Made by a program: the position numbers and the translations under genes. Positions 1-64,000 of a DNA stretch of 64,000 nt are shown here, one piece after another (the stretch's first letter is position 1; each line of letters starts with the position of its first letter). Under the pieces are notes generated by a model, which ran no database searches, had not been told where the DNA came from, and worked only from the letters and a program-made list of their open reading frames with translations. The stretch is from Hadesarchaea archaeon (GTDB taxonomy: Archaea; Hadarchaeota; Hadarchaeia; Hadarchaeales; Hadarchaeaceae), in contig JAPDJH010000001.1 in the NCBI GenBank assembly GCA_029259175.1, forward strand, positions 32,001 to 96,000, read 5' to 3'.

Positions 1-1
1 G

Positions 2-106
2 GCCTGCGCGCTCAAAAACCGGATTTTTGAGATAATCAGCGACGACAGGGAACTGGACAAAGTAAAAGAGATCAGGCGCATCCCCCTCCACAAAGCGGTC
101 GAATAG
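2..106 (+). CDS. C-terminal end of a PIN-domain (VapC-like) protein, truncated by the window start
   Basis: Frame 2 reads ACALKNRIFEIISDDRELDKVKEIRRIPLHKAVE*, matching the PIN C-terminal S/T-x-D-x-D-F-D pattern. Confidence 0.65.
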   Translation, partial: ACALKNRIFEIISDDRELDKVKEIRRIPLHKAVE

Positions 107-372
107 ATCGAGATTGGAATGCAAGCTTCGCGCCAAAACCACAATGACCCTGCGCTGACACGTCCTCAAAGACGAAGTCCGGCCGCTCGCGAATTCAAAC
201 CAAAAAATCGGGGCACGGGTCTCCGAAAGCAAAACGCATTCCATGTGGGTTTCCCCTAATCTCCCGAACTACCGCTGCTATCAGAATGTTGGCATCCTCT
301 TACCCAAACGAGAGGAAAGCACTTCAGAAAGCCTGGAAAGCCAAAAAATCAACACCAAGGCTGGGCAGAAAA

Positions 373-505
373 TGGCGCCGGGGGGAGGACTCGAACCTCC
401 GACCTCACGGTATCCGCACGGCCTCGCGTCAGCACACAGGGATTGAGGCTCGTTCTTCATCCGCCGCTTAACAGCCGTGCGCTCTACCTACTGAGCTACC
501 CCGGC
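373..505 (-). tRNA. tRNA-Asn(GTT) with a 57-nt intron (412-468) at canonical position 37/38; CCA encoded
   Basis: Reverse complement GCCGGGGTAGCTCAG...CACGG-CT-GTT-A/intron/A-CCGTG...GTTCGAGTCC...CCGGCGCCA; a bulge-helix-bulge can be drawn at the junctions. Confidence 0.95.
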
Positions 506-540
506 ACCATCTGGATATAAGAGGCTCCCACAATAAAAAC

Positions 541-1305
541 TCAACCTAGTCCCCTGAGCCTCGCGGGCCGCAGCATCAAATCGAGCGAGCTCCGCAGGTT
601 TTCCGAGTTGTCAAAACGCCTCACTATCCGCTCGAGCTCCGACTGCGGTCTCCCAGAGAGCCTCGAAGCCTCCCTCACCAGCAGGGGCACGGCGCGCACC
701 AAGTTGTCCACTATGGTGATGTGTGCGGCCCGGGCCGTGCGGGAGAGAGGATTCAAATCCACCGCAATCACAAACTTCCTCAGCCTCCTGAGTGCCTCTG
801 TCCGATCGCCGTCCTCGAGCGGCACGAAGACCACATCCGCGGCCTCAATTCCGCGCTTGTCGACCCATCTCCGATTGCTGTGGATCTCAGGTATCCTGAC
901 CGCGTAGCGCGGGTCTACTCCCAAAACCCTCCGGGCCCCGTGGTGCACGAGCCAACGCGCGATTCTGCGGGCACGCGCGTCCGAAGCATGGAAGAGATTT
1001 ACCTCCAGCTCCGCCCCCACCACCCGCGCCAGCCTCACTAGCTCCCGCGGAGCCAGCGCTGCGGCATTCCCGTTCACCGAAATCACCGGGCGTGAAGCCG
1101 CGAGCATCGCTGCCGCTGCCACACGGATGGCCCTCCTCGCCCACCTCGTCGTGCGCTCCCCCAGCAAGTAGTCAAACGCCTCGCCGCGCCCATGGGCCGC
1201 CAGCCCCTCCGGCACCACGAGCCCACGCCTGAAGCCTTCCACCAGCCGCTCGCGAATCCGCAGGGACTCGGCTCGCGGGTGTTTGGCCGACACGTGGCTC
1301 ATCAC
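541..1305 (-). CDS. pps: 4-phosphopantoate--beta-alanine ligase (archaeal phosphopantothenate synthetase)
   Basis: HPRAESL, AHGRGEAFDYLLGE, SVNGN, VPLEDGDR and DLNPLSRT motifs. Confidence 0.92.
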   Translation of the reverse strand: MMSHVSAKHPRAESLRIRERLVEGFRRGLVVPEGLAAHGRGEAFDYLLGERTTRWARRAIRVAAAAMLAASRPVISVNGNAAALAPRELVRLARVVGAELEVNLFHASDARARRIARWLVHHGARRVLGVDPRYAVRIPEIHSNRRWVDKRGIEAADVVFVPLEDGDRTEALRRLRKFVIAVDLNPLSRTARAAHITIVDNLVRAVPLLVREASRLSGRPQSELERIVRRFDNSENLRSSLDLMLRPARLRGLG

Positions 1306-1372
1306 GCGTTATTCTTGGCCCAAAATCAAAAAGCTTTTTGAGACCGCAACCAATCTATGGTGGAGCGAGAGG

Positions 1373-2029
1373 ATGAGAGACATCATCTGGCCAGTGCTGG
1401 CTCTCGTGGTCGCGCTCTTCGCCGTTGTCGTCGCGGTGGCCACCGGCCCGCTCGCCTTCGGGGTGGCCATCGCAACCCTCATGGTGGCTCTAGCAGTGGT
1501 GTACCAGTACCTCTACGTGCCGAAGCCCCAAGAACAAGAGATCCGAGTGGAGGACTTCTCCTGGTGGGCCGATCTGGGCGAGCCGCTTTTCCGATTGAAA
1601 GATGCCGACCCCAGCGATTCCGCCACGGCCGCTCAGCTGGTCGCCTCAGACTTGAAAGTCATCCACAAGAACTGTGCCCTGCTGCACGACCGCATCTCTC
1701 TGCTGATCGGACGGCGCGACTTCGAAGACCTCCCCGCACCCCTGCTCGTGACCGAGACCAAACAGGCTGCTGGTGCCCTCCAGCAAATAATCCAAGAGTG
1801 CGAGCAGGCCCTGCGCGTGCGCCCAGAACTCCACAAAAGCCTCGAGCGCATAGCCTCCCGCTTGGACCGTGTGGGCAACAAGCTGTACGAGTTCGAGCGG
1901 GGGAGGTCGGAGCTAATAAAGACCTATGCGGACCCCCTGAGACGGGCCGCCGAAAAGCTCTCGCGTGACCTGCGCAAAGCCGCCACCAATCTGTTCCAGT
2001 TCGAGAAGCGGATGAAGGGGGCCCAGTAG
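1373..2029 (+). CDS. Hypothetical membrane protein (two N-terminal TM helices, helical/coiled-coil C-terminus)
   Basis: Likely ATG at 1373 after GAGG; hydrophobic N-terminal ~45 aa; stop overlaps the GTG of the next gene. Confidence 0.7.
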
Positions 2030-3282
2030 TGGCCAAAAAGCCACACGTCAACCTCGTTTTCATCGGGCACGTGGATCACGGAAAATCGACCCTGATCGGC
2101 CGGATGCTTGTAGAAAAGGGCGTCATCTCGGAAAAGGAGCTCCAAGAGGAGGCCGGGAGCTTCAAGTTCGCCTGGGTGATGGATCGGGAAAAAGAGGAGC
2201 GCGAGCGCGGGGTGACCATCGACGTCGCCTACCAGAAGTTCGAAACGCCGAAAAATCTCATCACCATCATCGACGCCCCCGGACACCGCGACTTCATCAA
2301 GAATATGATCACCGGGGCCAGCCAGGCCGACGCTGCCGTCTTGGTGGTCGCAGCAGACGACGGCATCATGCCGCAGACGCGTGAGCACGCTGCGCTGGCG
2401 TTCACCCTAGGCGTCGACCAGCTCATCGTCACCATTAACAAGATGGATCTCGTGGACTACTCGGCGGACGTGTACACCAAGCTCCGAACGGAAATCAAAA
2501 ATCTGCTCTCCAGCATTGGATACAAAAACGTTGATCAGATCCCAATAATTCCGATCTCCGCCTTCTACGGAGAGGGGGTGACCAAGCCCAGCGAGCGCAT
2601 GCCCTGGTACAAGGGGCCCGTGTTCGTGCAGGCACTTGAGGAGCTGAAGGAGCCTCCCAAGCCAGTAGACAAACCGCTGCGAATCCCCATTCAAGACGTG
2701 TACTCCATAACGGGAGTCGGGACCGTGCCCATCGGCAGAGTCGAGACGGGAGTGCTCAAAGTCGGCGACACCGTGGTGTTCGAGCCAGCGGGAGTGAAGG
2801 GCGATGTGAAGTCCATCGAGATGCACCACGAGTCCATCCAGCAGGCGGAGCCGGGAGACAACATCGGGTTCAACGTGCGCGGAGTTGCAAAGGACCAGAT
2901 CAGGCGCGGAGACGTGGCCGGCCATCCAGACAACCCGCCAGCGGTCGTGCGCGAGTTCACCGCCAAAATCGTCGTGCTCACATCGCCCGGAGACATCGGC
3001 CCTGGATTCACGCCCACCTTCCACTGCCACGCGGCCCACGTTCCCGGACGCATAACCCAGCTCATGCAGAAGATCGACCCAAAAACCGGAAGCGTGGTGG
3101 AGGAGAACCCAGCAGCAATCAGGAAAGGGGACGCCGCCGTGATCCGTGTAGCTGTCCTCAAACCGCTTGTGATGGAGCGCTCCAGCGACATCCCCCAGCT
3201 GAGCCGGTTCGCCATACGGCACGCGGGGCAGACCATTGCAGCCGGAATATGCGTAGATATCGTGCCAGCTAAAAAATCATAG
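2029..3282 (+). CDS. tuf: Elongation factor 1-alpha paralog (second copy)
   Basis: [24 protein letters not shown] and SAF GTPase motifs; EF-1alpha domains II and III. Confidence 0.93.
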
Positions 3283-4077
3283 AACGGGCACGACCGGCGG
3301 ACTCAGCTTGTGCTGATTGCTCGCCTCGCGTCGGATAACCTTTCTCACAACTGCCAACGAAACGTGCAGCGCACGTGCGATCTCAGCTGGAGCGAACCCG
3401 AGATCAAGAGCCACGAGCACACGGTCTAGCACTTCGTAGGAGAGACCGAGCTCCGCCTCGTCCGTCTGCCCCGGCCAGAGCCCTGCACTCGGCGTTTTCT
3501 CTATAATCGACTGCGGAACGCCCAGATACCTCGCCAGCGCCCTCACCTGGGTCTTGTACAGAGCACCCAGAGGCAGGAGATCGCAGCCGCCGTCCCCGTA
3601 CTTGGTGAAGTAGCCCATGCGCAACTCGCTCCGATTCCCCGTGCCAACGACCAAGGCACGGCGCGCATTGGCGTGATAGTACAGAATGCACATGCGGATA
3701 CGGGCCTTCAGATTGGCGAGAGCCAGCAAATGAGGGCGAAGCACACCGCGAAACGGTTTGAGCAGAGGAGCTATGTCGATGGTCTTGACTTGGATTCCCA
3801 GCTGCTTTGAGATCGTGCGCACATCGCGCTTGTCCTCCGGTGGTGTGACTCCCCGCTCCGGGAGAAAGAACATCCACGTCTTCTTCCTTCCCAGAGCTCG
3901 GACACAGAGATGAGCGACAACCGAGGAGTCCACCCCCCCGCTCACCCCCACCACCACTCCTCTAGCACCCGCCGCTCGCAACCGTTTCCTGAGAAATCCC
4001 TCTATCTGGCGCGCGACTTTCGCCGGTCGGATTTCCAGCGAGCGCTCAACTGCCCGAACCACACGTTCAGAAACCAT
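3277..4077 (-). CDS. nadE: NH3-dependent NAD+ synthetase
   Basis: [22 protein letters not shown] and [12 protein letters not shown] motifs. Confidence 0.95.
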
Positions 4078-4120
4078 CGACCTCGTAAGACTATGGTGGT
4101 GAAACCGTTAAAAATTGAGC

Positions 4121-4939
4121 TCAGAACTTTCTGGGATACGAGCCCAAGATCTTCAACATCGCGGTCTTTTGCCTCACGCCCTCCAGCGCCTCCACGACGA
4201 CCGGATCCTCGCGGTGGCCCTCGAAATCGATGAAAAAGAGATAATCGCCCAGTGCCTTCTTGGAGGGTCTCGACTCGATCTTCGTGAGATTGATCTTTCT
4301 GGAGGCGAACTCTCCGAGAATCTCGTACAGGATGCCAGGACGATCCCGCTCCGTGTAAAACACTATCGACGTCTTGTCCTTTCCCGAGGGGGGCGAGTCG
4401 GATTTGCCAAGACAGAAGAAGCGCGTGAGGTTTTCCTCGCCCTCGGAGACGTTATCTCTCAGTATCTCCAGCCCGTAGAGCTCAGCAAGCCGGGCCGGGC
4501 CCACCGCCGCCATGTGCGATTGTCTCAGCTTGGCCACCTGCTCCGCGGCGCGCGCGGTGCTCGTCATCTCGATCAGCTCCACATTGGGGAGGTGGGTCTG
4601 GAAGAACCTCCGGGATTGGGAGAGAGCCTGCGGATGCGACAGTACCTGCGTTATCTGGTCCAAGCGCGTGCCCGGAACCACCAGCAACGCATGAGTCACG
4701 GGCAGAACGATTTCCGCTTTAACCCTGACGTCCATCCACGCCAGCGCATCCAGCGCTTCTCCCACCGAACCCTCGCGCAAGCTTTCGACCGGGATGACCC
4801 CGTGCTCCACCGCTCCCTCAGCAACCAAGCGTGCCACGTCCGTGATGCTCTGGCAGTAGAAAAAATCCGCTTTCCCGAAGTATTCCAGCGCCGCCAGCTC
4901 CGAGAAAGTCCCGCGCGGACCCAGAACGGCAACCCTCAT
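4121..4939 (-). CDS. pheA: Prephenate dehydratase with ACT domain
   Basis: LGPRGTFS, SHPQALSQ, TRF and INLTKIESRP motifs. Confidence 0.95.
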   Translation of the reverse strand: MRVAVLGPRGTFSELAALEYFGKADFFYCQSITDVARLVAEGAVEHGVIPVESLREGSVGEALDALAWMDVRVKAEIVLPVTHALLVVPGTRLDQITQVLSHPQALSQSRRFFQTHLPNVELIEMTSTARAAEQVAKLRQSHMAAVGPARLAELYGLEILRDNVSEGEENLTRFFCLGKSDSPPSGKDKTSIVFYTERDRPGILYEILGEFASRKINLTKIESRPSKKALGDYLFFIDFEGHREDPVVVEALEGVRQKTAMLKILGSYPRKF

Positions 4940-5790
4940 TCCATCACCTCGAAATTCTCGTACAGCTTCTTGTACGCGTCCTGCACATCTGACTGTGGAA
5001 GGATCTCACGCAGCTTTTCGAAGACCTCGTGGACGCTTTTCAGATTGCCCGCGGAGAGCATGGTGTCCAAGCTCTTACAGGCCTCGATCAGACGCGCACG
5101 CACGATTCTGGAATATGTGTTGTACACCTGAATCTCACCGTAGAGCTCCGGACTGGCAGCCAACATGGCCTCCGCCGTCCTGAAGAGGGAGTTGAACAAA
5201 GGTGTGCGGATGGGCCGCTTGTCAAACTCGCGCAGCGACTCGTAGGCCGAGAGATAGCCCAAGAGCACGAAGTGGGTCATGCACTGAATCACTGCCATGA
5301 GCTTGTCGTGATCCTCGGCGCTCATCTCGGTGACTCTCGCGCCCAGCGACTCCAAGGACCTTACGAATCGCTTGTAGACGCTGGCCGTGCGCACCGGGAC
5401 GCTGATCACGTCCTTTCCTTGGAGCGTGGTGGCGCCGGGACCGAAAAGGGGATGGATGGACGCGAGCTCGCAATCGGTGCTGAGGCCCTTCATCGTATCC
5501 ACCACCCGTTCCTTCACCGAGCTCAGATCGACCAACAAACGATTTTTCTTCATCTTTGGAGCGATGTCCTCAAGCACCCTCGGGGTCTCGGGAATGGGCA
5601 CGGCCACCATCACCACATCGGCATCCGGCTCGAGCTCCTTCGCGCTCACGTACTCCACTCCCAAACGCGAAGCAACCCGGCTGGCCTTGCGCCCATCGAT
5701 ATCGCACAGCACCACCTCTCCCACGTTCTCCTTCCACACACGGGCCATCCAGCTGCCCATCGCTCCACATCCGATGATGAGCACCCTCAC
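4936..5790 (-). CDS. tyrA: Prephenate dehydrogenase
   Basis: GxGxMG Rossmann motif, DLSSVK, HPLFGP, HDKLMA. Confidence 0.92.
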   Translation of the reverse strand: MRVLIIGCGAMGSWMARVWKENVGEVVLCDIDGRKASRVASRLGVEYVSAKELEPDADVVMVAVPIPETPRVLEDIAPKMKKNRLLVDLSSVKERVVDTMKGLSTDCELASIHPLFGPGATTLQGKDVISVPVRTASVYKRFVRSLESLGARVTEMSAEDHDKLMAVIQCMTHFVLLGYLSAYESLREFDKRPIRTPLFNSLFRTAEAMLAASPELYGEIQVYNTYSRIVRARLIEACKSLDTMLSAGNLKSVHEVFEKLREILPQSDVQDAYKKLYENFEVME

Positions 5791-6638
5791 TCTCGTCCCT
5801 CCGCAGCTCTTTTAGCCGCGCGCATCATGGTGTGTAAAGGGGGATCCCTCCGCGTCCACAGCTTGAAAGAGAGCGCCGCTTGGTAGACCAGCATCTGGAG
5901 ACCGTCCACGGTCCGGCACCCTGCTTTCTCTGCCTCCCTCAGCAGTCTGGTCCGAAGCGGCTTGTACACGATATCCATCACCGATACCTCCGGACTCAGC
6001 ATGTCTGCCGTAACGAGTGTGTCTTCGGGATGCGGCAACATGCCAACAGAGGTGGCGTTTATCAACAGATCGGATCCGGAAAGCGCTTTCTTTAGCTCAC
6101 GCTTACGCAGCCCTATGATTCTGATCTCCGCGCCGAGCTTTTTCCGGAGGATTGCGGCGAGCGCCTCAGCACGAGACACCGTTCGATTCGCAACCACCAC
6201 CTGGCACCCCTTCTGCACCAGAGAAAAAACTATCGCGCGAGCGGCGCCGCCCGCGCCCAGCACCACTACCCGCATCCCGCTTATGGGCCCGAGATTTTTC
6301 TCGAGGGCCCGCATCGCCCCCTCTCCATCCGTGTTGTAGCCCACAAGGACCCCTTTTCGGTTCACCACGGTGTTGACGGCCTCCACCAACGAGGCCGAGC
6401 GATCCAAGCGGTCCAACAAGCTCATCACATCAACCTTGTAAGGAATAGTGACGTTGAAACCCTTGGTCCAAAACCTTGAGGCGCTGACCACTTGGGAGAG
6501 GTATCCCTGCGGGGTCTCTACAGCAACATAAAGGGCGCGCATCCGCAGGGCGCGAAAAGCCGCATTGTGAATGGCGGGCGAAAGACTTCCAGACACCGGA
6601 TTGCCGACCAGCATATAGAGCGAAAAGGGCCTGCTCAA
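5787..6638 (-). CDS. aroE: Shikimate dehydrogenase
   Basis: SLSPAIHN, NVTIPYK, AVNT, NTDG and GAGGAARA motifs. Confidence 0.95.
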   Translation of the reverse strand: MSRPFSLYMLVGNPVSGSLSPAIHNAAFRALRMRALYVAVETPQGYLSQVVSASRFWTKGFNVTIPYKVDVMSLLDRLDRSASLVEAVNTVVNRKGVLVGYNTDGEGAMRALEKNLGPISGMRVVVLGAGGAARAIVFSLVQKGCQVVVANRTVSRAEALAAILRKKLGAEIRIIGLRKRELKKALSGSDLLINATSVGMLPHPEDTLVTADMLSPEVSVMDIVYKPLRTRLLREAEKAGCRTVDGLQMLVYQAALSFKLWTRRDPPLHTMMRAAKRAAEGRE

Positions 6639-7360
6639 TCTTCGACCTCCCAGCGCGGAAGCGAACTCAGTACCCGCACCGTTTCCCGCACACTCAGCTG
6701 TCCCGGTGCCGTTGGCTTTCCGGCTGCCGCGTACACAAGCGGAACCCCCACTATGGGCCCAACGAAGCGGGTGAACATTCCGGCCTCTCCCATGGCAAAC
6801 GCGATGACTGGCCGATCCACCACATCACGACTTGAAACGACGAATTCAAGAATTCTCAGACCGTCCCTCAGCGTGCATGCAGTCGTAACTATTTTGAGCA
6901 AATCGCAGGGGCGCCGAGCCATCCGCCCGGCCAGCGCAAGCAATCGAGCTGGTCTCGGAGTTCGCTTGAAGTCGTGATGCGAGAGAAGAATTGACGTATG
7001 CCCAGCCTTTTCCCGAATCTGAGCGGCCAAACGAGGGGGCGTCGAGAACTCCACATCCACGCACTCCACTCCACTCGAGACCCCCTGAACGAGAAGGCGA
7101 ACCCGCTCTGACTCCGATCCACGGAAGTGCCCCCCCTCTCTCGGGGAACGATTGGTAAGAATTACAGGACCATCCAGATCAAGTACTCTCTCCCACCCAC
7201 CGAAATTTCTTAGAGAGTCTATCCGGAGCTCAACCACATCAGCACCCTCTGAGATCGCCTTCTTAGCTAATTGGAGCATCGACCTCGGCGTGGGGGCCTG
7301 GACCGCTGCACAAACAGCTGGGGTTCTGATGCGTCTTCGACCCAAACGGATCTCGCCCAT
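6635..7360 (-). CDS. aroD: Type I 3-dehydroquinate dehydratase
   Basis: ELRID, REGG, SHHDF and APGQ motifs. Confidence 0.92.
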   Translation of the reverse strand: MGEIRLGRRRIRTPAVCAAVQAPTPRSMLQLAKKAISEGADVVELRIDSLRNFGGWERVLDLDGPVILTNRSPREGGHFRGSESERVRLLVQGVSSGVECVDVEFSTPPRLAAQIREKAGHTSILLSHHDFKRTPRPARLLALAGRMARRPCDLLKIVTTACTLRDGLRILEFVVSSRDVVDRPVIAFAMGEAGMFTRFVGPIVGVPLVYAAAGKPTAPGQLSVRETVRVLSSLPRWEVED

Positions 7361-7366
7361 AACTGC

Positions 7367-8476
7367 TCACCGCTCGACCAGCGTCTCCTCCACCCGCTTG
7401 CCGAAGTGCCGCCCGCCCGCCTCCACCAAAACCAGCAGCTCTTGGCCGGGGGACAGACGGGTGACCGGAATCGGGTTTCCATTAGCATCCACAAGATTGA
7501 TCGTTTCAGCGTTCTGCAACAAGACCTTGAACGTCCTGCCGGCGCTCTCCGCCTCAACAAGCACCATGGGTCTGCGCTCTATCTTCACTCGTCCCACAAC
7601 CGCCGGGCGTCCCCTTCCCTTAGAATCGACGACCAAGACCTCGTCCCCTGCTTTCAGCTCCGAGAGATACTTGGTTTTCCCTCCCGGCACGCGGATGTAG
7701 GAATGTACCCCACCGGCGTTCACGCGGAAAGGTCTGGGCTCCACGAACTCGCTCGGAAGCGTCTCGGAGTGCACGAGAAAGAGCCCCTCTGCCTGGCTTC
7801 CGACCAGCATTCCCTCTCCAACCTCCAGCATCGAAGTGGTGTCGACGCAGGCCCTGTCGCCAATCCCGGCGGGCGTAACGCTGACTACGCGGGCAGTTGT
7901 CAAGGAGAGCGACTCCCTGCTCAGCTCGTCCAGGCGCTCACACGTTCGTTCGATCTCCTTTGGATCGCGTGAATCGAGCAGAACACCGTGTGTTCCAACC
8001 TCAAGTGTTTGGGCCGCCAGCACGGCCTCGTCAGCGCTCCTCACCTCAGCCAAAAGCCGTCCGGGGAGTTTTTGGAAATCGGCGATCAGGTTTTCCAGCG
8101 GGATTATCTTCCAGTCCTTGGCGCAAACCAAAACAAAATCGGCGACAGACCCCAGCTCCGCCGCCGCTCGCTCGCTCTGCTTGTCGACCACATCAACAGT
8201 CACTGCTGTTTTCTTTCCGCTCTGCTTCACGCGCGTGGCCCAGCCCTTCACCTCCTGCAGCTCGGATGGCGAACTCAACCGCCTGAGGACCACACCCACC
8301 CCTGGCAGGTCCTCAGAGGAGGCGACTAGCACTGATCCGAGCTCCAGAACCGGGCGGACTTCGTCGGGGCGGACCACTATGGCATCCACGCCGCACTCTA
8401 TGGCTTTCTTCACGAGTTTCTTTTTAGTGTCCCAGCTCTCCTCTCCATCGGCCCGAACCCACACCAACTTGCGCAA
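7367..8476 (-). CDS. aroB': 3-dehydroquinate synthase II (archaeal AroB')
   Basis: DWKIIPLENLIA, GDRACVD, RPFRVNAG, LQNAETI and GRHFG motifs. Confidence 0.93.
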   Translation of the reverse strand: MRKLVWVRADGEESWDTKKKLVKKAIECGVDAIVVRPDEVRPVLELGSVLVASSEDLPGVGVVLRRLSSPSELQEVKGWATRVKQSGKKTAVTVDVVDKQSERAAAELGSVADFVLVCAKDWKIIPLENLIADFQKLPGRLLAEVRSADEAVLAAQTLEVGTHGVLLDSRDPKEIERTCERLDELSRESLSLTTARVVSVTPAGIGDRACVDTTSMLEVGEGMLVGSQAEGLFLVHSETLPSEFVEPRPFRVNAGGVHSYIRVPGGKTKYLSELKAGDEVLVVDSKGRGRPAVVGRVKIERRPMVLVEAESAGRTFKVLLQNAETINLVDANGNPIPVTRLSPGQELLVLVEAGGRHFGKRVEETLVER

Positions 8477-8483
8477 CGTTTCT

Positions 8484-9293
8484 TCACCCTTCGAGTTCCT
8501 TCATTGCCTCATCGACAGAAAAACCCTCGTGGACGATTTTGGCTAGAGCCCGCGTCATGCGCATTGGGTCGCGATGCTGGAAAATATTGCGGCCTATGGA
8601 GATCCCAATAGCCCCGGCTTCGATCGCGTCGGCCGCCATTTGCAACACGTCTCGCTCGGTGGCCGCCTTGGGCCCGCCGGCTATCACGACTGGAACGGGA
8701 CAACCGCGAACCACCTTGCGGAAGGAATCCACATCGCCAGTGTAGACAGTCTTCACGATGTCGGCCCCGAGTTCGGCACCCACACGTGCCGCATGGGCGA
8801 CCAAGTCCGGATCGTGCTGATTCTTGACTTTCGGGCCACGCGGATACATCATGGCAAACAGAGGTATCCCCCATCGATCACACGCTTCGGCAACCTCCCC
8901 CAGAGTTCTAAGCTGCTCCGGCTCGTTCGTCGCCCCCACGTTGATGTGAACCGACACTCCATCGGCGCCCAATGCGAGCGCCTCCTCAACCGAGGCCACT
9001 TGGACCTTAGAGTTCGGGTCCGGACCCAAGGACGTGCTTCCCGAGAGGTGAATTATCAGACCGATATCGCGGCCGTATCCGCGGTGCCCTGCTCGAACGA
9101 TCCCCTTGTGGAGCACCACCGCGTTGGCGCCCCCTTCAGCAACACTGTTGATGGTGGCCGCCATGTCCTCCAAGCCCTGAATCGGACCCATGGAAAGGCC
9201 GTGGTCCATGGGGACGATCACGGTGCGTCTTGTCTTCCTGTCGATGATGCGCTCAAGCCTTATTCGCTTGCCCACCTCGGACAGCCAAATCAC
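8484..9293 (-). CDS. aroA': 2-amino-3,7-dideoxy-D-threo-hept-6-ulosonate synthase (archaeal AroA', class I aldolase)
   Basis: [23 protein letters not shown] and GRNIFQ motifs; adjacent to aroB'. Confidence 0.9.
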
Positions 9294-9362
9294 CCTCTCA
9301 TACTAACTCCAACCCAATTAAAAGGTGTGTGGTCAGTCATGCGCGACGCAACTGGAAGAGGA

Positions 9363-9569
9363 CTACGATAAATCGTGGAGTTCCAAGATCGGGTTTCGAG
9401 ACTACGATAAATCGTAGTTGGTGCTGATTCTGCATGTTCTCCCCTTGCGCTCGTGGTGATGAGCTCTACGATAAATCGTAGAGTTCCCCAACTCAAATCG
9501 CGAGGTCTACGATAAATCGTAGACTTTCCATTCCGAACCGGGGCGCGAGAGGACTACGATAAATCGTAG
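9363..9569. repeat. Five copies of the 16-bp palindrome CTACGAT-AA-ATCGTAG (putative operator array)
   Basis: Copies at 9363-9378 (one mismatch), 9402-9417, 9466-9481, 9507-9522 and 9554-9569, in the intergenic region between divergent aro operons. Confidence 0.95.
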
Positions 9570-9619
9570 ACCTTCTTCTCAATTCAGTCATCATTATAGG
9601 CTCACAACACAAAACCAAC

Positions 9620-10915
9620 TTGATGAAACTGCTCGTGCGTCCCTCGCGGCTCTCGGGAAAAGTAAGAGCGCCCCCATCGAAATCCTACACCCACCGGGCC
9701 TTCATCATTGCCGCCCTAGCCGAGGGTGAAAGCCGGATTCATCACCCCCTCCTCAGCCTCGATACGCAAGCGACCATTGAGGGAATAAAAGCACTCGGTG
9801 CCCGCGTTGAGCGAAAGGGCGAAGCGTGGATCGTGAGGGGAACTGGAGGACAGGTCCGAGCGAAGCAAAGAGAGATCGATGCCCTGAACTCGGGAACAAC
9901 CCTCAGGATTCTTGCCGCAGTCGGTGCACTCTCCCCAGCCCCTATCCGCCTCACGGGAGATCGCTCGTTGCTCAGACGGCCCATGGGGCCGCTAATCGAT
10001 GCGCTCAAACAGCTCGGAGCCGAGGCGAAATGCCAAGGGGCCAACGGACGACCGCCAGTGGTCGTCGGCGGAGGACTCGAAGGTGGAGAAACCGAAATCA
10101 CCGGCACTGTTAGCTCACAATTCATATCCGCCTTGCTCATCGCTGGCACCCAGGCACGGGAGGATGTGGAGATAACCATAACCGATGAGCTTCGATCCAA
10201 GCCCTACGTCGAAATCACCTTGGATCTGTTGCGAAAGGCCGGGGCGCGCATCAAGCACGACAAATCGCTCATGTGGTTCAAAGTCGAGGGGCGCCAAAGA
10301 CTGAAACCGCTCGACATCGAGATACCAGGTGACTTTTCCTCCGCCAGCTTCGTGCTCGGGGGGGCGGCCCTCACCGGCTCCTGCGTGGAAGTCGACAATC
10401 TGAACTACCGGGGTGTCCAAGGGGATCGGCGCATAGTGGACTATCTTCGCGAATTCGGCGCAGAGGTGGAGGTAAAAACCGGCGCGATCTCGGTTCGTGG
10501 AAGCGAGCTTTCGGGCAGCGAGTTCGACTGTGCCGACACGCCCGATCTCGTTCCAGTGCTAGCTGTGCTCGGCAGTATCGCAGACGGAACCACCGAAATC
10601 CGAAACGTCCCGCATCTCCGGATCAAGGAAAGCGATCGCATCAGAACGCTGACCATTGGGCTCGAGCGCTTGGGAGCACGGGTAAAGGAGCTGGAAGACG
10701 GTTTGAAACTCTTTGGGCGTAAGGGGCTGACGGGGAACACGGTGGACTCCTATGGAGACCACCGGATAGCCATGGCGCTGACGATTGCTGGGCTCGTAGC
10801 CACCGGGCAAACTCTCGTAAGCGGTGCTGAAAGCATTCCCGTATCGTATCCGGGTTTTGTCGACGATTTGAAAAAGCTCGGGGCTCGAATAGAAATTATC
10901 ACTTCTAAACCCTAA
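9620..10915 (+). CDS. aroA: EPSP synthase (3-phosphoshikimate 1-carboxyvinyltransferase)
   Basis: PPSKSYTHR, NSGTTLR, RPM, SSQF, GDFSSA, RIKESDR and DHR motifs all intact. Confidence 0.96.
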   Translation: MMKLLVRPSRLSGKVRAPPSKSYTHRAFIIAALAEGESRIHHPLLSLDTQATIEGIKALGARVERKGEAWIVRGTGGQVRAKQREIDALNSGTTLRILAAVGALSPAPIRLTGDRSLLRRPMGPLIDALKQLGAEAKCQGANGRPPVVVGGGLEGGETEITGTVSSQFISALLIAGTQAREDVEITITDELRSKPYVEITLDLLRKAGARIKHDKSLMWFKVEGRQRLKPLDIEIPGDFSSASFVLGGAALTGSCVEVDNLNYRGVQGDRRIVDYLREFGAEVEVKTGAISVRGSELSGSEFDCADTPDLVPVLAVLGSIADGTTEIRNVPHLRIKESDRIRTLTIGLERLGARVKELEDGLKLFGRKGLTGNTVDSYGDHRIAMALTIAGLVATGQTLVSGAESIPVSYPGFVDDLKKLGARIEIITSKP

Positions 10916-11053
10916 AACACAGCAGCACAAAGCCTGTTTCTAATTTTCACTTACTGTTTGGCTTTCCCAACAGCACGATCGGCGGGTTGTTGGTGTACAG
11001 GCACACAAAGCAACGGTTAAGAGAGTAAAAACAGAAATGAGAGGGGTCAGCAC

Positions 11054-12148
11054 ATGGGAGGAAACTCCTTTGGCACTGCGTTCAAAGTGACCACTTGGGG
11101 GGAGAGCCACGGCAGGGCCGTCGGTGTGGTAGTCGACGGTGTTCCCGCCGGACTCTCGCTCTCGGAAAAAGACATCCAGCGCGAGCTCGACCGGCGCAGA
11201 CCGGGGAGTTCGCGGGTGACGAGTCCTCGGCGCGAACTCGACCGTGTCGAGATCCTCTCCGGAGTTTTTAGAGGAAAAACACTCGGCACCCCCATCTCGA
11301 TGCTCGTGTGGAACAGGGATGTGGACTCCAGACCATATGAGCTGATAAAACGAAAGCCCCGGCCAGGACACGCCGACCTCACCTACTGGCTGAAGTATGG
11401 CCACGTGGACTACCGCGGTGGAGGGCGGGCCTCGGCACGTGAAACCGTGGGGCGAGTAGCCGCTGGCGCGATAGCCAAAAAGCTTCTGGGGCTGAAGAGA
11501 GTGGAGATTCTCGGCCACACGATCGAAGCCGCTGGAGTTTCCGTGGGAAGGGAAATCAAGCCAGCACAGATCAAACGCTATGCCGAAAAAAACGAGATGC
11601 GTTGCGCCGATCCCAAAACGGCAAAGAAAATGCTTCAAGCGGTCTTGGATGCTGCCTCCCGAGGGGACACCACAGGAGGGGTGGTAGAGGTGATCGCCTT
11701 AAACGTCCCCGCTGGACTTGGCGAACCGGTCTTCGACAAACTGGATGCGGATCTCGCAAAGGCAATGATGTCGATCGGCGCGGTCAAAGCTGTTGAGATG
11801 GGAGCCGGCCGAGACTTCTCCACCATGCTGGGCTCCGAAGCCAACGATCCCATTTCCGTTCGTCGAGGGCGAATCGTAACATTGACGAACAAAGCCGGGG
11901 GAATCTTGGGTGGGATCTCAACCGGCATGCCAATCCGTGTGAGGATAACAGTAAAGCCGCCGTCATCGATCCGTAAACCCCAAACGACTGTCGATCTTGA
12001 AACATGGAAGGAAACTGAACTCAAACTTGCAGGACGGTTTGACCCGAACCTCTGTCCACGCGTTGTACCTGTTGCTGAAGCGATGATGGCCATAGTGCTC
12101 GCAGACCACATGTTGCGAGCGGGCATCATCAACCCGAACCAAGTCTAG
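11054..12148 (+). CDS. aroC: Chorismate synthase
   Basis: GESHG, RPGHAD, RASARET and GGILGGIS motifs. Confidence 0.96.
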
Positions 12149-13026
12149 TGAGGCGAGCAGGATTGTACAGTGTTGGAATCGCGTCGGCTTGCGCCTCAGC
12201 TACGATTGTGAATGCTTTGGCGACTGGAAAGGGCGCTGCCTTTGGGATAGAGCTGCGTGTGTACGCTCGGGTCGAAATCGGAGACAAATTGCGTGGAGTA
12301 AAGGGGCGCGTGGAAGGGAAAACGTGTGATCCGCGGCTTGTCGAACTTTGCGTCGAAAAAGTGCTCAAACGCGTTGGCATCTCAGCGGGGGCGAGAGTCC
12401 ACACGACTTCAGATATTCCGATCGCCGTTGGGTTGTCCAGCAGCAGCGCCGCCGCGAACGCTGCAACGCTCGCTACCTATGCGGCTCTCGGAGAAAAACC
12501 GAGCGAAAAAGAAATACTAAACATCGGGATCGAAGCCGCCTTTGACGCTGGCGTAACGCTGACGGGTGCGCTTGACGATGCCGCGGCTTCTCTTTTGGGA
12601 TGCGGGGTGGTGACCCACAATCTGAAACGCAAGATTCTGAAAAGAGTGCGCATACCGAAAAAGTACAAGGTCGCCGTTTTAGTACCCAAGCGCCGCATAT
12701 ATACCGCTGCTCTCGCCCGGAAGGACTTCTCCCGAATAGCATCCGGAGTAGACGAGGCTCATCGACTTGCACTTTCTGGAGAAATATGGCCGGCAATGAT
12801 TCTCAACGGACTGCTGTATTCATACTCGCTTGACATTGACCCCTCGCCAGCTCTCGAAGCTCTGCGCTCCGGCGCGGTGGGCGCCGGACTGACAGGCACG
12901 GGGCCGGCAGTCGTTGCAGTAGGCGAACTCGACGCCATCTTGGAAACCGTGCGCCTCTGGAGGAAAAGGAAGGAAACCATAATCTTAACAGCACCCGCAC
13001 AGAAAGGAGGGAGGGTGGAAACATAG
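12148..13026 (+). CDS. aroK: Archaeal shikimate kinase (GHMP family)
   Basis: NALATGKGAAFGI, PIAVGLSSSSA, TGALDD and GLTGTGP motifs. Confidence 0.92.
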   Translation: MRRAGLYSVGIASACASATIVNALATGKGAAFGIELRVYARVEIGDKLRGVKGRVEGKTCDPRLVELCVEKVLKRVGISAGARVHTTSDIPIAVGLSSSSAAANAATLATYAALGEKPSEKEILNIGIEAAFDAGVTLTGALDDAAASLLGCGVVTHNLKRKILKRVRIPKKYKVAVLVPKRRIYTAALARKDFSRIASGVDEAHRLALSGEIWPAMILNGLLYSYSLDIDPSPALEALRSGAVGAGLTGTGPAVVAVGELDAILETVRLWRKRKETIILTAPAQKGGRVET

Positions 13027-13814
13027 CAGTAAGCAAGGAACTCAAAGCCCTGCGCCAGCAAATTGACAGGATCGACCAGAGCATCCTCGAATTGGTTGCA
13101 CAGCGCCTGAAGCTGGCCAATCAGATAGCCCAACTCAAAAGCAGGCTGAAACTGCCGGTAACGGATGAAGTACGGGAACAAAAGGTGCTCTCACGGATTC
13201 GAAAAAAAGCAGCGGAACTCCGGATCGACCGCGACATGGCGGAATCGCTCATCCGTTATCTGATGGCGTGGTCGGTGGGAAAACAGCGGGAGCGAATAGA
13301 AAGCCCATCCGTGTGGTCTCGAATCAATCAGGTATTCGAAAACTATCCTGCCCAGCTGGAGGTGGTGAAGTTCTTGCTAAAACACGGGCTTCACGTCGGA
13401 GACGATGAAAACATATACTGTGAGGAAATCAAGATTCCCTTTACACAGATAGCCCGCCACATCGGTGTTGATCGGCGCACGGTCGAGATGACCGCCAAAA
13501 AGATCTTGGAAGATCCACAGCTGAAAAATATCTTTCAGAACTTGGAATCCACGGCATTTCTCCGCCGAGTCGCTAGAGAGCTGAATCTAGGAGTGATCGA
13601 GATAATCCCCGATGACGCTGCAAAGCCGGGCATAGTCAAGAGCGTAGCCGAAGTGGTGTCCAACGCGGGAATAAGCATCCGGCAGGTAGTCACAGACGAT
13701 CCCCACTTGAGCACCGCGCCCAAGCTGACGGTCATAACTGAGTGCCCAGTGAAGGGCGAGGTCATAGACGCTCTCAAAAAAATCCCCCACATCCGGAGCA
13801 TCATCGTGTATTGA
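13023..13814 (+). CDS. Chorismate mutase (AroQ-type) fused to an HTH+ACT regulator-like domain; probable ATA start
   Basis: The open frame upstream of the called TTG encodes ELKALRQQIDRIDQSILELVAQR (CM helix 1); C-terminal IARHIGVDRRTV HTH and PGIV...GISIRQ ACT-like segment. Confidence 0.85.
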   Translation: MAVSKELKALRQQIDRIDQSILELVAQRLKLANQIAQLKSRLKLPVTDEVREQKVLSRIRKKAAELRIDRDMAESLIRYLMAWSVGKQRERIESPSVWSRINQVFENYPAQLEVVKFLLKHGLHVGDDENIYCEEIKIPFTQIARHIGVDRRTVEMTAKKILEDPQLKNIFQNLESTAFLRRVARELNLGVIEIIPDDAAKPGIVKSVAEVVSNAGISIRQVVTDDPHLSTAPKLTVITECPVKGEVIDALKKIPHIRSIIVY

Positions 13815-13827
13815 GGAGACCCAAAAC

Positions 13828-14568
13828 ATGCGCATCCCCACGCTTCGATTCGGCAGCATCGAAAGACCTGCAAACGTGCGTCGCGTTGCCGACATGGCGG
13901 ATGTCATCTTAGATCAGGAATGGGCCGCTAAAAACCAAGACTTACCGCTCTACTATATGTATCGGGATCTGTGGTTTGAAGAAGACCGAGAGCTCATCAT
14001 GCGCCACGATCTTCGCTACGACATTACGGTCATTCCTCCGCTCGTGATGGGGAAGGAGCTGGTGAAAACCAAGGGGCACTATCACCCCGAATGTGCCCCG
14101 GGCATAACCTATCCCGAAATCTACGAGGTCGTGGAAGGACGAGCGCACTTCTTGCTCCAGAAATCCGAAGGGGACAAAATCGTAGATGCTGTGCTGGTCG
14201 AAGCGAAGAAGGGCGACAAGCTGGTCATTCCGCCCAACTACGGCCATGTGACCATCAATCCGGGGCCGAACACTTTAAAACTGGCCAACTGGGTGAGCCG
14301 CGCGTTTTCATCCCTCTACGATGAGTACGTCAAAAAGCGTGGAGCAGCGTATTACGAGCTGGTCGACGGGACCCTCACGCCCAACCCCCACTATGGCGAC
14401 GTTCCCCAGCTGAGAAGATTGAAAGCTGTTGAGATTCCAGAACTAGGAATAGAAAGAGCACGGGATTTGTATTCGCTCATCAAAAACCCAGAACGTCTGG
14501 CTTTTCTGAACCGGCCACAGGAGTTCACATGGTTGTTCGCACGAACCTTGGAACGGACTACATCTTGA
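13828..14568 (+). CDS. pgiA: Cupin-type glucose-6-phosphate isomerase
   Basis: LRYDITVIPP, KTKGHYH, YPEIYEV and PPNYGH motifs. Confidence 0.88.
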   Translation: MRIPTLRFGSIERPANVRRVADMADVILDQEWAAKNQDLPLYYMYRDLWFEEDRELIMRHDLRYDITVIPPLVMGKELVKTKGHYHPECAPGITYPEIYEVVEGRAHFLLQKSEGDKIVDAVLVEAKKGDKLVIPPNYGHVTINPGPNTLKLANWVSRAFSSLYDEYVKKRGAAYYELVDGTLTPNPHYGDVPQLRRLKAVEIPELGIERARDLYSLIKNPERLAFLNRPQEFTWLFARTLERTTS

Positions 14569-14848
14569 CTAGCTGAGCGTGTGGGACCCCCTGAAACCTA
14601 AAAACACAGCGCCGGTCGATTAATCCTGCTTTGATGGCGTGTTCAACGATGGAGCCCACAAGGTTGGCAATCGTGGCGTCTTCGAGGGCCCGCATGCATT
14701 CCTCGATGCTTGCTTCGCGGCCCCTGTAGAAGCTCTCCTTGACCTCCAGCTTCATTTTCCGGTGTCTGAAGGTTTTCCCCAGCAGCTCTCGATCACAAAC
14801 GATCACCAAAGTCTCTCCGCGGGTGCGAACGACCCTCAGCAGAGGCAT
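14558..14848 (-). CDS. DUF424 family protein
   Basis: CDxELLGK, FYxG, NLVG and GVPHAQ motifs. Confidence 0.85.
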   Translation of the reverse strand: MPLLRVVRTRGETLVIVCDRELLGKTFRHRKMKLEVKESFYRGREASIEECMRALEDATIANLVGSIVEHAIKAGLIDRRCVFRFQGVPHAQLVKM

Positions 14849-15259
14849 TCACGTCCCTCGAACCGGAGTCCTTGCCCCACACGCCTCGCAGCGCAACACC
14901 AGAATCCGATCGATTTTCTCAAGGCGGGTATCGGGTTTTCCACATTCCTTGCACAGCACGTATTCTTGCACGTAGCGATTTATCCTCTCCTGAATCACGC
15001 CGGGCGGGAATTTGCCTTGGACCACAAGCTGATTTTCCTTTAGCGCCCCGGCTGCTGCGAGTTCGCGAAGCAGGAACTTCGCCAGATGTGTCGGATCACG
15101 GTTCAGCGCCGAGGCAACAGAGCGAAGGTTCTTCACCACTGTCTGACTTCCCGCCACGGTCACTTCAGCCTCCGGGATCTGAAAACGTGTGTCGCTCTTC
15201 GAGGTCTTTGGGAGGCTCTGAAAAGCCCGCTCCAGCAGCTCCTCGTACTCATCCATCAC
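14849..15259 (-). CDS. eif2b: Translation initiation factor aIF-2 beta
   Basis: YEELLERA, LNRDP and C2-C2 zinc ribbon CKECGKPDT...CEACGA. Confidence 0.95.
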   Translation of the reverse strand: MMDEYEELLERAFQSLPKTSKSDTRFQIPEAEVTVAGSQTVVKNLRSVASALNRDPTHLAKFLLRELAAAGALKENQLVVQGKFPPGVIQERINRYVQEYVLCKECGKPDTRLEKIDRILVLRCEACGARTPVRGT

Positions 15260-15957
15260 ACCACCCTGTACCTGCCAGATTCTGGCTCATAAATGCGCCC
15301 GTCAGCCAAGAGCTCGCGCAACGCCTCGTCCACTTCGCGAGGTGCGAGGTCCACCCGATCATAGATCTCCGAGATCGTTACACCCGAGGGGAACTGTTTC
15401 ACCACTTCTAACACTTTCTCTTTCAAGGACTCGTCTACTCCACCCCCCTGCTGAGGGGCCGTCTCCGGAGAGGTCTGTTTTTCGATGACCACTTGGGTGG
15501 GCTCCGGTTCTGGTTCAACAGAAGGTCGCGCGCCGCATGCTAGCATTTTTCTTCGCTCGCGGACGATTTCGAGAACGCGAACCGTCTCCCAGTTGGGATC
15601 TCGCACTTTGATTATCGTTTCGGGAGCCAAGTACACCTCTCCCTCGAACTCGCGAACCCGGCCAATCACGTCTACCAAATCGCCCACGTTTGTGTCCGAT
15701 ATCTTGTCCACATCCTTTCCCCAGACCTTGACCCGGATAATCCCGCTGCCGTCGTCCAGAGTAAAAGTCCCGTAGCTCCCGTCCTCTCGTATGAACTTGT
15801 CTACCACTGTCCCCATCACCCGGGCCCTCGTCAGCTGTACGCCCCAAGGAGTTACCAGATGTGCTGGCTCCGTTCCGTCCTCTGATCGCTTGTACTCGCC
15901 GGTAACAAGCTCTTCGATCCTCACCTTGCGTGCCACTGGTCTCATCCGCACGACCAC
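15256..15957 (-). CDS. RPA32-like OB-fold ssDNA-binding protein with C-terminal winged helix
   Basis: LDDGSG OB-fold motif; C-terminal GRIYEP wH. Confidence 0.8.
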   Translation of the reverse strand: MVVRMRPVARKVRIEELVTGEYKRSEDGTEPAHLVTPWGVQLTRARVMGTVVDKFIREDGSYGTFTLDDGSGIIRVKVWGKDVDKISDTNVGDLVDVIGRVREFEGEVYLAPETIIKVRDPNWETVRVLEIVRERRKMLACGARPSVEPEPEPTQVVIEKQTSPETAPQQGGGVDESLKEKVLEVVKQFPSGVTISEIYDRVDLAPREVDEALRELLADGRIYEPESGRYRVV

Positions 15958-16037
15958 CTAAATGTGGAGGGCTGGACTTATGAATTTCACTATGGGGGCA
16001 AAGGAGAGTTATAGGTGAAGAGGCAAATGGTGAAACG

Positions 16038-16565
16038 ATGCGCATCTACCGAGTGGCCGGAATGCGAAAGGTCGTGGGTGTGGAAGGCGGAAAAGGGAGG
16101 GTGAAAGATCCCGAGGAGCTGATCGAAAAAGCCAGGGTGATAGGGAAACGCAACGCCACTATTCTGCAGGTATTCGATGCCGAATACATAGCGGGGCCTA
16201 TCCATCTCGTCCACGCTGTTCGTCAAGCCCTGCTCGCCATGCGCACCGGCGAAATGCGGGCTCAGTCTCCCGATCTTGAAATCCTCCGATGGGCGGCAGT
16301 GGAAAAGGAGATCCGCCGTGCCATAGCCAAGGTGGGGGTGCACGAATCCACTCGAAACTTTGCATTCGTGTGCGTCGGAGAAAATACCAAGTCCGTGCGG
16401 AACTCCATAACAACCCTCCTGAACGAATTCGGTATCAAACCCACGAACACCGCTCTCAAGCTCACCCGGAAAAAGGCCGAGCTAATCAAGCAGAAGTACG
16501 GGATAAAGGAGAACAGGGTGGAGGAAAAGATGATCGAGCTAATCGCGGGGCTGGCGCTCGTTTAG
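16038..16565 (+). CDS. cgi121: KEOPS complex subunit Cgi121
   Basis: Q-x-F-D-A, H-L-x-x-A, EILRWAA...IRRAI pattern. Confidence 0.8.
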   Translation: MRIYRVAGMRKVVGVEGGKGRVKDPEELIEKARVIGKRNATILQVFDAEYIAGPIHLVHAVRQALLAMRTGEMRAQSPDLEILRWAAVEKEIRRAIAKVGVHESTRNFAFVCVGENTKSVRNSITTLLNEFGIKPTNTALKLTRKKAELIKQKYGIKENRVEEKMIELIAGLALV

Positions 16566-16844
16566 GAACTGAGTGAAAGTATCGTCTCGCTCCACATCGA
16601 TCAGTTTCGCACAAGAAGGAGGGATCGGCTGTTCTGAGACTTTTAGATTGCCCTCGTCATCGATCGACACGTACTTCCCGTTCAGCGGTTTCTCGCTTTT
16701 CGTCGCGATGCAGAGAAGCTCGCTCTCGACTCCTGCATACACGTAATAATAATGAGCGTCATTGGCCACATAATGGAAGATCCATCCGTAAGCCCGCGCT
16801 ATGTTTACTATGTCCTCCAGATCGCGACACCACACGATCCTCAT
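16539..16844 (-). CDS. Hypothetical protein
   Basis: 101-aa ORF with ATGA overlap to the upstream gene; protein-like composition. Confidence 0.6.
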   Translation of the reverse strand: MRIVWCRDLEDIVNIARAYGWIFHYVANDAHYYYVYAGVESELLCIATKSEKPLNGKYVSIDDEGNLKVSEQPIPPSCAKLIDVERDDTFTQFLNERQPRD

Positions 16845-18013
16845 TCTCCAGCTCCCTCTCGTATTGCTGTTTCAACACCTGTTTTGCTCCCGCGCAGGAA
16901 AAGAACGTCACCAGGTCTGATCTTGAAATTCCGCCCCGGTCTCACAACGTATCGCCGGCCGCGCTTCACCATGAAGACGTATACCCCCAGTCGCTTCCAC
17001 AGAGCAAGTTCACCGAGAGGCCTGCCAGCGAAAGAAGAACCAACACTCACGGTAGTCCGGCCTATCTGCTCTTGGGAATCGCTGAGTACCGTCGAGAACA
17101 ACGGGTGGAGCTCCTCTTGCCGGCGCACCACGTCCGCAATGGTGTCTGCGGCATCTGATATGCGCTCCATGGAGCGCACGAGCTGCAAGACACTATTGAG
17201 TTTTTTCAAGTTTGGTTCATGGCGTGCTGCCCTCAGAGTCTCCAACCACAGAGAGTAGTTGAGCTTGTCAAACTTTTCCTCTAGATCTCGCACCTCCTCC
17301 GAGATCTCCCTGGAGTTAAACAGGAGAGAGGAGTACGCCATATCCACCATAGCCACGGTCAGGTCCTTCATCTCGGCTAGCGCCTTCCTGAGAGATCTCA
17401 GCCCATCGCGCTGCCGCACAGGGCGCCCGCTGGGCTTGCTACCGGACATCCGGCAGAGCTCGGCCACTCCCTCGCGCGGGCCTTTAGAGAGCATCACGTC
17501 GCCAGCCTCTATTTGCGTGTCGCTGGGGGGTGACAATATCCACTGTTTGCCCTTCCTGAGACCAAACGTCCAGACACCTATTCGGGACGGCAAGCGAAGA
17601 TCTCTGAAGGTCTTTCCGGCGAGCTCCGAGTTTTCGGCCACCTTTATCTTGACCATCTGCTCGTCGGAAATCGTGAACGCCTCCTTCACCACCGGGTGAA
17701 TTTTCAGACCCCTGCGGATGATGTCAGCGATGTCACCCGTCGCGTTCGAAATGGCTTCGGCGCCGCTCGCCACCTGAAGCATGCCGGTTATCTGGCGGGC
17801 CTCGTCCACATTTCGCGTAACGACAGCTGCCACCGCTCGAATGTCATACATCAGCTCATCCATGCGCTCCTCCAGCTGGGACATGTAGCGGGCGAGCTCG
17901 CGATCCTCAAAAAACACTGTCGCATATGCTAGATCCACCATCAGGTCGGAGACGTCCTTCATCTGAGTGAGCAGCTCACGAACATTCGGTGGCTCCACGT
18001 CCTCGCCGTTCAC
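16841..18013 (-). CDS. Tandem PhoU + TrkA-C (RCK_C) domain protein
   Basis: Two internal repeats of MKDxxxxMVDxAY...ExISxAxxxIA, each followed by a TrkA-C (S-x-L/F-A-G...I-x-x-G-D) domain. Confidence 0.85.
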   Translation of the reverse strand: MNGEDVEPPNVRELLTQMKDVSDLMVDLAYATVFFEDRELARYMSQLEERMDELMYDIRAVAAVVTRNVDEARQITGMLQVASGAEAISNATGDIADIIRRGLKIHPVVKEAFTISDEQMVKIKVAENSELAGKTFRDLRLPSRIGVWTFGLRKGKQWILSPPSDTQIEAGDVMLSKGPREGVAELCRMSGSKPSGRPVRQRDGLRSLRKALAEMKDLTVAMVDMAYSSLLFNSREISEEVRDLEEKFDKLNYSLWLETLRAARHEPNLKKLNSVLQLVRSMERISDAADTIADVVRRQEELHPLFSTVLSDSQEQIGRTTVSVGSSFAGRPLGELALWKRLGVYVFMVKRGRRYVVRPGRNFKIRPGDVLFLRGSKTGVETAIREGAGE

Positions 18014-18146
18014 TCAGCAACCCCACTATCCCTATTAGAGCCTCCTCATATAACTTCAACCATGCGCGCGGACACGGGGCTGGCGGTTCAGGTTCGGCTT
18101 GACCACGCGGACCCAAAAACATGTACAATTTGGGCTACTTGCAAGC

Positions 18147-18234
18147 TGGTGCGGGGGAGGGGATTTGAACCCCCGAACCCCTACGGGACCAGCCCCTCAA
18201 GCTGGCACCTTTGACCTGACTCGGCCACCCCCGC
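18147..18234 (-). tRNA. tRNA-Leu(GAG), CCA encoded
   Basis: Reverse complement GCGGGGGTGGCCGAG...CCAGC-TT-GAG-GG-GCTGG, long variable arm, GTTCAAATCC...CCCCCGCACCA. Confidence 0.96.
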
Positions 18235-18363
18235 ACCGGTAGAGTTCTTGGAAGTGGGGGGATTAGAAGGTTTCCTTTGCTGTGCTACCAACTCATCCAT
18301 GCTCGCTGAACTCATCAGTTCAGATTTATTACGGGCAAACGGGGAATAGCTTATGGAGTCTGG

Positions 18364-19650
18364 ATGCCGTCAAAAGCCCTCCTCGCAGTTGGAATTCTGA
18401 CAGTGATAGTTTTCAGCGGACTTGCCCTCCTAGTCCTGATCCGCCTCCCAGCTGAAAACCAAGAAACGCCTCCTCATGAAACTTTTCCTCAACAACCCCC
18501 AGCCACCCCGCCCGCAGAAGAAGTGAAGTTCACACACTTGCCTGTGAATCTTGACTTGCTGTGCCAGCTCGATGAGCAAAGCGGAGACATCCCAATCGCC
18601 CCCTATCACTGCTACTTCTACTTCACTACGCACATCGAAGGAGCCCGCAAATGGTATTTCAAAGCTCCGGACGACTATCCTGCTTGGAGCGACAATCTAG
18701 TGAAAGTTTATCTGCCCGCGAGAGGTACGGTGAGGAGTGACGACATCGATGTTTCTGATGAGCACACCATTTTGGAAGGCGAGCAGGTATTCGTGAACAC
18801 ACAAGTAGACTTCGACCTTGGATCTGGAGTCGAGATATGCTTTGACCACTTGGCCCTGCGGAAGTCCATCAAGAACGAGGTGGACGAGTGCGGCTCCGTG
18901 ACCTACGAGGCCGGAACTCACATCGGCTACCTCTACTATCCGGACGGAAACCACACGCTCGACTTCGAAGTGCTGGACGAGAGCTTCAACGCGGGCATCA
19001 CACCCGACCCGAACGATCGAAACAACTGGAGCGCCAACCCGCTCGACTACTTCACACCAGAGCTCAGAAACCACATCCTCGAAAAATACGCACCGTTCTA
19101 CGACCGAATGGTGCAGAGCGGGGAGTACCCGTTCTCGGATCTCACAGACAACCGTGGAAACGTGACCATCCCCGGAACGATCTGGGGTGTTTGGTTCCGC
19201 GACGACTTTGAAGGCGAAGTCGGGCGCGATGTGGACCCTGCCTCGGAGGCTTGGACCATCGTAACCCTGCTCGAACGCAGCGTGTTCAACCCCGAGACCT
19301 ACTGGAAAGTGCTACAAGAGACTCCACCTATCTCAGGAATCATGCTTGAGGAGTGGGAGGGCTGGAGTCCCTCTCAAACCGTGAAACTTTACGACCAACA
19401 ACCCCTAGGAACAACCAAATTTTACATCGTCTCAGGAGATAACCGTGAGGGAGTGGCAAAAATCGTCGGCTACTACTCCAACGATCAGCGTGTGTTTTAC
19501 CTGAAATTCAAGCTCGTGGAAAACACAAGCAGCGTGTTCGATGACAAACTGGTGATGGAGGGCTTTTCCAGCCAAGCAGAGGCTGAACAAAGCGAGTTCT
19601 CCGACAAAGCCGTGACTTTCCGGAGAACCCCATCTAAACTCAGCTTATGA
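18364..19650 (+). CDS. Membrane-anchored acidic extracellular protein with a degenerate M23-peptidase-like segment
   Basis: N-terminal TM helix, Pro-rich linker, VYLPARGTV / GTHIGY / HTLDFEV / NPLDYF pattern. Confidence 0.6.
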   Translation: MPSKALLAVGILTVIVFSGLALLVLIRLPAENQETPPHETFPQQPPATPPAEEVKFTHLPVNLDLLCQLDEQSGDIPIAPYHCYFYFTTHIEGARKWYFKAPDDYPAWSDNLVKVYLPARGTVRSDDIDVSDEHTILEGEQVFVNTQVDFDLGSGVEICFDHLALRKSIKNEVDECGSVTYEAGTHIGYLYYPDGNHTLDFEVLDESFNAGITPDPNDRNNWSANPLDYFTPELRNHILEKYAPFYDRMVQSGEYPFSDLTDNRGNVTIPGTIWGVWFRDDFEGEVGRDVDPASEAWTIVTLLERSVFNPETYWKVLQETPPISGIMLEEWEGWSPSQTVKLYDQQPLGTTKFYIVSGDNREGVAKIVGYYSNDQRVFYLKFKLVENTSSVFDDKLVMEGFSSQAEAEQSEFSDKAVTFRRTPSKLSL

Positions 19651-19665
19651 GCTCGCTCGGATCGT

Positions 19666-20454
19666 TCACAGCCGTTTAACGGCCTTCACAAAATCGCCAA
19701 ACTTTTTCACCAGTGACTCGATCGCAAGCAGCACTATCTGATCCGGAGGCAAACCCCCCGTTGACTCCACCTTAAACACAAACTTCGACGGGTCTCCCGA
19801 GACCTCGATGGCCTCCGTGGGGCACGCTTCCACGCACGCCTTGCAGAGAGTGCATGAAAGCACATCCTCAACCTTGAGCTCCTTGTTCTCCAGCTTGAGC
19901 ACCCCTCTGGGACACGCCTCCACGCACTTTCCACACGCGGTGCATTTTTGTTCGTCGATTTTGATAACGGGCATGTATTTGTATCCCACCGCCGCCGTCT
20001 GCCACTTAGCGTGCTCCTTCCCGCGGCCAAGCCTGGCAATGGCCACGAGCTCTAACTTCTGACCATCGAGCAACCGCAGAATGGGGATGGAGGGGCTTAT
20101 GGGCTTGACCTGCTCATCCGAGGATTTCAAATCACCGCTGAGCACCGTTGCCGGCCCCTCAGCTTTCAAGGTCAGCTCAACCGAACACTTCGGACATCGC
20201 CCAGTACCGCACTTGCACTCATCGGGAAACACGTAGCCGCGGAGCGGAGTCTTAAGGGGGATCATGGCGAGCCGGTGCGCGAGCACCTCGTCGTACATCG
20301 CTGAGTCGTTGCGCACGAACTCCACTTCATCGATCGCCATCACCGGAACTTCCTCGAGCATCGCCCGGCGCAGAGTGTTGGCCAAGGCCGGCGTCGCATC
20401 AGAAAGGATGAAATGCAACTCGGCCCCATCGTGTTTGATCAGTTCAACTTCCAT
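19666..20454 (-). CDS. rpoD: RNA polymerase subunit Rpo3 (D) with ferredoxin-like domain
   Basis: ANTLRR, LAHRLAMIP, HAKW and two CxxCxxCxxxCP motifs. Confidence 0.96.
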   Translation of the reverse strand: MEVELIKHDGAELHFILSDATPALANTLRRAMLEEVPVMAIDEVEFVRNDSAMYDEVLAHRLAMIPLKTPLRGYVFPDECKCGTGRCPKCSVELTLKAEGPATVLSGDLKSSDEQVKPISPSIPILRLLDGQKLELVAIARLGRGKEHAKWQTAAVGYKYMPVIKIDEQKCTACGKCVEACPRGVLKLENKELKVEDVLSCTLCKACVEACPTEAIEVSGDPSKFVFKVESTGGLPPDQIVLLAIESLVKKFGDFVKAVKRL

Positions 20455-20500
20455 CTTATCCGAACTCCTACACGTCGAAGGATTTAAAACCCTTCACCTC

Positions 20501-20911
20501 TTAGACACGTCTCCCGCGCCTGCCTCCCGGCTTGCGGGTCCCATCATGTGGAATGGGAGTGACGTCCTCGATACGCCCTATGCGCAATCCGGCTCGAGCA
20601 AGCGCTCTAATGGCAGCTTGCGCTCCCGGACCAGGGATCTTGGGACCATGACCTCCCGGAGCGCGCACCTTGATATGAACTCCCTCGATACCTTTATCCA
20701 TAGCCTCCTGAGCAGCTCTAAACGCCGCTTGCATCGCCGCGTAGGGGGAGGACTCCTCGCGATCGGCTTTCACGATCATCCCACCCGACGCGCGAGCAAT
20801 AGTCTCTGCCCCGGTGAGATCGGTTATGTGCACGATGGTGTTATTAAACGAGGAATAGATGTGTGCCACGCCCCACTTTTCCCTTCGCTCCTGACCTTCC
20901 GGCATGGTCAC
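20501..20911 (-). CDS. rps11: 30S ribosomal protein S11
   Basis: [17 protein letters not shown] and DVTPIPHDG motifs. Confidence 0.97.
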
Positions 20912-21465
20912 TCACTCGCAGTAGCGGCTTCCGTTTCGGCCGTTTCTCCGGCCTGCGCTTCGCTCACTTCTGTGACCTGTGCTGGTTTTGCCTCCCCTCT
21001 GGAAGGAAGCGACACCTCGATGAGCCCCTCCTCGCTCACCGGCACCATGTAGGTGGGCGACCTAACCCGCCGATTACCAATTTGCACGTGCCCATGAACT
21101 ATCAATTGCCTAGCATGCCTTGGGGTTCTCGCCAAACCCTTCTGGTACACCACCCATTGCAGAAAACGCTCGATCACTTTTTCCACAGTCAAGCTCAAGA
21201 CGTCGTCGAGGGTGGGATTCTCTCCCACCAAGCCGAACTTTTGTAGCCGCTCAAAGAGCTGTCGAGTCTCGAGTTCCGCCTGCTTTCCGGTCTTGGTGAG
21301 CAACAAGCGCGCTTGGGTTCTAAACGTGCGTAGGATGGTTTGGGCCTTCCAAATCTCGCGCTTCCGTCTGAGCCCGTACTTCCGGAGAAGCTGGTCCTCA
21401 TAGTCCATGCGTTCTTTTTCCCAGGGATGGCGAGGGGTTGTGTACTTCCTGCGCTGTCTCCTCAT
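20908..21465 (-). CDS. rps4: 30S ribosomal protein S4
   Basis: [18 protein letters not shown] and ARQLIVHGH motifs. Confidence 0.96.
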
Positions 21466-21950
21466 TTCTTCTTCTCCTCCTTCTTCTCACCCGATGGCTG
21501 TCCCTCTTTCTTCCTGCTAACACCAACCGTCATCCCCTTTCTGCCGGTGGTTCTCGTGCGCTGCCCCCTAACCGGCAGCCCCAGTTCGTGTCGTATACCC
21601 CTTCTGCTCCGAATCCTGCGCTCCCTACCAATATCCGCCCTAACCGTGAGATCGATATCCATCTCCAACAGGTGCAGATCTTTCCCCGTAACGAAATCTT
21701 TGCGTCGGTTTAGAATCCAGCTCGGAATCCCGTGTTCAAGCGGATTTTTGAGCACCTGCTCCAGCTTGGCGATTTCCTCGTCGCTCAGCGCCCCCAGTCT
21801 TCTGAACGGATCCACCCCTGCCGCATACGCCACGGCCCGCGCAAAGCTGAAGCTCACTCCCTTAATCTGACACAGTGCTCTGTGAACCGCCTTTGTCCCG
21901 TCCAGGTCCTTCCCGACCAGACGAACCACGTGCTTGATTTCTTCCGCCAT
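21462..21950 (-). CDS. rps13: 30S ribosomal protein S13
   Basis: DLDGTK, WILNRRKD and GLPVRGQRTRT motifs; start moved to ATG 21950. Confidence 0.96.
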   Translation of the reverse strand: MAEEIKHVVRLVGKDLDGTKAVHRALCQIKGVSFSFARAVAYAAGVDPFRRLGALSDEEIAKLEQVLKNPLEHGIPSWILNRRKDFVTGKDLHLLEMDIDLTVRADIGRERRIRSRRGIRHELGLPVRGQRTRTTGRKGMTVGVSRKKEGQPSGEKKEEKKK

Positions 21951-22239
21951 GTTCCAACCTCTCATAGATTTCTTTGTCGGATTTAAAAAGGTGAGCAAGC
22001 GCTGGGGAGGGGAGCGTGGCTTGAGGTCAAAAGGCCCCGGCCGACTACGAAGAACCGGGTTTTTCGTAAATTATCTGTGGAGCCGTCGGTGGGATTATAG
22101 GGCGCAGGTCAAACTTTGAGGGCTCAAGTTAAACGGCGCGAGATCCGAATCAGGCACTATCTATGGGAACTGTGAGTGTTTATTCTCTCATTGGCAAAAC
22201 AACAAAAAAGATTTAATATGCCGGTGCTCTAGTTAGATT

Positions 22240-22290
22240 GACCTGTCGGGGTGTCTACCTATCTAGGATAGGTCCCCCGGCCGGGATGAT
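22240..22290 (+). ncRNA. Candidate small hairpin ncRNA convergent with the DUF3800-like gene
   Basis: A-rich BRE plus TTTAATAT at 22212-22219, then nested stems CCTG/CGGG, TCGGGG/CCCCGG and ACCTATC-TAG-GATAGGT; no credible ORF. Confidence 0.5.
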
Positions 22291-22301
22291 AACCTCGCTT
22301 T

Positions 22302-22871
22302 CTAGAAGTGTTGCAGAATGTTTTCTAGCTCATGCCGGTCGATTTCGATGGCTGGTAATTTACCCAATCTCGCAAGCTTTGCCACAATATCTGCCAACCC
22401 GATACTTTCATTGTAGGAAGTGCCGATTTCTACGCTTGGATTTTCTCTCCTCAACTTGCGCAAAAGAAATGACACAGATGAACACAGAAATCTCATTTTG
22501 TTATAGTCGTAGTCCTTGTCGATAAGCACCACGTCTTCATTCCGAAGCTCGAGATTTTTCAACGTGAGAAAGATAACGGATGCCAGTAACCTAGCTTCTG
22601 GATCACGGAAGTACCTGAAATTCTTGAGGCATGAACCGTACACAGGAGACCTCAACACTGCTACCGAAAAAACGATACCGCGCTTTAGCGTTTCGATTTC
22701 CTTTTGGTTCAGGTACTTGCCATCGAGCCTCCTTCTCCTCAGCACGATGGGGAGCCTCTTTCCAACACTTTTCTTAAGCTCTTCCAGCAGCCCTCCCCGC
22801 ATTTGCTTAACAGCCGCGACCCACATAGGCAACTGATTTAGCTTACCTGAGGTGTCGATTCCAATTATCAT
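22302..22871 (-). CDS. DUF3800-like RNase H-fold protein
   Basis: N-terminal IGIDTSG (cf. IDESG), central VLID and C-terminal IGLADIVA (cf. QxAD); ATG 22871 preceded by GAGG. Confidence 0.65.
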   Translation of the reverse strand: MIIGIDTSGKLNQLPMWVAAVKQMRGGLLEELKKSVGKRLPIVLRRRRLDGKYLNQKEIETLKRGIVFSVAVLRSPVYGSCLKNFRYFRDPEARLLASVIFLTLKNLELRNEDVVLIDKDYDYNKMRFLCSSVSFLLRKLRRENPSVEIGTSYNESIGLADIVAKLARLGKLPAIEIDRHELENILQHF

Positions 22872-23067
22872 CCTCGTCCTGTAGTTGTTCTCATGAGCTC
22901 CTTTAACTGTGAATTTTGGCAGGGATTCCATCAAAACTGGAACCGCCGGTGGGACAGCGAGTTGAAGGGCTTTTGACTTCAAGCGCTGGGGAGCTGGCAA
23001 AATTATGGCAAAAGACCTTGGGTCGCGAAGAGCATCTTTTTATTGAACAGAGCAGAAAATTAACCGT

Positions 23068-23310
23068 ATGAAAAGATTGTCGTATCGGGTCATACTCAGA
23101 AAGGAGCCGGAGGGCGGCTATACCGTGATTGTTCCTTCCTTACCTGGATGTGTTACGTATGGAAGTACTAAGAAGGAGGCTATAAAGATGGCGGAGGAAG
23201 CCATCGAGCTGTATTTGGAAAGCCTGCAGGAACACGGTGAGGAGATCCCAACCGAAGAACGCATCTTGGAGCACACCGTGACCGTGAAAGCACCTGAAGT
23301 TCATGCCTAA
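23068..23310 (+). CDS. hicB: HicB family antitoxin
   Basis: EGGYTVIVPSLPGCVTYGxTxxEA...EAIELYLE. Confidence 0.92.
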   Translation: MKRLSYRVILRKEPEGGYTVIVPSLPGCVTYGSTKKEAIKMAEEAIELYLESLQEHGEEIPTEERILEHTVTVKAPEVHA

Positions 23311-23527
23311 GCTTCCAGTTCTCACGCCAGAAAAAGTCATCAAAGTGCTAAAAAGAAAGGGATTCGTTTTGGACAGGATCAAAGGGAGCCACCACTTATA
23401 TTATCATCCAGAAACCAAGCGAAGGGTTGTTGTTCCACTTCATAAAAAGGATCTACCGAAGGGGACCTTGCTCGAAATTTTGAGACAAGCCGGCATAAGT
23501 AAAGAAGAGCTAAGAGAACTGCTGTAA
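23303..23527 (+). CDS. hicA: HicA family mRNA interferase toxin
   Basis: GF...KGSH, VPLH, GTLxxIL motifs. Confidence 0.93.
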   Translation: MPKLPVLTPEKVIKVLKRKGFVLDRIKGSHHLYYHPETKRRVVVPLHKKDLPKGTLLEILRQAGISKEELRELL

Positions 23528-23649
23528 TCCACCCGCGTGCAGTGTATGGCATGGTATTCAGAAATCTTTCCAAAAACACGAAAGAACACTTTCAAAACAC
23601 AACGAGCGCCGGGGAGGGGATTTTGGCACCTTTTTACTGGTAAAAACTC

Positions 23650-25062
23650 TCAATTACTTTTTTTGATAAGAACCACTACGCCAATTGCTATCACGACAAC
23701 AGCAATAGTGGCGATGACCCACAAAATTGGGAACTGGGAAACCTCGGTGAGCTTGACGGTTGCCTCGCCACCTGTTGAGCTGATAGAAGTACTCCCCATG
23801 TATCTCCCATCTGAAGTTTTGAAGTAAATTGTCCGTCCACCAAAGTCGGAGTTCTCTAATTCTATTTTGCCTTCATCATTGGTAGTACCAAGATAATTAG
23901 TGATCTGGTCGCTGGAGTAACCATAATAAATCTCGGCGTTAGCAAGGGGGGTTCCATCTATTTTGTTAAAAGTCAAAACAGCAAAGAGGAGGGTGCAAAA
24001 CGAATTGTCGCTGCTCTCTGAGTATTTGTTGCCTTCTCCTGCAAAGGACGCAGAAATAATTACGGGATCCGGAGAATAAATTTCTGGAGCAGTGAAAATA
24101 GCAGAAATTTGTCCTGCAGAATTCGTTTCGTGGTATAGTGGACTGATGGTGCCTGAACTTGCATGCCAACTAACGGTTTTATTTGCGAGAGGTTTTCCAT
24201 CAAAGGTAAGCGTGGCTGTCAAAACCATGTTTTCCTTGGGCAATAAGCGAAAGTCTCTTTGTGAAATACTCAGGGCGGTGGGGGGCACGATAATATGGAT
24301 TTTAGCATAATGTGCCCCGTCTCTGGTCACGATACAGTAAGTGTGCCCTATAACAGCGGGCGTGTCCAGACAATTGTAGAATTCATATAGTCCGACACCC
24401 AAAGAAGCATCTGGGGCCTCGGCAACGCTCTCCATGGGAACCGCGCCCATGTCGTGAATTCCCCCAGAGCCATTATTTGCCAAGAAAGAGTATGGGCAAT
24501 CTTCAGAATCGGAAAAATACAGGTCGGCTACTACGCCGGTCCTTGTGGCCGTGGAGAAAATGAATCCCCGGGGAAAGGGGTCAATGGAGTATAAAATGGT
24601 GGTCCCACTTGGCAGGTTGTCAGAGTAGAGGTCGGTTGTTCCGTTCGGTTGATAGACCCAGTTAAAAGCAACCCATTTTCGCCCATGGAGGATCAAATCC
24701 GGAACCTCTACCGTGCTCCCAGGAGGGGCTTCCGACGACCAAATAGTATACTGATCCCCACTGTAATCCTCCTTGGATGCTATGACCGAATAAAAATCGT
24801 TGCCAGAGAGAGGGGGCACGTTATCCATCATGTAAGATCCATCGACAGCGGTTGTCGTGCTCGCTACTACATTCCAAGATTGTCCATTAAGCCAGACTTC
24901 GATAGTTATCCCGCTGTGATCAGTTGCTTCCTCTAACATTGCTTTTCCCCTGATTGTTATGGTAGATTCTGACGCAACAACCGGAAAAGGCGTGGAGAGT
25001 AAGATCAGTAGTAGTGTGGCTGAGCTGATAACAACAAAAATTGAAGTCTTACTCTTACTCAT
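23650..25062 (-). CDS. Cell-surface protein (signal peptide, carboxypeptidase-regulatory/Ig-like domains, C-terminal TM anchor)
   Basis: N-terminal signal, TTTAVDGSY and TNSAGQ Ig-like motifs, C-terminal hydrophobic helix followed by KK; visibly AT-richer than neighbours. Confidence 0.75.
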   Translation of the reverse strand: MSKSKTSIFVVISSATLLLILLSTPFPVVASESTITIRGKAMLEEATDHSGITIEVWLNGQSWNVVASTTTAVDGSYMMDNVPPLSGNDFYSVIASKEDYSGDQYTIWSSEAPPGSTVEVPDLILHGRKWVAFNWVYQPNGTTDLYSDNLPSGTTILYSIDPFPRGFIFSTATRTGVVADLYFSDSEDCPYSFLANNGSGGIHDMGAVPMESVAEAPDASLGVGLYEFYNCLDTPAVIGHTYCIVTRDGAHYAKIHIIVPPTALSISQRDFRLLPKENMVLTATLTFDGKPLANKTVSWHASSGTISPLYHETNSAGQISAIFTAPEIYSPDPVIISASFAGEGNKYSESSDNSFCTLLFAVLTFNKIDGTPLANAEIYYGYSSDQITNYLGTTNDEGKIELENSDFGGRTIYFKTSDGRYMGSTSISSTGGEATVKLTEVSQFPILWVIATIAVVVIAIGVVVLIKKSN

Positions 25063-25194
25063 TTCATCCCACCTTCCTTCATCAAGTCACGTATTATAAT
25101 GATTTCGTTTCGGAGCCCACCGGCAACCCTCGAAAAGCTCACATCACATTTTTGACGGCAGATACCGCCGTCTGATGAGAAGTTGACTTTATGA

Positions 25195-25279
25195 CGCCGG
25201 GGAGGGGATTTGAACCCCTGAGGCCCAAAGGGCCACGAGCTCTCCAGGCTCGCGCGCTACCTGGCTACGCCACCCCGGC
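25195..25279 (-). tRNA. tRNA-Ser(GGA)
   Basis: Reverse complement GCCGGGGTGGCGTAG...CGAGC-CT-GGA-GA-GCTCG, long variable arm, GTTCAAATCC; CCA not encoded. Confidence 0.95.
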
Positions 25280-25373
25280 CATCCAATACTTAACCCCAAT
25301 GCTTCTTTTGAGTTTTTGTGAAACACAACGCTAAAAAGGGTCTTCACATGAGTTAGAAAGGTGAGGTGAGCGG

Positions 25374-25607
25374 GTGAGACGAGCAAGCAAGCTCTTGGGG
25401 ATGCGCATTTACAGCGATCGCGGGAAGTACATAGGAGCGATTGAAGACGTCGTGATCGAGGACCGCGAAGGCGTGGTGGTGGGCCTTGTCTTCGGGAAGA
25501 AAGCAGGACGAGCACTCACCATTCCCTATAAGAGCATAATGGCGATCGGAGACATCGTGTTGGTGTACTCCAAGCGAGAAGAAGAAACGGGCGGTGTGCC
25601 CTCGTGA
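25374..25607 (+). CDS. PRC-barrel domain protein
   Basis: LxGMxIYxxxGKYIGxIxDV...IPYxxIxAIGDIVLV. Confidence 0.88.
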   Translation: MRRASKLLGMRIYSDRGKYIGAIEDVVIEDREGVVVGLVFGKKAGRALTIPYKSIMAIGDIVLVYSKREEETGGVPS

Positions 25608-26125
25608 TCCAGGAGTTCGGCAAGAAAAAACCCAGAATCCACCCCACTGCAATGATTCATCCATCAGCAGTTATCATTGGAGATGTGGAAATAGGAGCGC
25701 ACTCGAGTGTATGGCCCGGGGCGGTGCTACGGGGTGATTTCGGCAAAATCACGATCGGACGCTACACCTGCATTCAGGACAACGCGGTCGTGCACGTCGG
25801 CGATATCTACGATGGAAAACCGCGTTACGCTTCGGTCAAAATCGGGGACTATGTGATAGTCGGCCACCAGGCGCTGATTCACGGAGCCACCATCGAGAAC
25901 CAGACTGTTATCGGCGGAGGCGCAACTGTGTTCAATCGTGCGCGCGTCAGACGGGGAGCGATCGTGGGTTTGGGAGCTGTGGTGCTAAGAGACGCCGAGA
26001 TCCCGCCAAAAACCATCGTAGTCGGTGTTCCTGCCAGACCGTTGCGTGCCCTCACTCCCCAGGAATACAAGAACATTAAAACCCAAGCGCTGAACTACGC
26101 AAGGCTGGCTGAGCGCTATCGCTGA
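25604..26125 (+). CDS. Gamma carbonic anhydrase family protein
   Basis: Hexapeptide repeats, LRGD, IQDNxxxH and GHxAxxHG metal ligands. Confidence 0.9.
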   Translation: MIQEFGKKKPRIHPTAMIHPSAVIIGDVEIGAHSSVWPGAVLRGDFGKITIGRYTCIQDNAVVHVGDIYDGKPRYASVKIGDYVIVGHQALIHGATIENQTVIGGGATVFNRARVRRGAIVGLGAVVLRDAEIPPKTIVVGVPARPLRALTPQEYKNIKTQALNYARLAERYR

Positions 26126-26634
26126 CGCTTCTTCAGCTTCCGCAAGCCCACGTCCAGGAGGAGGTCGATATCCGAGGGTAGGAACTCGCACAACGCCTCC
26201 CCGTGGTTCCGCATGATCTCCAATTTTTGCCTGGGGTACTTGATCGAGTACATCACTCGACAGCGATCGGAATACCTGGAGAATTGGACGCCCAGCACGC
26301 CCAAAAACAATCTGACAGGGGCGGAGCCACTCGTGTAGTTGAATATCACCTCGTGCTCAAAAATATCCACAGCTTTGAGCAACTCAAGCAAACAATCTCT
26401 AATCGACTTGGGGTTGAACACGTCGCACTGTTTGAAGATCACTCGCGTGCGTGTTTTCCTCGCTTCTTCCACTATCAGGTCCCGGTTTTTCTTCTCGAAG
26501 GAGGGATGAACATAATTTAGCTGATACTCAGAACACACGATGTAGGCGACATCGGGCTTGAGCTTGCGGATCGAAAGAAGTACTGGAATTGGGACCTCTC
26601 CCAGCCCTTGAATGAGGACGCGCATCACATTCAT
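26116..26634 (-). CDS. Stand-alone CARF-like Rossmann-fold protein
   Basis: LIQGLGEVPIPV, KPDVAYIVCS and VIFNYTSGS resemble CARF motifs I and II. Confidence 0.55.
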   Translation of the reverse strand: MNVMRVLIQGLGEVPIPVLLSIRKLKPDVAYIVCSEYQLNYVHPSFEKKNRDLIVEEARKTRTRVIFKQCDVFNPKSIRDCLLELLKAVDIFEHEVIFNYTSGSAPVRLFLGVLGVQFSRYSDRCRVMYSIKYPRQKLEIMRNHGEALCEFLPSDIDLLLDVGLRKLKKRQR

Positions 26635-26655
26635 TTCGACGACATCTGATAAAAA

Positions 26656-27723
26656 CTACTCGAGCGGAATGTAGGTCGTCTCCAGACGATCAAACGTTGG
26701 GTACTCCTCCACAAGCGCGAATCGAAGTGAGGGCTCAAGCTTGCTCAGCTTCTCAGCCAGCCGCCAGTGGATCTCCAGCCGCCGTTTCTGGAAATCCACA
26801 TAAACGTCCTTCGGAGAAAGAGAGTACCTGCGGATAAGCCGTTGCCTCGTTGACCTCAGCTGGCTTAAGGACAAACCCTCAATCACTCCCTTGAAGAGAA
26901 GACCCTCCTCGGTTATCTCTTCGTGCGGCTTGGCGATGTGGAGCGCCTTTCGGATCAAACGGTTTTTCAGCTGTACGGCGTCCTTCAAACGGCTTGGGCA
27001 GTAGTGGACGCTCATGTCCACATGTGTGCTGGCCCATTCTAATACTCGCTTCGCCGTTCGCTCACTGCCCCGCACGGCCATCGAGGTCTCGGATTTCAGC
27101 TGAAATCCTCTCTCCAGCAAAGCACGAGCATTCGTTTCCGAGAACTCGAGCTCGTTCAGATTTGCAAAACGGCAACCAATCGAATCGAGACGTCCGAGAT
27201 ACTCAATCAACCGCTTCTCCGTCTTCGGTATCGCCGGCAGCTCCACGCCCGCATTCAATCCAGCTTTCAGTGCTCTCTCGACCGGCTCGATAGTCCACGT
27301 GTGGAAGCGAATTTCGTCTAGGCCCGCCCGTCTGAGTGCCTCGAGCTTTGACATCGGAAGATCAGCACAGCAATAGAGATGCACATGGTGCTCGCGCCCG
27401 AATTCCTTTTTCAGCAACTTAATAAATCTCAACAAGCGGCGAAAACGGAGTGTTGGGCTTCCACCAGTCAGACCGGTTCCTAGAGCGTTCATCTCGCGTG
27501 CCTCCCTGAGCACGTCAGCCCACCGCCTCACAGGACGCTCGTTTGCGTAGACTACATCTTTGTTTTTGCGTTTTTCCGACAAAGGACAGTAAAAACACCC
27601 GCGATCACATAATCCGGTAACGAACAAAACGAGCTTTGCTCCCTTAACGCACAACCGGCATCCGTGCGGCATCTCCCCCACCAACAGTGACCCCGCCTTC
27701 GTCTGTCGGATTTTCCTAGCCAT
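26656..27723 (-). CDS. Radical SAM protein (conserved archaeal family)
   Basis: KLVLFVTGLCDRGCFYCP (CxxxCxxC), DEIRFH, NLNELE. Confidence 0.9.
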   Translation of the reverse strand: MARKIRQTKAGSLLVGEMPHGCRLCVKGAKLVLFVTGLCDRGCFYCPLSEKRKNKDVVYANERPVRRWADVLREAREMNALGTGLTGGSPTLRFRRLLRFIKLLKKEFGREHHVHLYCCADLPMSKLEALRRAGLDEIRFHTWTIEPVERALKAGLNAGVELPAIPKTEKRLIEYLGRLDSIGCRFANLNELEFSETNARALLERGFQLKSETSMAVRGSERTAKRVLEWASTHVDMSVHYCPSRLKDAVQLKNRLIRKALHIAKPHEEITEEGLLFKGVIEGLSLSQLRSTRQRLIRRYSLSPKDVYVDFQKRRLEIHWRLAEKLSKLEPSLRFALVEEYPTFDRLETTYIPLE

Positions 27724-27740
27724 CGAGCACGCCCCACCCC

Positions 27741-27748
27741 TTTATAAA
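27741..27748. promoter_or_regulatory. TATA box between the divergent radical SAM and tbp genes
   Basis: Palindromic TTTATAAA in a short divergent intergenic region. Confidence 0.55.
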
Positions 27749-27781
27749 CCCCCCTGCTCATTTACCTTTAGGTTGGAGGGT

Positions 27782-28321
27782 ATGGCCAAGGTGAAAATCG
27801 AGATTCAAAACATCGTTCTCTCCGTGACCTATCCCAATACAGAATTCGACCTCGAAAAACTGGCACGTTCGCTTGAGGGGGCACGATACGATCCGGAGGT
27901 CTTTCCAGGTATCGCCTACAAATCTGAGGATCCGCCAGCGTCATTCCTCATCTTCGCTTCCGGAAAGATGAACTGTGTGGGTGCGAAGGGAATGCGCGAT
28001 GCAAAACAAGCGATCGCCAAGCTCACCAGAAAACTGAAGCGGATAGGCGCCAAAATTCGTGGGCCTCCAAAAGTTCAGGTCCAAAACATTGTGGCGTCCT
28101 TTGACTTCTTCCGGGAGTTCGATCTGGAGCGCATAGCTCGCAGCTTCGAGAACACCGAATACGAACCCGAGGTGTTTCCCGGACTCGTGTTCCGACTGGA
28201 GGACCCCAAAGTGGTGGTTCTCCTGTTCGTTTCTGGTAAAGGGGTGTGCGCCGGCGCAAAAAGTATGAAAGAAATCCGAAGGGCCGCCGACACCGTTCTA
28301 AAGCTACTCAAAGACTACTGA
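27782..28321 (+). CDS. tbp: TATA-box binding protein
   Basis: Two repeats IQNIV...YDPEVFPG...LIFxSGK. Confidence 0.96.
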   Translation: MAKVKIEIQNIVLSVTYPNTEFDLEKLARSLEGARYDPEVFPGIAYKSEDPPASFLIFASGKMNCVGAKGMRDAKQAIAKLTRKLKRIGAKIRGPPKVQVQNIVASFDFFREFDLERIARSFENTEYEPEVFPGLVFRLEDPKVVVLLFVSGKGVCAGAKSMKEIRRAADTVLKLLKDY

Positions 28322-28366
28322 AGCCCTTCCATTTTCTTTTTTACTTCACAGGTGCTTCTAAATCTG

Positions 28367-29377
28367 ATGCAAACGGTGCTTGTGCGATACGGGGAGCTCG
28401 CTCTCAAGAGCGAGCCGGTTCGGCGCCTCTTCGAGCACCAGCTGATAAACAACATCACGCGCATGCTCGGAAAAAATGCGAAAATTAGACGTGTTCGCGG
28501 CCGGATATTCGTGTACGCCCCGCAGCCACGAAAGACCGCTCGAATTCTCTCGAAAATCCCAGGAGTAGTGTCCTGCAGCCCGGCAATCGAAGTACCAGCA
28601 GATATGTCTGCTATTCTGGACACAGCCCTGAAGGAAGCAAGGCGAAGATTGCGACCTGGAATGCGGTTCGCCGTGAGGGCGAAGCGACACGGAGACTTCC
28701 CGCTAACAAGTCAGCAAATAAATCAGATAGTCGGTGCCGGGATTCTGAAACTCCTGCCAAAAACCAAAGTGGATCTGGAAAAACCCGATCTCCAAATCTT
28801 CATCGAGATCTGGGAAAACAAGGCATATGTGTTCTCCGAGATCGTTGATGGGCCGGGCGGATTACCCGTGGGGACCCAAGGCAAGGCGCTGGCATGGTTC
28901 GAGGGGAAGCGCGCCGACACAGAAGCGGCCGCCCTAATGTTTAAACGGGGATGCGAACTCGAACTCGTGATTCCTCATCGAAAGGCTCTGAAAAAAGCTC
29001 GTCAGTTGCTTCGCTATCACTATCAAATCGTTGCCCATGTGCTTCCAACAGAAGTATTGAAAAAGCGCGGTGCTTCGTTGGATTACTCGCTCAAATGCGC
29101 ACTCGCCGAAGCGATTGCCAACAAACGCGGAGTAAAAGCAATAGTGATGCCGGACACCGTTCAAACGCTGGTTAGTGTGGGGCTGGAAAAAATCGGAGAA
29201 ATCGACAAAAACTCGAGTGTCCTCATCCTGCGTCCTCTCGTCGGGCCCTCGTTGCTCAAGACGAAAAAACAGAAAAAGAAAGAGGTCGCGCGCGTTGGGG
29301 AACAAAGAGCATTGAAGAGAGAGATAAGCAAAATCGTTGAAAAAACACAGTCAGTGCTATTGCGGGTGAAACCGTGA
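28367..29377 (+). CDS. ThiI-like THUMP protein lacking the PP-loop
   Basis: VRYGELALKS, THUMP domain and GPGGLPVGTQGK are present, but SGGxDS is replaced by FEGKRADT. Confidence 0.8.
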   Translation: MQTVLVRYGELALKSEPVRRLFEHQLINNITRMLGKNAKIRRVRGRIFVYAPQPRKTARILSKIPGVVSCSPAIEVPADMSAILDTALKEARRRLRPGMRFAVRAKRHGDFPLTSQQINQIVGAGILKLLPKTKVDLEKPDLQIFIEIWENKAYVFSEIVDGPGGLPVGTQGKALAWFEGKRADTEAAALMFKRGCELELVIPHRKALKKARQLLRYHYQIVAHVLPTEVLKKRGASLDYSLKCALAEAIANKRGVKAIVMPDTVQTLVSVGLEKIGEIDKNSSVLILRPLVGPSLLKTKKQKKKEVARVGEQRALKREISKIVEKTQSVLLRVKP

Positions 29378-30645
29378 AGTTGGTTGTATCGCAAGCAAAA
29401 CATTTGTCCACCAAGCTGGAAGCTCTCCCATCCAAATTTCACACACAACTGGCTTGCGTTGCTGGAATGCTTGGCAAGAGAAAGAGTCTGATCAAATCCC
29501 CATCGAGGGTACGAGACACCCAAATCTTGCTCAAGATCGGAGAAATCTTTGATGTGATTGTGAGCAAGAGCGGAGGTAGCTGGCTTTTTTCCCCTCCCGA
29601 ATCGCTCAGATTGAAAACCCGGTCAATCGATGCCAAGAACTCGGGCACCGTGCTCTCGCTTGTCATCCCCCTCGTTATCGCTGGAAACGCGGCTGCAATC
29701 GTTACTGGAGATCCCTTTCTGCGCAAAAGAAAGGTCGGAGGACTCCTGAGCTTGCTCCACAAGTTGGGGGTTGAGGTGCACTCCATCGCTCCCGCAGAAA
29801 CGCCGCCGCTAATGGTCTTCAACACCGCTCCGCGCGGAGGTCGCGTAGCTTGCCAACCGCATGAATGTTATCATTTGCCCGCTGCATTGCTGCTTTCTCC
29901 TTTCGCTAACGAGGATGTGGAAATTCGTCTGCCAAACCAGCAATGCATGATACGGGCAGAACCCGTGCTGGAAATCATGAGGGCCTCTGGAATTCGGATA
30001 GCTGTTCAAAGAAAGAACATCCTCGTATCTCCCAGCCGATATCGCGGATTAGAATATTCAGTACCAAAGGAAATATCGGCTGCCGCTCCGTTCGTGATCG
30101 GGAGTTTGTTGGTCGAAAAACAGGTAGAAGTACAGTGTAAGGATGAGACCCCCCGAGACCGGGAATTCCTCGAGCTTTTGAAAAACATGGGTGTCGTGGT
30201 CCACCGGCGCAGACACGCCGTTTTTCTAAACGCTGAACGCCTGCGGGGGCGTGCACTAAACCTCTCAAGTATGCCCGAACTCGCTCCTTTCTTCGCCGTT
30301 CTCGGAGTGTTTGCGAGGGGCAAAACCCGAATTGTGGAGGCTCAGGAGGCTCGAAATATGAAAACGGATAGAATCGCGGCGATTGTGCGTGCGCTTAAAA
30401 TCATGGGGGCAAAAATTGTCGAAACGCCTGACGGTCTCGTAGTGAAGGGTACGCACCGCCTGAAAGGAAAAGAAGTAGATGGGGCAAACGACTACGCCGT
30501 CACAGCCGCACTGACAGCCGCCGCTCTCAGGTCGGAGGGGGACACCCGAATCACAAACGGGATAGAATCTCTTAAACGCGGATATCCGCAGTTCATCCGA
30601 ACCTTCAGAAATCTGGGGGCAGAAATCGGGACGGCAATAAAATAG
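29374..30645 (+). CDS. Divergent EPSP synthase paralog
   Basis: Full-length EPSPS fold (NSGT, TGD, TDR, YPQF) with many catalytic motifs altered. Confidence 0.8.
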   Translation: MKLVVSQAKHLSTKLEALPSKFHTQLACVAGMLGKRKSLIKSPSRVRDTQILLKIGEIFDVIVSKSGGSWLFSPPESLRLKTRSIDAKNSGTVLSLVIPLVIAGNAAAIVTGDPFLRKRKVGGLLSLLHKLGVEVHSIAPAETPPLMVFNTAPRGGRVACQPHECYHLPAALLLSPFANEDVEIRLPNQQCMIRAEPVLEIMRASGIRIAVQRKNILVSPSRYRGLEYSVPKEISAAAPFVIGSLLVEKQVEVQCKDETPRDREFLELLKNMGVVVHRRRHAVFLNAERLRGRALNLSSMPELAPFFAVLGVFARGKTRIVEAQEARNMKTDRIAAIVRALKIMGAKIVETPDGLVVKGTHRLKGKEVDGANDYAVTAALTAAALRSEGDTRITNGIESLKRGYPQFIRTFRNLGAEIGTAIK

Positions 30646-30807
30646 ATAATGATGCCGATCGGAATCAAATGTTTTGGACTTTTGTCACCAAAGGGTTCGC
30701 CCACAGTGGTTATTTCATTCACATTAAAACACAACAGGACCCAAGAATCTCATGGACTGGCGAGCGCCATGCACAATCTAATTAATCCGCGGAGGTCAAG
30801 TTATGCT

Positions 30808-31659
30808 GTGAAAGGCCAGCTGAGTTTAGAATTCATGATCGTGTTCGTAGGGCTGTTGCTCATAGTGGGAAGTATCACATATCCCCTGTATGAAACTTCG
30901 CGAAACAAAGCAGAACGGCTTAACACGCTGGCGGAAGCCCGGAAGGCTGCGACGCTTCTCGCAACGGCGCTCAACTCGGTCTATGCTGGCGGGCCCGGAT
31001 CGAGGCAGACCGTGGAGTTCTGGTTGCCGCGAGGTGTCGTGAACATTGAAATGAACACGCTGAACGACGGGGTCGTAACCAGTGATGGGGCGGTGCAGCC
31101 CAACGGAAGAATCGATGTCCAAGTTTTCTTCGACTTCAACGGGGACGAGAACTGGGACAACACCCGCGATTCCGTCGTGATCGTTGAAACTCTCCTTCCC
31201 AGTGCTTGGGACGAAAATGGGAATGAGAGAAGCAGCTCTTGGCTAACCGAAAATGCAATACAGATAATAAGAGACGAGAATTTTATTTATGATTCGATAC
31301 ATCGGACAAAGCACCGGGTTACTTTGGAATATCAAATTCGGTATTACGAGAACGTGTTGGTGGACTGGACTCCGATAGAAGACCGGTGGGGGGTTGATTT
31401 TAAATTCCGGGCGATTGTCAACGGAATTCAACTCAGAGTGCTTGCCGAAAATCTGATTTGGAACGACTGGGTGTGGGCGAAGTTCGGAAACAAGTGGGAT
31501 ATGGATACCGGCAACACTTTTACCATTACGTTAACGGAAAACGGTACCACAGTGGCCATTGAAGTTGAGAATGGCCAGATAAGAATAACCTACGCGCCTG
31601 TTTTGCCCCCTTGGTATCGATGTATATCAATCACTGATGAAATCTTGGAGCGTGCATAG
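30808..31659 (+). CDS. Class III signal peptide pilin-like protein
   Basis: KGQLSLEF followed by a hydrophobic stretch; SVYAGGPGS; start moved to GTG 30808. Confidence 0.8.
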   Translation: MKGQLSLEFMIVFVGLLLIVGSITYPLYETSRNKAERLNTLAEARKAATLLATALNSVYAGGPGSRQTVEFWLPRGVVNIEMNTLNDGVVTSDGAVQPNGRIDVQVFFDFNGDENWDNTRDSVVIVETLLPSAWDENGNERSSSWLTENAIQIIRDENFIYDSIHRTKHRVTLEYQIRYYENVLVDWTPIEDRWGVDFKFRAIVNGIQLRVLAENLIWNDWVWAKFGNKWDMDTGNTFTITLTENGTTVAIEVENGQIRITYAPVLPPWYRCISITDEILERA

Positions 31660-31661
31660 GG

Positions 31662-32135
31662 ATGCGTGGGCAAACAGCCGTAGAGTATCTCGCCGTGTTC
31701 TCAGTGGCTCTGGTCGTTATCGCCGTCGCTGCCGTCGCCCGGATGATAGATCCTGCCCGGGAGAGTGGTGAATCGGCTCTTGTCATGGCACAGGCTAGGG
31801 AAGCCGTCGACCTCATAGCGTCGGCTGTGGATTCAGTGTACGCGAGCGGGCCGGGATCCGCAGATGGGGTCACCGTCCGCGTGGATGCAGTGTGGAGCTT
31901 GATTCTGGACAACGAGAATTCGGAAGTCAAAATCCAGGTCTCGACCTCAGGAGGTGTTAAAGAGTTCCAAGCCTCGCTTCGTTATCCTCTGAATGGCCAG
32001 CACACTCTGCCAAATCTCTCCTCGGGAGTGTACGTGGTCGTCGCAGACTGGCCAACGAGCAATGGCGGTGAGGGGATCGAGGTGGTGGCCGAAAACAAAA
32101 TCATCCGGATTCACATCAACCCACTGGAGGGATAA
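31662..32135 (+). CDS. Class III signal peptide minor pilin
   Basis: RGQTAVEY plus hydrophobic helix; SVYASGPGS. Confidence 0.85.
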   Translation: MRGQTAVEYLAVFSVALVVIAVAAVARMIDPARESGESALVMAQAREAVDLIASAVDSVYASGPGSADGVTVRVDAVWSLILDNENSEVKIQVSTSGGVKEFQASLRYPLNGQHTLPNLSSGVYVVVADWPTSNGGEGIEVVAENKIIRIHINPLEG

Positions 32136-32138
32136 AAC

Positions 32139-32603
32139 ATGAGAGTACTTCGAAATCCAAATGGGTTCTTCTCTATTGACGCGATGTTTGCCGTCACATT
32201 ACTCCTCATGATCGTGTTGAGCTTTACCAACGTATACGAAGCGCGGACACAAATGGCGGAGCTGATGGGTGCCAAGCTGGAAGCGCAGGCGCTGGCAGAG
32301 AAAATCGCGGGAATCGTCAACGCGGTTCATGCAGGAGGGGAAAACATGGAGATCCGGTTCAGGCTGCCAAAATTCACGGGAGGTGGATTTGGCTATGTAG
32401 TGCATTTTAATTCTCTCGAGCGTTGCGTGGCGGTGGAAAACGCACAGGTGTGGGGAACTGTAATCGCAACAGTTGGGATGGAAAATGTCGTAATGCGCTA
32501 CGCGGGAGAGAACGTGTTGTATTCCGCCCAGTTCGAAAACTCACTCGTGGCCAGATGGGGAGAAGGTGTGCTGGAAAACTGGATCGAGGTGACAGTGGTA
32601 TGA
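32139..32603 (+). CDS. Pilin-like protein
   Basis: NGFFSIDA plus hydrophobic helix. Confidence 0.75.
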   Translation: MRVLRNPNGFFSIDAMFAVTLLLMIVLSFTNVYEARTQMAELMGAKLEAQALAEKIAGIVNAVHAGGENMEIRFRLPKFTGGGFGYVVHFNSLERCVAVENAQVWGTVIATVGMENVVMRYAGENVLYSAQFENSLVARWGEGVLENWIEVTVV

Positions 32604-33025
32604 AAGGACAGGCAAGCGTGGAGTTGCTGGTGCTCGTGGGCGCTATTCTTGTATCAATTGCTTCAATGCTCTACTTGGGAATGGCCAGCAACGAACAAAC
32701 GGTTGTGGCCCAAGCAGCACGGGACGGGATAGAGAACGCTGCGCTTGCGCTCCAGTTGGAGTACGGGTGCGAACTCAGCGCCACGCATGTAGGAGTATCC
32801 CACGGCGATATCACTATGAGCATAAAGATAAGAAACGCCCCGCCACAAGGCTTCACCTGGGAGAACTTCAGGGACAACGTGGTGAAGCCCCTCCTCCGTG
32901 AACAGGTGCTTCGTTTTGTGGGATACGCTTTGAGCGGGAACTTTCCCGAAGCTGTTGGGCCTGTGAGCGGGCGCTACTATACCTACGATGTGGAAAACAT
33001 CGAAGTGGAGCGGGTGGTGCTATGA
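32600..33025 (+). CDS. Class III signal peptide minor pilin
   Basis: MKGQASVELL; ATGA overlap with the upstream gene. Confidence 0.82.
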   Translation: MKGQASVELLVLVGAILVSIASMLYLGMASNEQTVVAQAARDGIENAALALQLEYGCELSATHVGVSHGDITMSIKIRNAPPQGFTWENFRDNVVKPLLREQVLRFVGYALSGNFPEAVGPVSGRYYTYDVENIEVERVVL

Positions 33026-34041
33026 AGGAGGAGCGAGGACAAGTCTTCACGCTCGACATGTTTCTGGCGCTCGTGCTCACCGCGATGGTACTGAGCTACT
33101 CCGGGCTGGCATACGAACAAGCGCGGCACGCTGGAGAGCGTCTCTCCCGATTCTCGCTCGAGCGGATCGCGAACGACGCGGCGGATGTGCTGGTGAAAAC
33201 TCTGGGAGAGCCCGAAAACTGGTACAAAGATGCCACGACCCTGCGGGTTCTTGGCTTTGCCGAGGAAAATGACGGACAACCGGTTCCATCCACTGTAGAT
33301 ATTAAAAAATTTGGCCAGTTCCGAAGACTGCTTCACGGGGATAACTGGACCGACCCTGCAAACGAGAATGCTGTAAACGCCATCAAGAAGCTGTTCGGAG
33401 GAAGCGAAAAATTCGAAATAAGGTTGTTGGACGAAAACGGTCAAGAGCTGTGGCACGCCTTTCCCGGATGGGAGATAGGCGAAAACTCCGGGGCCGAGAA
33501 CTCTACCGAGGTGGTGGTCGTTAGGCGTCTGATCTCGTTGCGCTATGGGAGCGCAATAAGGAGTACCACCGGCAGAATCGTGAGACTGGATGTGCAGCCT
33601 GAAAAAGAAAAGGAGAACTGGTTGTATTTTGACGTGTACGCCGGCGAAGCAAAAGCATATGATTGGTACATCATCGTTCAGGGAGAGCGCGAGAGTGGAA
33701 ATCCGCATGTCCAAATCTGGGTAAATGAAAATACTGGTAACTTCGACTATGAATTCGTCGCAGCAACTGATGCACCTGAGCAGATCTACCCAAATCCTGA
33801 TCTGCCGGCCACTCATCGAGTCACACACGGAGGAATGGAAAACGATCCCACCATAAAATCCGAAAACAGATTTCCCCAACCATATCCTGGAACGAACTAT
33901 CTCTATCTCAAATTCACGGCTGGCCGCTGGAGCTGGCTCCAAATATACGTGGTCTTGATTCCACAGTGCTCAGATTGGGGAGAAGCGTCGACCGTTATTC
34001 AGCCTCTGCCTGCCGTTCTCGAAGTGAAGATGTGGAGATGA
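33022..34041 (+). CDS. Pilin-like protein with a large C-terminal insert domain
   Basis: RGQVFTLD, hydrophobic helix, LVKTxGxPxNW. Confidence 0.82.
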   Translation: MKEERGQVFTLDMFLALVLTAMVLSYSGLAYEQARHAGERLSRFSLERIANDAADVLVKTLGEPENWYKDATTLRVLGFAEENDGQPVPSTVDIKKFGQFRRLLHGDNWTDPANENAVNAIKKLFGGSEKFEIRLLDENGQELWHAFPGWEIGENSGAENSTEVVVVRRLISLRYGSAIRSTTGRIVRLDVQPEKEKENWLYFDVYAGEAKAYDWYIIVQGERESGNPHVQIWVNENTGNFDYEFVAATDAPEQIYPNPDLPATHRVTHGGMENDPTIKSENRFPQPYPGTNYLYLKFTAGRWSWLQIYVVLIPQCSDWGEASTVIQPLPAVLEVKMWR

Positions 34042-34088
34042 AAACCTTGAGATTAGCCAAAAAAAGGTTGTAACTTAGTTATAACCAA

Positions 34089-34397
34089 ATGGTGAAAGAA
34101 ATGGAAAACCCGTTCGCCTATAGGGCTGAGGTCTCAGGCGCTAATTTCGTAGATCGAGCAGAATTCGAACACCTGCGGGAAAACCTGCGCAACAAAATCC
34201 AGCGCAAGCTGTTGCTCATCCTGGCCCGGGTGCCCCATTCCCAGCTCACTTCTACCGAGTTCATCGCCAAATGGTGTTTCAAATCAGCCGCCCATGTGGA
34301 AAAGGCTATGAAGGGACTGGAGAAAAAGGGAATCGTGGAAAACGGGAAAAACAACGACATCTTTTTCGCAGAGCGGATAAGGAGGCTAGAGGAATGA
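34089..34397 (+). pseudogene. Internally deleted archaeal AAA/STAND ATPase remnant
   Basis: N-terminal NPF...FVDRAE joined directly to a wH-like C-terminus (D-x-F-F-x-E-x-I); no Walker A or B. Confidence 0.6.
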
Positions 34398-34897
34398 GCA
34401 GACCAGATCAGTGCGGGTTCATCTTCAGCCTCGACGCTGCTCTGGCCGTCGTCATCGTGATGCTGGCGCTTGCAGGGGTGGCCCGCGTGGGGACGCTCGG
34501 CTTCTACGAAAGCTATGGCTATCTCAGGCTCGAGCGCTACGCCAACGACGCGATGGAGGCGCTCTACAACGTGGGAGCGCTGGACGAGAATGGAAACCTC
34601 ACAACAGCCTACGACAACATCCGGTGGCTGCTGGATAACGGGCAGACCGCGCAGGCCGAGCTCACGGCGGAAAACTGGCTCATCCGCATCTTCCCCAACG
34701 ACCTGTACTTTAAACTCGTTGTAGGAGATGAGAATTCTCCCTTGCTTGACAATGTCTTTCCGGAGTACGGAAATGATGATGCATGGGTTGCTGCGTTTGA
34801 AAACGCGGAGGAATTCGGAGTTGCTCAGAGGGTCTGGGTCGTGGGGAGCGAGTTCGTCCCCGCAAAGCTCTACGTGTGGAGGTGGCCGCGACCATGA
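34394..34897 (+). CDS. Pilin-like protein
   Basis: GFIFSLDA plus hydrophobic helix; LERYAND motif shared with the 33022 protein. Confidence 0.8.
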   Translation: MSRPDQCGFIFSLDAALAVVIVMLALAGVARVGTLGFYESYGYLRLERYANDAMEALYNVGALDENGNLTTAYDNIRWLLDNGQTAQAELTAENWLIRIFPNDLYFKLVVGDENSPLLDNVFPEYGNDDAWVAAFENAEEFGVAQRVWVVGSEFVPAKLYVWRWPRP

Positions 34898-35580
34898 GAT
34901 CCGACCAGCGCGGGTTCGTGCTCAACGGGATCGCTCTGCTCCTTGTTCTGCCAGCCTTTCTGTTGGCAGGTGTCGGGCTCAAGCTGATCAGCACCGCTCA
35001 GGAAACAGTTGCGATCCAGCTAGTTGCGGACAAGGTTTTCTACACAAGCTGGGATTTGGACAGAACTCTAGATATGATTTGGATAGAAAACGTGCTCTTC
35101 GACAACGAGAGTAACACCAACCGGTACTTCAGATGGCTTGCGGAGAACTATCGGGCCGCAACGGGAATGCTCGTGGAAATCGCGCCCAGCTGGAAGTTCT
35201 GGATTCATGTGGACAACAACGGGGCCGACCACTACGCCGGCACCAAATATTGCAAAATCGCGCGGGGATCGCTCGACAACTGGTTTTACTATTTTGAGGA
35301 CTTGGACGAAGCAACGGGCGAAACTCCTGACTGGGATTACAATGAACCAATCCTCCGGATCGAAAAAATTGGAGAAAATCTGAAGGTAACCATTGAAGCA
35401 TATGGAGGAAGTTACTGGGCGGACATTTACTACGGAGACGATCTGATTTGGGAAAACATCCGCTCCGACAACGTGGGAATATCGACCTGGATCCCAAGCA
35501 CGGTGCAACTGTCTCTCGAAACCAGCATAATGGATCCTAACCATGTCGCCAGCCGGACCTCAACGGTTAAACTCTGCTGA
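34894..35580 (+). CDS. Pilin-like protein
   Basis: RGFVLNG plus hydrophobic helix; ATGA overlap. Confidence 0.78.
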   Translation: MRSDQRGFVLNGIALLLVLPAFLLAGVGLKLISTAQETVAIQLVADKVFYTSWDLDRTLDMIWIENVLFDNESNTNRYFRWLAENYRAATGMLVEIAPSWKFWIHVDNNGADHYAGTKYCKIARGSLDNWFYYFEDLDEATGETPDWDYNEPILRIEKIGENLKVTIEAYGGSYWADIYYGDDLIWENIRSDNVGISTWIPSTVQLSLETSIMDPNHVASRTSTVKLC

Positions 35581-35653
35581 TTGGCTGATTATTTGTTCAC
35601 ACTTCTCAAGCGCATCTGTTTAAAGTCAGACAAAACAGTTAGAATGTGAGAAA

Positions 35654-36412
35654 ATGGGCGGCAGAAAAACCAAGGGCTTTTTTTATCGGATCGGAGAGGC
35701 AGTGCTCAACCCGAGAGTGCCAAAACCACGATTACGAACCCCCAAGGAGAAAAAGAGAGAAATCCCGAAACTCCTCCGCGGTTACTTCGAACGGCGTCAG
35801 CTGGAGTGGCCCGAATACGTGATGTTCAAGGTTCAGGTGGCGATACTGTTGCTTTTTGCTATGGCGCCCATCCACCTAGTCTTCCTCCGGCAGTACGAAA
35901 CGCATTCACTTGCCGCAATGATTGCGCTCTCCGCGTATCTCGTTTACCTCGCCGCGACCCAAGTGAAACAGGCTTTCTTCGCGGACCGAGGGGCGTACTG
36001 GACCTTCATCGGAATGTGTCTGGCCCTTGTATGGGGATTTCTGGGAGTGTTGAAGAGACTCGCTCCCGTCTTGAACGCGGGGTCGATGTTCGAGATCATC
36101 TTCTTAGTAATAGCGATGATTTTCGCTGTAGTGCTCGCGTTCGCAGGGTTCAGAATAAAATATGGAAGAAACTACACTTTTGGAACCATCAGATCCGTGA
36201 GGGGGAACAAAGCGCTCGTGCGAATCGGCTACGATATCTGCAGCAACGTAAAGGCGGGAGAGTACTTGGTCGACAGCCTCGTCCGGGTCAGACCCGGCGA
36301 TCGGGTGAAAGTTGGTGTGGACCGTCCCCTCCTCGGACTGCGGGGGTCGAGCGTGCGGGCGGTGCTTGGAAAGGTGGGGAAATCGCGAGCCTCGCAAAGG
36401 CGCCGTATCTGA
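35654..36412 (+). CDS. DUF2101-like membrane protein associated with archaeal pilus loci
   Basis: Four TM segments, KYGRNYTFG, YDIxSNVKxGEY. Confidence 0.7.
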   Translation: MGGRKTKGFFYRIGEAVLNPRVPKPRLRTPKEKKREIPKLLRGYFERRQLEWPEYVMFKVQVAILLLFAMAPIHLVFLRQYETHSLAAMIALSAYLVYLAATQVKQAFFADRGAYWTFIGMCLALVWGFLGVLKRLAPVLNAGSMFEIIFLVIAMIFAVVLAFAGFRIKYGRNYTFGTIRSVRGNKALVRIGYDICSNVKAGEYLVDSLVRVRPGDRVKVGVDRPLLGLRGSSVRAVLGKVGKSRASQRRRI

Positions 36413-36543
36413 ATCGTTCAGAAGAGGTGTATGAAGCGCGGATTGGTTTCTTTTGAATGGCTACCCAAAACGTTCAGTTTTACTTTGAAATTGAAATCTC
36501 ATAAGATTTAAAAACATTGTGTGATCAATTTTACTTGAGAAAG

Positions 36544-36777
36544 ATGGAATACGAAACAAAGATTTCAAAAGGATATCAAGTCGTGGTTCCCGCCAAGCTC
36601 CGGAAGAAGTATTGCTTAATCCCTGGCGACAGACTCCTCTGGGAGGATAGAAAAGGAGAATTGAGGGTAAGAATCCGAAAAAGATTAACGTGGAAGGATA
36701 TCGCCGGGATGGTTGCCGGAGAAAAACGGACAAATGCTGTAGAGCTGAAGAAGAAAGCCCAGAGAGGAGAGCTTTGA
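36544..36777 (+). CDS. AbrB/MazE family antitoxin
   Basis: TKISKGYQVVVPAKLRK...PGDRL. Confidence 0.88.
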   Translation: MEYETKISKGYQVVVPAKLRKKYCLIPGDRLLWEDRKGELRVRIRKRLTWKDIAGMVAGEKRTNAVELKKKAQRGEL

Positions 36778-37160
36778 TCTTCCTCGATTCTTCGTTTTTC
36801 GTAGCCCTCGTGTGCGTAAAGGATCGTTGGCATTTAAGGGCCAAAGACTTGGTCAGAACCTTACCAAAACGAAAAGTGACCAGCGACTTCGTGGTTTCAG
36901 AAAGCGTTACTGTCGTTGGAGCACTGGGCGGAGGAAAAGCAGGAGCGAAGTTATATAACTTTGTTATGGATAACTGCGAGGTAGTCTTTGTAGACAGGGA
37001 ACTATTGGAGAAGGCAATCGCGACTTATTTGAAATACGACGGAACACTTTCGCTCGCCGATGCCGTGGCGGTGGAAATCATGCGCGGGCGCGGCATCAGA
37101 AAGATATGCTCCTTCGACACAGATTTTGACAAGGTGCCCGGGATTTCGAGGATCCACTAG
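36774..37160 (+). CDS. vapC: VapC PIN-domain toxin
   Basis: FLDSS, SE, LSLADA and SFDTDF acidic motifs; overlaps the antitoxin stop. Confidence 0.9.
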   Translation: MIFLDSSFFVALVCVKDRWHLRAKDLVRTLPKRKVTSDFVVSESVTVVGALGGGKAGAKLYNFVMDNCEVVFVDRELLEKAIATYLKYDGTLSLADAVAVEIMRGRGIRKICSFDTDFDKVPGISRIH

Positions 37161-37315
37161 CAAGCATTTCAGGTGTTAACTATATCAGCAATTTTTATGC
37201 TAAAATAACCGATGCGCTTGAAATCCCGAAAGATGCCAGTTTAAACATGGGGAGAAAATCTAACTTGAATTTGCCGTCTTTTCTTCGAATCGCTTGACAA
37301 AAGTTGCAGCTTGTG

Positions 37316-38059
37316 CTAAAGGAAAGAGAACACTATCGTCCAGTACAGATCGCCATAGAAGACGCCGACGAGAAGACCAAGGGCCAGCAGGGGGGCAAAG
37401 GGCATGCCCCGCTTGAGCTTCAGGCGGTTCTGGAGTTTTCGCTGGCGGACAAGCCGTTTCAGCACCCTTACTTGGGTTCGAGAAAGCCCGGCCGCGCGGT
37501 TGGGGTCGGCGTATATTTTGACACCGCGTGGCTTTATTCCGAGCCAAGACCTCGTCCGCCGGATCTTTCCATTTTTCTCGTAAATGAGTTCGGCTGGAAT
37601 CATTCCCTCCTCAAGCTCTGTGATCCGGACGATGTCGTAGAAAACACTTTTGCCCAAAATCTTCCGCACGAGCGCATACACCGCAATCACCGGAACTGCC
37701 AAAATCAAGGAATTGAAGAGTACGGTGATGAAAAAGGGATAGAGTAACTGGTAGGTACCGGGCGGCTGGTAAAACGGCAAAAGGGCCCCGTAAGCCGTGA
37801 AGAGCTTTACATCTCCGCCGGCCCACCCTCCCGTGAGCCAGAGGGCATAGCCCAGCAGAAAGGCAAAACCCGCCCCCAGAGCACCGGAAACCGCGTTCCA
37901 CCAATCCCCGTTGAGGCCTCCCCACACAAGATGCACGAGTATCCCACACCCAATAAGCGAGTAGGTCAGCCAATTAGGGATAATGCGCCATCTCAAATCA
38001 GTGTAGACGGCGATGGCGCTTCCAGCCAGAGCCGCCCCTGCTAGCACGCCTTGAATCAC
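37316..38059 (-). CDS. Prepilin peptidase (A24 family)
   Basis: YTDLRWRIIPNW, GGDVKL and MPFAP motifs. Confidence 0.92.
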   Translation of the reverse strand: MIQGVLAGAALAGSAIAVYTDLRWRIIPNWLTYSLIGCGILVHLVWGGLNGDWWNAVSGALGAGFAFLLGYALWLTGGWAGGDVKLFTAYGALLPFYQPPGTYQLLYPFFITVLFNSLILAVPVIAVYALVRKILGKSVFYDIVRITELEEGMIPAELIYEKNGKIRRTRSWLGIKPRGVKIYADPNRAAGLSRTQVRVLKRLVRQRKLQNRLKLKRGMPFAPLLALGLLVGVFYGDLYWTIVFSFL

Positions 38060-38143
38060 GGGTTAGAGTTCACGCGAGTTTTAATGATGTTTTCGGTGAA
38101 CTTTATTTGGAAATCCGGCCAATTGGTCTGCAGCTCTCCTAGA

Positions 38144-38344
38144 TCAAGCAAAAAGCCCAGCACCCAGCTTCAGCAGATTCTCCACGTGCTCAACCGTGTT
38201 TTCGATCTGGTTCTCGACCGAAGAGCCCAGACCCGCGGAAGCAAAATAGATGGTGTACACTATCCCCCCCACGATCACCAAAATGGCTGCCAGCAACACC
38301 AGGAACTCAACGGAGGCTTGCGAGATTTCTCGAGAACACATCAA
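38144..38344 (-). CDS. Small class III signal peptide pilin
   Basis: SQASVEFLVLLAAILVIV. Confidence 0.7.
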   Translation of the reverse strand: MMCSREISQASVEFLVLLAAILVIVGGIVYTIYFASAGLGSSVENQIENTVEHVENLLKLGAGLFA

Positions 38345-38414
38345 AAGAAGTTGGTTTTAAAAAAAGAAAAAGCTTATGCTAGTAGGGTCTTAGATGAAAG
38401 ATGAGCTAACCTCT

Positions 38415-38822
38415 TTAGACCCCACCAGCGATTGTGAAAATCTTTGTGGAGCCCTTGTAGGTAAATCGAATCTCAGAGTTTTTCGGCACTGCCTCTGTAC
38501 AAGTAACAGTTATCTGCGTTCCACTATCGATATTGCCAGTACTGGGAGAAACCGAGGAAGTTATGTCAGTGCCGTCTGGTTTGTACACTTTAATGGTCAC
38601 AGCGGTCGCATCAAGCGGAGACGGAGAAACAGTGTCCACCACAAACAGTACTTGGGTATTGTCAGTGTCTGATACTTTTGGATATCCGGTTGTCGGAGTG
38701 ATTAAGAAGGATGGGCCCGTGCTCGTCACATAATATACTGCAATGGCCACGATCACTAGAACCGCTGCCAGCATCAGCAAGTACTCAGTCGCACCCTGAC
38801 CGCGCTTACTCAACATTTTCAT
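38415..38822 (-). CDS. Probable major pilin (class III signal peptide)
   Basis: KRGQGATEYLLMLAAVLVIVAIAVYYV; strong SD (GGAGGTG), upstream TTTTAAAA and downstream T-run. Confidence 0.85.
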   Translation of the reverse strand: MKMLSKRGQGATEYLLMLAAVLVIVAIAVYYVTSTGPSFLITPTTGYPKVSDTDNTQVLFVVDTVSPSPLDATAVTIKVYKPDGTDITSSVSPSTGNIDSGTQITVTCTEAVPKNSEIRFTYKGSTKIFTIAGGV

Positions 38823-38949
38823 TTTCTCACCACCTCCACAGGCTTTTTAAAACCCCCTTTAAAAGCATGTCCCCTCACATATGAGAAATACTCGACATTT
38901 TTGTAGGTTTTTTATCCGCAGAAAGCATTAGTAATCGAGGGGCAACCGC

Positions 38950-39522
38950 ATGCAACTTCTGACATCTGTCCAACACGGATCTACCGTGAAAAAAGCCCTG
39001 GAAAAAGCGGGTGCGGAACTCAACCGCGCTTTGGCCGAGATCCCGGGCCATATTTCAAAACTCGACGCAGATGTCGACTCCGGTTTTGCTGGGGCAACCG
39101 TCCGCATCGCCATTGCCGTTGACGAGCGCGACTTCAGACCCAAGTGCATCCTGTGGGCAAACGAGGGTGGTGGAAGCGCCCGCGAGGCCCTGCACAAGGC
39201 CCAGTCCCGGATAAACATGAAACTATCGAAACTTCAAGGAGAAATCGCCGACTTTTATCTCAAATTCATCACCACCCCTCTCAAGCGCACTTATGCCACC
39301 CTCATCGTAGCGGTAAACCACGTGGTCCCCCAGAAGCTAAAAGGTCTCCCCGGGCGAGAGCGGCGGGAGCGCCTAATGTCAATCCTCCGCCTACTTGGAA
39401 ACGACCCGCACACAATAAACATCGCAGGGGTCGCAAAAGCTTTCGGCGTTTCGCGCGATACCATCTACCACGATTTAGAGTTGCTCGGCTTCAAACGCCG
39501 CCCGGAGCCATTCCGGCAATAA
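38950..39522 (+). CDS. Hypothetical protein with C-terminal HTH
   Basis: INIAGVAKAFGVSRDTIYHDL. Confidence 0.7.
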   Translation: MQLLTSVQHGSTVKKALEKAGAELNRALAEIPGHISKLDADVDSGFAGATVRIAIAVDERDFRPKCILWANEGGGSAREALHKAQSRINMKLSKLQGEIADFYLKFITTPLKRTYATLIVAVNHVVPQKLKGLPGRERRERLMSILRLLGNDPHTINIAGVAKAFGVSRDTIYHDLELLGFKRRPEPFRQ

Positions 39523-40441
39523 TCATCTTAGCTAAATTGAACACCACGAGCGATGCAATCATGAAGCCTATCGAGTGCCCGATTCCCTTGGACATCTTTC
39601 CGTACCGAATCACTCCCACCGCGAGACCGCAGATAAAGGCTTGAATCGCCACATACAGCATCCCGATTGTCCCCATCTCAGGCGGGAGGCCTCGAGTCGC
39701 TGCTGCTCCAGCCACTTCTCCTCCTATCTGAATTCCTCCTACCCCAATAACCAGACCCACTATAAATGGGCATGCAAACAACGAAACTGCATACAAAAAC
39801 ATTACCTGCTGTGTGGTCAGAGACTTCCGCTCACGCTGAATCGCGTGTACCTCCTTGACGTCGTTGGCCACAGCCTCCAACACATTCGCCAGCGATGCTC
39901 CCCGCTCGATCCCCTCCACTATCAGATTGAACGCTCGCCAGTAGAGTGGCGAATATGACCGCCTCGCCATCGCCAGCAAAGCATTCTCGAGCGTCCTGCC
40001 GCGCTTGACCTCTGCAACCGCGCGCTCGAACTCCCTCGAGAGCTCCCCATAGTTCGACTTCGCTATGTCCTCGAGTGCTGCGTCCACCGACACTCCCGCT
40101 CGCAACGTCCCGGCCATTTGGCGCAAAGCATCTGGAAGAACACGCTCGAGCTCCTCTGCCCTTTTCCCGGCTAAGTATTTCGGAACCCACACAATCAGGG
40201 CAGGGAAAAACACAGCCGCTACGAGCGGAACGAGCACTGGTACGGGGAGTGGATAGTGGATGAAAAGCCCCAGAACCGACAAAACGGCACACAGCACTAT
40301 GGTCACCAAAATGGCAGTACTCACATATTCCTCCGCCGCGAGTGCGATCTTGGTAGACTCTAACCTCCGATCCAGATCTCGTAAAAACTTCTCCGGGAAA
40401 ACCCGCTTCACACCCGCTGAAAGTTTGGCCATCAGTCCCAT
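39491..40441 (-). CDS. Type II secretion system F / TadC-like membrane protein
   Basis: LPDALRQMA, YGELSREF, multiple TM helices. Confidence 0.9.
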   Translation of the reverse strand: MGLMAKLSAGVKRVFPEKFLRDLDRRLESTKIALAAEEYVSTAILVTIVLCAVLSVLGLFIHYPLPVPVLVPLVAAVFFPALIVWVPKYLAGKRAEELERVLPDALRQMAGTLRAGVSVDAALEDIAKSNYGELSREFERAVAEVKRGRTLENALLAMARRSYSPLYWRAFNLIVEGIERGASLANVLEAVANDVKEVHAIQRERKSLTTQQVMFLYAVSLFACPFIVGLVIGVGGIQIGGEVAGAAATRGLPPEMGTIGMLYVAIQAFICGLAVGVIRYGKMSKGIGHSIGFMIASLVVFNLAKMIIAGMAPGGV

Positions 40442-40444
40442 TGC

Positions 40445-41539
40445 TCACAACCTCGGCTCAAACCGCTTTATCATGAACACGAAATAAAACAACATAAATG
40501 GGAGCAGGACGAGGTAGAGCACGCCAGCCGTCTGCGGCGGCATCCCTCCTCCACCTCTGCTGCTCATGATCATCAGCACGACCATCAACATGGATGGGAC
40601 TACAGCGGAAGCGAACATGTAAATCATAGTCATCAAGTTGAGCGACTGAACATAGTCGCGTAACTTCATTCGCATCTCGTATGCTGTCTCATCCGCCAGC
40701 ACGTTGAGTGTGCGTGAGAGATCACCTCCGGTTCTCAAAGTTCTCAATATTTGCCTGATCGCCCTGCGCAGCGGTTCCGAGTTCACGCGCTGATCAAGCG
40801 CCTCCAGCGCTTCTTCCATGCTCATCCCAGCATTAACATCATGGATGGTGCGTCCGAACTCTTCCGACAAAGCCCCGTAGTCAGCGGTGCTGACAGAAAC
40901 CATCGTCTCTGGTAACCCAATTCCCGAGGTCAGCTGAGTTGCCATGTGTCTGAGCGCATATGGTAACATCCGATTTACCTCGACCGATCTGGCAAATGCG
41001 CGTCTCCGCGGATAAGACTTTCCGATGGCAAAAGTGAAGAGGAAGCCCATAAAGCCGGCCAATATAGCAAACACAACTGGGAGTCTAAGCAAAAAACCGA
41101 ACACGATTCCCGTAATACCAGCTATCATGCCAGCACCAATAACGAACGCCACATAACGCTCCGGAGCGATATTCATATTCGCACGGTAGAGATCAGCAGA
41201 CAATCCCTTGAACGACGACACCAGCTTATCGGCGGGTTTTCTGAGAATACCGTAAAAGAGATCGGAGAGCCGTTCAGAGAGCGGGCGCTTGAGTTCCTCC
41301 CGCTCCTCCCAGCGCTCTTCCTCGCGTGCACGCATTTCCTCACGGATCTCTTCCTCACGCATCAGCTCCAGTCGCTTGATCTCCAGCAATCGGCGCGTCA
41401 GCTCATCCTTGGGCTTGATCTCCTCCGCTTGCTTCACAGGGATTACTCGCCCTGTCCTTTCCCCGGTGCGGATCACGAAATCTCCAATAGCTGTGAAGAA
41501 CCGGGAGAGAGATAGCTTCTTGCGTTTTCGGCGCGGCAC
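40445..41539 (-). CDS. Type II secretion system F / TadB-like membrane protein
   Basis: LPYALRHMA, DYGALSEEF, GGDLS. Confidence 0.9.
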   Translation of the reverse strand: MPRRKRKKLSLSRFFTAIGDFVIRTGERTGRVIPVKQAEEIKPKDELTRRLLEIKRLELMREEEIREEMRAREEERWEEREELKRPLSERLSDLFYGILRKPADKLVSSFKGLSADLYRANMNIAPERYVAFVIGAGMIAGITGIVFGFLLRLPVVFAILAGFMGFLFTFAIGKSYPRRRAFARSVEVNRMLPYALRHMATQLTSGIGLPETMVSVSTADYGALSEEFGRTIHDVNAGMSMEEALEALDQRVNSEPLRRAIRQILRTLRTGGDLSRTLNVLADETAYEMRMKLRDYVQSLNLMTMIYMFASAVVPSMLMVVLMIMSSRGGGGMPPQTAGVLYLVLLPFMLFYFVFMIKRFEPRL

Positions 41540-41550
41540 AGAGGCACACC

Positions 41551-43227
41551 TTATCGCTCACTCTTTACTCGCTTCAGGATCGCATCAGGATCTTGATAGT
41601 ACTCTTGGATCACCTTGCCAACCTCGAAGATGTTCCGGATGTTACGTTTTTTCATCCACTCCAACACGGCTGCGCGCTTCTCGATTTCGATTTCGATTTC
41701 CTTGCCGCTCATCCCGCTGAACTCCGCGATAGTCCGCTTGACCTTGCTCGGCACCCCCGTGGGCTCCAGCTTGTCGGCTCGCGGGTTCCACTTGAATATC
41801 CGGCTCAGCTGTGGCTGTCCCCCCTCGATCCCCGTTATCTCCGCCACCTCGGTAACCCGCCTTATCTGGCCCCGCTGACGGTGGTAAATCCTGTTTTGCA
41901 TGATTATCATATCGAGAGCAGGGAGCATTATCGGCGGTACGGACATGGGCGGCTCTATCAGGCGCGTCACCGTCTCCGCGGCCGAGTTGGCGTGCAGAGT
42001 TCCCATGCATCCATCGTGGCCTGTGTTCATTGCCGTGAACATGGTTCTGGCCTCCGGCCCTCTGACTTCACCCACAATCATTCGATCGGGACGCATTCGA
42101 AGCGCGTTCTTAACCAAATCATCCATCGTGATCTCCCCGCGCCCTTCCACGTTGGGCGGTCTTGTCTCCAGCCTCACCCAGTGCTTGTGGGGGAGCTGGA
42201 GTTCGGCCGTGTCCTCGATGGAAATAATCCGCTCACGCCCGGGAACGAATGTCGTCGCCGCATTCAGAGTGGTTGTTTTCCCGCTCCCCGTGCCGCCCGA
42301 AATCAGTATGTTTGCTGGCTTCACCCCCATACCGTCCACGGCCAGCCACAGAAAGGCTGCGAAATCGACCGACATGGTTCCAAAGTTGATAATATCGATA
42401 ATCGTCAACGGATCCCTCCTGAACTTTCGGACAGAGATCGTCGGCCCATCGAGAGAAACAGGGGGGATTGTGGCATTGACACGACTTCCGTCCGGCAGCC
42501 TCGCGTCCAACAAGGGAGTCTGCTGATCAATACGTCTACCTACCAGCCGAGCCATCTTATCGATAAGATACTTTATCGAGTCCTCGTCATGGAACACTAT
42601 GTTCGTATAACACATGCCATGCTTGCGGTGGTACACGTACACCGGTCTGCCCACACCGGTCACCATTATGTCCTCTAACTGGTCATCAGCGAGCAGAGGA
42701 TCCAGCAATCCAAAACCGATCATCTCGTGAACGATCAATTCACCCAGCTCCTTCAGGCGGCCAGGAGGGATCCGCAACCCTCTGCTCTCCCGTTCAAGAA
42801 TACGCAGAACTTCTTGCGTGAACACCCGGTTCAGCTCCTCCGGACTGAGCTGGGAAGGATCAACCCTTATCTCTTCCACCGCCCGATCCTTTACTTTCGC
42901 AAGCAACTCTCGTTCACGCTGGGAGAGTTCCGGGATCTTGAGCTTGTAGAACGGGATAGGCTCGTCCGTCGCCCAAATCTCCACCTTCCCGTATCGATCC
43001 AGCATCTTGTGACCGGCTGGTGCCTTTTCTATGGCCGCTATAGAAACGGTTGGTCTCGCCGGCTTCTCAACCACTTCTTCTTTTTCTACCGGGATAGCTT
43101 CTGGCGCTGGTGCAGGGACCTCTCCTAGGATTTCCGATAGAAGGCCTCCTTCGCCTGAGCCGAAGGGGCCCAATCCGGATTTCTTACCTGCTTTTCCTTT
43201 GCTTGATTTCTTGGTCTTTTTGGGCAT
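41551..43227 (-). CDS. CpaF/TadA-type pilus assembly ATPase
   Basis: GGTGSGKTT, IEDTAEL, LRMRPDR, GEVRG and TGH motifs; start moved to ATG 43227 to avoid the tRNA overlap. Confidence 0.94.
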   Translation of the reverse strand: MPKKTKKSSKGKAGKKSGLGPFGSGEGGLLSEILGEVPAPAPEAIPVEKEEVVEKPARPTVSIAAIEKAPAGHKMLDRYGKVEIWATDEPIPFYKLKIPELSQRERELLAKVKDRAVEEIRVDPSQLSPEELNRVFTQEVLRILERESRGLRIPPGRLKELGELIVHEMIGFGLLDPLLADDQLEDIMVTGVGRPVYVYHRKHGMCYTNIVFHDEDSIKYLIDKMARLVGRRIDQQTPLLDARLPDGSRVNATIPPVSLDGPTISVRKFRRDPLTIIDIINFGTMSVDFAAFLWLAVDGMGVKPANILISGGTGSGKTTTLNAATTFVPGRERIISIEDTAELQLPHKHWVRLETRPPNVEGRGEITMDDLVKNALRMRPDRMIVGEVRGPEARTMFTAMNTGHDGCMGTLHANSAAETVTRLIEPPMSVPPIMLPALDMIIMQNRIYHRQRGQIRRVTEVAEITGIEGGQPQLSRIFKWNPRADKLEPTGVPSKVKRTIAEFSGMSGKEIEIEIEKRAAVLEWMKKRNIRNIFEVGKVIQEYYQDPDAILKRVKSER

Positions 43228-43382
43228 TCGACACCGCCATATCTTTTTTTCATTCGGTAAAAAAGTGTTTTTTACAGAAAATAAACTAAGAAGAAAGCTT
43301 TTTAAAACCCTGCTGTTGAAAAGCATATATCGATATAAATCGTGAAAAAGCAAGGATAGGATGATGCCCTTGTACGATTTCT

Positions 43383-43457
43383 GGGCCCGTAGCGCAGTCT
43401 GGCTAGCGCACCGGCCTTTTAAGCCGGGAGTCGTGGGTTCGAATCCCACCGGGCCCG
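43383..43457 (+). tRNA. tRNA-Lys(TTT)
   Basis: GGGCCCG acceptor, CCGGC-CT-TTT-AA-GCCGG, GTTCGAATCC. Confidence 0.96.
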
Positions 43458-43477
43458 CTCACTAGAGGTGACAAGAG

Positions 43478-43717
43478 ATGAAGGAGATAGACATTCTAAA
43501 ACACGAACTCGTCCCGAAACACGAAATCTTAAAGCCAGAAGAAGTGAAAAAATTAATGGAAGAGTATAAAATACAGCCCCACCAATTACCATGGATTCGA
43601 TCAGGAGATCCCGTTGTCAAGAGAATAGGAGCGAAAGTGGGTGATGTAATCAAAATCACCCGAGAAAGCCCAACAGCCGGCAAAACGATTGCATACCGAT
43701 ACGTGGTGGAGGGATAA
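43478..43717 (+). CDS. rpoH: RNA polymerase subunit Rpo5 (H)
   Basis: HELVPKH, QLPWI and RESPTAG motifs. Confidence 0.96.
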
Positions 43718-43718
43718 A

Positions 43719-46700
43719 ATGAAAGACACGTGGCCATGTGTTGAAGCCTTTTTTAAGGAAAAGGGACTTGTTCGTCAACACTTAGACTCTTACAACGATT
43801 TTATCGAGCGCGGGCTTCAGCAGGTGATCGATGAGATCGGCGGGATAGATCTCGATGTCGAGGGTGTCCGCGTAGAGTTCGGGCGTGTGCGTCTGGGAGA
43901 ACCCGTATCCCACGAAGCTGACGGATCAACTCCTGATTTGTGGCCGAATGAGGCCCGATTAAGAAACCTCAGCTACACCGCACCCCTCTATCTTGAAATG
44001 TCGCTGGTTATCCACGGCGAAAAACTTCCACCCGAAGAAGTCTACATCGGAGAGCTCCCAATTATGCTCAAGTCCAAAATATGCAGGTTGTACGGGTGCT
44101 CGGAAGAAGAACTGATCCAACACGGGGAGGATCCACTAGATCCCGGTGGATACTTCATTATCAACGGATCAGAGCGAGTGATAGTGGCTCAAGAAGATCT
44201 AGCGTCCAACACGGTTCTAGTGGAACTCGATGAACGAGTTGGGACAGAAGTAGCAAAAGTCTTCTCAAGCCACCGCGGATTCCGTGCGTTCGTCGTCGTT
44301 GAGAGGAAGAGAGAGGGATTGCTGCGGATCTCCTTCCCGGCCATACCCGGTCAGGTGCCATTCGTCATAATCATGCGAGCTCTGGGGCTGGAAAGCGACA
44401 AAGAAATCGTTGAAGCCGTTTCGGAAAGGGAAGAGATATTCAAAGAACTCATGGAAAACCTACAGGAGGCTGCAGAAATCAAGACACGGGAAGATGCACT
44501 CGACTTCATCGGAAAGCGTGTAGCTATCGGCCAGCCAAAGGACTACCGGCTCCAGCGCGCGCAAGAAGTTCTAGACAAATACCTGCTCCCACACATCGGA
44601 ACAACACCCGATGCTAGGCTCAACAAAGCTTATTATCTTGGACGGATGGCTGAGCAAGTAATAGAACTCGCGCGTGGCGAGCGTGCTCCTGATGATAAGG
44701 ATCACTACGCTAACAAACGGTTGAAATTGGCTGGGGATTTGCTGGAAAACATTTTCCGGCTTGCTTTCTTGAATTTGGTAAAAGATATCAAATACCAGCT
44801 GGAGCGGGCAGTGACGCGTGGAAGAGAACTTCAGCTCAAAAACGCTACTCGAGCGGATGTTTTGACTGAGCGGATTCGCCACGCGCTCGCCACTGGGAAC
44901 TGGCCCGGAGGACGAACGGGAATAAGCCAACTGCTCGACCGCACGAACTACATTGCCACTGTATCCCACTTGCGCCGTGTCGTGTCGCCTCTAAGCCGGA
45001 GCCAGCCACACTTCGAGGCTCGTGATCTCCACTCAACTCACTGGGGCAAAATCTGTCCAGCTGAAACACCGGAGGGGCCCAACTGTGGTTTGGTGAAGAA
45101 CCTAGCGCTCACTGCAGAGATCTCTATCGGCACATCAGAGGAAAAAGTGGAAAAAGTGCTCCACAGACTCGGAGTGAAGAAAATCACAAAAAGTAGCGAA
45201 CGAAAAGGGAAAACTGCTGTTTATATCAACGGTAGACTTGTCGGCATCACCGACAACGGTGTCGAGTTGGCACGTAAGATACGCGAATATCGGCGAAAGG
45301 GAGAACTCGATGAACAAGTAAATGTGACGTACAAAGTTGACACGGACGAGGTCAAAATAAACACAGATGCTGGCAGAATCCGCCGGCCGGTGATCGTGGT
45401 TGAAAACGGAAAACCAGCACTCACGGACGAAATAATAGAGCAGGTCGAGCGCGGCGAACTCACCTGGAACGACTTGATAAAAAGAGGCATTGTGGAATAT
45501 CTAGACGCAGATGAAGAAGAAAACGCATACATAGCTGTGTACCCGGAAGAAGTCACGCCCGCACACACGCACTTAGAACTCCACCCACTAACAATCCTCG
45601 GTGTCTCAGCAGCGCTTGTTCCCTATGCAGAACACAATCAGTCCCCCCGCAACACCTATGGAGCCAACATGGCAAAGCAGGCACTTGGTCTCGGATTCAC
45701 AAACCTGCATACAAGAGTTGACACTCGCGGCCACTTCTATCATTATCCACAGGTGCCTCTCGTGAAAACGAAAATCATGGATGTACTGGGATTCGACAAG
45801 CGCCCCGCAGGACAGAACTTGGTGGTCGCCATCGCCACATACGGGGGATACAACATGGAAGATGCCATCATCATCAATCGAGCCACCATTGACCGTGGCA
45901 CTGGCCGCACCACATTTTATCGGACATACGAAGCCGAAGAAATCCGATATCCGGGAGGCCAGTTCGATAAATTCGAGATTCCGAGTGAGGAAATTCGCGG
46001 ATATGCGGACGCCTCCTTTTACAGAAACTTGGGAGAGGACGGCGTAATCGAAGTAGAGCGAGAGGTCAAGGGAGAAGACGTGCTTATCGGAAAAACGAGT
46101 CCCCCACGGTTCTTAGAAGAAATCGGTGAGCTAGCAGCCGCTGGTGAAAAAAGACGGGAGAGTTCGGTGCGTGTAAGACCCAACGAACAAGGCATTTCTG
46201 ACATGGTTCTAAAAACGACCACACCAGACGGGACCAATTTTGTAAAAGTTCGCGTTCGGGATTTGCGAATCCCTGAGCTGGGAGATAAATTTGCTTCCAG
46301 ACATGGACAGAAAGGAGTAATAGGACTAATCCTAGATGCAGCAGACATGCCGTTTACCGAAGATGGACTCATCCCCGACATCATAATCAATCCGCACGCC
46401 ATTCCCTCAAGAATGTCTGTAGGGATGTTGTTAGAAATGATTGCCGGCAAGGTCGGAGCTATGCTCGGGAAACGGATGGACGGAACTACCTTTAGCAATG
46501 TGCCCGAAAGAGAGCTCCGCAGGATGTTGAAGGAACTCGGGTTCAAACACACTGGCAAGGAAGTCATGTACAACGGAATTACCGGGGAGCTGATCCCCGT
46601 GGACATATTCATCGGCGTTTGTTACTATCAGAAGCTTCACCACATGGTCCAAGACAAGATCCATGCACGCGCGCACGGTCCCATCCAAGTGCTCACGCAC

Positions 46701-47018
46701 CAGCCCACAGAGGGGCGAGCACGAGAAGGCGGTCTGCGATTCGGCGAGATGGAGCGGGACTGTTTGATCGGCCATGGCGCCGCCATGTTGTTAAAGGAAA
46801 GACTGCTAGACGCCTCTGATCTGTATCGAGCGCTTGTCTGTGGAAAGTGCGGCAACCTTGCATATTATGACGTGAAAAAAGACACTCCCGTGTGCAGACT
46901 GTGTGGTGAGGAGTCGGACATCCACGAGGTGGAAATGTCTTATGCATTCAAATTGTTATTGGACGAGCTGAAATCGATGGGGCTCATGCCACGAATAAAA
47001 ACTAGAGAGAGGGTGTAG
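43719..47018 (+). CDS. rpoB: RNA polymerase subunit Rpo2 (B), unsplit
   Basis: [39 protein letters not shown]. Confidence 0.97.
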
Positions 47019-47020
47019 AG

Positions 47021-51119
<4,099 letters not shown>

Positions 51120-51123
<4 letters not shown>

Positions 51124-51548
51124 TTCGGCTCACTGCGGAAGAAATCAGACACATCGGATTGTTTGAGAGCTTGACGGGGGTTGAAGTCAAAGACTGTGTG
51201 ATAGATGAAGAAAAGGATTTCATAACTTTTCTGGTCAAAGAAAACCAAGTGGCCAAAGCAGTTGGAAGAAACGGAAGCAAGATCCGGCGAATACAACGCG
51301 TGCTCGGGAAAAACATAGAGGTAGTCGAGTTCTCTGAGAATCCCGAAAAGTTCGTTAGGAATATTCTGGCCCCGGCCAAACTAGACAGAGTCGAGATAAT
51401 CGAAAGGGAAAATGGTGAAAGAATCGCAGTCGTTTACGTGGACTTTCAAAATCGTAAGCTTGTTATAGGAAAGAGAGGACGCAAGATCAATAACGCGAAA
51501 AAACTGGCTCTGCGGCATTTCAACATCGCAAACATCGTGCTCAAATGA
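51120..51548 (+). CDS. nusA: Archaeal NusA (KH domains)
   Basis: FESLTG...DC and two GxxG KH motifs; conserved operon position. Confidence 0.93.
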
Positions 51549-51596
51549 TGAGGTTTTTAACTGCAGAACCATCTATAATTAGTTTAGGTAGGTCAA

Positions 51597-52031
51597 ATGA
51601 AATCCCCAACCGGTGAATTTGCGGCGAGAAAACTGGCGGTGACTAGGCAACGGTTTAGATGGAAGAGCGAGCGATATAAACGGCGCATGCTTCGACTAAA
51701 GGAAAAACACGATCCACTGGAGGGAGCGCCACAAGCACGTGGGATAGTGCTGGAAAAAGTGGGGATCGAAGCGCGCCAGCCCAACTCGGCAATAAGGAAA
51801 TGTGTGAGAGTCCAGCTGATCAAAAACGGAAAACAGGTGACAGCCTTTGCCCCTGGAGATGGGGCTATCAACTTCATCGAGGAACACGACGAGGTAATAA
51901 TCGAGGGAATTGGAGGAAGAAAAGGAAAATCGTATGGGGACCTGCCGGGTGTTCGCTACCGGGTGGTAAAAGTCAATGGGGTGTCTCTGAAAGAGCTGAT
52001 CAAAGGAAAGAAAGAAAAGCCCACAAGGTGA
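51597..52031 (+). CDS. rps12: 30S ribosomal protein S12
   Basis: [13 protein letters not shown] and GDLPGVRY motifs. Confidence 0.97.
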
Positions 52032-52639
52032 AGACCGTGTTCAAGTACTTTGGTGAGTGGGATGCGGAAGGCGTGGAGATAAAGGACCCGGGGCTGCGCC
52101 GATATATCGTGCTGGAGCCCAAGCTCGTGTTGCACACATGTGGGCGGCATGCCAACAAACAATTCGCCAAAGCACAGGTCAACATCGTGGAGCGGCTCAT
52201 CAACAAGCTCATGAAGTCAGGTCCCGGAGTCAAAAAACTCCGAGGGAAGTTCATACGCGGGGGGAAGGCCTGCGGAAAAAAACAAAAGACGTACAACATA
52301 GTCAAACGGGCGTTCAAGATCATCGCAGAACGAACAGGAAAGAACCCCGTGCAGGTATTGGTGGATGCGATTCAAAACTCTGCCCCGCGCGAAGAAACCA
52401 CAAGGATCACTTATGGAGGGATTACTTACTACGTGGCGGTGGACGCGGCGCCCCAGCGCAGGGTTGATACGGCGCTGAAAAACATCGCGGCGGGGGCTTA
52501 TGCTGCTTCCTTCAAAAACAAAACCCCCATCGAAGAATGTTTGGCAGAGGAAATAATCCTCGCGGCAAACAACGATGTGAAAAGCTTCGCCGTGTCACAA
52601 AAAGAAGAAATCGAGCGAATAGCGAAAGGAGCTAGGTAA
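52028..52639 (+). CDS. rps7: 30S ribosomal protein S7
   Basis: [23 protein letters not shown]; GTG start overlapping the rps12 stop. Confidence 0.95.
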
Positions 52640-52701
52640 AACTATTTATAGGCGTGGATAGAAAAAATGGCGAAATAATTGAAAAAGGAGGGAGGTGAAG
52701 T

Positions 52702-53964
52702 ATGGCAAAGCCGCACCTGAACTTGGTGACGATTGGCCACGTAGACCACGGGAAGTCCACCCTGATGGGCCGACTGCTCTACGAGACCGGTGCCGTCAAA
52801 GAGGAAGACATCAAGAAGTTCGAGGCCATGGGTGACAAAGGGAAGACCTTCAAGTTCGCGTGGGTCATGGACGGTCTCAAAGAGGAGCGTGAGCGCGGAC
52901 TGACCATCGATCTCGCGCACAAGAAGTTCGAGAGCTCCAAGTACTATTTCACTATCATCGACGCACCGGGACACCGTGACTTCGTTAAGAACATGATCAC
53001 CGGGGCCAGCCAGGCAGACGCTGCCATTTTGGTGGTTGCTGCAGACGACGGCATCATGCCGCAGACGCGCGAGCACGCTGCGCTGGCGTTCACTCTGGGA
53101 GTGGGACAGATGATAGTAGTGATCAACAAGATGGATCTGGTGGACTACAAGCAGGACGTTTACAACAAGCTCAAGCAAGAAGTGACAGAGCTGCTCAAAA
53201 CGGTCGGATACAAGAACGCCGAAAAGTTCCCCTTCATTCCAGCTGCGGCGTTCCACGGGGAGAACGTGACCAAGCGCAGTGAAAAAATGAAGTGGTACAA
53301 CGGCCCCACCGTGCTCGAGTCTCTCGACACGTTCGAAGTTCCGCCCAAGCCTGTGGATAAGCCGCTCCGAATCCCAGTTCAAGACGTGTATTCCATTACC
53401 GGTGTCGGTACGGTTCCTGTGGGGCGCGTCGAAACAGGGGTGCTCAAAGTCGGTGACGCCGTGGTGTTCGAGCCAGCGGGAGTGAAGGGAGATGTGAAGT
53501 CCATCGAGATGCACCACGAGTCCATCCAGCAGGCAGAGCCGGGAGACAACATCGGGTTCAACGTGCGCGGAGTTGCAAAGGACCAGATCAGGCGTGGAGA
53601 CGTAGTCGGACACCCCAACAGTCCACCCACAGTGGTGAAGGAGTTCAAGGCTCGGATAGCGGTGCTGCAGCACCCAACAGCCATTTCCGCAGGATACACG
53701 CCGGTGTTCCACGTGCACACAGCGCAAGCAGCCTGCAAGATCACTCAGATCGTGAACAAGCTGGATCCGAAGACCGGAGAGCCCGTCGAGGAGAATCCAC
53801 AGTTCATCAAGCGCGGAGATATGGCAACGATCGTGGTGACTCCGACCAAGCCGCTGGTGATCGAGAAAGCATCGGAGATCCCACAGCTCAGCAGATTCGC
53901 AATCCGAGATATGGGGATGACGATCGCAGCCGGGGTCTGCGTGGACGTGACTCCAGCAAGGTGA
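52702..53964 (+). CDS. tuf: Elongation factor 1-alpha (canonical copy)
   Basis: [26 protein letters not shown]; lies between rps7 and rps10 with a strong SD. Confidence 0.97.
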
Positions 53965-54004
53965 GTTTTTTAATCCCCTTTTCATCTAATTTTGGGGGCA
54001 GTCT

Positions 54005-54316
54005 ATGCAAAAGGCGAGAATAAAGCTAGCTAGCACTGACATCGAAAAGCTGAATCATGTGTGCGAACAGATAATCGACATAGCGAGGAGAGTGGGGATC
54101 GAGAAGTCCGGACCCATACCCCTGCCCACCAAGCGGATAAAGGTGGTTACGCGAAAATCACCCGATGGAGAGGGAACAGCCACTTTCGACCGCTGGGAGA
54201 TGCGAATACACAAGAGGCTCATCGACATAAAAGCAGACGATCGCGCGTTGAGACAGCTCATGCGTATCCAGATCCCCGAGGAAGTGTCAATCGAGATAGA
54301 GCTCAAATCGAAGTAA
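54005..54316 (+). CDS. rps10: 30S ribosomal protein S10
   Basis: [22 protein letters not shown]. Confidence 0.97.
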
Positions 54317-55090
54317 TTAAGGGTGTTCCGAACCTGTGATGTTTTTCTCGAGTTCCTCGGGCGGAGGAGCATCCACCCCCAATCTGCGAAAATAGCGTAC
54401 GAGGTTGCTCAGATCGCGACGCAAGTACTCGCGCGACATGGGGTTGCCGAGTTCCGTGCCCATTGAAAAATCGATGAGTACTGGATCCGGGGTAAGAAGC
54501 ACGTTGTACTCACTAAGATCGCTATGAACCAGTCGCGCGTCACGGTAGAGACGTGCAACAGCATCGAGCAGGATCTGATATGCTCGTTGGGGGTCCTCCG
54601 GTGCTGCGTCCTTCATACGGGGATATGGAACGCCTTCCTCTCCGAGGAACTCCATGGCCAACACGTTCTTCTCGCAATCGATGGGGCGCGGAACGGGAAC
54701 CCCCGCTTCATAGGCACGTTGCAAGTTCTTGAACTCTCGAGAAGTCCAAGCAAAGATTATGCGGCGGCGCTCGTGGGGGACACGAGCGTAGCGCGGATCT
54801 CCAGCAAGATAGCGATACATGCTCTTGAAATCCGTGGTGGCAATACGGTAGATCTTGAGCGCAACAAAGTTCCCGATTTGGTCGGCAGCGCAGAATACGT
54901 TGGCCTCCTTGCCGGTGGATACAGCGCCGTAAACAAACTCGAAGACCCCACGGTTCATCATGCGATAGAGAGTAAGCAAAGTAGAACTATCGAAAACACG
55001 AGCCATTATTTTGTAGATTTCGGCATCTTTCTCAAGGCGTTCTGGTTTATGGCGGTGAAGGGCTGCGAGAAGGGAATCGAGCTCCGACAT
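54317..55090 (-). CDS. rio1: RIO1 family Ser/Thr kinase
   Basis: STGKEANVF, KIYR, LVHSDLSEYN, IDF. Confidence 0.93.
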   Translation of the reverse strand: MSELDSLLAALHRHKPERLEKDAEIYKIMARVFDSSTLLTLYRMMNRGVFEFVYGAVSTGKEANVFCAADQIGNFVALKIYRIATTDFKSMYRYLAGDPRYARVPHERRRIIFAWTSREFKNLQRAYEAGVPVPRPIDCEKNVLAMEFLGEEGVPYPRMKDAAPEDPQRAYQILLDAVARLYRDARLVHSDLSEYNVLLTPDPVLIDFSMGTELGNPMSREYLRRDLSNLVRYFRRLGVDAPPPEELEKNITGSEHP

Positions 55091-55106
55091 AGTATCAAAT
55101 ATCGAT

Positions 55107-55403
55107 TTATTCCCAAAGCCCCTGTTTGCGCAACCACTCCAACTGAGTCATGGTGTACCGGAACACGATATCGGCCCGCTCCTCCCCCTGAACCGGCCAA
55201 GGCTTTACCACCACCACATCACCCTCACGAACCCACATCCGTTTTCGTAGCTTTCCCGGAATGCGACAATTGCGAATGCGTCCGTCCCTGCACCGCACTC
55301 GTACTCGATCAAATCCAAACATCTGATCAACGATGCCCAATATCTCTCCTTCCTGCGGGAGGTATAGCTTATCACTCTCTCCGGGCTTGAATTTCGGCAT
55401 CAC
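55107..55403 (-). CDS. eif1a: Translation initiation factor aIF-1A
   Basis: Cx[20 protein letters not shown]. Confidence 0.95.
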
Positions 55404-56900
55404 TCATCCCCGCATCTGCCTATCCCAAAGCAAACGATTTACTCCATTCAGCATGGCCTGCACGCTCGCCATTATGATGTCGCCACTGATTCCTCGCGCC
55501 GTGACTATCCGCTTGCCGTCTGTGAGCTTTACCACCACGTCCACCACAGCATCGGTGCCACCAGAAATTGCATCTACATGATATTCCATCAACCGAATGT
55601 TGGAGATGCCTTCAACCACCTTGCGGATGGCGTTCATCGCCGCGTCCACCGGTCCTACACCTGTTCCAGACTCGACGACCTCACGATCCATGAAGCGGAC
55701 ACGTACGGAAGAAGTGGGGGTGATCTTGTTCCCGCTAACCACCGTGAGTTCTTCCAGCTTCACCAGATCTTTGAACTTGCGCCCCATGACCGAATCGATG
55801 ATTGCCCTCAGCTCGGTGTCCGTCACGGTCTTGCCTTGATCCCCGAGGCGTTTCACGCGCTGAAAGATCTCGAGCACCTGCTTGCGCGTTGGCTTGAAAC
55901 CCATTCGCTTCAGCTCACTCTCGATAGCATGAGTCCCCACGTGTTTGCCGAAAACGAGCTTGCGCTGCTGGCCCACCTCCTCCGGAGAGATGGGTTCGTA
56001 GGTAGAGGGGTGTTTTAGCACTCCATCCACGTGGATTCCCGCCTCATGAGCAAACGCGTTGTCTCCCACTAGCGGCTTCACGGGGGGTATGGGCAAACCA
56101 GTCAGACGCTCCACTAGCTTGGACACCGAATAGAGCTTCCGCGTCTTTATCCGTGTGCGCACCCCATAAAAATGCTTTAGAGACACAACAACTTCTTCCA
56201 ACGGTGCATTCCCACCACGCTCTCCCAGACCGTTGACTGTGGCATGGACCTCTCTCACACCCCCTAGAATCGCGGAGACCGTGTTAGCAGTCGCCATCCC
56301 AAAGTCGTTGTGGCAGTGAGCCGCTACCGGAATCTTCAGCATGCGAACGAAACGGGAATAGAACTCACGCGCTCGCTCGGGTGTGAGAATTCCAACAGTA
56401 TCACACAAACACGCCCGATGTGCTCCTCGCTCCTCCGCCTGCTTCATCAGGTCTAACAGAAACTTCTGATCACTCCGTGTTGCGTCCTCGGCCGAAAATT
56501 CCACTTTCAGCCCATGTTCAATCGCATACTCTAGTGTGGAGAGAGCCATCTGGACCACCTGGGCGCGCGTTTTCTTCAGCTTGTATCGAATATGAAGATC
56601 CGAAGTCGGAACCACCAAGTGCACACTGTCGACATCGCACCGTCTAGCCGCGTCCACGTCCTCCTTGGCAGCTCGGACAAAACTGCAGATTTCTGCCTTC
56701 AGACCAGCTTTAGAGATCAGCTTGATGGCTTTTCGCTCGCCCTCGGATGTGATCGCGGATCCGGCCTCGATTATGTCGACGCCTAGCGAATCGAGAGCTT
56801 GAGCGATCTCCAGCTTCTCTTCTGGAGTAAGGGCTAAGCCCGGTGTCTGCTCTCCGTCCCGCAGTGTCGTGTCAAGCACCACAACGCGCTGCTTGGCCAT
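55404..56900 (-). CDS. cimA: (R)-citramalate synthase
   Basis: DRE-TIM LRDGEQ and HCHND with CimA-type AGSAITS / CSFVR / VHLVVPTS; C-terminal regulatory domain. Confidence 0.8.
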   Translation of the reverse strand: MAKQRVVVLDTTLRDGEQTPGLALTPEEKLEIAQALDSLGVDIIEAGSAITSEGERKAIKLISKAGLKAEICSFVRAAKEDVDAARRCDVDSVHLVVPTSDLHIRYKLKKTRAQVVQMALSTLEYAIEHGLKVEFSAEDATRSDQKFLLDLMKQAEERGAHRACLCDTVGILTPERAREFYSRFVRMLKIPVAAHCHNDFGMATANTVSAILGGVREVHATVNGLGERGGNAPLEEVVVSLKHFYGVRTRIKTRKLYSVSKLVERLTGLPIPPVKPLVGDNAFAHEAGIHVDGVLKHPSTYEPISPEEVGQQRKLVFGKHVGTHAIESELKRMGFKPTRKQVLEIFQRVKRLGDQGKTVTDTELRAIIDSVMGRKFKDLVKLEELTVVSGNKITPTSSVRVRFMDREVVESGTGVGPVDAAMNAIRKVVEGISNIRLMEYHVDAISGGTDAVVDVVVKLTDGKRIVTARGISGDIIMASVQAMLNGVNRLLWDRQMRG

Positions 56901-56968
56901 CGGAACACCTTTCTACTATGGGGAAACTAGTTATTTAATGGCATCCAGTAAAGACTAAGGGGTCGTCC

Positions 56969-58519
56969 ATGAAGAAACCGAAGTTCATCGGAGATTATGT
57001 AAAGCTATCGGGAGAACTGCAGCACCTGCCAAGCCGGGTACGCATATTCGACACCACGCTCCGAGATGGCGAACAAACCCCTGGGGTCTCGCTGACAACC
57101 GAACAAAAGGTGATGATAGCCAGACAGCTAGACAAGCTGGGTGTGGACACTATCGAAGCAGGCATGCCCATAGTCTCGCCTGGAGAAAAACAAGCCGTGG
57201 AAAAAATCGCCAAAACGGGTTTAAATGCTGAGATATGTGCGCTTGCCCGCTGCGTAAAAGAAGACATTGATGCCGCTCTAGACTGTGACGTCGATGCGAT
57301 CCACGTTTTCATTGCCACGTCCGACATTCATCTGAAACACAAGCTGAAGCTCACCCGCGAGCAAGCGCTAGAACAGGCTGTACGTTTTGTTGAATATGCA
57401 AAGAAACATGGCGTCGTGGTTGAATTCTCAGCAGAGGATGCAACCCGTAGCGATGTGGAATATCTAAAAAAAGTATACCGAGCAACAGTAGAGGCTGGAG
57501 CTGATCGTGTCAACGTCCCCGATACCGTTGGTGTAATCACGCCCCGCGGAATGTACCACCTAGTGCGACAGATAAAAGAAGTCATCGACGTCCCGGTGAG
57601 TGTACACTGCCACAACGATCTCGGCCTAGCTGTTGCTAACTCGCTCGCCGGGGTGGAGGCCGGTGCCGAACAAGTTCATGTAACCGTAAATGGGCTGGGG
57701 GAGCGCGCTGGAAATGCCGCGCTGGAAGAGGTTGTGATGGGGCTCCGGATATTCTATGGACTCAAACCTAAAGTGCGCACAGAGTTGTTAGTAGAGACCT
57801 CCGACTTGGTAGAAAGACTGACCGGGGTGACCGTATCTCCCAACAAGGCAATAGTTGGTGACAATGCCTTTGCGCACGAATCCGGAATTCATGTCCACGG
57901 GGTCTTGGAATTTCCCGGAACGTACGAACCGCTCTCGCCCGAGCTTGTGGGGCACCACCGGCGGGTCGTGCTTGGAAAGCATGCCGGAGCCCGATCGGTG
58001 CGCAGCCAGCTGGAAGAAATGGGAATACGACCGACCAGCAAGCAACTGAAGCTCATAACTCAAAAAGTAAAAGAGCTCGGCGATAAGGGGAAAAAGGTCA
58101 CTGATGCGGATTTGCGAGCCATTGCCGAACACGTAATTGGGGCACTTCCGCCCGAGCAAAAAACAGTAGAGCTGAAGGAGATCACCGTCACGACGGGGAG
58201 CACCATTACTCCAACAGCCTCCGTTAGGCTTTCAATTAAAGGGGAAGAACGGGTTGGATCGGCTACAGGTGTTGGACCGGTCGATGCCGCGATTGGAGCC
58301 ATCCGAAATGTCATGAAAGAGATCTCCGGACTCCGGCTCAAGGAATACCACCTAGACGCGATCACCGGCGGGAGCGACGCGCTGGCGGAGGTGACGGTGA
58401 AGCTGGAGGACGAGCGAGGCAACCTCTACATCGCGAAGGGCGTGCGGGAGGACGTGGTGATCGCCAGCGTTGAGGCCATGATCAACGGGATTAACCGCTA
58501 TTTTGCAAGGCGGAAGTGA
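56969..58519 (+). CDS. leuA: 2-isopropylmalate synthase
   Basis: [27 protein letters not shown] and LeuA regulatory domain. Confidence 0.82.
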
Positions 58520-58615
58520 GTTTTTCACCGTTAGTAAACCCCCATCACGGATTGTACAGGAGTAAATGTTTAAACAACATATATTCACTAACTGAATTAT
58601 TCAGTAGGTGAATAA

Positions 58616-58708
58616 ATGCGATTCATCAACCGAAAAGCTGAGCTCAGAACCAAGAGTTCAATTCATACACATTTGGTACTTACAAGTCCCAAATATCTAA
58701 ATTTTTAG
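58616..58708 (+). pseudogene. N-terminal remnant of an archaeal ATPase gene
   Basis: SD AGGTGA, then MRFINRKAEL (typical F-x-N/D-R-x-x-E-L start), terminating after 30 codons. Confidence 0.45.
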
Positions 58709-58760
58709 GAACATATGAAGACCAAATACCAAATTTTTGGGAATGCTCTTAGTTGAACAA

Positions 58761-59357
58761 TCACCACCTCCCCGACACGTAGGGGTACTCCTCTTCGAGC
58801 CACTGGAGAGGATCCCACTCTGAGGGCAGACCAATATACTCGAGCCAATTGTTGCCCGGAATATGCTCCATGCCCCATCTGAGCAACTCAGCATTCACGT
58901 TAATCCAGTGATTATCGTTTTCAATGTAAATCACCGCGATTAACCTACCGTAATGATCGCGATAGGGGCCTTGCTCTCCGCTTTGAGCATCGTTCAGATC
59001 CAAATACACGATGGTGTTCGGCGGCAATAAATTCTCCAAGAACTGCTTTGCCTCGAATGCGCCATTTTCTGGTGGATCTGTCCACGTTTCCGGAGCATCG
59101 ATGCCACCACCGAATCGCACATGCTCTATGCTGTTTTTAGAGATATGCGCCGCCGGGTCTACACCCGCAAGCACTTCGAGTATCTGCACGCTCACCGTAT
59201 CTCCGTCAATCACAGAGTCTATCTGAGCAACTACCTCGAAATGAATCTCCTCGTTTTCAATTTTGTGAACCAAAATTATGTTACTGAACAAAACATAACC
59301 TACGAGGGAAAGCAAGATAAACACGCAACTCAACACAAGTCCTCGCATGCGTGTCAC
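58761..59357 (-). CDS. Secreted thermonuclease (SNase-like) family protein
   Basis: Signal/TM helix, VIDGDT, IDAPE, DHYGRL, NAELL. Confidence 0.88.
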   Translation of the reverse strand: MTRMRGLVLSCVFILLSLVGYVLFSNIILVHKIENEEIHFEVVAQIDSVIDGDTVSVQILEVLAGVDPAAHISKNSIEHVRFGGGIDAPETWTDPPENGAFEAKQFLENLLPPNTIVYLDLNDAQSGEQGPYRDHYGRLIAVIYIENDNHWINVNAELLRWGMEHIPGNNWLEYIGLPSEWDPLQWLEEEYPYVSGRW

Positions 59358-59409
59358 ACTCTAATTATAAGCACAACACTTAAACATCGAAGAAAGGCAT
59401 CTTAAACGG

Positions 59410-60525
59410 ATGAAGCATCTTCCGCTAGAAGAAGCCCACAAAGAAGCTGGTGCCCAATTCGTCGAGTTCGCAGGATGGTGGATGCCCATACAGTACTCTT
59501 CAATCAGTGAAGAACACATGGCTGTTCGGGAACATGCGGGGCTCTTCGACGTCAGCCACATGGGAGAATTTCTCATAACGGGACCTGGAGCACTAGAATT
59601 CTTGCAACACATAACGACTAACGATGTCTCTACGCTGAGTGAGGGTGGTGCACAATACTCCACCGTGCTCAACGATCGAGGGGGTGTGAAAGACGACGTG
59701 GTGATTTACCGCATGGGGAAAGCCAGATTCATGCTCGTGTGTAACGCTGTGAATGTAGAAAAACTGGAAAAATGGTTCATCGACCACTGCCCCAGCAATG
59801 TGGAGATCAAAAACATATCAGAATCAACAGTCCTGCTAGCGCTTCAAGGTCCAAAAGCCCAACAAATTTTGGAGTCACTCACCCCTGCTGATTTGCGGGC
59901 TATACGGCGCTTTAACGGTGCGTGGATCGAAGTGGCAGGGACACAGTGCTGGGTCAGCCGCACCGGGTACACCGGAGAAGACGGGTTCGAAATATTCTTT
60001 GTGGATATGAAGGATCTCGAGCCTGCGGTAAAGACTTGGAAAACCCTGCTCAGTGCTGGGGAGAAACTGGGACTCAAGCCCTGTGGCCTCGGTGCCCGCG
60101 ACACTACCCGGATCGAGGCAGGATTGTGTCTCTATGGAAACGAACTCACAGAAGACACCACGCCACTTGAAGCCCGTATTTCATTCGTGGTAAAGTTTGA
60201 GAAATCCGATTTCATCGGAAAAAACGCCTTGCTTCAACGGAAACAGCAAGGATTACGAAAAGTACGGGTTGGATTGCGCATGTTGGATCCGGGGATTCCG
60301 CGAAAAGGCATGAAAGTCTTAAGCCAAGGAGAACCGATCGGCACCATCACATCAGGGACATTTTCCCCGTTGCTCAAGCAAGGAATAGCGATGGGTTATG
60401 TGCCGCCCAACTTCGATTTTGGCCAACAAGTAGAAATAGAGATCCACGGGCGCCCGAGACGCGCAGAACTGGTAAAATGGCCTTTTTATGACAAGAAAAG
60501 ATACGGATGGACGAGGGAAGGATAG
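59410..60525 (+). CDS. gcvT: Glycine cleavage system aminomethyltransferase T
   Basis: FAGWWMP, FDVSHMGE, RTGYTGEDGFE, GLGARD. Confidence 0.95.
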   Translation: MKHLPLEEAHKEAGAQFVEFAGWWMPIQYSSISEEHMAVREHAGLFDVSHMGEFLITGPGALEFLQHITTNDVSTLSEGGAQYSTVLNDRGGVKDDVVIYRMGKARFMLVCNAVNVEKLEKWFIDHCPSNVEIKNISESTVLLALQGPKAQQILESLTPADLRAIRRFNGAWIEVAGTQCWVSRTGYTGEDGFEIFFVDMKDLEPAVKTWKTLLSAGEKLGLKPCGLGARDTTRIEAGLCLYGNELTEDTTPLEARISFVVKFEKSDFIGKNALLQRKQQGLRKVRVGLRMLDPGIPRKGMKVLSQGEPIGTITSGTFSPLLKQGIAMGYVPPNFDFGQQVEIEIHGRPRRAELVKWPFYDKKRYGWTREG

Positions 60526-61611
60526 ATGGGAGGAGTTTTCAGAGATCTTGAAGACGGGGTAATAAAACGGGGTTTCTGTTTGGGCTGCGGTGCATGCGTT
60601 GCAGCGTGTCCAGTGCAGTGCCTTTCGCTTCAGGATGGAACACCCACTCTGCAGGGCAAGTGCATAAACTGTGGAGTATGCTACGAGGAGTGCCTCCACA
60701 CAGCCGGGTTCGATAGGGTGGGCAAGCAATGGAAAGTAGAAATGACAGATCCAGATCTGGGACCCTATCTCTCCATTCACATAGCAGAATCTCCAGAAAA
60801 GGCTGTCAAAGAGCGGGCGCAGGACGGCGGAGCGGTCACTGCCATGCTCAAGACCCTCCTGGAATACGAATATGTCGACGGAGCGATCGTCACGGGTGTG
60901 GGTGCCAAACCGCTACAGCCAGAGGGCAAAGTAGTCACCACGCCAGACGAAGTGGAAGAGTACGCGGGAAGCAAGTACTGCCGCGGCCCACTCTTTACAG
61001 CGGTCAGAGAGGCCGTGAAGCACTATGGGCGTTCGCGGCTCGCCTTGGTGGGACTGCCATGCCAGATAGCCACACTAAGACGAATCCAAACATCGAACCC
61101 GACCAACAGACAATTGGCAGAATCTGTAAAGTTAGCAATAGGGTTGTTCTGCGAGGGGGCTTTTCAATACCGCTTCTTTAGAGAAGTTGTTGAGGGACAA
61201 GCGCGCATACCCTTGGCCGAGGTCGAACGTGTCGAAGTCTCCGGGGACAAGGTTATAGTGTACCGGATGCAAAAGCCGCCTCGCGAAATCGCGCTCGCTA
61301 TCGCGAAAAAATACATAGATCTCGCATGTAGAGTATGCACGGACTTCTCGGCGGTGCTAGCAGACATCTCGGTCGGTGCCGCCGGATCACCCAAAGGAAA
61401 GTCCACGGTAATCATCCGAACGAATGCCGGTGCTGACGCGTTCAATTTTGTCGCTCGTATGAACGGGATCAAGACAAAACCGCTCGAGGTAGGTTCGGGA
61501 GGAATCGAAGAAATCCGAAAAGCCAGTCAGCGAAAGAAAGACGGGGCAAAACGCACTTTGGAGCGCCTACGTGCTTCAAAACAACCCGTTCCTCTCTGGG
61601 CCGAAAGCTAA
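60526..61611 (+). CDS. FrhB/FdhB-family F420-binding subunit with N-terminal 2[4Fe-4S] ferredoxin
   Basis: CxxCxxCxxxCP, QDGGAVT, GSKY, GLPCQ, IGLFC, CxxCxD, ADISVG. Confidence 0.9.
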   Translation: MGGVFRDLEDGVIKRGFCLGCGACVAACPVQCLSLQDGTPTLQGKCINCGVCYEECLHTAGFDRVGKQWKVEMTDPDLGPYLSIHIAESPEKAVKERAQDGGAVTAMLKTLLEYEYVDGAIVTGVGAKPLQPEGKVVTTPDEVEEYAGSKYCRGPLFTAVREAVKHYGRSRLALVGLPCQIATLRRIQTSNPTNRQLAESVKLAIGLFCEGAFQYRFFREVVEGQARIPLAEVERVEVSGDKVIVYRMQKPPREIALAIAKKYIDLACRVCTDFSAVLADISVGAAGSPKGKSTVIIRTNAGADAFNFVARMNGIKTKPLEVGSGGIEEIRKASQRKKDGAKRTLERLRASKQPVPLWAES

Positions 61612-62573
61612 GCCGACAAAAGGGATGCGCGCTCGAGCACGGCTTTGGGATCAGGGCCGATCGGCGAACCAATAACAGCTGTGGAGAACCCAAGCTTCCG
61701 GACTTCCTCTAAACGAGATTCCAAGTCGGAAAAAGAACCACAAACGGAAAAAGCTTCGATCATGCGGGGAGAAACCGCCTCCCTTGCTTTCTGTATCTCT
61801 CCGCTTCTGAGCCATTTGCGCACCGCTTCCACATCATCTGGTGAAATACCGTGATACTCTAACGAGTCATCCGGAGCTGAGGCGGCAATGAACGCCACTA
61901 TTCCTCGAACCATCCGGCGCGCACGATCCAGGTCGCTGCCAACGGAGACCGCAAGATAAGCCACGGTGTCGAATTCAGGAGATGAAGTACTGCCTCGGAT
62001 CTGGACACGAGCATCGTGAAGATCGTGGGGATGCGAAGCGTTTATTAGCACCCCATCTCCGATGCGCGCTGCCAACTGTAGTATCCGCGGCCGTCTTCCT
62101 CCGACATACACTGGAATGCGATCGGGGGGAGTGAAGCGCAGTTTAGCTTGGTGACATGTGAAAAGCGCGCCCTTAAAGTCGAAGGGCTCGCCCGACCACA
62201 ATCCGCGAGCGATCTCCACAGCCTCCCGAACGGCTGTGATAGGCTTGTGATGCCGAACCCCTAGCGTTAACAGGAAAAAGGGGTCGCCAGCCGAGATGCC
62301 AAGAGCAGCACGGCCTTTGGAAAGCTCCTGTAGGGTTGCTACCGCTGCTGCCGTCACAGCTGGGTGGACTAAATACGGATTGGTGACTCCCGGGCCCAGC
62401 TGGATTCGCGACGTGGCTAGTGCGATCTGACTGAGAGCTATGAAAACTGAGCGGTTATGGTAGTGATCGCACACCCACAACTGATGGTAGCCGAGTTCCT
62501 CCACCAGCTTCGCGATCTCAACCATTCGGTCAAGCGAGATGTACGGAACCAGTTCAACACCAAGCCGCATCAT
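61608..62573 (-). CDS. mer: F420-dependent methylene-H4MPT reductase (LLM family)
   Basis: GVELVP, DHYHNR, GPGVTNPY, LINASHP, GSPIGP. Confidence 0.85.
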   Translation of the reverse strand: MMRLGVELVPYISLDRMVEIAKLVEELGYHQLWVCDHYHNRSVFIALSQIALATSRIQLGPGVTNPYLVHPAVTAAAVATLQELSKGRAALGISAGDPFFLLTLGVRHHKPITAVREAVEIARGLWSGEPFDFKGALFTCHQAKLRFTPPDRIPVYVGGRRPRILQLAARIGDGVLINASHPHDLHDARVQIRGSTSSPEFDTVAYLAVSVGSDLDRARRMVRGIVAFIAASAPDDSLEYHGISPDDVEAVRKWLRSGEIQKAREAVSPRMIEAFSVCGSFSDLESRLEEVRKLGFSTAVIGSPIGPDPKAVLERASLLSA

Positions 62574-62613
62574 CTCCTCTATAAACAGAGAGAGTAAAAG
62601 ACTGGTGGTAGAG

Positions 62614-63354
62614 ATGGAAATCATCCCGGTTCATATGGACAAAAAAATTAGACCCGGCGACGACTTGCCGAGCACTGTGGTGAACGCATTGCGCAACTCC
62701 GGGATAAAACTACGAGATGGAGATGTGATTGCTGTTGCTCAAAGTGTTGTCTCGAAAGCCGAGGGGAGAATAGTTAAACTAAGGGATGTGCGCCCAAGCA
62801 AAAAAGCAAAACGAATTGCTAAAAAAGTGGGAAAAGACCCCCGCGAGGTAGAGATCATCCTGAGAGAATCCGCAAGACTGGTTCGGGTGGCGCACGTTCT
62901 CATTGCACAGACCAAACACGGGTTCGTGTGTGGAAACGCTGGAGTGGATCGGTCCAACGCGCCTCCAGGATGTGTGACCCTGCTGCCCTCCGACCCGGAT
63001 TGGTGGGCAGAAAAAATCCGTGAAAGAATCCAACGCGACACGGGAGCAAGGGTGGCGGTTGTGATAACGGATTCCCAAGGACGACCATTCAGAATGGGAG
63101 CAGTCGGATATGCCATCGGAGTTGCCGGAATGAAACCTCTTATGGACTTGAAAGGCAAGAAAGATCTCTACGGGAGAAAGCTGAGATCCACCATCGTGTG
63201 TCCCGCAGATGCTCTAGCCGCCGCCGCTGTTTTGGTGATGGGTGAAGGAGGAGAAAAGATTCCTATAATAGTGATCAGAGGAGCGCCTTACAAGCGGGGA
63301 GAGGGAAAAATCAAGGAACTGCTGAGACCACGCGAACGAGACCTGTTTTTATAA
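62614..63354 (+). CDS. cofE: Coenzyme F420-0:L-glutamate ligase
   Basis: VSKAEG, NAGVDRSN, DSQGRPFR, DLYGR. Confidence 0.93.
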   Translation: MEIIPVHMDKKIRPGDDLPSTVVNALRNSGIKLRDGDVIAVAQSVVSKAEGRIVKLRDVRPSKKAKRIAKKVGKDPREVEIILRESARLVRVAHVLIAQTKHGFVCGNAGVDRSNAPPGCVTLLPSDPDWWAEKIRERIQRDTGARVAVVITDSQGRPFRMGAVGYAIGVAGMKPLMDLKGKKDLYGRKLRSTIVCPADALAAAAVLVMGEGGEKIPIIVIRGAPYKRGEGKIKELLRPRERDLFL

Positions 63355-63355
63355 T

Positions 63356-64000
63356 TTAGCCAATCACTTCCGCTAGGGCTTTGAGCATTTCTTCGATATC
63401 TTCCCACTGAATATAGCCCATGTTCCCAATGCGAAAAGTACGCTCCTTTACCTCTCCATAACCTTTTGCCAACTCGAATCCGCGCTCCCGCATTCGCTCG
63501 TAGATCTCGATCCCACTCATCCCCTCCGGAGCGTTGACACATGTGACGGTAGGGCTTTCGTATCCCTTGCGGGGAAAGAGTGTTAGGTCCAGCTCCTTGA
63601 TTCCCTCGCGTATCCGCTCGCTTCGCTTACGATAGAGTTCCAAGCGCGCCTCCTTCCCTCCCTCTTTCTCAATAATCTCCAGCTCTTTGCGCAGAGCTGC
63701 AATTTGTGGAATGGGTGGCGTCATGTGAGTGCTCCACTCTCGCTGTTGATAGCGCTCATAAAGTTTAAAGTCGAAATACCATCCCTTATTCGTAGCTTGC
63801 TCCGAAAGCCTCAAAGCCTCGTCGCTAACGCTCGCCACTGCCAAACCGGGCGGAATCCCAAAACATTTCTGAGAACTGGAAAAGCAAACGTCTATTCCCC
63901 ACTCATCCACTTTGATCTCTGCACCGCCCATAGCGCTCACGGCGTCCACAAAAAGCAGCTTACCGTGGGACTTCACGACCTCCGCTAGCTGTGGCAGAGG
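63356..64000 (-). CDS. Class V PLP-dependent aminotransferase (serine-pyruvate/alanine-glyoxylate type), 5' end outside the window
   Basis: VDAVS, SSQKCFGIPPGL (PLP lysine), FRIGNMG. Confidence 0.9.
   Translation of the reverse strand, partial: PLPQLAEVVKSHGKLLFVDAVSAMGGAEIKVDEWGIDVCFSSSQKCFGIPPGLAVASVSDEALRLSEQATNKGWYFDFKLYERYQQREWSTHMTPPIPQIAALRKELEIIEKEGGKEARLELYRKRSERIREGIKELDLTLFPRKGYESPTVTCVNAPEGMSGIEIYERMRERGFELAKGYGEVKERTFRIGNMGYIQWEDIEEMLKALAEVIG

Follow-up and report, generated by a model that had tools for sequence, protein, structure and literature searches.

A chorismate mutase-TrpY fusion conserved across Hadarchaeia and its candidate role as a repressor of the trp operon

Results

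The locus and its genes

The locus described here lies within a window of 64,000 nucleotides, by which we mean the whole stretch of Hadesarchaea archaeon DNA that was analysed. It comprises two divergently transcribed aro operons, with an array of palindromes in the region between them.

4121-4939, minus strand: prephenate dehydratase-ACT, in the divergent operon 4121..9293
4936-5790, minus strand: prephenate dehydrogenase, same operon
5787-6638, minus strand: aroE, same operon
6635-7360, minus strand: aroD, same operon
7367-8476, minus strand: DHQ synthase II, same operon
8484-9293, minus strand: ADH synthase, same operon
9363..9569, plus strand: array of five 16-bp palindromes (CTACGATAAATCGTAG) between the divergent aro operons
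9620..10915, plus strand: aroA, EPSP synthase, by domain search
11054..12148, plus strand: aroC, chorismate synthase, by domain search
12148..13026, plus strand: aroK, GHMP-type shikimate kinase, its stop overlapping the fusion start

Behind aroK stands a gene encoding a chorismate mutase (CM) joined to a TrpY-family module, the features of which are given below. An earlier note on this DNA had proposed a trigger enzyme that also binds DNA, and it is fair to describe the gene product as an enzyme coupled to a module of the transcription-factor kind.

13023..13814, plus strand: CM-TrpY fusion ORF of 263 codons and a stop; the start is probably a non-canonical ATA that shares letters with the aroK stop (ATAG)
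13050..13286, plus strand: AroQ chorismate mutase domain, aa 10-88, Pfam CM_2
13311..13316, plus strand: codons GTG-TGG (V97-W98) at the junction, corresponding to the 'MW' with which stand-alone TrpY proteins begin
13314..13802, plus strand: TrpY-family regulator module, aa 98-260, NCBIfam NF053754
13437..13484, plus strand: putative HTH-like segment PFTQIARHIGVDRRTV, aa 139-154, from sequence only
13623..13787, plus strand: ACT-like domain, aa 201-255, Pfam ACT below cut-off

Reading frame and start codon

The frame at 13023-13814 (+) is open throughout its 263 codons, and both the ORF and the motifs quoted in the earlier note were found, with LRQQIDRID at aa 10-18, PFTQIARHIGVDRRTV at aa 139-154 and PGIV...GISIRQ at aa 202-221. 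There is no ATG, GTG or TTG at the conserved N-terminus of the frame in this genome, and the earliest in-frame canonical start is the TTG at 13092, the use of which would cost the first 23 residues. The ATA at 13023, taken as the start in the earlier note, sits behind a Shine-Dalgarno-like run (GGAGGGTG), which is also present in a relative of the same genus, and overlaps the aroK stop (ATAG). A contig from an independent run (X8) is identical over 12967-13117, so the missing canonical start is not an assembly error. One could then suppose that the mutase part is not made in this genome, with translation starting either at TTG 13092, to give a truncated mutase, or at the junction GTG 13311, to give a stand-alone TrpY. 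The conserved N-terminus without a canonical start codon is consistent with this, as are the TTG at which a gene caller began P0002 (99% identical) and the junction GTG-TGG, which re-forms the 'MW' start of the TrpY family, but residues 1-23 still agree with the orthologue consensus, the invariant R11 included, and the genome retains PDT and PDH, with no CM_2 or CM_1 domain turning up in it besides that of the fusion. In addition, the ATAG overlap with the aroK stop and the Shine-Dalgarno-like run fit coupled translation, and a start codon at position 97 is not kept across the fusions, where the 39 rows read M16, V7, W6, L3, F3, I2 and G2. On balance we consider such a loss of the mutase part to be highly improbable. 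Contigs of an RNA library (contigs only) are identical to 12178-12604 and 13493-13733, which is a weak hint that aroK and the fusion are expressed; stretches that no contig covers carry no weight either way.

The chorismate mutase domain

Pfam CM_2 matches aa 10-88 with an E value of 1.4e-20 and 73.7 bits (cut-off 27), and two narrower models fall just short (TIGR01791, 66.9 vs 66.95; PRK06285, 72.9 vs 77). The window protein carries every catalytic residue position listed for AroQ (R11, R28, K39, D48, R51, E52 and Q/E88), which we take to map onto the E. coli numbering; the first six show no variation in 39/39 aligned fusion rows, and position 88 is Q in 15 of these and E in 24. No other CM_2 match and no CM_1 match was found in this genome, and Pfam finds no PDT domain within the fusion protein. 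Across the class, above-cut-off CM_2 matches fall in one gene per genome in 61/65 genomes, at the coordinates of the fusion. In one genome (G031) the same CM_2 gene appears on two contigs.

The TrpY-family module

The remainder of the protein matches NCBIfam NF053754, 'TrpY family transcription regulator', over aa 98-260 and profile positions 1-163 of 163, with 210.5 bits (cut-off 180). In the earlier note, what follows the mutase was likened to the archaeal 'predicted regulator of amino acid metabolism, ACT domain' family, and this match now gives that module its name, the TrpY family. The note had also held the module to be normally stand-alone, as is borne out by 146 of the best 150 representatives, which match only within residues 88-263. 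All rows of alignment A2 (49/49) match the TrpY-family model, and its 39 fusion rows also match the CM models. The fusion is the only TrpY-family member in this genome. W98 is unchanged in 39/39 fusions, and most of 40 stand-alone proteins show a W at the N-terminus or only a few residues in, frequently as 'MW'; we take this 'MW' N-terminus, with W at module position 2, to be a mark of the family.

D150, R151 and R152, in the GVDRR segment, are constant in 39/39 fusion and 10/10 stand-alone rows. Searches of 31 orthologous N-terminal segments with Pfam HTH families gave sub-threshold matches only, in 1/31 (HTH_AsnC-type, E 0.051), and PDB profile searches found no solved HTH relative of this part of the module. 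The ankyrin/DARPin rows in the PDB searches were set aside as a short repeated-motif resemblance, in which no single stretch passes alone. Towards the C-terminus, Pfam ACT matches with an E value of 0.002 and 18.3 bits, under the cut-off of 27 and weak alone, and a profile search with the module matches the ACT domain of PDB 2ko1 (E 0.008). A single metagenome protein (P0146) joins the same module to part of a DeoC/ADH-synthase-like enzyme. The names under which the fusion stands publicly, 'chorismate mutase family protein' and 'hypothetical protein', overlook its regulator half, so its annotation would gain from the assignment made here.

Distribution and gene neighbourhood

Within Hadarchaeia the fusion is full-length and free of stops in 61/65 genomes, which is far beyond chance, and it was found in 0/1 genomes of the phylum's other class. 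All 28 full-length named loci are Hadesarchaea or Hadarchaeota records, a single clade (support 100/99) unites the TrpY modules of all 39 fusion rows, and a search of 1.84 billion representatives returned one full-length fusion and one fragment spanning the junction. The fusion is thus of single origin and conserved lineage-wide in Hadarchaeia. It may already stand in Figure S7 of PMC6737238, a tree of 105 TrpY homologues, or in the cluster tables of PMC11237513. The gene order aroC-aroK-fusion is kept in 20/20 relatives, and in ten genomes (G005, G008, G014, G016, G021, G030, G031, G038, G040 and G055) trpE follows directly downstream of the fusion gene, in the same direction and at a distance of no more than 800 bp.

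TGTACA boxes at the trpE promoter

In this genome the trpE promoter has the sequence TGTACA-aaag-TGTACA-ctaaag-tattaaata-GTACA around the BRE/TATA, with three phased TGTACA/GTACA boxes that begin at motif positions 1, 11 and 31. The exact double box, TGTACA-N4-TGTACA, occurs once in the 1.31 Mb genome, at this promoter; a reversed-sequence control gave none at 0 or 1 mismatch, and two of the three other near-perfect double boxes fall within long ORFs. The full 36-nt motif is likewise unique here, with 2 mismatches at trpE and 13 at the next best site. With a consensus built from the same loci that were later scored with it, the motif is found at 45/52 trpE loci across the class at no more than 10 mismatches (29/30, 2/2 and 14/20 in three locus sets). 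In the 30-locus set, where 29/30 have the motif, the best match elsewhere has 14-18 mismatches, and among the shuffled controls of the 20-locus set one set got down to 10. Five further trpE loci stand at 11-14 mismatches.

Motif and fusion do not coincide everywhere. G010 has the fusion, and both of its trpE-like loci that were examined are without the motif (15-18 mismatches); G050 and G052 have the motif, and the fusion was not found in these genomes, which are 89% and 78% complete. Around stand-alone TrpY-like loci, a trp gene within 3 kb was found in 0/52 and two TGTACA within 40 bp in 0/52; in five named genomes considered for the same comparison, another gene precedes trpE in its operon. 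The aroA-aroC gap of the window holds one TGTACA, at 10994, and 0/20 relatives have one at the corresponding aro promoter position; we took this single copy to be due to chance and rejected the boxes as an aro promoter element.

TGTACA is reportedly the TRP box of Methanothermobacter TrpY, as described by Xie and Reeve in 2005, and we take the TGTACA at Hadarchaeial trpE to be the same element. A literature text search for TrpY together with TGTACA returned one unrelated preprint and nothing else. Since the conserved boxes stand where the trp operon has its promoter, tryptophan would be a likelier ligand than Phe or Tyr; that the fusion might sense chorismate or prephenate is pure conjecture on our part.

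The palindrome array

The earlier note had proposed a different target, namely the palindrome array, which lies 3.4 kb upstream of the fusion gene between the divergently transcribed aro operons. From these 16-bp sites in the divergent promoter region, the fusion would regulate aro/phe/tyr, with an aromatic amino acid or chorismate/prephenate as the signal. The position of the five palindromes fits this proposal, a palindrome would suit a dimeric regulator, the genome has no second TrpY-family protein, and the array region occurs at least in an RNA library, one contig of which covers 9430-9762. The check for co-occurrence, however, failed: the 16-mer is near-confined to this genome, where it has 14 copies at three loci (no more than 1 mismatch), and 64 other class genomes yielded a lone 1-mismatch copy although 60/64 carry the fusion, which makes 61/65 in all. 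The 16-mer was found upstream of the aro operon in 0/20 relatives, and de novo inspection of the same 20 upstream regions revealed no other repeated palindrome. On these counts (0/20 aro upstream regions, 1/64 other genomes) we rejected the palindrome as a conserved operator. The arrays themselves also speak against the proposal: whole spacer modules are common to all three, they vary between strains, one lies between convergent genes rather than at a promoter, and their neighbours (a Trm5b-like methyltransferase, a carbamoyltransferase, XdhA-like and AOR) make up no aromatic regulon. Furthermore, the TGTACA boxes at trpE have stayed perfect in this genome, and the invariant GVDRR segment is unaltered. 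We therefore regard binding of the palindromes by the fusion as very unlikely. The note also had the fusion as the last aro gene of an operon driven from the array. The gene does follow aroC-aroK, and as aroC of the relatives has a TATA-like element of its own upstream, transcription of the fusion gene would not require the array.

The origin of the arrays was considered separately. A REP/BIME-like, RAYT-derived origin was rejected, as PF01797 (the cognate Y1, RAYT transposase) was not found in this 91%-complete genome, and an insertion argued from a long ADHS-aroA spacer was rejected too, the spacer measuring 326 bp here vs about 85 to 414 bp in relatives (HSP ends). Metagenome and viral scans for the 16-mer gave, among the matches listed, single chance-level ones except for contig L242, from a near-identical strain. 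Rfam gave one sub-threshold miRNA match only on the array. As RNA the array would fold strongly (z -5.5), which is trivial for palindromes.

Discussion

The reading that we favour, and hold to be somewhat more probable than not, is that a single protein at the chorismate branch point, the CM-TrpY fusion, is both the sole chorismate mutase and a Trp-responsive repressor of trp, acting via the TGTACA boxes. This bifunctional protein would be ancestral to Hadarchaeia. Its N-terminal AroQ domain would be the cell's only chorismate mutase and would supply prephenate to the prephenate dehydratase and dehydrogenase, which have genes of their own, whilst its C-terminal part would be the Hadarchaeial TrpY orthologue, binding the phased TGTACA boxes on either side of the BRE/TATA at the trpEGDCFBA promoter. 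Once tryptophan occupied the ACT domain, TBP/TFB would be occluded and the promoter shut. AroQ mutases are obligate intertwined dimers, and so the fusion would hold two DNA-reading modules together. We infer the DNA binding to the boxes, tryptophan as the ligand and repression.

It is also possible, although we think it unlikely, that the TrpY-like module does not bind DNA at all and is only an amino-acid-sensing allosteric domain of the mutase, comparable with the ACT domain in PheA, and that another factor reads the TGTACA boxes. A chorismate mutase and an ACT domain on a single chain are a known allosteric arrangement, Pfam detects no HTH in the module, and P0146 carries the module together with a portion of another enzyme, DeoC/ADH-synthase-like. 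However, DRR (150-152) of the putative DNA-reading GVDRR segment is equally invariant in fusions and stand-alone proteins, the match covers all 163 profile positions, and both the adjacency to trpE in ten genomes and the TGTACA motif fit a DNA-binding TrpY. A further argument for a purely allosteric module comes from within the family: TkTrpY (TK1227) of Thermococcus kodakarensis is 42% identical to MtTrpY and, in the excerpts of PMC6737238 on which we draw, shows neither specific binding to nor regulation of the trp promoter. As a TrpY-family homologue without a trp role, TkTrpY is, on those excerpts, the chief reason for care when function is carried over from one homologue to another.

MtTrpY itself, according to the same excerpts, exerts Trp-dependent repression of trpEGCFBAD via TRP boxes (PMC6737238). 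The fusion resembles it in belonging to the same curated family, with W at module position 2, the GVDRR segment and a putative ACT-like C-terminus, and in the repeated promoter boxes at the trp operon, which in this genome overlap the BRE/TATA. The genomic link to trp is also shared, given that the fusion adjoins trpE in ten Hadarchaeial genomes. In Methanothermobacter trpY is presumably divergent from trpE, whereas the fusion is co-directional with trpE, sits behind a chorismate mutase, ends an aro operon and is known from sequence alone.

A regulator gene within an aro operon has a parallel in Tar (TK0271) of the Thermococcales, described in excerpts of PMC6737238 as an activator with the site TGGACA-N8-TGTCCA, a homologue of which is considered to be of the MarR family. 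Going by that description, Tar exerts its effect on the trp promoter via a palindrome close to the BRE/TATA, but unlike the fusion it is of an unrelated family, is without an enzyme domain and is an activator. Archaeal RbkR, a riboflavin kinase/regulator and an example of the enzyme-regulator fusions called 'trigger enzymes', unites a pathway enzyme and a transcription-factor module in one polypeptide, as far as excerpts of PMC5397151 describe it. The enzyme and DNA-binding families are other ones, and the predicted target of the fusion is the competing trp branch rather than its own pathway. The PheA P-protein, for its part, combines an AroQ mutase with an ACT domain in a single chain and senses the end product. 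The fusion differs in having no PDT domain (PDT-ACT is encoded separately, at 4121-4939) and in adding the putative DNA-binding N-terminal part of TrpY; a CM-PDT fusion is discussed in the excerpted text of PMC11237513.

If the favoured reading holds, then tryptophan binding might, speculatively, also tune the mutase, so that one protein would set the split of chorismate between Trp and Phe/Tyr. This allosteric step could be modelled on known Trp-regulated mutases. Yeast Aro7 and plant chorismate mutases are activated by Trp, which thereby exerts cross-pathway control over the mutase at the chorismate branch point, albeit with another regulatory architecture and no DNA binding. A fuller version, which we offer tentatively and think rather unlikely, would make the fusion a branch-point integrator of a so far undescribed kind: Trp at the ACT site would close the trp promoter and alter the activity of the mutase, DNA binding would change in turn when the mutase active site held chorismate or prephenate, and the dimer would partition chorismate at both levels, perhaps being recruited in this species to the newly arisen palindrome arrays as well.

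The TrpY family has, on the excerpts of PMC6737238, only one regulator whose function has been demonstrated, and another homologue that was tested lacks it. Here, an uncultured phylum gains a testable operator-regulator pair, in which the phased TGTACA boxes at trpE would be the operator and one protein, the fusion, is the candidate regulator. The regulator has been joined, once and stably, to the enzyme that rivals anthranilate synthase for chorismate, and this architecture invites a direct test of whether enzymatic and transcriptional control are coupled at a metabolic branch point.

Architecture of the fusion protein

The reading frame at 13023-13814 (stop codon 13812-13814) encodes 263 residues and contains every motif that the earlier note quoted for it. 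Residues 10-88 form an AroQ (type II) chorismate mutase domain (73.7 bits, Pfam cut-off 27), and residues 98-260 match NF053754, the NCBIfam 'TrpY family transcription regulator', across 163 of 163 profile positions (210.5 bits vs a cut-off of 180). The ACT part of this module is weak alone (18.3 bits, under the Pfam cut-off of 27), and the module profile matches the ACT domain of PDB 2ko1 (E 0.008). Among 31 orthologous segments covering the module's N-terminal part, Pfam recognised no helix-turn-helix and only one gave sub-threshold HTH matches; sequence search found no solved relative of this part. Residues 108-130 (13344-13412), AQLEVVKFLLKHGLHV, lie near enough to the ankyrin-repeat consensus for PDB profile searches to return DARPins; none of the stretches passes by itself, and this likeness was judged spurious.

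The mutase and the TrpY module are joined exactly at the N-terminus of the module. Most stand-alone TrpY-like proteins begin with MW, and in the fusions W98 is invariant and position 97 variable (junction codons GTG-TGG in the window). Every one of 39 aligned fusion rows has R11, R28, K39, D48, R51 and E52, and either Q or E at position 88; we take these seven to be the AroQ catalytic positions. The fusion holds the sole CM_2 domain and the sole TrpY-family match of this 1.31-Mb, 91%-complete genome, where no CM_1 domain was found. Because the catalytic residues are invariant and there is no other mutase gene, we take the N-terminal domain to be a working, and the only, chorismate mutase, an activity predicted from sequence.

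Start codon and operon

The fusion lies in the following gene context.

Genes flanking the fusion (window coordinates)
9620-10915, plus strand: aroA
11054-12148, plus strand: aroC
12148-13026, plus strand: GHMP-type aroK, directly 5' of the fusion
13828-14568, plus strand: cupin-type glucose-6-phosphate isomerase, directly 3' of the fusion (also a neighbour in two relatives, L032 and L033)

On the minus strand, genes for ADH synthase, DHQ synthase II, aroD, aroE, prephenate dehydrogenase and prephenate dehydratase-ACT diverge from the same intergenic region as aroA.

No ATG, GTG or TTG stands at the conserved N-terminus of the fusion, and the earliest canonical start, TTG 13092, would cost 23 residues, the invariant R11 among them. 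That the mutase half has been lost in this genome, as such a start would suggest, we think highly improbable. In the region 13009-13031, ATA 13023 shares bases with the aroK stop (ATAG) and is preceded by a Shine-Dalgarno-like run, GGAGGGTG; the longer run, GGAGGGAGGGTGGA, also lies 5' of the ATG in a same-genus orthologue. The missing canonical start is not an assembly slip, since a contig from an independent sequencing run is identical over 12967-13117. We infer that ATA 13023, with coupled translation, is the likely start. A relative (locus L044) likewise has no canonical start at this place.

The order aroC-aroK-fusion is kept in all 20 relatives examined. A TATA-like GGATTTATAGA is also conserved in relatives, some 35 nt 5' of aroC, and implies a separate, putative promoter for these three genes. 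RNA-library contigs are identical to the window at 9430-9762, 10118-10616, 12178-12604 and 13493-13733; as contigs, for which DNA carry-over is possible, they hint weakly at transcription of the operon and of part of the palindrome array upstream of aroA. The first spans palindromes 3-5 and the beginning of aroA; should it derive from RNA, some of the array would be transcribed in an aroA leader.

Conserved boxes at the trp promoter

The TRP box consensus given by Xie and Reeve in 2005 is reportedly TGTACA. The trp operon (trpEGDCFBA) lies on a different contig from the fusion, and directly 5' of trpE stands TGTACA-aaag-TGTACA-ctaaag-tattaaata-GTACA (G000:C3:62017-62052 in the window's own genome; about 5017-5052 of locus L056). 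Two boxes one helical turn apart thus precede a BRE/TATA-like element, and a third (GTACA) follows two turns further, just behind it. TGTACA occurs 182 times in the genome, but in only two places do two sites fall within 40 bp, and the one exact TGTACA-N4-TGTACA is at the trpE promoter; the reversed control contained no copy, even with 1 mismatch allowed. The full 36-nt motif occurs nowhere else in the genome (2 mismatches at trpE, 13 at the next best place). A lone TGTACA at 10994, in the aroA-aroC gap, has no counterpart there in any of 20 relatives and is probably due to chance.

Across the class, in an ungapped comparison allowing up to 10 mismatches, a level that one set of shuffles also reached, the motif was present at 29 of 30 trpE loci (own genome included; best match elsewhere in these loci 14-18 mismatches), at both of two further loci (G050, G052) and at 14 of another 20. 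Together this makes 45 of 52 loci (43 if no more than 9 mismatches are allowed), scored with a consensus derived from these very loci. Five misses score 11-14 mismatches with remnants of boxes 1 and 2 visible, and two are TrpE-like loci of one genome, G010, without the motif. Ten genomes from three families (G005, G008, G014, G016, G021, G030, G031, G038, G040 and G055) have trpE within 800 bp 3' of the fusion on the same strand, and in these the motif sits in the fusion-trpE gap.

Passages of one account (PMC6737238) describe MtTrpY as binding TRP boxes in the overlapping promoters of trpY and trpE, with repression of the trp operon when Trp is present, and state that the T. kodakarensis homologue TK1227 does not regulate trp; there Tar, an unrelated regulator, activates aro, trp and tyr-phe via TGGACA-N8-TGTCCA. 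No trp gene was found near 52 stand-alone TrpY-like loci, and five named genomes have a trpE that is distal to the promoter. With TK1227 and the unrecognised helix-turn-helix on one side, and the full-length TrpY-family match and conserved boxes on the other, we consider it unlikely that the TrpY-like module is allosteric only.

The palindrome array

The earlier note had proposed the fusion as regulator of a 16-bp palindrome array. Five copies of CTACGATAAATCGTAG lie within 9363-9569, where 0.16 would be expected; with up to one mismatch allowed there are 14 in the whole genome, grouped in three arrays.

Palindrome arrays
Window 9363-9569: divergent aro intergenic region
G000:C7:6771-6875: palindrome and shared spacer types; 5' of a Trm5b-like tRNA methyltransferase gene, opposite a carbamoyltransferase gene
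G000:C14:4048-4326: palindrome and shared spacer types; between the convergent 3' ends of XdhA-like and aldehyde:ferredoxin oxidoreductase genes

Homology extends over the whole arrays and takes in the spacers; each array is a mosaic of the palindrome and a few shared spacer types. A near-identical strain (metagenome contig) has another spacer module at the same place, and the array is rearranged in another sequencing run. They resemble REP/BIME elements; neither a Y1 transposase, in this 91%-complete genome, nor an Rfam family for the array was found.

Co-occurrence across genomes, the earlier note's own test, failed: the palindrome is upstream of aro genes in none of 20 relatives, and the 64 other genomes of the class hold one single 1-mismatch copy in total. 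The array is confined almost wholly to this genome and differs between strains, which marks it as a young repeat, specific to the species and variable among its strains. Binding of the fusion to the palindrome, which its position beside the aro genes had suggested, now seems quite improbable; from the sequence comparisons it is more likely that the regulator half reads the trp-promoter boxes.

Distribution and origin

Whole-genome searches matched the fusion in 61 of the 65 genomes of the class (here one order of five families), with an above-cut-off CM_2 match at the fusion's own coordinates in each; the same four genomes, 56-89% complete, lack both matches. No copy has a stop and all are full-length except that of G042, ended by the contig end; G031 has the same fusion gene on two contigs. 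Record titles of 28 full-length loci read Hadesarchaea or Candidatus Hadarchaeota. Neither fusion nor trpE occurs in the one genome that represents the phylum's other class. The genomes lacking both include G007 (83% complete) and G065 (91%); genuine loss may explain this, or in G007 the absence of a single contig. A tree built from the modules of 39 fusions and from 55 stand-alone proteins groups the fusions in one clade (100/99), which fits one single fusion event. The fusion is old and spans the class.

Outside the lineage the module is, as had been claimed, normally stand-alone: in 146 of the 150 best among 1.84 billion representatives the match is confined to residues 88-263, and the others are one full-length fusion, one fragment across the junction and two CM-only. 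Clusters from a word-indexed search were fusion-length in 10 cases, all metagenomic, and stand-alone in 15. One metagenomic representative (P0146, 285 aa) joins part of a DeoC/ADH-synthase-like domain to a TrpY-like HTH/ACT part; this single case may be a gene-calling artefact.

Proposed mechanism and significance

AroQ domains dimerise, and the dimer should pair two TrpY modules, which, judging from homology and the conserved cis-element, would bind the phased boxes and, with Trp on the ACT domain, would block TBP/TFB at the trp promoter. Trp tunes chorismate mutase in yeast and plants. Since a Trp sensor is here joined to anthranilate synthase's competitor for chorismate, Trp may, more speculatively and by likeness to those systems, also tune the fused mutase.

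Sources name the protein 'hypothetical protein' or 'chorismate mutase family protein', with one JGI record giving 'predicted regulator of amino acid metabolism with ACT domain/chorismate mutase'. Literature searches combining TrpY with chorismate mutase or archaeal terms found no account of the fusion among the matches listed, and passages of a catalogue of archaeal fusions (PMC11237513) make no mention of it. The TrpY family itself is known; what seems new is a member of it in a lineage-defining fusion with a pathway enzyme.
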